Source: Bhargavaea cecembensis
Lineage (GTDB): Bacteria; Bacillota; Bacilli; Bacillales_A; Planococcaceae
DNA: 32,000 nt
Reading direction: 5' to 3'
Assembly (NCBI RefSeq): GCF_001619585.1
Contig: NZ_LQNT01000009.1
Coordinates: forward strand, 1,162,685-1,194,684
Shown here in pieces: positions 1 to 32,000 of this stretch; positions within the stretch are counted from its first letter, which is position 1; each line of letters opens with the position of its first letter. The notes below the pieces were generated by a model. It searched no databases. It worked only from the letters and a program-made list of their open reading frames with translations, and was not told where the DNA came from. Made by a program: the position numbers and the translations under genes.

Positions 1-282
1 AACCCCTGCATTGTTAACTACAATATCGATTTTGCCAACCTTCTTGACCATCTCTTCGACAACACTTTGCATCTGCTTTTGATCAGTCACATCTAATTGG
101 ACTGCGTAAGCTTTCCCTCCTTTACCTTCAATCTCATTGGCACCTGCTTCAACACCGTTCTTATTGATATCAGCCAGTACCACAGTTGCCCCCCGTTTGC
201 TGAGCTGGCGAGCGATGCTCATGCCGATTCCTTCCAAGGAACCCGCCCCTGTAATTAATGCGACTCTATTCTCGAAATCCAT
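1..282 (-). CDS. Short-chain dehydrogenase/reductase (SDR), N-terminal 94 codons; 3' end lies outside the window
   Basis: Minus-strand translation from ATG at 282 gives MDFENRVALITGAGSLEGIGMSIARQL...KIDIVVNNAGV. It has the TGxxxGxG Rossmann motif and the NNAG motif of classical SDRs. A GAGGAG SD lies upstream. The frame is open to position 1; it is missing from the ORF track because it is truncated. Confidence 0.8.
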   Translation of the reverse strand, partial: MDFENRVALITGAGSLEGIGMSIARQLSKRGATVVLADINKNGVEAGANEIEGKGGKAYAVQLDVTDQKQMQSVVEEMVKKVGKIDIVVNNAGV

Positions 283-307
283 GACTACACTCCTCATATA
301 CAGATGA

Positions 308-351
308 ACAATCAGAGAAGTTTCCGGACTGCCGGTCTCTTCTCTGATTGT
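308..351 (-). other. Intercistronic stem-loop between the transketolase C-subunit gene and the SDR gene
   Basis: Perfect 13-bp inverted repeat ACAATCAGAGAAG (308-320) / CTTCTCTGATTGT (339-351). The loop contains CCGG..CCGG. There is no U-tract on either strand, so it is not a classical intrinsic terminator. Confidence 0.5.
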
Positions 352-359
352 CATGCTTA

Positions 360-1346
360 TTAGTTGTTCAGCAGATCCTCCGCGACCATGGCAATTCCTT
401 TGCCGTCCAGCTTGTAATGCTGATACAGGTAAAAAGGCTTGCCGATCAGCGAATATTCGTCGTAGAAGCCGTGTCGCTTGAACTTGCAGTTCACACCGGA
501 TTCCATCAGCACTTCCGCCACCGCGCTGCCGAGGCCGCCCATGACATTATGCTCCTCGACGGTCAGGATCGCTCCCGTCTCACGTGCTGAATTCAGCACC
601 GCTTCCCTGTCCAATGGTTTAATAGTATGCATATCAATCACCCTGACTGAAATACCCTTGTCCTGAAGCTGTTCAGCCGCCTGAAGTGCTTCATGAACTT
701 CGATGCCACAGGCGATTATGGTCAAGTCGGAACCCTTACGCAGAATGTTTGCCTTGCCGATTCTATTTTGGACTTTGGCAGCGTCTTTTGTGTAAACCTG
801 TTCTTCACGTCCACGGCTGACACGGAAGTAGATCGGCCCTTCATAGGCCTTTACTGATTCCTCCACCATTTCCGCTATAGCAACACCGTCTGCTGGGGAG
901 ATGACCGTCATATTTGCCATTGACCGAGTAATGGCGATGTCCTCCGTTGCGTGGTGGGAAGAACCATAAAAGCCCATGGCAATTCCGGTATGTGTCCCGA
1001 TTAGACGGACATTCAAATTCGGATAAGCAACCGCTGTCCTGATATTTTCGGCGGCCAGAATGCCCAGGAACGATGCATACGTCGCGACAAACGGGATCTT
1101 CCCTGTGCTTGCCAACCCGGCGGCAGCCGTGACCATGTTTTTCTCAGCAATTCCGAAATTGAAGAAGCGGTCCGGATACTTTGCCCCAAAATCCCAGAGC
1201 CGTGTCGGTTTTCCGAGGTCCGCACAGAGTGCAACGATTTCGGGATGGTCGTCGCCGAGCTTGGCCAAGGTCTCCCCCGCGGTCAACTGCTTTGCCATTT
1301 CAGTACTTTTATATAGCTCCCATGTGTCTTTATGGAAAGTCGTCAT
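360..1346 (-). CDS. Transketolase, C-terminal (pyrimidine-binding) subunit of a split transketolase
   Basis: 328-aa ORF. It has the typical Pyr-domain and C-terminal-domain sequence (FFNFGIAEKNMV, GTHTGIAMG..GSSHHATEDIA, RVIDMHTIKPLD). The start is 1 nt after the stop of the N-terminal subunit gene. Confidence 0.9.
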   Translation of the reverse strand: MTTFHKDTWELYKSTEMAKQLTAGETLAKLGDDHPEIVALCADLGKPTRLWDFGAKYPDRFFNFGIAEKNMVTAAAGLASTGKIPFVATYASFLGILAAENIRTAVAYPNLNVRLIGTHTGIAMGFYGSSHHATEDIAITRSMANMTVISPADGVAIAEMVEESVKAYEGPIYFRVSRGREEQVYTKDAAKVQNRIGKANILRKGSDLTIIACGIEVHEALQAAEQLQDKGISVRVIDMHTIKPLDREAVLNSARETGAILTVEEHNVMGGLGSAVAEVLMESGVNCKFKRHGFYDEYSLIGKPFYLYQHYKLDGKGIAMVAEDLLNN

Positions 1347-1347
1347 C

Positions 1348-2193
1348 TCAGTTCATCTCCTTGATTTCATTAATGGCTCTGATCTTATCGTCTTCTCCTA
1401 GATTGGCAACGTGCCACTCATAACCGTTTTCCATGAATGAGACGCCTTTTCCGGCAACGGTATCAGCGATGATCACTGTCGGCACATCCGTATCGGGTGA
1501 AGGCAAGTTCTCGAATGTCCTTATCAGCGCCTCGATATCATGGCCGTCCACATCGATAACGTTCCAGCCGAAGCTTTCCCATTTGTCGCGGATCGGTTCG
1601 ATGCTCATATTCTCAGCTGTTACCCCATCCACGGTGACTTTGTTGTTATCGACGATAGCCACCAAGTTCCCCAACTTAAAGTTAGGCGCGCTCATTGCCG
1701 CTTCCCATACTTGCCCCTCTTGAAGCTCGCCGTCTCCCATGAGGATATATGTCCGATAATCAAGATTGTCGAGACGAGCGGCAAGTGCCATTCCCACTCC
1801 GACTGACAAACCGTGCCCAATAGAACCGGAGCTAAAGTCGATTCCCTTTATTTTGTTCATGTCCGGGTGGTCGCCGAACGCACTGCCAACTTCGGTGTAC
1901 GTGTCCAGCTCTTCCTTGGGGAAGAAACCGACATCTGCCAGAAGCGGGTATACCCCGACAGCTGAATGTCCTTTCCCCATGACAAACCGGTCCCTATTCT
2001 TCCACTTCGGATTGTTTGGATCATAGCGGAGCACGTGATAGTAAAGAGTTGCAAATATTTCTGAGCACGAGAACGACGATCCATAGTGCCCGCTCTTTGC
2101 GAGTGAGATTAGACGGATTGTTTCCAGTCGAGACAGTTTTGCTTTTTCTTTGATCAAGTTGACCTTTACTTGGCTGGCAGTAAGATTGACCAT
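1348..2193 (-). CDS. Transketolase, N-terminal (thiamine-diphosphate-binding) subunit
   Basis: 281-aa ORF with the TPP-binding signature (GHYGSSFS, GSIGHGLSVGVGMA, GDGELQEGQVWEA, NN). A GGAGG SD lies before the ATG at 2193. Confidence 0.9.
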   Translation of the reverse strand: MVNLTASQVKVNLIKEKAKLSRLETIRLISLAKSGHYGSSFSCSEIFATLYYHVLRYDPNNPKWKNRDRFVMGKGHSAVGVYPLLADVGFFPKEELDTYTEVGSAFGDHPDMNKIKGIDFSSGSIGHGLSVGVGMALAARLDNLDYRTYILMGDGELQEGQVWEAAMSAPNFKLGNLVAIVDNNKVTVDGVTAENMSIEPIRDKWESFGWNVIDVDGHDIEALIRTFENLPSPDTDVPTVIIADTVAGKGVSFMENGYEWHVANLGEDDKIRAINEIKEMN

Positions 2194-2218
2194 TTGAATC
2201 CTCCCTTTGAGGTTATTA

Positions 2219-2234
2219 GGTTAAACGTTTAACC
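2219..2234. promoter_or_regulatory. Candidate LacI-family operator (O1), perfect 16-bp palindrome
   Basis: GGTTAAACGTTTAACC is its own reverse complement and has the central CG typical of LacI/GalR operators. It lies between the predicted -10 (2251-2256) and the transketolase start (2193). Confidence 0.6.
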
Positions 2235-2250
2235 TCTTTTCTTAGTTCCA

Positions 2251-2279
2251 ATATTATCTTGTAAGCGTTTTACAGTCAA
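2251..2279 (-). promoter_or_regulatory. Predicted sigmaA promoter of the transketolase-SDR operon
   Basis: On the minus strand: TTGACT (2274-2279), 17-nt spacer, TAATAT (2251-2256). The spacer contains TGTAAAACGCTTACA, an imperfect LacI/cre-like dyad. Confidence 0.55.
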
Positions 2280-2334
2280 TAGTTTTTAGAAAATTTATTC
2301 TTTATTCACGGTTTTCATAGATTTTCATGCTTAA

Positions 2335-2363
2335 TTGAATATCCATGTTGGAAGGGATAGAAT
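2335..2363 (+). promoter_or_regulatory. Predicted sigmaA promoter of the LacI-family regulator gene
   Basis: TTGAAT (2335-2340), 17-nt spacer, TAGAAT (2358-2363). Confidence 0.5.
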
Positions 2364-2370
2364 ATTATCA

Positions 2371-2386
2371 AGTTAACGGTTTAACC
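2371..2386. promoter_or_regulatory. Second candidate LacI-family operator (O2), at the predicted regulator transcription start
   Basis: AGTTAACGGTTTAACC matches O1 (GGTTAAACGTTTAACC) at 13 of 16 positions. It sits immediately downstream of the predicted -10, which suggests autoregulation. Confidence 0.45.
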
Positions 2387-2401
2387 AAGGGGGGATCAAT
2401 C

Positions 2402-3400
2402 GTGAAGATAACCATGAAGGAGATTGCGAAAGAAGCTAATGTATCAGTGGCGACCGTTTCCCACGTGATCAATGGCACTAAACAGATATCAAAAGAAACC
2501 CATTCCAGGGTAATGGGGGTGGTAAGGAAATATAATTACATGCCGAATCAGGCTGCAAAAACATTGAAACGGCAAAAAACAATGACCGCTGCGCTTGTCG
2601 TCTCAAGTTTACCGGATACATTTGTTTCCGAATTAACTTACGGAGTGGAAGAACGAGCCAGGGAGATGGGTTATCATCTGATGCTCGTGAACACAAATGA
2701 GAATGTCCCATATGAAAAAGAGACCATTAATGTACTCCATTCGAATATGGTGGATGGGATCATCCTTTCCCCAACTTCAAGCGACCTTGAGTACCTAAAT
2801 GAATTTACGGAGGCAGGCTTTCCAATTGTCCTAGTCAACCGATACCATCCTGTCGTTAAGAACACTCCTAGAGTGACGGGAGATAACTATCAAACCGGCT
2901 ATGATGCAACTCTTCACCTTCTGGAACATGGCCATCGGGACATCGGGATCATTTATGGTGTTCCTGATGTTTCCACAACTAACGATCGGATTCGCGGTTA
3001 CCGAGACGCATTGGAAGCTTATGGGATACCGTTCAATGAGGATTACTTAGAGTTGGGAGCAGCTACGAAAAAAGGCGCTGCGACTGCAGCCGAAAAACTA
3101 TTAACCAGAAGCCGGAAAATTTCCGCCTTGTTTATCTTGAATGACTTGATGACTATCGGGACAATTTCCAAATTGAAAGAAATGAACCTCCTTATACCAG
3201 ATGACGTGGCCATTATCGGCTTTGGTGACTTCCCCTCTGCAGAAATCATCGACCCGCCAGTCACAAATATCATCCAGCCACCCGAGCAGATTGGCAGGAT
3301 TGCGTTTGACATCCTGCTCGATAAGATTGAAAATCCGGAAAGCGTCAAGCATGTAGAATTACCTGCTAATCTGGTCATCCGAAAATCATGTGGATGTTAA
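2402..3400 (+). CDS. LacI/GalR-family transcriptional regulator
   Basis: The N-terminal HTH (MKEIAKEANVSVATVSHVINGT) is followed by a periplasmic-binding-protein-like sugar-binding fold. The track ORF starts at 2345. I prefer GTG at 2402, which has an AAGGGGGG SD 8 nt upstream; ATG at 2414 is the alternative. Confidence 0.85.
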   Translation: MKITMKEIAKEANVSVATVSHVINGTKQISKETHSRVMGVVRKYNYMPNQAAKTLKRQKTMTAALVVSSLPDTFVSELTYGVEERAREMGYHLMLVNTNENVPYEKETINVLHSNMVDGIILSPTSSDLEYLNEFTEAGFPIVLVNRYHPVVKNTPRVTGDNYQTGYDATLHLLEHGHRDIGIIYGVPDVSTTNDRIRGYRDALEAYGIPFNEDYLELGAATKKGAATAAEKLLTRSRKISALFILNDLMTIGTISKLKEMNLLIPDDVAIIGFGDFPSAEIIDPPVTNIIQPPEQIGRIAFDILLDKIENPESVKHVELPANLVIRKSCGC

Positions 3401-3408
3401 ATGAAATT

Positions 3409-3449
3409 AAAAAGCTGCAGGAAAGCATGAAGCTTTCTTGCAGCTTTTT
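3409..3449. terminator. Bidirectional intrinsic terminator between the convergent lacI-family gene and nrdF
   Basis: AAAAAGCTGCAGGAAAGC-atgaa-GCTTTCTTGCAGCTTTTTG. The stem is 14 bp with one G-T pair, and A/T tracts flank both sides. Confidence 0.8.
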
Positions 3450-3452
3450 GAT

Positions 3453-4505
3453 TTATAAGTCATCGAAGCCGTTCAGGTCACTTGTCTTCGTATACTGCCT
3501 GGAAGTCTGCTCGAAAAAGTCCGTTTTTGTATCATCAAAACTGTCGACATAGGCACGGATCCATTTCATCGGATTGTCCGAGTGTTCCGGATAAATCTCA
3601 GACAGACCGAGCATCCGCAGCATTTTATTCGCCCGGTATTTAATATAGCCTTCCATCTCCACCAGGTCGATGCCGTCCACGCCGTCCAGCACGTAGCGGC
3701 TCCATAGTGTTTCCTGCTCGACCGAATGACGGTATGCGTCGTAAATCCATTCTGTGAACTCCGGCGTGTTCAGCTCCGGGTTCTCCCCCATCGCCGCACG
3801 GAATACATCGCTCATCGCTTTTCCGTGTTCGAGCTCGTCGCGGTTGATGTAGCTGATCATCGTCGACGTTCCGACCATCTTCCCGTTGCGCGCGAGATTA
3901 TAGAAGAACGCGAAGCCGGAATAAAAGAACAGGCCTTCCAGAAGTGTTGTGTACACCATCGCCTTGAGCGCATTTTCAGTGGTCGGATTGGTTGCGAAAT
4001 CATTGTAGACTTCGGCGATCCGCTCGTTTCGCTTCAGAAGGACCGGATCTTGCCGCCCGGTTTCAAAGGATTTAACCTGGTTATCGAACGTCGTGACCGA
4101 GCTTAGGACGTATGCGTAGCTGTGGTTGTGCTCGCTTTCCTGATCGGCGATTGTCGCGAAAAGGGATTTGACGGAAGGGTCCGTCACGTAGTGGGCAAGC
4201 TTTGCCGCAACGTCCGTCTGAGGACCGTCCAGCGTCGCAAGCAGACCGATGATTTTCAGGAACGCATCCCGTTCGGCCTGAGGGAGGTTGGGAAATTGCT
4301 TCACGTCCTGTGTCAGGTCGACCTCGTTGGCGGTCCAGAACAAGGATCGGATCCGCTGGCGGAGCTTATAGAAATGAGGATATTTCAGATCGTTCCAGTT
4401 TAAAATGCCGCTTGCCTCCCCGCCGAAGATAGCAGTCGCCCGGTTCGGATTGACCGGGTCCAGCACCTTTACGCGGGTGAGCAGCTCTGTGGTTTGAGTT
4501 GTCAT
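3453..4505 (-). CDS. nrdF: Ribonucleotide reductase class I beta subunit (R2)
   Basis: 350 aa starting from MTTQTTELL at 4505, with an AAAGGGG SD. The ferritin-like ligand set is present: D in LATLDG, ESEH, E in LLEGLFF, ELEH. The radical Tyr is present in EHNHSY. The 440-aa track ORF is an upstream in-frame extension that would overlap the flavodoxin gene. Confidence 0.9.
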   Translation of the reverse strand: MTTQTTELLTRVKVLDPVNPNRATAIFGGEASGILNWNDLKYPHFYKLRQRIRSLFWTANEVDLTQDVKQFPNLPQAERDAFLKIIGLLATLDGPQTDVAAKLAHYVTDPSVKSLFATIADQESEHNHSYAYVLSSVTTFDNQVKSFETGRQDPVLLKRNERIAEVYNDFATNPTTENALKAMVYTTLLEGLFFYSGFAFFYNLARNGKMVGTSTMISYINRDELEHGKAMSDVFRAAMGENPELNTPEFTEWIYDAYRHSVEQETLWSRYVLDGVDGIDLVEMEGYIKYRANKMLRMLGLSEIYPEHSDNPMKWIRAYVDSFDDTKTDFFEQTSRQYTKTSDLNGFDDL

Positions 4506-4572
4506 GGATAGTGGCCCCTTTCTTATATTAGGGTGATAAAAGATGGTGACAGACCTCAGGTCGAGCGAGCGT

Positions 4573-5025
4573 TCAATAGGGTACCCGGTCATAAGCTTTG
4601 GCACCCAGCCGCTCCGCGACATGATCAGTCCATTCCCGAACGGCCGCTTCCTGCCCGCCACGGGGACTCTGTTCGATCTTGAGCGCAGGCATCGAGGATT
4701 CGTAAAAGCGGGCCAGTTTAACTGCGGCCCTGCAGAAAAGCGCATCGCCCCCGAACTGGGTGTCGCCGGTACCAAAGATGAACGTATTCTCAGGCTTGTA
4801 GCCGACGTCCAAGATGAAATTCTTCACTTCCTCGGGAACGCTTCCCTCTGCCCAGGTGAATGAACCTAATATTAGCGCGTCATATTCAGAAACATCAGGT
4901 ACAGGCTCACCGCCGATCCAGTGGAAGCCGACGGCATGGCCTGCCTCCTCAAGGAAATCTGCGATGAGCTCCGCCGCTTCTTTCGTGTTGCCGCTATAGG
5001 TGGCGTAGGTGATCAGGATGTTCAT
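4573..5025 (-). CDS. Short-chain flavodoxin (YkuN/YkuP-like)
   Basis: 150 aa. The FMN phosphate loop is ITYATYSGNTKE, the 50s loop is GSFTWAEGSVP and the 90s loop is FGTGDTQFGG. A GGAGGGG SD lies 6 nt before the ATG at 5025. It does not carry the NrdI-type motifs. Confidence 0.85.
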   Translation of the reverse strand: MNILITYATYSGNTKEAAELIADFLEEAGHAVGFHWIGGEPVPDVSEYDALILGSFTWAEGSVPEEVKNFILDVGYKPENTFIFGTGDTQFGGDALFCRAAVKLARFYESSMPALKIEQSPRGGQEAAVREWTDHVAERLGAKAYDRVPY

Positions 5026-5057
5026 CGGCTGCCCCTCCTCTGACTAAGCGATGGTTT

Positions 5058-5120
5058 GCTTTACTTTCACGGGTACTTGCTTAACATTCGCGGGCGTTCG
5101 CTTAACATTCGCCTCCAGCC
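5058..5120. repeat. Three tandem 21-bp units in the nrdE-flavodoxin spacer
   Basis: Units start at 5058, 5079 and 5100: GCTTTACTTTCAC.., GCTTAACATTCGC.., GCTTAACATTCGC... The spacing is exactly 21 bp. Confidence 0.75.
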
Positions 5121-5121
5121 C

Positions 5122-7323
5122 TTATGACTGGCACCATTCACACTCCTCCACGTCGCTTGCGGTCGAGCGTGTGTAGTAGGTCGTCTTCAGGCCTGATTTC
5201 CAAGCTTGAAGATGGAGGTCCAACAGTACACTTGCCCGGATCGTGTTGGGAACGTAGAGATTAAATGAGATCGACTGGTCGATGTGACGCTGGCGGGCGG
5301 CGTTTTGCCGAACGCTCCAGCGCTGGTCGACGATATAGGCGGAACGGCGGTAGACGTCGTAGGTCCGGTGATCGAGGTCTGGCGCCACGACCGGGAGTTT
5401 ATAGTCTTTTTTCTCCTCATGGTAAAACGGTTTAAAGACGGGGTCGATCGATGCGGTGGAGCCCGCAATGACGGATGTCGAGGAGTTCGGGGCGACGGCC
5501 ATCATATAACCGTTTCGGACGCCATTCCGTCCGACTTCCTCCCGGAGCGACTCCCATCGGTCCCCTTTATATCCGCGGCGTTCGAAGTACGTTCCGGTCT
5601 GCCAGTCCGACCCGGAGCAAAGCGGATACGCGCCCTTCTCCCCGGCCAGCTTCGCGGATGCACGGATTGTGTGGTAGGCGATGTCTTCATATAATTTGTC
5701 GGCGAATTCAACAGCCTCCTCCGACTCCCACTGGATGTTGTTCTGTGCGAGCAGGTGGTGCCAGCCAAACGTGCCGAGGCCGATGCCGCGGTAACGCCGG
5801 TTCGTCTCCTGTGCCTGGAGGACAGGGATCTGATTCAGGTCAATGACGTTATCGAGCATGCGGACCTGAATGTCGATCAGCCTTCCGAGCACGCCCGCCG
5901 GCACCGCCTTCCCCAGATTGATCGACGACAGATTGCATACCACAAAGTCGCCCGGCGTGCGCCGGCTGACGATGACGCCGTCTTCCAGCACCTCCTGTGA
6001 CGCGGTCGTTGCGCTCATGTTCTGCGCGATTTCCGAGCACAGATTGGACGAGTAGATGAGGCCCTCATGCTTGTTCGGGTTCATCCGGTTCACCTCGTCC
6101 CGGTAAAACATGAACGGCACGCCCGTCTCGAGCTGGCTGCGCATGATTCGCTTCATGATGTCAATCGCAGGCACCGTTTCGGAATGGATCTCCGGATGCG
6201 CGACGCATTCGGCATACCGCTCGCGGAATGAGCCGGAACCGAACGATTCATCATAAAAGTCCTCGAGTGACCAGCCCATCACGGTGCGCACTTCATGCGG
6301 GTCGAACAGGTGCCAGTCGCCCCGTGCCTCGACCTGTTCCATGAAGAGATCCGGCAGGCAGACACCGGTGAAGATGTCGTGTGCGCGAAGGCGCTCGTCC
6401 CCGTTGTTCAGTTTGAGGTCAAGGAACGTGAGGATGTCCTTGTGCCAGACATCCAGGTAGACGGCTACCGCTCCCTGGCGCTGGCCAAGCTGGTCGACAG
6501 AGACGGCGGTATTGTTCAGCTGCTTAATCCACGGAAGAACACCGCTGGACGCGCCCTTGAAGCCGCGGATTGCGGCACCGCGGGAGCGGACCTTCCCCAT
6601 GTAGACGCCGATGCCGCCGCCGTATTTGGACAGATTTGCGATGTCGGTGTTCGAGTCGTAGATGCCCTGAAGCGAATCATCAACGGTGTCGATAAAGCAG
6701 GACGACAGCTGGCCGTGCGGTTTCCCGGCATTCGCAAGCGTCGGCGTCGCTACGGTCATGTACAGGTTCGAAAGCGCCCAGTACGCTTCCTTGATTTTCA
6801 CAAGGCGGTCTTCTGTTTCATTTCTCATCAGGGTCATGGCAATCACGAGCCAGCGCTCCTGTGGCAGCTCGACCGGCTTTTTATTGAAATCGGTCGCCAC
6901 GTATCGGTCCGTGAGCGTCTTCAGGCCGGTGTATGTAAACAGCAGGTCGCGTGACGGATCGAGGAATGTTCCGATTTCCTGGAGTTCATTCGCAGTGTAG
7001 TGCTCGGTAAGCGCGGTTGTATAGAAGCCGGCTTCGACCTGAGTGCGTACGTGGCGGGCAAAGTCACCATAGACGTCAGCAGTATCGCGGCGCTCCTGTT
7101 GATCGCGGTACAGCTCGCCCAGCAAAATGCGCGCTGCGACATCCGTCCAATATGTTTCCGTCTCATCCACCCGGCCAAGCGCCTCTCGGATGAGGTGCTG
7201 AGGGAGGGACGGCCCGCTGAAGTCTTCGGCAGTGCGGCGGAGCGGGGCGATTTTTTCCGGCGTGAATTCCTGTTCAAGTGCGGAGATGATGGAGAACTGA
7301 TCTGTCGGTTTGGTGGTGACCAT
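5122..7323 (-). CDS. nrdE: Ribonucleotide reductase class I alpha subunit (R1), no ATP-cone
   Basis: 733 aa. RNR large-subunit motifs are present (TPTLANAG, SSCF, GGGIG, QLGQRQGA, SNLCSEI, APNSSTS). The C-terminal redox pair is CEWC (CxxC, as in NrdE). An AAGGAGG SD lies 7 nt before the ATG at 7323. The subclass assignment (Ib versus Ia-like) is uncertain. Confidence 0.9.
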   Translation of the reverse strand: MVTTKPTDQFSIISALEQEFTPEKIAPLRRTAEDFSGPSLPQHLIREALGRVDETETYWTDVAARILLGELYRDQQERRDTADVYGDFARHVRTQVEAGFYTTALTEHYTANELQEIGTFLDPSRDLLFTYTGLKTLTDRYVATDFNKKPVELPQERWLVIAMTLMRNETEDRLVKIKEAYWALSNLYMTVATPTLANAGKPHGQLSSCFIDTVDDSLQGIYDSNTDIANLSKYGGGIGVYMGKVRSRGAAIRGFKGASSGVLPWIKQLNNTAVSVDQLGQRQGAVAVYLDVWHKDILTFLDLKLNNGDERLRAHDIFTGVCLPDLFMEQVEARGDWHLFDPHEVRTVMGWSLEDFYDESFGSGSFRERYAECVAHPEIHSETVPAIDIMKRIMRSQLETGVPFMFYRDEVNRMNPNKHEGLIYSSNLCSEIAQNMSATTASQEVLEDGVIVSRRTPGDFVVCNLSSINLGKAVPAGVLGRLIDIQVRMLDNVIDLNQIPVLQAQETNRRYRGIGLGTFGWHHLLAQNNIQWESEEAVEFADKLYEDIAYHTIRASAKLAGEKGAYPLCSGSDWQTGTYFERRGYKGDRWESLREEVGRNGVRNGYMMAVAPNSSTSVIAGSTASIDPVFKPFYHEEKKDYKLPVVAPDLDHRTYDVYRRSAYIVDQRWSVRQNAARQRHIDQSISFNLYVPNTIRASVLLDLHLQAWKSGLKTTYYTRSTASDVEECEWCQS

Positions 7324-7346
7324 GGATATTCCTCCTTAATAGTTGT

Positions 7347-7650
7347 CGCGATGCGATATGTTGAGTTGCGGACGCGAACTTGTGACTTGCCGTCGCGGAA
7401 TGCTGTGCTGCAGGCGTGAATTTGCGAACTGCCGGCGCGAAAGCCGGTGCTGCGGACGCGAATTTGTGGGTTGCCGGCGCGAAATGCTGAGGTGCGGACG
7501 CAAAATCCAGTGCTGCGGGCGTGAATTTGTGACTTGCCGACGCGAAAGCCGGGGATGCGGACGCGAATTTGCGAACTGCCGGCGCGAAATAAGGACCTGC
7601 GGGCGCGAATCCGCCCCGTGCCACGCGAAAGCTGCCTTCAGACGCGCAAA
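7347..7650. repeat. Array of about 14 direct repeats with strict 21-bp phase in the nrdE 5' leader
   Basis: Plus-strand units beginning CGYGAA start at 7373, 7394, 7415, 7436, 7457, 7478, 7499, 7520, 7541, 7562, 7583 and 7604. Degenerate units start at 7347, 7624 and 7643. The conserved ends are CGYGAA and TGCSG, with variable 8-9 nt centres. Confidence 0.9.
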
Positions 7651-7684
7651 AGCCCCGCCCGAAGAAGATTCTTCGGCGGGGCTT
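7645..7684 (-). terminator. Intrinsic terminator forming the expression platform of the cobalamin riboswitch
   Basis: Minus strand reads GCCCCGCCGAAGAA-tc-TTCTTCGGGCGGGGC followed by TTTTGCG. The stem is GC-rich, about 14 bp, with one bulged C. Confidence 0.8.
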
Positions 7685-7799
7685 CCGCTGTTCGCGTGTG
7701 GGTAATGGAGGATCGGGGCCGGGGATAAATGAAGAGATGAATCAAAGATATGAATGGCCGGCGCCCGTTCGCTTCCACCTCTCAACCCCCGAAGAAAGT

Positions 7800-7958
7800 G
7801 TCGCTTGCGATGGGCGGCAGGTCTACTGGCTCGCGCTTCTTCCTCCCGCCGTCCTTCCCGCAGCAGGCTGCAGTGGATTCTTCGGCGGTCGTCGGCGCTC
7901 ACAGTTGCGGGGACAGCTCCGGCTTTTTCCGGATTCCCTATTAAACCGCGATCGGTAC
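7800..7958 (-). promoter_or_regulatory. Cobalamin (B12) riboswitch aptamer
   Basis: Minus strand reads GGTTTAATAGGGAATCCGGAAAAAGCCGGAGCTGTCCCCGCAACTGTGAGCG...GAATCCACTGCAGCC..GCGGGAAGGACGG...GAGCCAGTAGACCTGCCGCC. This matches the conserved core of cobalamin riboswitches: AATAGGGAA, GCxGxCCCGCAACTGT, the B12 box CCACTG, GGGAAG and AGACCTGCC. Compare the E. coli btuB leader. Confidence 0.85.
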
Positions 7959-7971
7959 CAACCCATCGTTA

Positions 7972-8019
7972 ATACTATATATAGTGTTGTTAACGCTCAT
8001 ATAGCCTAACATATTGTGT
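7972..8019. promoter_or_regulatory. Two tandem NrdR boxes
   Basis: Box 1 (7972-7987) is ATACTATATATAGTGT, a near-perfect match to the palindromic NrdR-box consensus acaCwAtATaTwGtgt. Box 2 (8004-8019) is GCCTAACATATTGTGT, with a good right half. The centres are 32 bp apart, which is the usual NrdR tandem spacing. Confidence 0.65.
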
Positions 8020-8024
8020 TTCAA
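7996..8024 (-). promoter_or_regulatory. Candidate nrd operon promoter overlapping the NrdR boxes
   Basis: Minus strand: TTGAAA (8019-8024), 17-nt spacer, TATGAG (7996-8001). The -10 is weak, so the call is tentative. Confidence 0.4.
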
Positions 8025-8189
8025 ACCTAAATAGGACGAAAGGCTATGAAAATTCGCGAAACGCGTCAACCACACACGGCTTCTACTATAACAGACATAT
8101 AGCGCTCCGCAAGACTGTCCGTTTATTCCACAAGCTTCAGCATCCAAGATCATTAAATTGAAACAGATGGACCCGTTTCAATTCTTTTT

Positions 8190-8819
8190 TCACTCTTCCA
8201 ACTCGACAATCGCCAGAGTAAATTCCAGATCTGCCTCCAGGTGCTCCTCCATCAGACGGCCTGCTTTTTCTGGGTCTCGTTCAGTGATGGCCTCGCAGAT
8301 TGCGGCGTGTTCGTCGAGGAGGCCCGGACGTTTATTGATGACGACCGCACGGCTGAACAGATAGATAATCGACTGCATGCGGCTGACGGTGTCAATCATC
8401 ACCGGGTTCCGCGTTTCCCGGACGATCAGGTCATGGAATCGCTTGTTCTCCCTGACAATCTCGGCGGAATCGTCACGGACTGCCTGTGCTTTCCGGACGG
8501 CTTCTTTCAGTTCTTCAAGATGGTCGTCAATCATGTAGGTTGCTGCCATCTGCGCTGCATGGACTTCAATGAGGATGCGCATCTTAAAATGGTCACGCAA
8601 TTCTTTGGTGCCGGGTTTGAAGACTTTTTTCCGCCGGACAAGGCCTTCCTGTTCAAGACGCCTGATGGCTTCCCTGACTGGCGTACGGCTCACGCCTATT
8701 TCTTCGGCCAGGCGCTCTTCGATCAGTTTCATTCCGCCCGGATAATTTCCGGTGACAATTTGTTCACGTATTTTTTCATAGGCAATCGCCTGTGCTGTAC
8801 CTCCAGTTCTCATCAGCAT
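8190..8819 (-). CDS. GntR-family transcriptional regulator, FadR/FCD subfamily
   Basis: The N-terminal wHTH (AYEKIREQIVTGNYPGGMKLIEERLAEEIGVSRTPVREAIRRLEQEGLV) is followed by an all-helical FCD-like C-terminal domain. The start may be the third codon (ATG at 8813), which has better SD spacing. Confidence 0.85.
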   Translation of the reverse strand: MLMRTGGTAQAIAYEKIREQIVTGNYPGGMKLIEERLAEEIGVSRTPVREAIRRLEQEGLVRRKKVFKPGTKELRDHFKMRILIEVHAAQMAATYMIDDHLEELKEAVRKAQAVRDDSAEIVRENKRFHDLIVRETRNPVMIDTVSRMQSIIYLFSRAVVINKRPGLLDEHAAICEAITERDPEKAGRLMEEHLEADLEFTLAIVELEE

Positions 8820-8891
8820 TTGCCCTCCCTTTTTTCTGTTTCTTCTCTTTACCTATCATACATTATTTTCATGTATACGCTTTCTTAAATT

Positions 8892-8901
8892 TTGTATACA
8901 A
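8892..8901. promoter_or_regulatory. Candidate GntR/FadR-type operator in the divergent promoter region
   Basis: TTGTATACAA is a perfect palindrome that fits the FadR-subfamily t.GT...AC.a pattern. A related half-copy, TGTATAC, lies at 8872-8878. A further dyad, ACAATTgaAATTGT, lies at 8924-8937. Confidence 0.4.
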
Positions 8902-8979
8902 TGCAGACAATTTATAGTACACTACAATTGAAATTGTGACTCATAGTTCACCTGAATTCCTCCAGGAGGTTATACTCAT

Positions 8980-9873
8980 ATGAAAATCGGATTTATCGGG
9001 CTCGGAATTATGGGCCGTCCCATGGCGTTGAATCTTGTTAAAGCAGGCTTTCAGGTAAAAGCCTTTGATCTGAACGAAGCTGCACGGAAGATGCTTGCGG
9101 AAGCAGGTGCCGAGGAAGCCGTTTCTCCCCGCGAGGCGGCAGACGGGACAGACATCATCATCACGATGCTGCCGAACGCGGCAATTGTGAAAAATGTCCT
9201 GTTCGGTGAAAACGGTGCGGCGCAAAAAGTGAGTGAAGGCGCAATTGTCGTCGACATGAGCTCTGTCTCTCCGGTGGATTCCGTGGAATGCGCGGAACGC
9301 TTGAAGGAGCGGGGCGTCCGCTTTATCGATGCCCCTGTTTCCGGCGGTGAGCCGAAGGCGATCGATGGCACACTTGCCATTATGGCAGGCGGAGATGAGG
9401 CAGCCTTTGAAGCAGTCCTTCCGGCATTCAAAGCGATGGGCTCAGAAGTGACCCATGTCGGCGGCATCGGCAGCGGTTCCACGACCAAGCTTGCCAACCA
9501 GATTCTCGTCAACGTGACGATTGCCGCAATGTCTGAAGCGGTCGTCCTTGCTTCCAAGGCCGGCGTCGACATCGGCAAAATGTATGAGGCGATCAAAGGC
9601 GGGCTCGCCGGAAGTGCCGTGCTCGATGCGAAGATTCCGATGGTGCTGGAACGCAACTTTGAGCCGGGCGGCCGGATCGACATCAACATGAAGGATTTGA
9701 CGAACGTCTATAACGCAGCGCGCGAGCTCGGCACACCGATGCCTCTCACCTCGCAGGTACTGGAAATGTTCCATTCGCTGAAGGCGAACGGGCATGCGAC
9801 GGATGATCACTCCGGGCTGATCCAGTATTACGAAAGGCTTGCAAACTACGAAGTGCCGAAAGGCGGGAAATAA
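8980..9873 (+). CDS. Beta-hydroxyacid dehydrogenase, GarR-like (2-hydroxy-3-oxopropionate/tartronate semialdehyde reductase family)
   Basis: 297 aa. MKIGFIGLGIMGRPMALNL, DAPVSGGEPKAIDGTLAIMAGGD, KLANQILV..IAAMSEA and GGLAGSAVLDAK..ERNF.PGGRID..KDL align closely, from memory, with E. coli GarR. The substrate cannot be fixed from sequence. Confidence 0.8.
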   Translation: MKIGFIGLGIMGRPMALNLVKAGFQVKAFDLNEAARKMLAEAGAEEAVSPREAADGTDIIITMLPNAAIVKNVLFGENGAAQKVSEGAIVVDMSSVSPVDSVECAERLKERGVRFIDAPVSGGEPKAIDGTLAIMAGGDEAAFEAVLPAFKAMGSEVTHVGGIGSGSTTKLANQILVNVTIAAMSEAVVLASKAGVDIGKMYEAIKGGLAGSAVLDAKIPMVLERNFEPGGRIDINMKDLTNVYNAARELGTPMPLTSQVLEMFHSLKANGHATDDHSGLIQYYERLANYEVPKGGK

Positions 9874-9875
9874 AA

Positions 9876-11297
9876 ATGGCAACACCAAATGAAATCGCAG
9901 AACAGCTGCCGGCATACGGGCCGGAACTGGAACAACTCTGGAAACAGGAGCGGGAATCGTTTGACCAAAAGATTATCGTCTTGGACGATGACCCGACCGG
10001 TGTCCAGACCGTGCACAATATCCCCGTCTTCACCGACTGGTCGGAGAAGACGATCCGTGCGGTATTCAGTGAGGAGCGCCAGATGGTGTTTATCCTGACG
10101 AACTCCCGTGCGTTTTCGGAGGACCAAACCAGGCAGGTACACCAGGACATCGCGGAGCGTGTTGCCCTCATCTCGAAGGAGACAGGCAAACCGTTCCTGA
10201 TCATCAGCCGAGGCGACTCCACGCTTCGCGGGCATTATCCCCTGGAGACCGAAACGCTACGGGACACGCTGGAGCAAAACCTGCCGGAAGCTATCGACGG
10301 GGAGATCCTGCTTCCCTTCTTCAAGGAGGGCGGCCGCGAGACAATTGGCGACGTTCACTATGTAAAGTCCGGAGACACCTATGTCCCTGCGGGGGAAACG
10401 GAGTTCGCGAAGGACCGCATGTTCGGCTACAAGAGCAGTGACCTGAAAGATTACGTGGAAGAAAAAACGTCTGGGGCATTCAAGGCTGAAGACGTCCTGT
10501 CCGTCACCCTTGATGAACTCCGGTCGCTTGATCTGGATTCGGTTACGGATAAGCTCATGTCCCTGAAAGGCTTCGGCAAGATAGTCGTGAATGCAGTGGA
10601 CGAAGAAGACGTCCGTGCATTCTCGATCGCCCTGCTCCGCGCGATGAAACAGGGCAAGCGGTTCATCTTCCGGACGGCTGCCGCATTCACGAAAGTGATC
10701 GGCGATGTGCCGTCCAAGCCGGTGCTCACAAAAGAAGAGCTCGTGTCGGAAGAGTCCGGTGGCCATGGCGGCCTCATCATCGTCGGCTCCCATGTGAAAA
10801 AGACGACCGAGCAGCTGGAGCAGTTAAAGACGCTGGACAACATCCGGTTTATCGAATTCCAAGTGAAGCTGGTTGCGGACCCGGAACAATTCAAAGAAGA
10901 AATTGCACGTATCCAGGACGCAGTCAATACCAGCATTGCGGAAGGAACGTCCGTCTGTGTCTACACCTCACGCGAGCGGCTTGACCTCGGAGATGGCCGG
11001 GAGGAAGAGGAGCTTGCCCAGTCCGTGAAAATCTCGGAGGCAGTGACGACTTTCGTGCGGAACTGCGACCCTCAGCCGGCCTATGTCATCGCAAAAGGCG
11101 GGATCACTTCGAGCGACGTCGGTACGAAGGGGCTGGGCGTCAAAAAAGCCGAAGTCCTGGGCCAGGCTGCGCCGGGCGTCCCTGTCTGGAAAACCGGAAA
11201 AGAAAGCGTATTTCCCGAAATCCCTTACATCATCTTCCCGGGTAACGTCGGAAATGCCGATACACTAAAAACAGTCGTTGCACGGCTGGAGTCCTAA
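9876..11297 (+). CDS. Four-carbon acid-sugar kinase family protein (DUF1537, YgbK/OtnK-like)
   Basis: 473 aa. The N-terminal VLDDDPTGVQTV motif and the C-terminal AKGGITSSD nucleotide-binding region are characteristic of DUF1537 kinases. The ATG is 2 nt after the dehydrogenase stop, which suggests translational coupling. Confidence 0.75.
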   Translation: MATPNEIAEQLPAYGPELEQLWKQERESFDQKIIVLDDDPTGVQTVHNIPVFTDWSEKTIRAVFSEERQMVFILTNSRAFSEDQTRQVHQDIAERVALISKETGKPFLIISRGDSTLRGHYPLETETLRDTLEQNLPEAIDGEILLPFFKEGGRETIGDVHYVKSGDTYVPAGETEFAKDRMFGYKSSDLKDYVEEKTSGAFKAEDVLSVTLDELRSLDLDSVTDKLMSLKGFGKIVVNAVDEEDVRAFSIALLRAMKQGKRFIFRTAAAFTKVIGDVPSKPVLTKEELVSEESGGHGGLIIVGSHVKKTTEQLEQLKTLDNIRFIEFQVKLVADPEQFKEEIARIQDAVNTSIAEGTSVCVYTSRERLDLGDGREEEELAQSVKISEAVTTFVRNCDPQPAYVIAKGGITSSDVGTKGLGVKKAEVLGQAAPGVPVWKTGKESVFPEIPYIIFPGNVGNADTLKTVVARLES

Positions 11298-11315
11298 AAG
11301 AAAGAAGGTACCCAT

Positions 11316-12665
11316 ATGGTCACGGGCAATCTGTTAATTGTCATCTTCCTCTTGTCGCTTGCTGCCCTGTTCTTCATGATCCTGAAACTGAAAGTCGATC
11401 CGTTTATCTCGCTGATCGCTGTTGCATTCGCAACGGCACTTGCACTCGGCTTCCCGCTCGCGGACATACCGGGCGTTGTGGCCGGAGGGTTCGGGAACAC
11501 GCTCGTCGGCGTCGGAATCCTGATCGGCCTGGGTGTCATCTTTGGCCAGTTCCTTGGTGCGTCCGGTGCCATCGAGAAAATTGCCGGTGCCGTGCTGAAA
11601 CTATTCGGGGTCAAGCGCTCCGCGGCCGGACTGTCGCTGACTGGCGTCGCCGTTTCAATTCCCGTGTTCTTTGATGCAGCTTTCGTCATCTTGAGCGGGC
11701 TTGTGCGGAGCCTGTCACGACGCACCGGCATCTCAATCGTCACCTTTGTTACCGCATTGGGCATCGGGCTGATCGTCTCCCACAGCATGATCGCCCCGAC
11801 GCCAGGTCCGATGGTCGTTGCGGAAAACACAGGCTCCGATCTCGGCCTGTTCATCGTGTACGGGCTGATTTGTGCGATACCGGCAGCACTGGTCGGAGGA
11901 TACCTGTATGGGACGTTCATCGGCAAGCGGATTCCTGGCACAATCGTCACGGAAGAAGACGTGGTTCAGGAAGAAGCAGCCGCCTACAAGAAAGAAATTT
12001 CCACAGGCCTGTCGTTCTTTATGCTCGCCCTGCCGATTGTCCTGATTCTCCTGAACACGATTACCCAGATCTGGCTCGAAGAAGGATCCACGCTGTCGAA
12101 CATTCTTGGCTTTATCGGGGATAAGAACGTCGCGCTCTTTATCAGTGTCATCGTCGCGATCATCATCCTGAAGCCATACATAAATGTTCCCTACAAGAGC
12201 CTTTACGATGAAGCGATCGAATCAGCCGGTATGATTATCCTCGTTACAGGTGCCGGCGGTGCATTCGGTGCGGTCATCAACCAGAGCGGTATCGGCGATC
12301 ACCTGATTGCAACGATGCAGGGCTGGAGCATTCCGGTTCTCGTTCTGGCATTTATATTTGCGCAGATTCTCCGGGCTTCTCTCGGTTCTGCGACAGTTGC
12401 CCTCGTCACGACCTCATCGATCATGGGTCCAATGGCTGTGGAACTCGGTGCATCGCCGATTCTCCTTGGTCTGGCCATCTGTGCAGGTGCAGTCGGTCTC
12501 TCTCTTCCAAACGACTCCGGCTTCTGGGTCGTCAACAAATTCGGCGGACTCACCATTCCGCAGACCATCCAGGCCTGGTCGCTCGGCGGCTTCATCGCCG
12601 GACTCACAGCACTTGCCATGGTCTATATCCTAAGCCTCTTCAGCGGCATCCTGCCGGGGCTCTGA
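11316..12665 (+). CDS. GntP-family (gluconate/acid-sugar:H+) permease
   Basis: 449 aa, polytopic and glycine/alanine-rich. It has the typical GntP N-terminus and length, and sits in an operon with the acid-sugar kinase. Confidence 0.8.
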   Translation: MVTGNLLIVIFLLSLAALFFMILKLKVDPFISLIAVAFATALALGFPLADIPGVVAGGFGNTLVGVGILIGLGVIFGQFLGASGAIEKIAGAVLKLFGVKRSAAGLSLTGVAVSIPVFFDAAFVILSGLVRSLSRRTGISIVTFVTALGIGLIVSHSMIAPTPGPMVVAENTGSDLGLFIVYGLICAIPAALVGGYLYGTFIGKRIPGTIVTEEDVVQEEAAAYKKEISTGLSFFMLALPIVLILLNTITQIWLEEGSTLSNILGFIGDKNVALFISVIVAIIILKPYINVPYKSLYDEAIESAGMIILVTGAGGAFGAVINQSGIGDHLIATMQGWSIPVLVLAFIFAQILRASLGSATVALVTTSSIMGPMAVELGASPILLGLAICAGAVGLSLPNDSGFWVVNKFGGLTIPQTIQAWSLGGFIAGLTALAMVYILSLFSGILPGL

Positions 12666-12670
12666 AAAAA

Positions 12671-12702
12671 GCGTCCGCGTTATGCGGGCGTTTTTGTTTT
12701 TG
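12671..12702 (+). terminator. Intrinsic terminator after the GntP permease gene
   Basis: GCGTCCGC-gttat-GCGGGCGT followed by TTTTTGTTTTTG. Confidence 0.75.
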
Positions 12703-12769
12703 TAAAGATCCTCATGGACATGCCGCCCCTCCCCCGTTCATACACTCATAGCAGAGGGGAGGACTGGCC

Positions 12770-13291
12770 ATGAAGCGAAAGATTCGCCTTTCAGAGCGGG
12801 GGCTGCTTTTGGGGCTTTACGCGATTCTTCTATTCATGCTCGTACAGGACTGGGTTCCGCTGGGTACGCTGAATGATGTCGATGCGGTCTCCCAGGTGCA
12901 TTCATTCAATGATCTGCTGACGGCGACGCTGATCAACGCCGGACAGATTGTGCTGCTGGTCTTTATTGTGCGGTTGTTCATCGGCAGGCGTTACCCGGTC
13001 TGGGCCAGACTCTGGCTCATCATCCACCAGGGATTCATTTTTGCGGGTGCGCTGATGGCATGGTGGATTCCGTATTTATTCGGGGTTGGTGCCGAGGAAA
13101 AGGCGGAGCCTTACTCCATCATGTTCGGAAGCACCCATGCCTTCCTTCCCGAAATGAACGGCATCGTCCCAAATTCCCTGCATACCGGTTTTCATGCCGT
13201 CCTGCTCATCTGCATCCTGCTCTCCCTCTATATTTCTTTTACCGGATCCACGAAAAAGAAGAAGAGAAAGAAAAGCCGGCGAACACACTGA
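12770..13291 (+). CDS. Hypothetical integral membrane protein with a polybasic C-terminal tail
   Basis: 173 aa with about 4-5 hydrophobic segments, ending STKKKKRKKSRRTH. A GGGGAGG SD lies 7 nt upstream of the ATG. I do not recognise the family. Confidence 0.6.
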   Translation: MKRKIRLSERGLLLGLYAILLFMLVQDWVPLGTLNDVDAVSQVHSFNDLLTATLINAGQIVLLVFIVRLFIGRRYPVWARLWLIIHQGFIFAGALMAWWIPYLFGVGAEEKAEPYSIMFGSTHAFLPEMNGIVPNSLHTGFHAVLLICILLSLYISFTGSTKKKKRKKSRRTH

Positions 13292-13314
13292 TCGGGTGTG
13301 CTCGCCGGCTTTTC
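13274..13314. terminator. Bidirectional intrinsic terminator between the hypothetical membrane gene and the SMR pair
   Basis: AAAAGCCGGCGAACACAC-tgatcg-GGTGTGCTCGCCGGCTTTTC. The stem overlaps the last codons of the plus-strand gene. Confidence 0.8.
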
Positions 13315-13378
13315 TCATGTCGGGCGATGATTCGGCTCTTAATATTAAGGTTGATTGACCCTAATGTTAGGACGCATG

Positions 13379-13693
13379 CTATTCCACCAGCTTTAAACCG
13401 ACCGCTGCACCGAGAATGATGAGGATGCACAGCACCCTGCGCCAGTCTCTCGATTCCCCGTAGAAGAACATGCCGGCGAGTGCGCCGCCGGATGCGCCGA
13501 TGCCGGTCCAGATGGCGTAGGCGGTGGACATCGGGATGAATTCCATGGCATAGGCAAGCAGGATGAAACTTGAACCGAATGTGCCCAGCAGCAGAAGGAG
13601 CGATTGGGCGTTCCGTTCCTTGTTCAGCCGGCTGATGCTCATGACACCGGCCGTTTCAAACAAGCCGGCGGCAATCAGTGAGAGCCATGCCAT
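13379..13693 (-). CDS. ykkD: SMR-family guanidinium exporter subunit (YkkD-like)
   Basis: 104 aa with four TM segments and the conserved membrane Glu (LFETAGV). A GAAGGAGGGG SD is present. The start overlaps the upstream SMR gene by 19 nt. Confidence 0.85.
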
Positions 13694-14019
13694 TCTTCAT
13701 CCCCTCCTTCATCCGTCACAAGCTTCAGACCGATGACGCCCGCAAGCAGGACAGCGATCAACGCGAGTTTGGCAGGGTTCACCTGTGCGCCGAACAGAAT
13801 GATTTCAGCGATGACCGTACCTGCCGCACCGAGCCCGACGAACACCGCGTAGGCGGTCCCGACCGGAAGCGTTCGACCGGCGACAATAAGCAGGTAGAAG
13901 CTTACATAGATGGCTGCAGCGGTGCCCAGCCATTCGAGTACGCCATCCGCGTGCTTGAGCCCGATCACCCAGCCGACTTCAAAGATGGCTGCGACAATAA
14001 TTTTCCACCAGTCTTTCAT
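13675..14019 (-). CDS. ykkC: SMR-family guanidinium exporter subunit (YkkC-like)
   Basis: 114 aa starting from [18 protein letters not shown] at 14019, with a GAGGAGG SD 7 nt upstream. The track ORF starts 10 codons earlier, inside the riboswitch terminator tail. Confidence 0.85.
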
Positions 14020-14068
14020 GCGGTTGTCCTCCTCTTGTCGTTTCCTCATCCTGCCTGATCAGCTGCTG

Positions 14069-14118
14069 CCCAAACAAAAAGCCCGGGAGCATGCTGATCC
14101 GACAGCATTCTCCCAGGC
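14069..14118 (-). terminator. Riboswitch-controlled intrinsic terminator (guanidine-I expression platform)
   Basis: Minus strand: GCCTGGGAGAATGCTG-tcggat-CAGCATGCTCCCGGGC followed by TTTTTGTTTGGG. The 5' arm overlaps the 3' end of the aptamer, the classic ON-switch architecture. Confidence 0.8.
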
Positions 14119-14215
14119 TTTTGTCCTTCCGTGGCACGGCAACAAAGCCGTGAGCCCCCTCTCGGACCAGTCCGGCGCGCTTGGCACCGCGGAACCCTAG
14201 GGGACATTTCGTATG
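14109..14215 (-). promoter_or_regulatory. Guanidine-I (ykkC) riboswitch aptamer
   Basis: Minus strand contains CTAGGGTTCCG, GGTCCGAGAG and ACGGAAGGACAAAAGCCTGGGAGA, the hallmark conserved blocks of the ykkC motif. It lies directly upstream of a paired SMR exporter. Confidence 0.9.
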
Positions 14216-14226
14216 AGGTTGGTTTC

Positions 14227-14254
14227 ATTATAGCAAATGGATGGCATGCGGCAA
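14227..14254 (-). promoter_or_regulatory. Predicted sigmaA promoter of the riboswitch-ykkCD unit
   Basis: Minus strand: TTGCCG (14249-14254), 16-nt spacer, extended -10 TGCTATAAT (14227-14235). Confidence 0.6.
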
Positions 14255-14319
14255 CTCATGGGCTTGGAGGACGGGAACGAACGTACAGCATCAGTCCTCG
14301 AAAGTACGCCCATGCCCCC

Positions 14320-15651
14320 TCAGACGCTTGCCTCCGCGACACGCGCATACCGGTTTTTCCTGAACGGCAATCCCATGTGCTCGCGCAAAGTCATGCCTTC
14401 ATAATCTTCACGGAACAGGCCGCGCTCCCTGAGAATCGGGACGACTCCGTCCACAAAGTTCTCCAGAAGGCCGGGAAGGTTGGCGATCAGCATGAAACCG
14501 TCCGCTGCACCGCTCCGGTACCATTCTTGAATCCGGTCCGCCACCTGTTCCGGGGTGCCGATAAACGGGGTTTTCGGCGCGGCTTCGCGCATGGCGGTTT
14601 CCCTCAGGGTCAGTCTGTCGCGGCGGGCACCCCGGATGATGCGCTCGGTGTCACTCTGGAATCCGTTCGCCCCCATACCGCCCAGATCCGGAAATGGCGC
14701 ATCCGGGTCGTATTGTGTGAAGTCATGGTGATCAAAGTGGCGGCCAAGATCGGCGAGCGCTTCCTCCAGTGAAACGGTGGCGGTGAGTTCTTTACGGATA
14801 CGGAATGCTTCTTCCTCCGTCTCTGCTACGATCGGGCTGATGCCCTGGATGACAAGCAGTGCGTCCGGGTTCCGGCCGTTCCGCGCTGCCCGCCTCTTCA
14901 TGTCCGCATAATACTCTCGTGCCGCCCCAAGTTCCCCGTCGATCGCGAATACGACATCCGCCGTGTCCGCGGCAAATCGGCGGCCGTCCTCCGACTTGCC
15001 GGCCTGGAAGATGACGGGCTGGCCCTGCGGCGAGCGGGCGATATTAAGTGCTCCCTTAACCGAAAAGAACTCACCGTCGTGCTCCGCTTCGTGCATCTTT
15101 TCCGGGTCAAAGAAGACACCGTTCTCCTTATCCCGGATGAACGCATCATCTTCCCACGAATCCCACAGTTTCTGCATGACCTCGGTGAATTCTGCGGCCA
15201 TCCGGTAGCGGATGCCATGCTCCGGGTGCATGTCCCGCCTGTGGCCAAAGTTGAATGCTGTACCTCCGAGCCCGGTCGTGACGGCGTTCCATCCGGCTCT
15301 TCCCCCGCTCAGCATGTCCAGGGAAGCCAACTGCCGTGCGGCGGGATAAGGTTCGCTGTAAGTAGACGATAGCGTAGCGACGAGCCCGATTCTTGAAGTA
15401 ACTGACGCAAGCGCGGAGAGGATGGTGAGCGGCTCAAAGCGGTTCAGATAGTGAGGAGTGGACTGCGGAGTGATGTACATTGCATCTGCAACAAAGACAA
15501 AATCGAACTTCCCGCGTTCCGAAACAAGTGCCTGCTCCTTGTAGAAATTAAAGCTGACACTCGCATCGGAAGGAATCCCCGGGTGCCTCCAATCGGTCCG
15601 GCGCTCCCCCGCTCCGTGAATCATCGTCCCCAGAACCATTCCTTTTCCCAT
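14320..15651 (-). CDS. LLM-class flavin-dependent monooxygenase, NtaA/SnaA/DszA family
   Basis: 443 aa starting from MGKGMVLGTMIHGAG at 15651, with a GGGAGG SD 8 nt upstream. The family-typical N-terminus is present (..WRHP......F.FY...A...E.GKFD.VF.AD), as is the length. No partner flavin reductase gene is adjacent. Confidence 0.8.
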   Translation of the reverse strand: MGKGMVLGTMIHGAGERRTDWRHPGIPSDASVSFNFYKEQALVSERGKFDFVFVADAMYITPQSTPHYLNRFEPLTILSALASVTSRIGLVATLSSTYSEPYPAARQLASLDMLSGGRAGWNAVTTGLGGTAFNFGHRRDMHPEHGIRYRMAAEFTEVMQKLWDSWEDDAFIRDKENGVFFDPEKMHEAEHDGEFFSVKGALNIARSPQGQPVIFQAGKSEDGRRFAADTADVVFAIDGELGAAREYYADMKRRAARNGRNPDALLVIQGISPIVAETEEEAFRIRKELTATVSLEEALADLGRHFDHHDFTQYDPDAPFPDLGGMGANGFQSDTERIIRGARRDRLTLRETAMREAAPKTPFIGTPEQVADRIQEWYRSGAADGFMLIANLPGLLENFVDGVVPILRERGLFREDYEGMTLREHMGLPFRKNRYARVAEASV

Positions 15652-15681
15652 GATGCATGCCTCCCGGATGATAGTGGCTTC

Positions 15682-15710
15682 ATCATACCGCCTTTCTTTA
15701 CAGGTGTAAA
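15682..15710 (-). promoter_or_regulatory. Predicted sigmaA promoter of the monooxygenase gene, with an overlapping dyad
   Basis: Minus strand: TTTACA (15705-15710), 17-nt spacer, TATGAT (15682-15687). The dyad CTTTACA-nn-TGTAAAG (15696-15711) overlaps the -35. A perfect 14-bp palindrome, ATTTCCCGGGAAAT, lies at 15741-15754. Confidence 0.5.
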
Positions 15711-15758
15711 GACACCGGAAACAGGACAATTTCCGACACTATTTCCCGGGAAATGTCG

Positions 15759-15791
15759 AAAACGCCCTTTCCGCTTCAGGAAAAGGCGTTT
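15759..15791 (-). terminator. Intrinsic terminator after the BceB-like permease gene
   Basis: Minus strand: AAACGCCTTTTCC-tgaagc-GGAAAGGGCGTTTTCG, starting 4 nt after the stop codon. Confidence 0.7.
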
Positions 15792-15794
15792 CAT

Positions 15795-17756
15795 TTAGAG
15801 TGCAGCGTTCACTGTCTTCCGGTAATAGCCAATGGTGAGGACGGCGAACATCAGGTAGATTAGGGCGTACGCGGTCATGGCAATGGTTACCGGCAGTGTA
15901 ATGTCGGTCGACATAAAGATGAACGACACGGATTTGATGGCGAACACCGAGTGGAGAAGGCCCATCAGGAGAGGAATTCCAAAGACAAAAGCCTGCTTGC
16001 GGCGGATGCCCTTCATGATCTCACCTGTCTTGAATCCGAGCTGGCGGAGCGTCGTATAGCTCCGCTTTTCCTGTTCAGCTTCACTCATCTGCTTAAAGTA
16101 CAGGATGCTTCCCGTCGAGGCGAGGAACGCCAGTCCGAGGAAACCGGTAATAAAGATCATAATGCCATAGTAGGCGATGGAATCCTTAAAGGTGGCATAG
16201 TAATCGAGCCGCATATTGCCGTGGCTGAACGGCTCGAACAGTGCGGAGGCTTCCTCGAGGTCCGCTTCATCATCCAGTTTGAAGGCGACAACGGTTTGTA
16301 CCTTTTCCTCAGGTGCCGCCGCTTTCAGCCGGTCGTACGTAACGGCGGTCACCGTGAGCTGTGAGGAGATGCCGGCTTCTCCATTGGCGACTTCCTGTTC
16401 GCCGAGTGACCGGATGACGAGGCTTTCTTCGGCTTCCCCCATCGTGAGCTTGGCGTCAAACGGAAACACCTCATCGGTCATGAGCCATGCAATTCCGGCA
16501 TCATGGATAATCGCCTCCCCTTCAGCCGGCTCCTCGATCTGGAGGCCTGATGCCTCGAGCTGGCGCGGGTCGAACACATTGACATTGACCGTCCTGCCTT
16601 CCAAGCCCAAAAGTTCGGGAAGACTTTCCCCGCTAAAGGCACTGTCCGTCAGGATGTAGTCGAGTGGCTGATCGGTATAGCCGATTCCCGCCTGGTCCAA
16701 CTGCTCGGCAAAGAGTGCTGCAGATTCTTCAACCGTCCGCTCCGCACCTTCTCCAGATTCTTCGATCATGAAGTCGTGTGGAACGGTCACGCGCGTCTCC
16801 TGCTCGGCCGAATAGTACAGTGAGTAGGCGAATCCTGCCATGGCGAGCGTCATCGCAGATAGTGTCGTGATGACCGTGAGTGACTTGGCATTGGCCTTCA
16901 TCCGGTGCATGAGCGGCGCGGTGGAGAGTGCTCCGGCAAGGCCGATATGACCGTTCTTCTGCTTCCTGACCAGGGTCATGAGCCATCCGATCGTAACGCG
17001 GAACACAAGATACGTGCCGGCAATGACAAGGGCAAGGACGAGCAGCATGTTAAGGAAGAGGAACATACTCAGCATGTATTCGGAGTTGGCAAACCAGTAG
17101 CCGAAGCAGACCATGGCGACACCGAGAAGACCGAGCAGTGCCGATCGGAACGGCTTCGGCTGCTTTGGATGTTCATCCTTCTTGTCATCATTGAACAGGT
17201 CAATCAGCTGAGAGCGCCGGACTTTCCAGAACATCCGGAACGATGTGATCACAATCAGGACGGCGAACACGCCTGCTGTCTGGAGAAACGCCGCTCCGCT
17301 GAACGACAGGTTGACGAAGCCTTCATATCCGACAAGCTTCATCAGCAGAAGCAGGAAAAGCCGTGAGACAAGCAGCCCCGCTCCGACACCGACAATGAAT
17401 GCGCCGGCACCGAGAAGGATATTTTCGATGATCAGGAGGCGTGACACCGCTCCCTTGGTCAGTCCGACCAGCTGATAAAGCCCGATCTCGCGGCTCCGGC
17501 GCTTCAGGAACAGGTCATTGGCGTAGGTCACGAAGATGATGAGAATCCCGAACAGCAGGACGGTCGCTGCCTGGAAACCGGACGACATCTTGGCAGACAG
17601 ATCGGTCTGTTCGACGACCGCCGAATCATGCTGGAGCGTCGAAAAGATGAAAAACAGCGTGACGCCGAAAATCAGCGCAAAAAAGTACAGATAATAATGC
17701 TTCACGTTCTTCCGCATGCTGCGGAGGACGAGATCAACGAGCGTCAACGCGGTCAC
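15795..17756 (-). CDS. BceB-type ABC transporter permease (FtsX-domain, 10 TM with a large extracellular loop)
   Basis: 653 aa. The N-terminus [22 protein letters not shown] parallels the BceB N-terminus. A hydrophilic loop of about 200 aa lies between TM7 and TM8. The track start is GTG at 17756; TTG at 17747 is an alternative. Confidence 0.85.
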
Positions 17757-18528
17757 CCCCGAGCACGGCCTGCATGTTCAGGATGTCCTGGAAAAACGCC
17801 TGGCGCGGCTTGTCGCCCCGGTAAAGCTCGGAGTACATCGCCCCGTCCTTCAGGAAGATGACGCGGCTGCAATAGCTGGATGCGACCGCATCATGCGTGA
17901 CCATCATGATTGTGACACCGCGTGACTGATTCACATCTTCAAGCGTGCCGAGAAGTGCCGACGCTGACTTGGAATCAAGCGCCCCCGTCGGCTCATCGGC
18001 AAACACCATTGACGGATGGTTGACCAGAGCTCGTGCGGCGGACGTACGCTGTTTCTGTCCGCCGGAGATTTCATGCGGGTATTTGTGGCCATGCTCGCGG
18101 ATGCCGAGAATACCCGCAATATCATTGAACTGCTCCTCGGCGGCTTTTTTCGAGAGCCCGCCGAGCGATGCAGGCAGCAGGATATTTTCCTTGACCGTGA
18201 GCGTATCCAGCAGGTTGTAGTCCTGGAAGATAAAACCGAGCTTATCTCGCCGGAATGTCGACAGCTGCGCATCCTTCATTTTCGACGTCTCGTTTCCGTC
18301 AATCGTGATCGTTCCCGAAGTCGGCCGGTCAATCGTCGCGAGCACATTCAGAAGCGTCGTCTTGCCTGCTCCCGACGGCCCCATGATGCCGACAAACTCT
18401 CCTTCGCGCACCTGCAGGTTGATTCCCTTCAGCACCTCGGTTGAGTTCAGTTTCGAACCGAACGATTTGCGGATCTGATTTGCCTGCAGCACCGCGCGGC
18501 CCGGCTTGGTGTTGGTCGTTGTCACCAT
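17734..18528 (-). CDS. BceA-type ABC transporter ATP-binding protein
   Basis: 264 aa with Walker [10 protein letters not shown], signature SGGQKQR and Walker [21 protein letters not shown] lies 7 nt before the ATG. The gene overlaps the permease gene by 23 nt. Confidence 0.9.
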
Positions 18529-18600
18529 GATGATTCCTCCTGATGGCGGGATTCACGGCCCCGCCCGATTTGTTGAGTTTATCATATCGCGCGGAGAAGA

Positions 18601-18648
18601 CTGCGGTCGTTCGAAATGGGTGACAATCAGAGGTGTGTAAGTGACGAT
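18601..18648. repeat. Two units of the 21-bp repeat family, upstream of the bceAB-like operon
   Basis: CTGCGGTCGTTCGAAATGGGTGACAAT and CAGAGGTGTGTAAGTGACGAT. The first aligns with the nrd-leader unit CTGCGGGCGTGAATTTGTGACTTG. The second aligns with the reverse complement of the 19815-19900 unit (CTGAAAGTGACGAAT). The GTGAC cores are 21 bp apart. Confidence 0.55.
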
Positions 18649-18720
18649 TTTGTAACGTTGGGGCGGCTCGAGGTTGCTTATCATTCATTCGGCATCGCAA
18701 CTCTTTCATATGCCGGGTCA

Positions 18721-18729
18721 TGCTATAAT
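18721..18729 (+). promoter_or_regulatory. Candidate extended -10 promoter element for the yczE-like gene
   Basis: TGCTATAAT lies 35 nt upstream of the ATG at 18764. No convincing -35 is present. Confidence 0.4.
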
Positions 18730-18763
18730 TGAAGAACTATTTAACTCGGAAGGGGCAGCTGGG

Positions 18764-19384
18764 ATGGCGAAACGGATCACCATTTATCTGGCGGGGCTGT
18801 TCGTCGCGGCATTCGGCATCGCCCTCGTGATCATGTCCGCCGTCGGAGCGGGACCTTGGGATGCGGTTGCGGTCGGACTGAACCTGCACTTTGGGCTGAC
18901 GGTCGGCCTCTGGTCAATCCTTTCCCTGCTTCTCTTCACCCTCCTCACCTTTCTGATTGAGAAAACACGGTTCCGTCTTGAGTCGATGGTGCCCATCATC
19001 ATCCGTGGTGCCTTCCTCGACTTCTGGCTTTATGGCGTGCTCCGGGGGGCGGACTTCGCTTCGTCTCCCGCCCTCCAGTGGACAAGCTTCGCCGCCGGTC
19101 TTCTCCTGATCGGTGCGGGACTCGGCGCCTACATGGAAGCGGGCTTCCCGAAAACACCGGTCGACGGCCTGATGGTGGCCGTCAGCGGCCGCACCGGCTG
19201 GAGCTTCAGTTCGGCCAGAATGCTGATTGAGGGGACCGGAGCGGCGACCGCCTTCCTCCTCGGCGGGCCGGTGGCGCTTGGGACTCTGCTCACCGCCCTT
19301 TTCCTCGGAAAAATCATCCAGACTGTCAACGCGAAAACGAAAACCATACTACAGGCACAGCGACTGCACGAGCAGCGCACCTAA
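18764..19384 (+). CDS. yczE: YczE-like integral membrane protein
   Basis: 206 aa starting from MAKRITIYLAGLFVAAFGIALVIMSAVGAGPWDAVAVGL, with a GGAAGGGG SD 8 nt upstream. It resembles B. subtilis YczE (..GL.I.AFG..L.I.A.LG..PWDV...GL). The track ORF starts 30 codons earlier without an SD. Confidence 0.75.
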   Translation: MAKRITIYLAGLFVAAFGIALVIMSAVGAGPWDAVAVGLNLHFGLTVGLWSILSLLLFTLLTFLIEKTRFRLESMVPIIIRGAFLDFWLYGVLRGADFASSPALQWTSFAAGLLLIGAGLGAYMEAGFPKTPVDGLMVAVSGRTGWSFSSARMLIEGTGAATAFLLGGPVALGTLLTALFLGKIIQTVNAKTKTILQAQRLHEQRT

Positions 19385-19400
19385 AAGGAGAGAGTCAAAC

Positions 19401-19799
19401 ATGACCAACATTACCCCGTTCCTCATGTTCCAGGACAAAAACGCGGAAGAAGCAATGAACTTCTACACATCGCTCTTCAAAAACTCCGAGATCACCAACA
19501 TCGTCCGCTACGGCCCGGATGTTCCGGGCGGGGATGAAGGCACTGTCATGCTTGCGACGTTTACGCTGAATGGCCGGGAGTTCAAATGCATTGACAGCAG
19601 CATCCGCCACCAGTTCGACTTCACCCCGTCGTTCTCGATCTACGTGGACGTCGACACCGAAGAGGAAATCGACCACTTGTACAGCAAGCTCGCAGAGGGC
19701 GGCATGGAACTCATGGCGCTAGGCAACCACGGATTCAGCCGGAAATTCGGTTGGGTGAACGACAAGTACGGTGTGTCCTGGCAGATCAATTTGCCTTGA
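19401..19799 (+). CDS. VOC-superfamily protein, PhnB/YjdN-like (3-demethylubiquinone-9 3-methyltransferase-domain family)
   Basis: 132 aa, starting MTNITPFLMFQDKNAEEAMNFYTSLF and ending KYGVSWQINLP, both typical of the PhnB-like family. An AAAGGAGAGAG SD is present. The track ORF (from 19227) is an upstream extension that overlaps yczE. Confidence 0.8.
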   Translation: MTNITPFLMFQDKNAEEAMNFYTSLFKNSEITNIVRYGPDVPGGDEGTVMLATFTLNGREFKCIDSSIRHQFDFTPSFSIYVDVDTEEEIDHLYSKLAEGGMELMALGNHGFSRKFGWVNDKYGVSWQINLP

Positions 19800-19814
19800 T
19801 TGAATCGGCAGGGC

Positions 19815-19900
19815 CTGGATCGTCACTTTCAAAGCTGGATTCGTCACTTTCAGGGACCGATTCGTCACTTTCAGAGCCCCTTTCGTCACTTTCGCATCAA
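19815..19900. repeat. Four tandem 21-bp units downstream of the PhnB-like gene
   Basis: CGTCACTTTC starts at 19821, 19842, 19863 and 19884, an exact 21-bp spacing. The unit is about GATTCGTCACTTTCAGnGnCC. Confidence 0.85.
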
Positions 19901-19944
19901 AACAGGCCGCCTGAAAAGAACCACAATCCGCTTTTCTCCCATAC

Positions 19945-19976
19945 AAAAAAGGGACGCCATTGCGCGTCCCTTTTTT
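19945..19976. terminator. Bidirectional intrinsic terminator between the PhnB-like gene and yeeD
   Basis: AAAAAAGGGACGC-cattg-GCGTCCCTTTTTT. Confidence 0.85.
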
Positions 19977-20203
19977 CATGCTTCGATATAAAACAGGTAT
20001 TCCTGGCCAGCTTTCTCGGGTTCTTTAGCCAGTTTGTAGCCTGCGCTGACGGCTTCTTCAGGGACATTCCGGAAGGAACCCGGGCAGTCGGTGACCACGT
20101 GGAGGACCTGGCCTTTCTGCATATCCTTGAGGGCGTCGAGTGTGTAAATGACCGGATACGGGCAGGATTCGCCCCGGAGGTCGAGTGTGAAATCAGCTTG
20201 CAA
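19976..20203 (-). CDS. yeeD: TusA-like sulfurtransferase (YeeD/TsuB-type partner of YeeE)
   Basis: 75 aa with the catalytic Cys motif LDLRGESCPYP. I place the start at TTG 20203, which has a GAAAGGGGAG SD 7 nt upstream. The 108-aa track ORF is an extension that overlaps yeeE. Confidence 0.8.
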   Translation of the reverse strand: MQADFTLDLRGESCPYPVIYTLDALKDMQKGQVLHVVTDCPGSFRNVPEEAVSAGYKLAKEPEKAGQEYLFYIEA

Positions 20204-21404
20204 TTTTTTTCTCCCCTTTCGGTAGGATGAGTGTACCGCGTTTGTACTTCGAGTAGAGGTCGATGAACAGATAGCACGCGGCGAGCATCGTGAGCGTGGC
20301 AATAATGGCCCAGCCCGGCCCCATTGCCGGAATGAGGTTCAGCTTCTCGCCGCCTGCAACAAGCAGGTTGTAGACGCCGAGGTGGTCCCAGGAATAAGCG
20401 AGCAACGTGACGCCGATGAGGTTGCCGGCAAAGACGAACAGATACAGGACCTGTCCTTCCATGAGCCGGTACATCATGCCGGTCTCACAGCTGCTTGCAA
20501 GAACGATGCCGAGACCGAACAGGAAGCCGCCGACGAATGTACCGATGGAAGCAACCTGTGTGATCGGCGTCATTCCATAGTTGGCGATGACAAAGATCGT
20601 CAGCACCGAGCTGACGGCCATGGCGATGACAATCGCCTTCGCCATGAGCGTGCGGCCTGTGAGCCACAGATCGCGGAACGCAGACGTGAAGCAGATCTGT
20701 CCGCGCTCGATCAGGATACCGAAGATCGCTCCGAAGATGGCCGCGATGCCGAGGACCGGTTTTCCGGTGGCGAAGAACCAGACGATGAGTCCGGTATAGA
20801 GCAGAGCGACCAGGCCGCCTACATACGGCTGGATGACCCGCTTCTCCCGCTTTGTAACTGGTGCGGGGCCGCCTTTCATCAGTTTCGGCTTGCCTTTCCA
20901 CCATTTGGTCTTGGCGACCTTCACCCCGGCAAAAGTCCCGACGCCGGTCGCGACAATAAAGATCCACGAGTGGAACGAGAACTGAGGTACGCCGGTGAAA
21001 AATGCGGCGAGGTTGCAGCCCATCGCAAGGCGGGCGCCGAATCCGGCGATTGTGCCGCCGATCAGGCCCTGCGCATAGCGCCGTTTCTGCTTGGGTGTGC
21101 GGATCTTGAAGTTGTTGGCGAGCAGGACCGTGATGAGCGCGCCGATCAGCATGCCCCAGACAATCCAGCCGTCGGAACGGGCGAATGTCGAACCTTCCAG
21201 ATGAACGAGATCAAAATAGGCCCAGCCGGAGACATCACCACCGAAAAATTCGACGACATGCCCGCCGAGCCTTGTAAACTCACCTGTCACCGCCCATACC
21301 GTACCGGTGAGGGCGAAATAGGCAGCACTGAAAACCCCGGCCAGAACAAGGGCCATCATCGGGTTCCAATACTGTTCGAATACCCGGTTATATAGGGTTT
21401 TCAT
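20193..21404 (-). CDS. yeeE: YeeE/YedE-family thiosulfate/sulfur-compound transporter
   Basis: 403 aa, polytopic. Conserved Cys-containing segments are present (LAMGCNLAAFF, ERGQICFTSAF, LASSCETGMMY). An AAAAGGAG SD is present. The gene overlaps the TusA-like gene by 11 nt. Confidence 0.85.
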   Translation of the reverse strand: MKTLYNRVFEQYWNPMMALVLAGVFSAAYFALTGTVWAVTGEFTRLGGHVVEFFGGDVSGWAYFDLVHLEGSTFARSDGWIVWGMLIGALITVLLANNFKIRTPKQKRRYAQGLIGGTIAGFGARLAMGCNLAAFFTGVPQFSFHSWIFIVATGVGTFAGVKVAKTKWWKGKPKLMKGGPAPVTKREKRVIQPYVGGLVALLYTGLIVWFFATGKPVLGIAAIFGAIFGILIERGQICFTSAFRDLWLTGRTLMAKAIVIAMAVSSVLTIFVIANYGMTPITQVASIGTFVGGFLFGLGIVLASSCETGMMYRLMEGQVLYLFVFAGNLIGVTLLAYSWDHLGVYNLLVAGGEKLNLIPAMGPGWAIIATLTMLAACYLFIDLYSKYKRGTLILPKGEKKIAS

Positions 21405-21477
21405 ATGTTCAGGACTCCTTTTATTTCATAGAAAAAGACGGACCGGAATCCGTCATGAATAGCTGTTTCCAATATAA

Positions 21478-21506
21478 ATTATAGACTTCACACTTTGGCC
21501 AGTCAA
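21478..21506 (-). promoter_or_regulatory. Predicted sigmaA promoter of yeeE-yeeD
   Basis: Minus strand: TTGACT (21501-21506), exactly 17 nt, TATAAT (21478-21483). This is a near-consensus promoter. Confidence 0.7.
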
Positions 21507-21543
21507 TGTAATTTCCGGAATATGGATTTCTACTAGACTGATC

Positions 21544-22947
21544 CTATTCCTGTTTCCTCTTCGCAATCATCCCCCGGACCACGTCCGGAGCCGGTCCGCC
21601 GGTGATGCGGCGGCGTTCGACGAAGGCGACCGGATCGGCGATGGCGTTCCAGTCCTCTGCGGTGAGTTTGACGTCGCCGAGCCAGCCGTTGACCGTTTCG
21701 AGCGGAATTTCATAGAGTTCTTTTTCCTGCCGGTCGGCTTCGCGGGCGATGAGGCTTGCCTTGTGGTGGGCCCGGCGGAACGAGACACCGTAGTCCCTGG
21801 CGAGCACGTCCGCGAGCTCGGTGATGGTGATCATGTTCTCCCTCGCCTGCCGGAGGGCGCGGTCTTTGTTGAAGGTGAGCGTGGTCACGACGGCATGCAT
21901 CAGCCGGAGCACGCGGTTCGCCTTCTCAAAGCCGGTATACAGATGCGGCTGGAGGTCGTCTTCCGTGTCGTTGATGTCGCCGTATGGCGTGTTGTGGATC
22001 ATGTGGATGACCGCGAGGCCTTCCGCCGCGGCGCTCGATGCGAGTGCGCGGGAGTGCTCCATCGAGACCGGGTTCCGCTTTTGCGGCATGATGCTCGAGA
22101 TCTGCACGTAGGCATCGGATACCCGAAGCAGGCCGACCTCCTTGGACGCCATCCGGAGAAATTCCTGGATCCATCGGCCCATATTCGTCATGAGACTGAC
22201 GAGGCTCTGTGCGGCTTCGATCAGGTAATCCCCCGTCCCGATTGCGTCATACGAGTTCTCGATCATCCCCTCGAACCCGAGCAATTCCACCATCCGCTCC
22301 CTGCTGATCGGGAAGCCGGTCGTCGTGATCGCGGCCGCGCCCATCGGCGACTGGTTCACGGTGTGGCGGGCGCGCTTCAGCCGCTCGATGTCCCGTACCA
22401 GGTTGTCGTAGATCGCGACAAGGTAATGCCCGAACGTCGTCGGCTGGGCGGGCTGTGTGTGCGTGTGCGCCGGCATGACCGACTCCACATGCTCCTCCGC
22501 CTGGGCGAGCAGGGCTTCCGCCAATGCCTCCGCCTGTTCCACCGTCTCGGCCAGGTACTTCCGCAAGACGATCCGGTACATCGCCTCGCCCATGTCGTTC
22601 CGGCTCTTCGCGATATGCATCTTCCCCGCCAGCTCCTCGCCGATCAGCTGGCCGATCTTCGACTCCACGAGGAAAAACAGGTCTTCATGCTCCGCTGAAT
22701 ACTTGAGTTCCGCCCGGTCCATCTTCCAGACTTCCCGGATGGCGTTCAGAATCTTGCCCGCCTCCGATTCGGCCAGGATCTTTTGCTCGGCGAGCATCTG
22801 GGTATGGGCGGCGTGCACCTCAAACATTGCATCAAAAAGATAGTCACGCTGGTCATTGAACACAGGGCGGAGAAGAACGTCCACGTACGTTTTTCCCGGG
22901 AAGACGTCCCCGTCCGCCACAACAAATTCTTTTTTCCAAGCACTCAT
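21544..22947 (-). CDS. Argininosuccinate-lyase paralog (aspartase/fumarase superfamily lyase)
   Basis: 467 aa with the three superfamily blocks KSRNDMGEAM, PAHTHTQPAQPTTFGHY and SSIMPQKRNPVSMEH. It is the last gene of the ABC importer operon. A GAGGTG SD lies 8 nt before the ATG. There is no arg-gene context. Confidence 0.8.
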   Translation of the reverse strand: MSAWKKEFVVADGDVFPGKTYVDVLLRPVFNDQRDYLFDAMFEVHAAHTQMLAEQKILAESEAGKILNAIREVWKMDRAELKYSAEHEDLFFLVESKIGQLIGEELAGKMHIAKSRNDMGEAMYRIVLRKYLAETVEQAEALAEALLAQAEEHVESVMPAHTHTQPAQPTTFGHYLVAIYDNLVRDIERLKRARHTVNQSPMGAAAITTTGFPISRERMVELLGFEGMIENSYDAIGTGDYLIEAAQSLVSLMTNMGRWIQEFLRMASKEVGLLRVSDAYVQISSIMPQKRNPVSMEHSRALASSAAAEGLAVIHMIHNTPYGDINDTEDDLQPHLYTGFEKANRVLRLMHAVVTTLTFNKDRALRQARENMITITELADVLARDYGVSFRRAHHKASLIAREADRQEKELYEIPLETVNGWLGDVKLTAEDWNAIADPVAFVERRRITGGPAPDVVRGMIAKRKQE

Positions 22948-22973
22948 ATTGCTGGCACCTCAAATTCATTTTA

Positions 22974-24662
22974 TTAACCCAGGGACTTCTCTGCTTTGAC
23001 CCCGAGGAACCTGCTGGAGATGAACATCACGACGGCGATCAGGGCGACCTGGATCATGCCGTATGCTGCAGCCTGCCCGATGTTGAACATCCGTAGCTGG
23101 TTCATAATTTCAATCGAGATCGGACGGTTTCCGATTGTGTAAAGAAGGACGGATGTCGGAAACTCCCCGACCGCCTGGACGAAAGCAAGCAGCGTACCGC
23201 TCAAAACGCCGGGCATGATAATTGGAATCACGACTTTCCGGAATGTATAGAACCATTTGGCTCCCAGATTCTGTGCCGCTTCTTCAATGGAGTCATCCAG
23301 CTGCTCGAGCACCGCATTGGTCGAACGGACAACGAGCGGCAGGAATCGGACAAAGTAAGCAAGAGGCAAAATCCAGAACGTCCCGACAAGGATCTGTCCG
23401 AACGAGAACGGGTTCGGTGAGTTAAATGCCAGGATCAGGTTCATCCCGACAACCGTTGCAGGAAGCGCCCAAGGAATCATGACGAGAATGTCGAGAAGGT
23501 TTTTCCCGATGAACTTCCGTTTAACGAGCGCGTAAGACGTGAAAATCCCGAAGACAAACACGCCAAGACAGGCGATGAATGCCATGATCAGACTGTTGCG
23601 GACCGGTTCCCAGATATACGGCGTGTCAAACAGCATCGTATAGTTTTCCAGGTTGAACACGGTCGGGTATGTCTGCCAGGTCCATGTACCCTCCGGTACG
23701 AGCGACAGGATGAGCAGCGTCGCATGCGGGAGAAGCAGGATGACCACTGCGAACACTCCGAGTGTGACCATCGTCCACTTAAGCAGCGGATTGCTTACCT
23801 CACTGCGGTGGGCTCCGATTCCCTTGGATGCCATCCGGTAGTCCTTCCTGCCCTGATACCAGCGCATGAACAGGAGAAACACAATGGACACGATCGACAA
23901 AATGACGGACTGGGTGGCGGCCATCTCCAGGTCTCCATTGATTTTGGAGAAATAGATCTGCAGGCTCAGCACCCGGAAGCCCCCTGCCAGAAGGAACGGC
24001 GCACTGAAGCTGGCCATCGATACCATGAAAACTAGGAGCGATGCGGCTACAAGTCCCGGTGTCAGCAGCGGGAATGTCACCTGCCAGAACACCTTGAAAC
24101 GATTCGCCCCCAGGTTGGAGGCCGCTTCCTCTAGTGATGGATCCAGGTTTGAGAGGGCAGATGCCGTCGTCATATAGAAATAGGGGTACATCGTATAGGC
24201 GTGGACGATGAGGATGCCTGAAATCCCGCCGATCTTGAACGGCACTTCGGATAGATTCAGCAAGTCTTTGATCGCATTGGGAATGAGACCGGCCTCACCG
24301 TACAGGAACATAAACGCCATGACGCCGACAAGCGACGGCAGCACAATCGGCATGATGGCAATGTTGGAGAAAAACCGGCGGCCGGGGAACTCATAACGGT
24401 TGAAGATGTATGCAAGCGGCACACCGATCAGCGCGCTGAACAGGACCGACAGCAGGGAAATCCAGACCGAATTCCAAAGCGCCTGCAGGTTCGCCTTTGC
24501 CTTCGTGCCGAAGAAGTCTTCATAGTTCTGAAGGGACAGGACGCCGTTGTGGAAAAAGCTCTCATAAGCTGTCCTCAAAGTCGGGTAGAGCACATAGCCG
24601 ATCAGGACAAGAATGACCGGAATGAGAAGCAGCAGGGTTTTTCTCTTTTCAGCGTTCAGCAT
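22974..24662 (-). CDS. ABC importer permease with two fused transmembrane domains (FbpB/AfuB/ThiP-type)
   Basis: 562 aa starting from MLNAEKRK at 24662, with a GGAAGGAGGA SD. About 12 TM segments and two EAA-loop regions are present (LEEAASNLGANRF and IEEAAQNLGAKWF). The track start (TTG at 24683) lies inside the SD. Confidence 0.85.
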   Translation of the reverse strand: MLNAEKRKTLLLLIPVILVLIGYVLYPTLRTAYESFFHNGVLSLQNYEDFFGTKAKANLQALWNSVWISLLSVLFSALIGVPLAYIFNRYEFPGRRFFSNIAIMPIVLPSLVGVMAFMFLYGEAGLIPNAIKDLLNLSEVPFKIGGISGILIVHAYTMYPYFYMTTASALSNLDPSLEEAASNLGANRFKVFWQVTFPLLTPGLVAASLLVFMVSMASFSAPFLLAGGFRVLSLQIYFSKINGDLEMAATQSVILSIVSIVFLLFMRWYQGRKDYRMASKGIGAHRSEVSNPLLKWTMVTLGVFAVVILLLPHATLLILSLVPEGTWTWQTYPTVFNLENYTMLFDTPYIWEPVRNSLIMAFIACLGVFVFGIFTSYALVKRKFIGKNLLDILVMIPWALPATVVGMNLILAFNSPNPFSFGQILVGTFWILPLAYFVRFLPLVVRSTNAVLEQLDDSIEEAAQNLGAKWFYTFRKVVIPIIMPGVLSGTLLAFVQAVGEFPTSVLLYTIGNRPISIEIMNQLRMFNIGQAAAYGMIQVALIAVVMFISSRFLGVKAEKSLG

Positions 24663-24711
24663 GACGGCGTCCTCCTTCCGCAAGGGCGTGCGGATTCCGA
24701 TATCTCATGAA

Positions 24712-25809
24712 TCACACCCCCGCTTTCGGCACAATCCGGATCTGGTCTTCGGGAAGACGGACATAGACTTCGGCGCCTTCTTTCAGATAGGTGCTCGGCC
24801 CCTGGTTCAGAGCAGTTCCGACTAATGTCAGCCGGTCATTCATCTCTACATAGGTATGTACGGCCGCCCCGGTGAACTGGACCATTTTCACCTTACCGGG
24901 AAAAACATTTGTCCCGGTGATCGGCTGGTCGGAAACCTCTACCGCTTCCGGTCGGACCGACATCCTCAGTTCATCATTTTCGGTATACTCGGCAACATTC
25001 AGGGAAGTATTGTTCACCGTCACGTCATTGTCCAGCATATCCACATGGTATGAGCGTTGGCTCTCTCCCGAGCCTGCCTCCACGACAGCCAGCAAGTTGG
25101 TTTCTCCGATGAATTCCGCGACAAAGTCGTTGACCGGTTCATTGTAGATCTCCGTCGGCGTACCGACCTGCTGGCATTTGCCGAAGTTGAACACCGCAAT
25201 CCGATCGCTCATCGTCAGGGCCTCGACCTGGTCATGGGTCACATAAATGGTCGTGATCTGATATTCCTTCTGCAGCCGGAGAATTTCCGCCCGCATTTCA
25301 TCCCGCAGGCGGGCATCCAGGTTACTGAGCGGTTCATCCAGCAACAGGATATCCGGCTCGATGACGAGGGCACGCGCCAAAGCCACACGCTGCTGCTGGC
25401 CTCCGGAAAGCTGGCTGACCTGGCGTTCTGCGTACTGGTCGAGCCGGACTTTACGCAACACATCTTCCACCCGTTTTTTCGTGTCTGCCTTATTCATCTT
25501 CCGTACTTTCAGGCCGAACGCGACATTCTCGAAAACGGTCATATGCGGAAAAAGCGCATAGTTCTGGAACACCATTCCGGTATTCCGCTTTTCCGGCGGG
25601 ACGGTCGTCATGTCCCGGTCGTTGAACTTGACGACTCCTTTTGTCGGGTAATAGAATCCGGCGACCATCCTGAGTGTTGTCGTCTTCCCGCATCCGCTCG
25701 GACCGAGAAATGTGAAGAATTCCCCTTCTCTGATCAGGAGGTCAAGATCCTCCACTGCCGTGACTTTGCCAAACTGTTTGGTAATCGCTGATAAATGAAC
25801 GGTTGACAC
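24712..25809 (-). CDS. ABC importer ATP-binding protein with a C-terminal TOBE-like domain (PotA/FbpC/MalK-type)
   Basis: Walker [10 protein letters not shown], signature [13 protein letters not shown], Walker [13 protein letters not shown] place the start at GTG 25809, 8 nt after GGGAAGGGAG. The track start (GTG at 25818) abuts the SD. Confidence 0.85.
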
Positions 25810-25830
25810 AGCAACCACTCCCTTCCCTGT

Positions 25831-25874
25831 AAAAACACTGGACTACCGCAGGCATTGCTGCCCGCGATAGTCCA
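25831..25874 (-). terminator. Intra-operon stem-loop/partial terminator between the binding-protein and ATPase genes
   Basis: Minus strand: TGGACTATCGCGGGCA-gcaa-TGCCTGCGGTAGTCCA followed by GTGTTTTTAC. This arrangement is common after SBP genes and raises the SBP:transporter mRNA ratio. Confidence 0.55.
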
Positions 25875-25917
25875 ACGTCAAGAGTAAACGCTATACGGAG
25901 CCCATGCAGCCTGCAGG

Positions 25918-27042
25918 TTACTCGCCTGTTTCTTTTTCCGCGTTTTTGATTTGGTTATCCCAGTGGTCCATCCACTCATCGGATTTTTCCTGGAACAGAG
26001 CCCAGTCAATGTCCATCGGCTTAATCTCGTCTTCGGCTTCAGTGATCCACTCCGGAAGGTCGGTCACATCTTCGCGTGTCGGAATACGGTAGTATTTTTC
26101 TGCGAGGAGTTTTGCCGCTTCCGGCGTGTTGACGAACTCATAGAATGCTTCAGCCGCTTTCGGGTGAGGTGCATCCTTGACGATTGCGATCCCTTCGGTC
26201 AGAACCGGTGTGCCGCTTTCCGGGAGGACATAGCCGAACGGATAACCCTTTTCTTCTGCGAGCATGACGGCATCCGGCATATTCCAGACCGTCAGGGAAC
26301 CGACGCCTTTCGCCAGCTGGTTGTACATCAGCTCAGGGTTGGCCGAGTATTCTTTCGTGTTGTTATCCAATTTCTCAAGCCATTCGTAGCCTTCCTGCGG
26401 ATCTTCCGTGTCCTTATATGTCCGGTAAATCATTGCCGAATAAATCGTCCGCATCGTACCGGATGCAAGCGGATAGCGGATGATCAGCTCATCCTGCCAC
26501 TTCGGATCGATCAGGTCGTCCCAGTCTTTCGGTGCCTCTTCTTCAGAGATTTCCTTGTTGTTGTACATGATGACTTCCGGCGTCATCGAAGTGCCGCTCC
26601 ACATCCAGTCTTCGTCGTGATACATCTCATCCAGCGCATCCGCGTAGGACGGCTTGTATTCGGCAAGCAGCTCTTCATCCTTTGCCTGGTCAAAGTTCAC
26701 CTGAGGCGCTCCCCACCACACATCAGCCTGCGTATTGTTTTTCTCTGAGCGGATCCGGTCCAGAATTTCCTGTGAGCCCATGTCCAGGAACTCCATCTTG
26801 ATGCCATACTCTTCTTCAAAGCGCTGCTTGAAGTCCCCCAAAATATCACTGCCGTGCGGAGAATAAACGACCACTTTTTCCTCCAGGTCTTCTGAAGCGG
26901 CAGTTTCGCCACCCGCATCTCCGGATGTTCCGGAAGCATCCTCTTCCTCTCCTCCTCCGGAATCGGCCATGCAGCCTGCCAAAGCAAGCGCAAACAATGC
27001 CGTCAGAACAAGCAACCAGCTTTTCTTAACCCATTTTCCCAT
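25918..27042 (-). CDS. ABC importer substrate-binding lipoprotein (Fe3+/Afu/thiamine/polyamine-type, cluster D SBP)
   Basis: 374 aa. A signal peptide with lipobox LALAGC is followed by an acidic Gly/Glu-rich linker. The sequence VVVYSPHGSDI...ADVWWG is typical of FbpA/AfuA-like SBPs. A GAAGGGGG SD is present. The ligand cannot be called from sequence. Confidence 0.8.
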   Translation of the reverse strand: MGKWVKKSWLLVLTALFALALAGCMADSGGGEEEDASGTSGDAGGETAASEDLEEKVVVYSPHGSDILGDFKQRFEEEYGIKMEFLDMGSQEILDRIRSEKNNTQADVWWGAPQVNFDQAKDEELLAEYKPSYADALDEMYHDEDWMWSGTSMTPEVIMYNNKEISEEEAPKDWDDLIDPKWQDELIIRYPLASGTMRTIYSAMIYRTYKDTEDPQEGYEWLEKLDNNTKEYSANPELMYNQLAKGVGSLTVWNMPDAVMLAEEKGYPFGYVLPESGTPVLTEGIAIVKDAPHPKAAEAFYEFVNTPEAAKLLAEKYYRIPTREDVTDLPEWITEAEDEIKPMDIDWALFQEKSDEWMDHWDNQIKNAEKETGE

Positions 27043-27063
27043 CCAAACTGCCCCCTTCTGGTT

Positions 27064-28227
27064 TTAAATGTTGTACAACCCCTCATGCTCCTTCAGCAAC
27101 AGTGCAACAGCGCCGATTACGCCGGCTTCCTTTCCGAACGCCGTCCTGACGATCTCACATTCTTTCGGTGCGTACCGCTTCACGTTGTCTGAGACAATCG
27201 GCTGGATCACATCGAATGACTGTGAAAGACCACCTCCTAAAATGATCAGCTCCGGGTTCAGCAGGGACACATAGTTCGCCACTCCAATTCCGAGATGTTC
27301 CAGCACATTTCCGAGTGTTTCAACGACAGCTCTGTCTCCTGACCGGTACAGCCCAAACGCTTCCTCGGCTGTCACGTCCCTTCCAAGACGCTCCGATAGT
27401 GCTCTGCCGACAGATGTTCCGCCCGCGACACTTTCAAGAAATCCATAACCTTCGTAGGATGGCCGGTACGTTTTGGCAAGCTTTCGATCCGTCACCATGT
27501 AACCGAGTTCCCCCGCACTGTACTGGCTTCCCCGGAACAATTGACCGTTCAGGATGATTCCGCTGCCGATTCCCGTTCCGATGGCAATGTAGAGGAGGTT
27601 CTGCTTCCCCTTGCCGCGACCCGTCCAGTGCTCCCCAAGCGCACCGATATTGACGTCGTTGTCTACGTATACGGGATACGGAAACACTTCCCCCAGCTTT
27701 TCCCGGACCGGATAGTCTCTCCATTTCAAAGCCGGTGCTTCTTCCACGATTCCGGTCTTTACGTTGGTCACTCCCGGGACACCGGCGCCGACACCCAGGA
27801 TTTCCTCTTTTTCAAGGGACAGCTCTTCCATCATTTCTTCGGCCATCTTCCGGATCGTCGGGAAGAAATCACGGTCCAAGTATTCTTGGGTCGGGAATGT
27901 CCTGTAGCTCTCCAGCTCCCCTTTCAGATCGGTGATGCCGACCGCCACCTTGGTTCCCCCGATGTCAATCCCGATGCAGTGTGCCTTTTTCGGATTGAAC
28001 TTCAGGTTCACCGGCTTCCGCCCGCCACTTGCGGATGCCTCCCCGCTGCCCGTCTCGGTGACCCATCCTTCATTGATAAGCCGGGAGATCGCCGCTGAGA
28101 CGGTCGGCTTGCTGAGAGACAGCTTCTTTGCAATAGCCGTCCGGGTTGTCGGCTCTGTTTCCAGCACACACCTGAGCACCTGCCGTGCGTTGCGGTTAAT
28201 ATTCGATTCGTCATTCACATATTGCAT
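27064..28227 (-). CDS. ROK-family transcriptional regulator (XylR/NagC-like architecture)
   Basis: 387 aa. The N-terminal wHTH (TRTAIAKKLSLSKPTVSAAISRLINEGWV) is followed by a ROK sugar-kinase-like fold (IGIDIGGTK, DNDVNIGALGE, IGTGIGSGII.NG....G..YSAGELG). The canonical GH..CxCGxxGC.E zinc motif is absent. Confidence 0.85.
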   Translation of the reverse strand: MQYVNDESNINRNARQVLRCVLETEPTTRTAIAKKLSLSKPTVSAAISRLINEGWVTETGSGEASASGGRKPVNLKFNPKKAHCIGIDIGGTKVAVGITDLKGELESYRTFPTQEYLDRDFFPTIRKMAEEMMEELSLEKEEILGVGAGVPGVTNVKTGIVEEAPALKWRDYPVREKLGEVFPYPVYVDNDVNIGALGEHWTGRGKGKQNLLYIAIGTGIGSGIILNGQLFRGSQYSAGELGYMVTDRKLAKTYRPSYEGYGFLESVAGGTSVGRALSERLGRDVTAEEAFGLYRSGDRAVVETLGNVLEHLGIGVANYVSLLNPELIILGGGLSQSFDVIQPIVSDNVKRYAPKECEIVRTAFGKEAGVIGAVALLLKEHEGLYNI

Positions 28228-28245
28228 GGCATTGCCCCTAAAAGG

Positions 28246-28270
28246 TTAGTTTGTTAACTTAACTTACTAA
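28246..28270. promoter_or_regulatory. Candidate ROK-repressor operator, 25-bp dyad
   Basis: In TTAGTTTGTTAA-C-TTAACTTACTAA, 10 of 12 positions are symmetric. The half-site resembles Bacillus XylR operators (TTAGTTTGTT..AACAAACTAA). It lies between the predicted -10 and the ROK start codon. Confidence 0.55.
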
Positions 28271-28283
28271 CTTGTTTGAAAAC

Positions 28284-28312
28284 ATTGTAATCAACGAAGT
28301 TTGAAATGTAAA
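28284..28312 (-). promoter_or_regulatory. Predicted sigmaA promoter of the ROK-ABC-lyase operon
   Basis: Minus strand: TTTACA (28307-28312), 17 nt, TACAAT (28284-28289). An imperfect cre-like sequence, TGAAAGCGGTTTACA, overlaps the -35. Confidence 0.6.
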
Positions 28313-28344
28313 CCGCTTTCATAAACTTTTCTTCCTTTTCTTCC

Positions 28345-28382
28345 TAAAAATATAGACTGCAGACTTGATCTCTGCAGTCTAT
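28345..28382 (-). terminator. Intrinsic terminator after the PIG-L-domain gene
   Basis: Minus strand: ATAGACTGCAGA-gatcaag-TCTGCAGTCTAT followed by ATTTTTAGG. Confidence 0.8.
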
Positions 28383-28399
28383 GCTTGTGGCATTCCGTT

Positions 28400-30898
28400 T
28401 TATTGATCGGCTCCGTAGCTGATCAGGTTGGCAAAGATCCGGTAACCGCCAGGCACCTGGGCGCCGATCTGACGGTAGAATACAAGGTTCGTATACAGAT
28501 AAGTCCCCTCTCCGTATTCTGCCATGAGAATTCCGCTCGTGAACGGGGCTTCTCCCGGGTCTGCCATCGATACGAATGTTTCGTACCGTTCATCCCATTC
28601 CATCGGGAAGTACAGGCCCCGTTCCTGAACCCAGTTGTCCCAGTCACTGTCTGTAATGTTGTTTGGATAGTTGAATAGCGGGTGATCCGGCTGGGTCACC
28701 GTCACTTCTGCATTCTCATCGGTTACGCGCCAACGGATGGAAGGGGTTCCGATTTTCAGGCGATAAGGGGCCGTCAGCTCGGTATCCCACGGATCGGAAG
28801 CGGTGACATACTGCATGACAAAGTGCCCGCCGTTGTGCACGTACTCCTTGATGCGTTCATTGTTCGCGACAAGATCCTCCCTGCCAAGGGTCGCACGGAT
28901 GCCCGTGACGATCGTATCGTACTGCGACAGGTCTGCTGATGCGAGATCTTCCGGTGTCAGCTTGGTGATGTCGAAGCCGGCATTGATGAACGAATCGGCA
29001 ATCGTATCAAAACCGCTGTCAATATATCCAACCTTCAGGTTCTCCGGCTTCAGGAGTTCAAATGCGACGCCGTTGATGGAGGAAGGATACAGATAATAAG
29101 AGTCTTTGATATGCTCGTATTTGATTTCTTGGACGGTCGTGCTATGCGTTTTGCCATTCGCTTTTGCAATGGCCTCGATTGTGAACTCTCCTTCTTCCAC
29201 TTCGGAAGGCGGAATCAGATTAAAGGAAATGCTCTTTTCCTCAAAACGCTCTTCCAGATTCACCTCAGCCACTGCAGGCTCACTGCTCCAGCCTTCAGGA
29301 AGGTTCAGAGAAACCTCCGCCTCCTGGAGGGCGTCAGCATAGTTCTTCACTTTCACGCTGACCGGAATGTTTTCCTGCACTTCAGCCGTGTTCACCGTGA
29401 TATTGACCGGATCAGGTGTTACTCCCAGCTCGGGCAGCACACTGACCGTGTTGTCGAGGTCACTGATAAATGCAGTGTCCACTCCATTCTCCTTGAATGA
29501 CAGTTGTGCCCGGATTGAAGCTTCAGCATAGGGTTCGAAGTATCCGGCATCCTCCGGAACGTTTACCGTGAAGCTGGCAGTCTTGGATTCACCGGGTTTC
29601 AGATGCTTAAGTTTAACGGCTTTTTCATGTTTCCAGTCTTCAGGGGTCAGAAGTGCTGCTTCAATATGATGAAGCTTTCGGTTTCCTTCATTGGTGACCG
29701 TCACTTCCACTTCCGCCTGCTCACCCTGAGTCAGCACATAAGAACCGATGGAAATGTCCACAGACAGCTCGGAAGCCACCTGGCTTACTTCAATGAGTTG
29801 TTCCTCTTTGAGTACCAGTTTGTGGAGAAGGTTATTCCGGATACCTTTGCCCAGCTCGGCAGAAGCCACCTGGCCGGCCAACTTTCTTACATCACGCAGC
29901 GCCTTCTGGGATTCAGGGAGGATGGCTCCGCGTTCTGGATAAAGTTCAACGATTTGATCCAATTTCTGCTGAAGAGAACGGAGAGATTCGCTGATTTTTT
30001 TGTCAGAGACTTCAGCCGCCCATGCTTCAAAATCATAGGGAATCCCGTCGAACAGTTCACCCGAATTCTCCTGCACCGCAGATTCCTCAAGCTTTAGGTG
30101 AACCTGGCGCGGCTCAACCGGAATGTCACGTCCCATGCCCTGGCTCTTATGAAGATAGCGCGATGCTTCACCCAGCTGAGGGTAGCTCATCCCGTAGATC
30201 GGGTCGTAGTCACCGATTTCGATGGATACGGTCGCTTCATTCTGGGAAACCGGCAGGTAGAGCTTTTTGATCTGCCAAGGTTCCAGCCCGTTCTCGATCT
30301 GTTCCGGGAAGACCGTCGGATCCGCCGCATCCTCGAAAGCCTTCAGCGACAGGACATTGATCGCCCGGTGATGTCCATGCTGGCTGTCCACATTAAGGAA
30401 GGAAGGCATCACCACGTCCGGCTGATACGTGCGGATGAATTCGATGAGACGGGAATAGGTGACTTTCTCTCCCCATTTCTCCAGAGTTTCTTCCGGAGAT
30501 TTTGAGAAGCCGAAGTCGTAGATGGCGTCCGAGGTGGTGTCGCTCAGGTGATAGGCTTTAACGCCATTGACTTTGGCCGCTTCGATCATCTCGTTGGAAC
30601 GGATGATGCCTAGACCGTTCCCCAGTTCATTTCCGATCGCATTCTGCCCGCCTTCTCCCCGGTTGGCGATCAGGCTTGCCGTTTTCACACCCAGCCCCCT
30701 CGACAAATAAGCGAGGAAGTCACTGCGCTCATCGTCCGGGTGAGCACCCGTGTTGAGGAACGTGACCGTCGTATCCAACGGCTTCACGGCATTCCACAGT
30801 TCCACGTCGGGCTCTTGCGGGGTATCTCCCAGGACGGCCTGCGGCAACACGGACAGCACCAGCAAGATGGAAAGTACACCGTACCAAAACCTCTTCAC
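28400..30898 (-). CDS. Secreted multidomain protein with an N-terminal PIG-L/LmbE-family deacetylase domain
   Basis: 832 aa. The signal peptide is MKRFWYGVLSILLVLSVLPQAVLG. PIG-L zinc motifs GAHPDDE and SQHGHHRA are present. The central region has beta-sandwich repeats of the NEW3/CARDB kind (GESKTASFTVNVPEDA). The C-terminal region looks ThuA/class-I-amidotransferase-like. The start is GTG with a GGAAAGGGG SD 8 nt upstream. Confidence 0.8.
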   Translation of the reverse strand: MKRFWYGVLSILLVLSVLPQAVLGDTPQEPDVELWNAVKPLDTTVTFLNTGAHPDDERSDFLAYLSRGLGVKTASLIANRGEGGQNAIGNELGNGLGIIRSNEMIEAAKVNGVKAYHLSDTTSDAIYDFGFSKSPEETLEKWGEKVTYSRLIEFIRTYQPDVVMPSFLNVDSQHGHHRAINVLSLKAFEDAADPTVFPEQIENGLEPWQIKKLYLPVSQNEATVSIEIGDYDPIYGMSYPQLGEASRYLHKSQGMGRDIPVEPRQVHLKLEESAVQENSGELFDGIPYDFEAWAAEVSDKKISESLRSLQQKLDQIVELYPERGAILPESQKALRDVRKLAGQVASAELGKGIRNNLLHKLVLKEEQLIEVSQVASELSVDISIGSYVLTQGEQAEVEVTVTNEGNRKLHHIEAALLTPEDWKHEKAVKLKHLKPGESKTASFTVNVPEDAGYFEPYAEASIRAQLSFKENGVDTAFISDLDNTVSVLPELGVTPDPVNITVNTAEVQENIPVSVKVKNYADALQEAEVSLNLPEGWSSEPAVAEVNLEERFEEKSISFNLIPPSEVEEGEFTIEAIAKANGKTHSTTVQEIKYEHIKDSYYLYPSSINGVAFELLKPENLKVGYIDSGFDTIADSFINAGFDITKLTPEDLASADLSQYDTIVTGIRATLGREDLVANNERIKEYVHNGGHFVMQYVTASDPWDTELTAPYRLKIGTPSIRWRVTDENAEVTVTQPDHPLFNYPNNITDSDWDNWVQERGLYFPMEWDERYETFVSMADPGEAPFTSGILMAEYGEGTYLYTNLVFYRQIGAQVPGGYRIFANLISYGADQ

Positions 30899-30940
30899 AC
30901 TTCTGACCCCTTTCCTGAATCGTTTTAAAAGAAAGCGGAC

Positions 30941-30975
30941 ACAAGTTGGTTAGTAAATTTCACTAACCAACTTGT
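30941..30975. promoter_or_regulatory. Perfect 14-bp inverted repeat upstream of the PIG-L-domain gene (candidate operator)
   Basis: ACAAGTTGGTTAGT-aaatttc-ACTAACCAACTTGT. It shares ACAAGTT / TTAGTAA / ACTAAC strings with the dyad upstream of the ROK gene. Confidence 0.55.
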
Positions 30976-31091
30976 GAAATGCACCTTCCTTTATTAATTT
31001 CAGTATACATATAGTCAGAATATTTTTAATCTAACCATGTAACTATTTAGCATTCTAATAACAGGTACTACGGAGGGGGCAAAAAGTATGG

Positions 31092-31121
31092 CAAAGAAAA
31101 ACACCCGGGAAGCCCGGGTGT
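31092..31121 (-). terminator. Intrinsic terminator after the AbrB-family membrane protein gene
   Basis: Minus strand: ACACCCGGG-ctt-CCCGGGTGT followed by TTTTTCTTTGCC, starting 9 nt after the stop. Confidence 0.8.
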
Positions 31122-31129
31122 CTAATTTG

Positions 31130-32000
31130 CTACATGGATTCCACTGCTTTCCCTGCGGTATCCTGCCTGCCGAACGCGAATCTGAGGAACAACGGGACCA
31201 GGAACAGGATAAAGAATACGCGGAACAGCTGGTAGGCCGCTACCATTGAGACATCCGCCCCGACTTCGTGGGCGGTCACCCCCATCTCCGGCAGCCCGCC
31301 CGGCGCGATGCACAGGAAGGCGGTCGCCATGGACATCGGGTGGATCAGGTGCAGGATATAGGCGAGCAGAAGGGCAAATCCGACCATGAGCGCACCTGAA
31401 ACGAGGGAAAACGGCAACAGCTTTCTCCAGTCTTTCAGCATGTCCAGCCTGATGCCGAGACCGAGGTAAACCCCCAACAGCAGCTGCGCGGCCACCATCA
31501 GCAGAGGGGGTAGATGGGGTGCCGGAAAACCGCTCACCGTCAGGATCGCCGCCGTGATCAGCGGCCCGAGAATCCAGGGTGTCGGAAACCTAAGGCGCAG
31601 TGCCAGTGTCGTGCCGGCAAAAACAGCAATCACGGCCATCAGTAAGTACATCAGGCCGCCGCCGGATACCGTCTGCTCCGCATCAGCTGCAGATGCAGTG
31701 ATCCCGCTGCCCGCTCCACCCGCAAAAGCAAACGTGGTCAACATCGGTACCATGAACGTGACGGCAAGCATCCGGATCGTCTGCATAAAAGTGACGATCG
31801 TCGGGTCGGCTCCCCTGATCTCTTCACTCAGCATAGTCATCTGGGACAAGCCGCCGGGCGTCGTTCCCATGACAGCGCTTGGCGTATTTACGCCGGTCAT
31901 TCTGGAGGCGAGAAAGGCGATTCCAAGACCAAAAACCACCATGAGCACGGTGCTCACTGTCATGGAAGGCAGCTGGCCCGCGATCTGCGCTGCGCTATCT
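31130..32000 (-). CDS. AbrB-family (COG3180, 'putative ammonia monooxygenase'-like) duplicated membrane protein; N-terminus outside the window
   Basis: Polytopic, with two internal repeats, each carrying the PGG motif (TTPGGLSQMTMLSEE and IAPGGLPEMGVTAHE). The frame stays open upstream of the Met at 31963 up to the window edge. Confidence 0.7.
   Translation of the reverse strand, partial: DSAAQIAGQLPSMTVSTVLMVVFGLGIAFLASRMTGVNTPSAVMGTTPGGLSQMTMLSEEIRGADPTIVTFMQTIRMLAVTFMVPMLTTFAFAGGAGSGITASAADAEQTVSGGGLMYLLMAVIAVFAGTTLALRLRFPTPWILGPLITAAILTVSGFPAPHLPPLLMVAAQLLLGVYLGLGIRLDMLKDWRKLLPFSLVSGALMVGFALLLAYILHLIHPMSMATAFLCIAPGGLPEMGVTAHEVGADVSMVAAYQLFRVFFILFLVPLFLRFAFGRQDTAGKAVESM

What the first reader, a model, noticed from the sequence alone, without database searches (positions are those of the whole stretch)
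7347..7650. Fourteen phase-locked 21-bp direct repeats fill the nrdE leader between the B12-riboswitch terminator and the nrdE ribosome-binding site
On the + strand, units beginning CGYGAA start at 7373, 7394, 7415, 7436, 7457, 7478, 7499, 7520, 7541, 7562, 7583 and 7604. That is twelve consecutive units exactly 21 bp apart. Degenerate units at 7347, 7624 and 7643 flank them, and the last one merges into the riboswitch terminator.

Each unit keeps CGYGAA at one end and TGCSG at the other, while the 8-9 nt between them diverge. Two unit types alternate: CGYGAATTTGYGAMYTGCCGG and CGCRAAWnnnnnnnnTGCGGR. This gives a 42-bp super-period.

The units are direct repeats with little self-complementarity, so they do not read as hairpins. 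21 bp is two helical turns, which puts every core on one face of the DNA. It is also seven codons, which is why three long ORFs stay open here.

The array lies inside the transcribed leader of an essential operon. A single related copy (AAATTCGCGAAACGCGTCAAC, 8049-8070) sits just upstream of the predicted nrd promoter. A strict phase and a conserved core with divergent centres look like constraint rather than recent slippage. I do not recognise this element. It could be a DNA-level protein array, an RNA-binding-protein landing pad in the 5' UTR, or a structured minisatellite.
Basis: seen in the sequence. Interest (0 to 1): 0.75.

Follow-up and report, generated by a model that had tools for sequence, protein, structure and literature searches.

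The report
Orphan 21-bp repeat array, nuclease-linked family
The 21-bp repeats in the nrdE leader are real, but they are one copy of a family of conserved-core, variable-spacer arrays scattered through Bhargavaea genomes; related arrays flank an uncharacterised nuclease gene, and neither the arrays nor that link turned up in the literature I searched.

Summary
Twelve units sit exactly 21 bp apart at 7358-7609, with degenerate units at both ends. They lie between the B12-riboswitch terminator and the nrdE ribosome-binding site.

The array is not nrd-specific. The same core, TTCGCGNCSGCA, forms phased arrays at about ten unrelated intergenic sites in five Bhargavaea genomes, in either orientation relative to the flanking genes. 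Orthologous nrd leaders carry about 2, 6 or 14 units, or a different 21-bp family.

These are not ordinary slippage repeats. Within arrays the cores are 91% identical and the spacers 37%. In unrelated 21-bp tandem repeats that hit the same search pattern, spacers are 79% identical (p=7e-8).

Bhargavaea holds at least nine such core families. All four intact genes examined from a Bhargavaea-centred NERD nuclease family (with zinc ribbon and winged helix) are flanked on both sides by inverted arrays, each clade with its own core. Among distant full-length homologues, 31 of 44 metagenomic loci have a 20-21-bp array within 500 bp, against 1 of 22 controls.

Best reading: an orphan array of binding sites for such a protein, comparable in concept to REP elements and their RAYT transposases. 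The link of this particular core family to a gene rests only on one truncated gene relic. Binding itself is inferred, not shown.

The parts
7358..7609 (-). Twelve strict 21-bp units of family F1. On the - strand each unit reads TTCGCG-N-C-S-GCA followed by 9 variable nucleotides.
   Evidence: 12 core hits exactly 21 bp apart. Tandem Repeats Finder periods 21/42/63/105.
7610..7629 (-). Degenerate 20-nt unit at the 5' edge of the array (TTCGCGTGGCACGGGGCGGA).
7337..7357 (-). Degenerate terminal unit (ATCGCATCGCGACAACTATTA) that runs into the ribosome-binding site. It is homologous to the terminal degenerate unit in B. changchunensis and B. ginsengi.
7630..7650 (-). Conserved tail after the terminator (TTTGCGCGTCTG...). 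It is not a repeat unit. It is shared by five Bhargavaea species (not B. ullalensis), whichever repeat family follows.
7647..7686 (-). Intrinsic terminator hairpin and U tract, the expression platform of the B12 riboswitch.
   Evidence: inverted repeats I5 and I8; sequence read.
7800..7977 (-). Cobalamin riboswitch aptamer (RF00174).
   Evidence: 109.9 bits, E=6e-27.
7331..7337 (-). Ribosome-binding site AAGGAGG of nrdE.
5122..7323 (-). nrdE, the class Ib ribonucleotide reductase alpha subunit. It is 100% identical to an NCBI B. cecembensis protein.
4573..5025 (-). nrdI (flavodoxin-like).
   Evidence: synteny.
3453..4775 (-). ORF containing nrdF, the reductase small subunit. The true start is probably internal, giving about 350 aa as in the orthologues.
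19820..19903 (+). Second 21-bp array in the window, of another family (F5). Four units of TCGTCACTTTCA plus a variable spacer, between the stop codon of a glyoxalase-family gene and a bidirectional terminator.

Best explanation
The array is a gene-less ('orphan') member of family F1. F1 is one of at least nine families of phased 21-bp arrays, each built from a conserved 11-14-nt core and a variable 7-10-nt spacer, that populate intergenic DNA in the genus Bhargavaea.

I propose that the cores are DNA binding sites for proteins of one nuclease family. These proteins combine a NERD domain (a PD-(D/E)xK-type nuclease), a zinc ribbon and a winged helix. The 21-bp period, two helical turns, would put every core on one face of the DNA, so that bound proteins could line up head to tail.

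On this view the arrays persist because the core is kept intact while the spacers drift, either through benefit to the host or through the nuclease's own activity. The copy in the nrdE leader then says nothing particular about ribonucleotide reductase. It sits in free DNA behind the riboswitch terminator. At most it could impede RNA polymerase if proteins occupy it.

Shown: the family, its dispersal, the core/spacer split, cross-species conservation of the cores, and the association of NERD genes with arrays.

Inferred: that the protein binds the cores, that F1 has its own cognate NERD gene, and any effect on nrdE.
For: - Dispersal. The pattern scan of one genome from each of 185,579 species found multi-locus hits only in Bhargavaea: 18 loci in 5 genomes. 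Each is a phased intergenic array of about 3-12 units.
- Mixed orientation. The arrays run sense to the flanking genes at four sites, antisense at three, and lie between convergent genes at two.
- Variable nrd leaders. Orthologous leaders hold about 2 units (B. ginsengi), 6 (B. changchunensis) and 14 (this window). B. massiliensis, B. beijingensis and B. ullalensis carry other 21-bp families at the same site.
- Core/spacer split. Within-array identity is 0.91 for cores and 0.37 for spacers in 19 Bhargavaea arrays. It is 0.91 and 0.79 in 21 unrelated 21-bp repeats that hit the same pattern (Mann-Whitney p=7e-8).
- Selection on cores. Orthologous arrays keep their cores (about 54 of 56 positions in family F4; family F3 cores nearly intact) while spacers diverge. 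Fourfold-degenerate sites in nrdE are only 58-76% identical between these species.
- Other families. F2-F9 and U1-U3 have the same build.
- Gene association in Bhargavaea. All four intact NERD genes examined are flanked on both sides by inverted arrays with clade-specific cores (L082, L085, L086, L087). A roughly 160-nt promoter region upstream of the gene is conserved across clades.
- Link to F1. A truncated NERD gene relic directly abuts an F1 array in L064.
- Protein features. The residues D...ExK and two CxxC pairs are invariant. The structure model has pLDDT 90, with a PD-(D/E)xK-like N-terminal domain and a winged-helix C-terminal domain.
- Wider family. 31 of 44 metagenomic loci with full-length homologues have a phased 20-21-bp core-plus-spacer array within 500 bp, against 1 of 22 loci with NERD-domain-only proteins (Fisher p=1.9e-7). 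Array density is 1.26 per kb near the gene, 0.18 per kb further out, and zero inside genes. A B. thuringiensis plasmid homologue has four such repeats just upstream of its ribosome-binding site.
Against: - No intact NERD gene flanked by F1 arrays was found. The L064 relic has no close intact relative. The second NERD gene of the window's own genome (P0135, locus tag AV656_08460) could not be fetched.
- The 32-kb window contains no NERD gene.
- Binding is inferred from adjacency and domain content only. One NERD protein has been reported as an RNA endonuclease (bioRxiv 10.64898/2026.04.06.716636).
- At least nine core families stand against only four or five NERD clades seen so far, so the one-clade-one-core mapping is unproven.
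- In the wider family the arrays are usually on one side of the gene. Where they are on both sides they can be in direct orientation (L111, L140). The inverted-end architecture is therefore not general.
- The fold matches to solved nucleases are weak (E >= 1.7e-3).
Confidence: 0.6

Rival explanations
1. Neutral minisatellite. The array arose by replication slippage or unequal recombination in free intergenic DNA and has no binding partner. The conserved core is a by-product of recent amplification or concerted evolution.
For: - Higher-order periods of 42, 63 and 105 bp, and two identical units, show recent block duplication within the window's array.
- Unit number differs between species at every orthologous site.
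- Array placement shows no consistent relation to transcription units.
Against: - Spacers within arrays are near random (0.37 identity) while cores are 0.91 identical. Ordinary 21-bp tandem repeats picked up by the same search show no such split (0.79 against 0.91).
- Cores stay intact between species whose fourfold-degenerate sites are only about 60% identical.
- The same build recurs in at least nine families and next to NERD genes.
Confidence: 0.12
2. Selfish non-autonomous mobile element. The arrays are the multi-site ends of a NERD-encoding element, and gene-less arrays are miniature derivatives that the nuclease copies or moves in trans, with no benefit to the host. This is a sub-variant of the best explanation in which maintenance is selfish.
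For: - NERD genes lie between inverted arrays, as transposase genes lie between their terminal binding sites.
- Arrays of families F2 and F3 occur as direct units followed by inverted units with no gene between them.
- The NERD gene with its arrays is absent from the syntenic site in Edaphobacillus.
- In L064 a NERD gene is truncated exactly where an F1 array begins.
Against: - Arrays and NERD genes are syntenic between species, so there is no sign of recent movement.
- Copies at different loci do not share spacers.
- No target-site duplications were seen.
- PD-(D/E)xK nucleases alone do not carry out strand transfer (own knowledge).
Confidence: 0.2
3. An RNA-level element of the nrdE 5' UTR: a landing pad for an RNA-binding protein, or an unstructured C-rich site where Rho loads and terminates, which tunes nrdE expression downstream of the riboswitch.
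For: - The array is transcribed whenever the riboswitch terminator is read through, and no promoter-like site was found downstream of the terminator.
- The sense RNA is less folded than every one of 100 shuffles (z=+2.4).
- Every Bhargavaea species examined has some 21-bp array at this position.
Against: - The same family occurs antisense to the flanking genes at three sites and outside transcripts, between terminators and upstream of promoters.
- The unit count in the leader ranges from 2 to 14.
- B. massiliensis has direct plus inverted units that would form a long hairpin, the opposite of an unstructured leader.
- No Rfam family matches.
Confidence: 0.06
4. A translated heptad repeat. The ORF at 7624-7274 reads the units as F-A-(S/P)-A-x-x-x, a leader peptide or a MIRU-like ORF coupled to nrdE.
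For: - 21 nt equals 7 codons.
- The frame beginning TTC GCG has 1 stop in 674 codons across all arrays, against 12-14 stops in the other frames.
- The ORF at 7624-7274 overlaps the nrdE start.
Against: - Position-specific base composition alone predicts about 3 stops in that frame, so the depletion needs no selection for coding (computed by hand from the position counts).
- The wobble positions of the GCG and GCA codons are invariant, while the first position of codon 3 varies freely.
- Units of 17, 18, 19, 20 and 29 nt break the frame.
- Arrays lie between convergent terminators, and in L013 (checked by hand) there is no start codon upstream in that frame.
- Direct-plus-inverted arrays cannot code on one strand.
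Confidence: 0.02

Closest known systems
REP/REPIN elements and their RAYT transposases (Nunvar 2010; Bertels and Rainey 2011, PMC3116915)
   Same: - Short repeats dispersed through intergenic DNA.
- A vertically inherited gene for a DNA-cutting enzyme flanked by its own repeats.
- A different repeat sequence for each enzyme clade.
- Persistence at syntenic sites over species-level divergence.
   Different: - REPs are 20-40-nt palindromes with a GTAG or CGTC tag, occurring singly or in inverted pairs. These are non-palindromic 12-nt cores in tandem arrays at a fixed 21-bp spacing with variable spacers.
- The enzyme here is a NERD PD-(D/E)xK protein with a zinc ribbon and winged helix, not an IS200-like Y1 transposase.
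- No mobility has been shown.
[quoted passage not shown] 2023, PMC10910872)
   Same: - Regular repeats separated by hypervariable spacers of constant length.
- No cas genes.
- Association with predicted nucleic-acid-interacting proteins, two of them PD-(D/E)xK nucleases.
- Function unknown.
   Different: - None of the six systems listed there is this protein. They are DUF3800, an AddB-like PDDEXK with metallophosphatase, PDDEXK_ATPase, PLMP_corA-like, DUF222_HNH and GGDEF+MFS.
- Their NERD entry, UAS-71, is a 264-aa protein with a different architecture.
- The unit here is only 20-21 bp (12+9), too short for CRISPR-like guides.
- Arrays here are dispersed at many loci per genome.
Plasmid iterons with their Rep initiators
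   Same: - Direct repeats of 17-22 bp phased at about two helical turns.
- A conserved core with a less conserved remainder.
- Location next to the gene for the winged-helix protein that binds them, plus inverted copies near its promoter.
   Different: - No Rep-family protein, DnaA boxes or AT-rich unwinding element.
- Dozens of chromosomal loci rather than a single origin.
- Arrays of up to 14-38 units.
Mycobacterial interspersed repetitive units (MIRU-VNTR) and the pneumococcal BOX element
   Same: - Genus-specific tandem units in intergenic and intercistronic DNA.
- Copy number that differs between lineages.
   Different: - Those units are 40-100 bp and diverge evenly along their length.
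- MIRUs keep a fixed orientation and contain overlapping ORFs.
- No cognate nuclease gene is known for them.
Multi-site transposon ends (TnsB sites of Tn7, MuA sites of phage Mu)
   Same: - Several 20-22-bp binding sites, direct within each end and inverted between the two ends, flanking the gene of the protein that binds them.
   Different: - Only 3-4 sites per end.
- A DDE transposase, and defined termini with target-site duplications. None of these was seen here.

Membership tests
REP/REPIN-RAYT | The repeat is a 20-40-nt imperfect palindrome able to form a hairpin. | tested here: not met
   The units are direct repeats. The sense RNA folds worse than all 100 shuffles (z=+2.4). No inverted repeats lie within the array.
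REP/REPIN-RAYT | The associated gene flanked by the repeats is an IS200/IS605-like Y1 transposase (RAYT). | tested here: not met
   The genes flanked by arrays match only Pfam NERD (PF08378).
REP/REPIN-RAYT | Many copies dispersed in intergenic DNA of one lineage. | tested here: met
   About ten independent F1 loci in five Bhargavaea genomes. The detector found 45 phased arrays in 230 kb of Bhargavaea loci (many of them selected for carrying an array), against 1 in 44 kb of outgroup DNA.
Ordinary slippage minisatellite (VNTR/MIRU type) | Units diverge evenly along their length. | tested here: not met
   Core identity 0.91 against spacer identity 0.37. Control tandem repeats give 0.91 against 0.79.
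Ordinary slippage minisatellite (VNTR/MIRU type) | Copy number varies between lineages. | tested here: met
   About 2, 6 and 14 units in orthologous nrd leaders. Other orthologous sets hold 3/7/5, 5/7/10 and 7/9/5 units. Variation within a species could not be tested. Three B. beijingensis sources are alike.
CRISPR array | Repeats of about 23-55 nt with spacers of similar or greater length. | tested here: not met
   12-nt core and 9-nt spacer.
CRISPR array | cas genes nearby. | tested here: not met
   The annotated window neighbours are nrdEIF, GntR and LacI regulators, dehydrogenases and transporters.
Plasmid iteron origin | Direct repeats of about 17-22 bp in helical phase. | tested here: met
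   Strict 21-bp spacing.
Plasmid iteron origin | An adjacent Rep initiator gene and a single origin locus. | tested here: not met
   No Rep gene lies near the array, and about ten chromosomal loci carry the same core.
Non-CRISPR hypervariable interspaced arrays (Altae-Tran 2023) | Regular repeats with hypervariable spacers, linked to a nucleic-acid-interacting protein. | tested here: met
   The protein differs from all six published systems.
Non-CRISPR hypervariable interspaced arrays (Altae-Tran 2023) | The array is transcribed and processed into small RNAs. | not testable with these tools
   No expression data were available.
Cobalamin riboswitch expression platform | The element belongs to the conserved riboswitch and terminator unit. 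| tested here: not met
   The RF00174 match ends at 7800 and the terminator at about 7647. The array is absent from the Sporosarcina leader and at most vestigial in Edaphobacillus, though both have the same riboswitch.
LytTR-regulator binding sites (recalled from memory: 9-bp direct repeats 12 bp apart) | Consensus [TA][AC][CA]GTTN[AG][TG] and a neighbouring LytTR regulator gene. | tested here: not met
   The F1 core does not fit this consensus by inspection, and none of the annotated window genes is a LytTR regulator. Only the 21-bp period is shared.
NERD-associated 20-21-bp arrays (the grouping proposed here) | Period of 20-21 bp with a conserved core and a variable spacer. | tested here: met
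NERD-associated 20-21-bp arrays (the grouping proposed here) | The same core family flanks a NERD/zinc-ribbon/winged-helix gene somewhere in the genome. | tested here: inconclusive
   For F1 only a truncated NERD relic abutting an F1 array was found (L064). The feature is met for families F2, F3, U1/U2 and the GAGTGTTATCG family.

The most novel reading that the evidence does not exclude
A previously undescribed partnership between a repeat and a nuclease. NERD/zinc-ribbon/winged-helix proteins of Bacillales would recognise a clade-specific core of about 12 bp. They would maintain, and possibly spread, phased 21-bp core-plus-spacer arrays around their own gene and, in Bhargavaea, throughout intergenic DNA. 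This would be a second, mechanistically unrelated counterpart to the REPIN-RAYT system. If occupied, the arrays could act as roadblocks or insulators at many operons, including the essential nrdEF operon.
Probability: 0.4. Interest if true: 0.85.

Novelty: new variant of a known kind. Interest (0 to 1): 0.66.

Why it matters
- Persistent repeat families in bacterial genomes are rare. For only a few is the enzyme behind them known; REP elements with RAYT transposases are the main example.
- Here a genus carries a phased array roughly every 5-17 kb in the DNA sampled. The arrays have a build (constant 12 bp, variable 9 bp, two helical turns) that ordinary tandem repeats lack.
- The same build sits next to an uncharacterised nuclease family across Bacillales.
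- If the protein binds these cores, that gives the NERD family a concrete substrate. It also gives a testable case of how repeats and a host-encoded nuclease co-evolve.
- It would add a possible new layer of control at leaders, 3' UTRs and intercistronic gaps.
- For annotation, it warns against reading such arrays as locus-specific regulators.

Tried and rejected
- **Chance:** rejected.
- **nrd-specific element:** rejected by the genome-wide pattern scan and by comparing orthologous leaders.
- **Related copy at 8049-8070:** only a CGCGAA hexamer is shared.
- **Coding heptad repeat or leader peptide:** rejected. The stop-codon depletion is explained by base composition, wobble positions are invariant, and some units break the frame.
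- **Structured RNA:** the sense RNA is less folded than shuffles, the antisense RNA is unremarkable, and no Rfam family matches beyond the riboswitch, even at a relaxed threshold on five related loci.
- **The same core in other phyla:** 21 arrays of three or more units exist in Acidobacteriota, Planctomycetota, Myxococcota and others. Their whole units are conserved, so they are ordinary tandem repeats, some probably coding. I used them as controls.
- **G-rich head and C-rich tail as terminal inverted repeats of F1 arrays:** seen by eye at one orthologous set only and not pursued.
- **Polar, CRISPR-like growth of arrays:** units at the 3' end are shared between species in two sets, but unit order is scrambled in a third. 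Not supported.
- **Finding the F1 cognate gene:** the L064 relic has only a 97% identical truncated twin. P0001 and P0128 were not on record, which is why P0125 and P0135 from the window's own genome were not looked up.
- **Scans with the Bhargavaea NERD alignment:** nothing found in JGI metagenomes or viral contigs.
- **Defence and annotation libraries:** no PADLOC hit, only sub-threshold NCBIfam hits, and no sequence relative with a solved structure.
- **Literature:** nothing on Bhargavaea repeats or on NERD proteins with repeat arrays.
Full report
**1. The observation.** On the - strand, which is the sense strand of nrdE, the pattern TTCGCGYCSGCA occurs 12 times between 7367 and 7609 with up to 2 mismatches. 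Every hit is exactly 21 bp from the next. Shuffled sequence yields about 15 scattered hits in the whole 32 kb. Tandem Repeats Finder reports periods of 21, 42, 63 and 105 over 7353-7610. A 20-nt degenerate unit (7610-7629) and a degenerate terminal unit (7337-7357) flank the strict run. The two alternating unit types are real. One break in the alternation reflects a 5-unit (105-bp) block duplication.

Two details fail. The 'unit' at 7630-7650 is a conserved tail of the terminator, present in five Bhargavaea species whatever repeat follows it. The 'related copy' at 8049-8070 shares only a CGCGAA hexamer.

**2. Context.** The sense strand reads, in order:
- a cobalamin riboswitch at 7977-7800 (RF00174, 109.9 bits);
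- an intrinsic terminator at about 7686-7647;
- the array;
- the ribosome-binding site AAGGAGG at 7337-7331;
- nrdE at 7323-5122, then nrdI and nrdF.

NrdE is 100% identical to an NCBI protein from Bhargavaea cecembensis. Other Bhargavaea species are at 93%, B. ullalensis and Edaphobacillus at 84-85%, and Sporosarcina at 76%.

**3. The array is not nrd-specific.** I scanned one genome from each of 185,579 species for two cores 21 bp apart. This returned 76 loci. Eighteen of them lie in five Bhargavaea genomes, and no other genus has hits at more than two loci. Each Bhargavaea locus holds a phased intergenic array of about 3-12 units. They represent about ten independent sites:
- the nrd leader;
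- gaps between convergent genes;
- gaps between a terminator and the next promoter or gene;
- an intercistronic gap;
- a 3' UTR.

The TTCGCG strand is sense to the flanking genes at four sites, antisense at three, and lies between convergent genes at two. An RNA-level role specific to one strand is therefore unlikely.

**4. Orthologous nrd leaders.** Five Bhargavaea species share the riboswitch, the terminator tail and the start ATGGTCACCACC; in B. ullalensis the tail and the start differ. The stretch between terminator and ribosome-binding site differs:
- B. ginsengi has about 2 F1 units.
- B. changchunensis has about 6.
- This window has about 14.
- B. massiliensis and B. beijingensis have no F1 units. 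They carry another 21-bp family, GAGTGCTTCGAA plus 9 nt, as direct units followed by inverted units.
- B. ullalensis has a third family, GCGWCTCACTCGC.
- Edaphobacillus and Sporosarcina have a short leader without arrays.

The units nearest the ribosome-binding site are homologous among the three F1 species. The extra units in the window come from internal block duplication.

**5. These are not ordinary tandem repeats.** In 88 units, core positions 1-6, 8 and 10-12 carry 1.4-2.0 bits of information. Positions 13-21 carry 0.06-0.64 bits. The core values are inflated because units were selected by their match to the core.

A natural control removes that bias. The same pattern scan also picked up 21 arrays of three or more units from other phyla. 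Within arrays, core identity is 0.91 in both groups. Spacer identity is 0.37 in the 19 Bhargavaea arrays and 0.79 in the controls (Mann-Whitney p=7e-8).

Between species, orthologous arrays keep their cores while spacers diverge. In family F4 about 54 of 56 core positions are kept, against roughly two thirds of spacer positions. In family F3 the cores are nearly intact and the spacers are unrelated. Fourfold-degenerate sites of nrdE are only 58-76% identical between these species. The cores are therefore held by selection or by a core-specific homogenising process, and the spacers drift.

**6. Readings rejected.**
- Coding. The frame TTC-GCG-NCN-GCA has 1 stop in 674 codons. Position-specific base composition already predicts about 3, by my own calculation from the counts. 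The wobble positions of GCG and GCA are invariant. Units of 17-20 and 29 nt break the frame. Some arrays lie between convergent terminators, and in L013, checked by hand, no start codon precedes the array in that frame.
- Structured RNA. The sense RNA folds worse than all 100 shuffles (z=+2.4). The antisense RNA is unremarkable. No Rfam family matches.

**7. A superfamily of 21-bp arrays.** The Bhargavaea loci also contain arrays with other cores, all with a 21-bp period and the same constant-plus-variable build:
- F3, GGTTTCGTCATTC, with direct units followed by inverted units;
- F4, GAGTTTGAAGATTA;
- F5, TCGTCACTTTCA, which lies in this window at 19820-19903 between a stop codon and a terminator;
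- F6, F7 and F9;
- U1/U2 in B. ullalensis, in arrays up to about 770 bp long.

My phased-array detector finds 45 arrays in 230 kb of Bhargavaea sequence, much of it selected for carrying an array. It finds 1 in 44 kb of Edaphobacillus and Sporosarcina sequence.

**8. Association with a nuclease gene.** In B. ullalensis a NERD-domain gene (PF08378) lies between two U1/U2 arrays in inverted orientation. Gene and arrays are both missing from the syntenic site in Edaphobacillus.

Its homologues found by word-indexed search are essentially all from Bhargavaea. All three further intact genes whose flanks I could fetch show the same picture:
- L085: GAGTGTTATCG arrays upstream and the reverse complement downstream.
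- L086: F3 arrays.
- L087: F2-type arrays.

In gene orientation the upstream cores read GA(G/A)TG... and the downstream cores are their reverse complement. A roughly 160-nt promoter region is conserved across clades.

In B. massiliensis a truncated NERD gene (about 108 codons with one internal stop) ends about 30 bp before an F1 array begins.

**9. The protein.** The family is about 325 aa long. The residues D79...E92-x-K94 are invariant, which is the PD-(D/E)xK nuclease signature. Two CxxC pairs are also invariant. The AlphaFold model is confident (pLDDT 90, pTM 0.84).

Foldseek against the PDB gives only weak hits (E >= 1.7e-3). All the leading ones are PD-(D/E)xK nucleases: the R2 retrotransposon endonuclease, Can2, Bax1, Hjc, McrC and RecU. 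The C-terminal part matches a winged-helix protein. No PADLOC or NCBIfam family fits, and no sequence relative has a solved structure. Surveys list the function of NERD as unknown (PMC3424549). One NERD protein has been reported as an RNA endonuclease (bioRxiv 10.64898/2026.04.06.716636).

**10. Generality.** A profile search of 1.84 billion representative proteins finds 275 full-length relatives at E <= 1e-30. The named ones are from Bhargavaea, Sporosarcina and Halobacillus.

Of 44 metagenomic loci encoding full-length relatives, 31 have a phased 20-21-bp array within 500 bp of the gene. Of 22 loci encoding proteins that match only the NERD domain, 1 does (Fisher p=1.9e-7). Array density is 1.26 per kb near the gene, 0.18 per kb further out, and zero inside genes.

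These arrays have the same core-plus-spacer build. Examples are GCTCATAGAA, GTGGACATAGAAC, AACCGCGGATAA (at least 28 and 27 units) and TTTCGCGGAAT. A homologue on a B. thuringiensis plasmid has four such repeats just upstream of its ribosome-binding site.

In this wider set the arrays are usually on one side of the gene only. Where they are on both sides they can be in direct orientation.

**11. What is shown and what is inferred.**

Shown:
- the array and its family;
- its dispersal within the genus;
- the core/spacer split;
- cross-species conservation of the cores;
- the statistical association of this kind of array with NERD/zinc-ribbon/winged-helix genes.

Inferred:
- that these proteins bind the cores;
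- that F1 has or had a cognate paralogue, for which the only evidence is the L064 relic;
- that occupancy could affect nrdE.

The window's genome encodes two paralogues, P0125 and P0135. Their flanks could not be retrieved.

**12. Mechanism proposed.** Each core is a site for one protein molecule or one dimer. The 21-bp period places the sites on one face of the helix and allows cooperative head-to-tail occupancy. Selection on binding, or nuclease-triggered repair that copies cores, keeps the cores intact. The nrd-leader copy is a passenger in free DNA behind a terminator.

The rivals are:
- a neutral minisatellite (0.12);
- a purely selfish mobile derivative (0.2, a sub-variant of the main reading);
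- an RNA-level leader element (0.06);
- a coding repeat (0.02).

**13. Comparison with known systems.** In concept the closest is the REPIN-RAYT system. However, the repeats here are not palindromes and the enzyme is not a Y1 transposase.

[quoted passage not shown] (PMC10910872). None of their six systems, nor their NERD entry, is this protein.

Iterons share the phasing and the adjacency to a winged-helix gene, but not the Rep protein or the single locus. MIRU, BOX, CRISPR and LytTR-site memberships each fail at least one defining feature.

**14. Verdict.** It is not a regulatory device of nrdE. It is an orphan member of an undescribed, probably protein-bound repeat superfamily linked to an uncharacterised nuclease. 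I rate it a new variant of a known kind, namely interspersed repeat families with a cognate nuclease, and non-CRISPR hypervariable arrays. There is about a 40% chance that it represents a distinct system in its own right.

Noticed in passing
window 19820-19903: A second 21-bp array, of a different core family: four units of TCGTCACTTTCA plus a variable spacer. It lies between the stop codon of a glyoxalase/3-demethylubiquinone-methyltransferase-family gene (19227-19799) and a bidirectional terminator at about 19946-19975.
   Followed up: yes
window 7972-8019 (- strand): Two NrdR-box-like 16-mers. ACACAATATGTTAGGC at 8019-8004 matches the recalled consensus at 12 of 16 positions. ACACTATATATAGTAT at 7987-7972 matches at 15 of 16. 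Their centres are 32 bp apart, just upstream of and overlapping the riboswitch start. The operon would then be under both NrdR and B12 control. The consensus is recalled from memory, not tested.
   Followed up: partly
window 14108-14211 (- strand) and 13379-14049: A guanidine-I riboswitch (RF00442, 89.5 bits) followed by two overlapping small multidrug resistance (SMR) genes. This is the usual guanidinium-exporter arrangement. In B. ginsengi and B. beijingensis the same SMR pair lies directly upstream of the nrd operon, so the region is rearranged between species.
   Followed up: partly
L080 1761-1960 (B. massiliensis nrd leader): Four direct GAGTGCTTCGAA units, a central spacer, then four inverted units. 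On RNA or single-stranded DNA this would form a long interrupted hairpin between the riboswitch terminator and the nrdE ribosome-binding site.
   Followed up: partly
L082 12697-12806 (B. ullalensis): The core family found in the nrd leader (GCGWCTCACTCGC) reappears in inverted orientation between nrdI and nrdF. The nrdE-nrdI pair is therefore bracketed by inverted arrays.
   Followed up: no
L064 6054-6380 and protein P0132: A truncated NERD gene of about 108 codons abuts an F1 array. A 97% identical 108-aa ORF without the internal stop exists in metagenomes, so the truncated form seems to persist.
   Followed up: partly
L089 1894-1970 (B. thuringiensis plasmid NZ_CP151868): In the 20-bp repeats upstream of the NERD gene, TTGATA of one unit and TGATATATT of the next lie about 18 bp apart. 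Adjacent units would therefore form consecutive sigma-A-like promoters.
   Followed up: no
L077 5954-, L081 5948-, L082 13999-14727, L083 15080-15778, L085 5633-6361: A gene of about 230-240 aa with transposase-type helix-turn-helix domains (HTH_Tnp_1, HTH_23, HTH_28) is syntenic downstream of nrdF across Bhargavaea and Edaphobacillus. That would be unusual for a mobile-element gene. It is absent from this window and from B. massiliensis, where a LacI-family gene takes its place.
   Followed up: no
window 7440-7452 against 7914-7926: A 13-nt stretch of one array spacer is 92% complementary to part of the riboswitch aptamer (pair I3; a second spacer gives pair I4 at 85%). This is probably chance.
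   Followed up: no
L019, L012, L043, L040 (Acidobacteriota, Planctomycetota and Myxococcota metagenome-assembled genomes): Several unrelated soil bacteria carry 21-bp tandem repeats that begin TTCGCGYCTGCA, in short open frames. I used them only as controls and did not establish what they are.
   Followed up: partly
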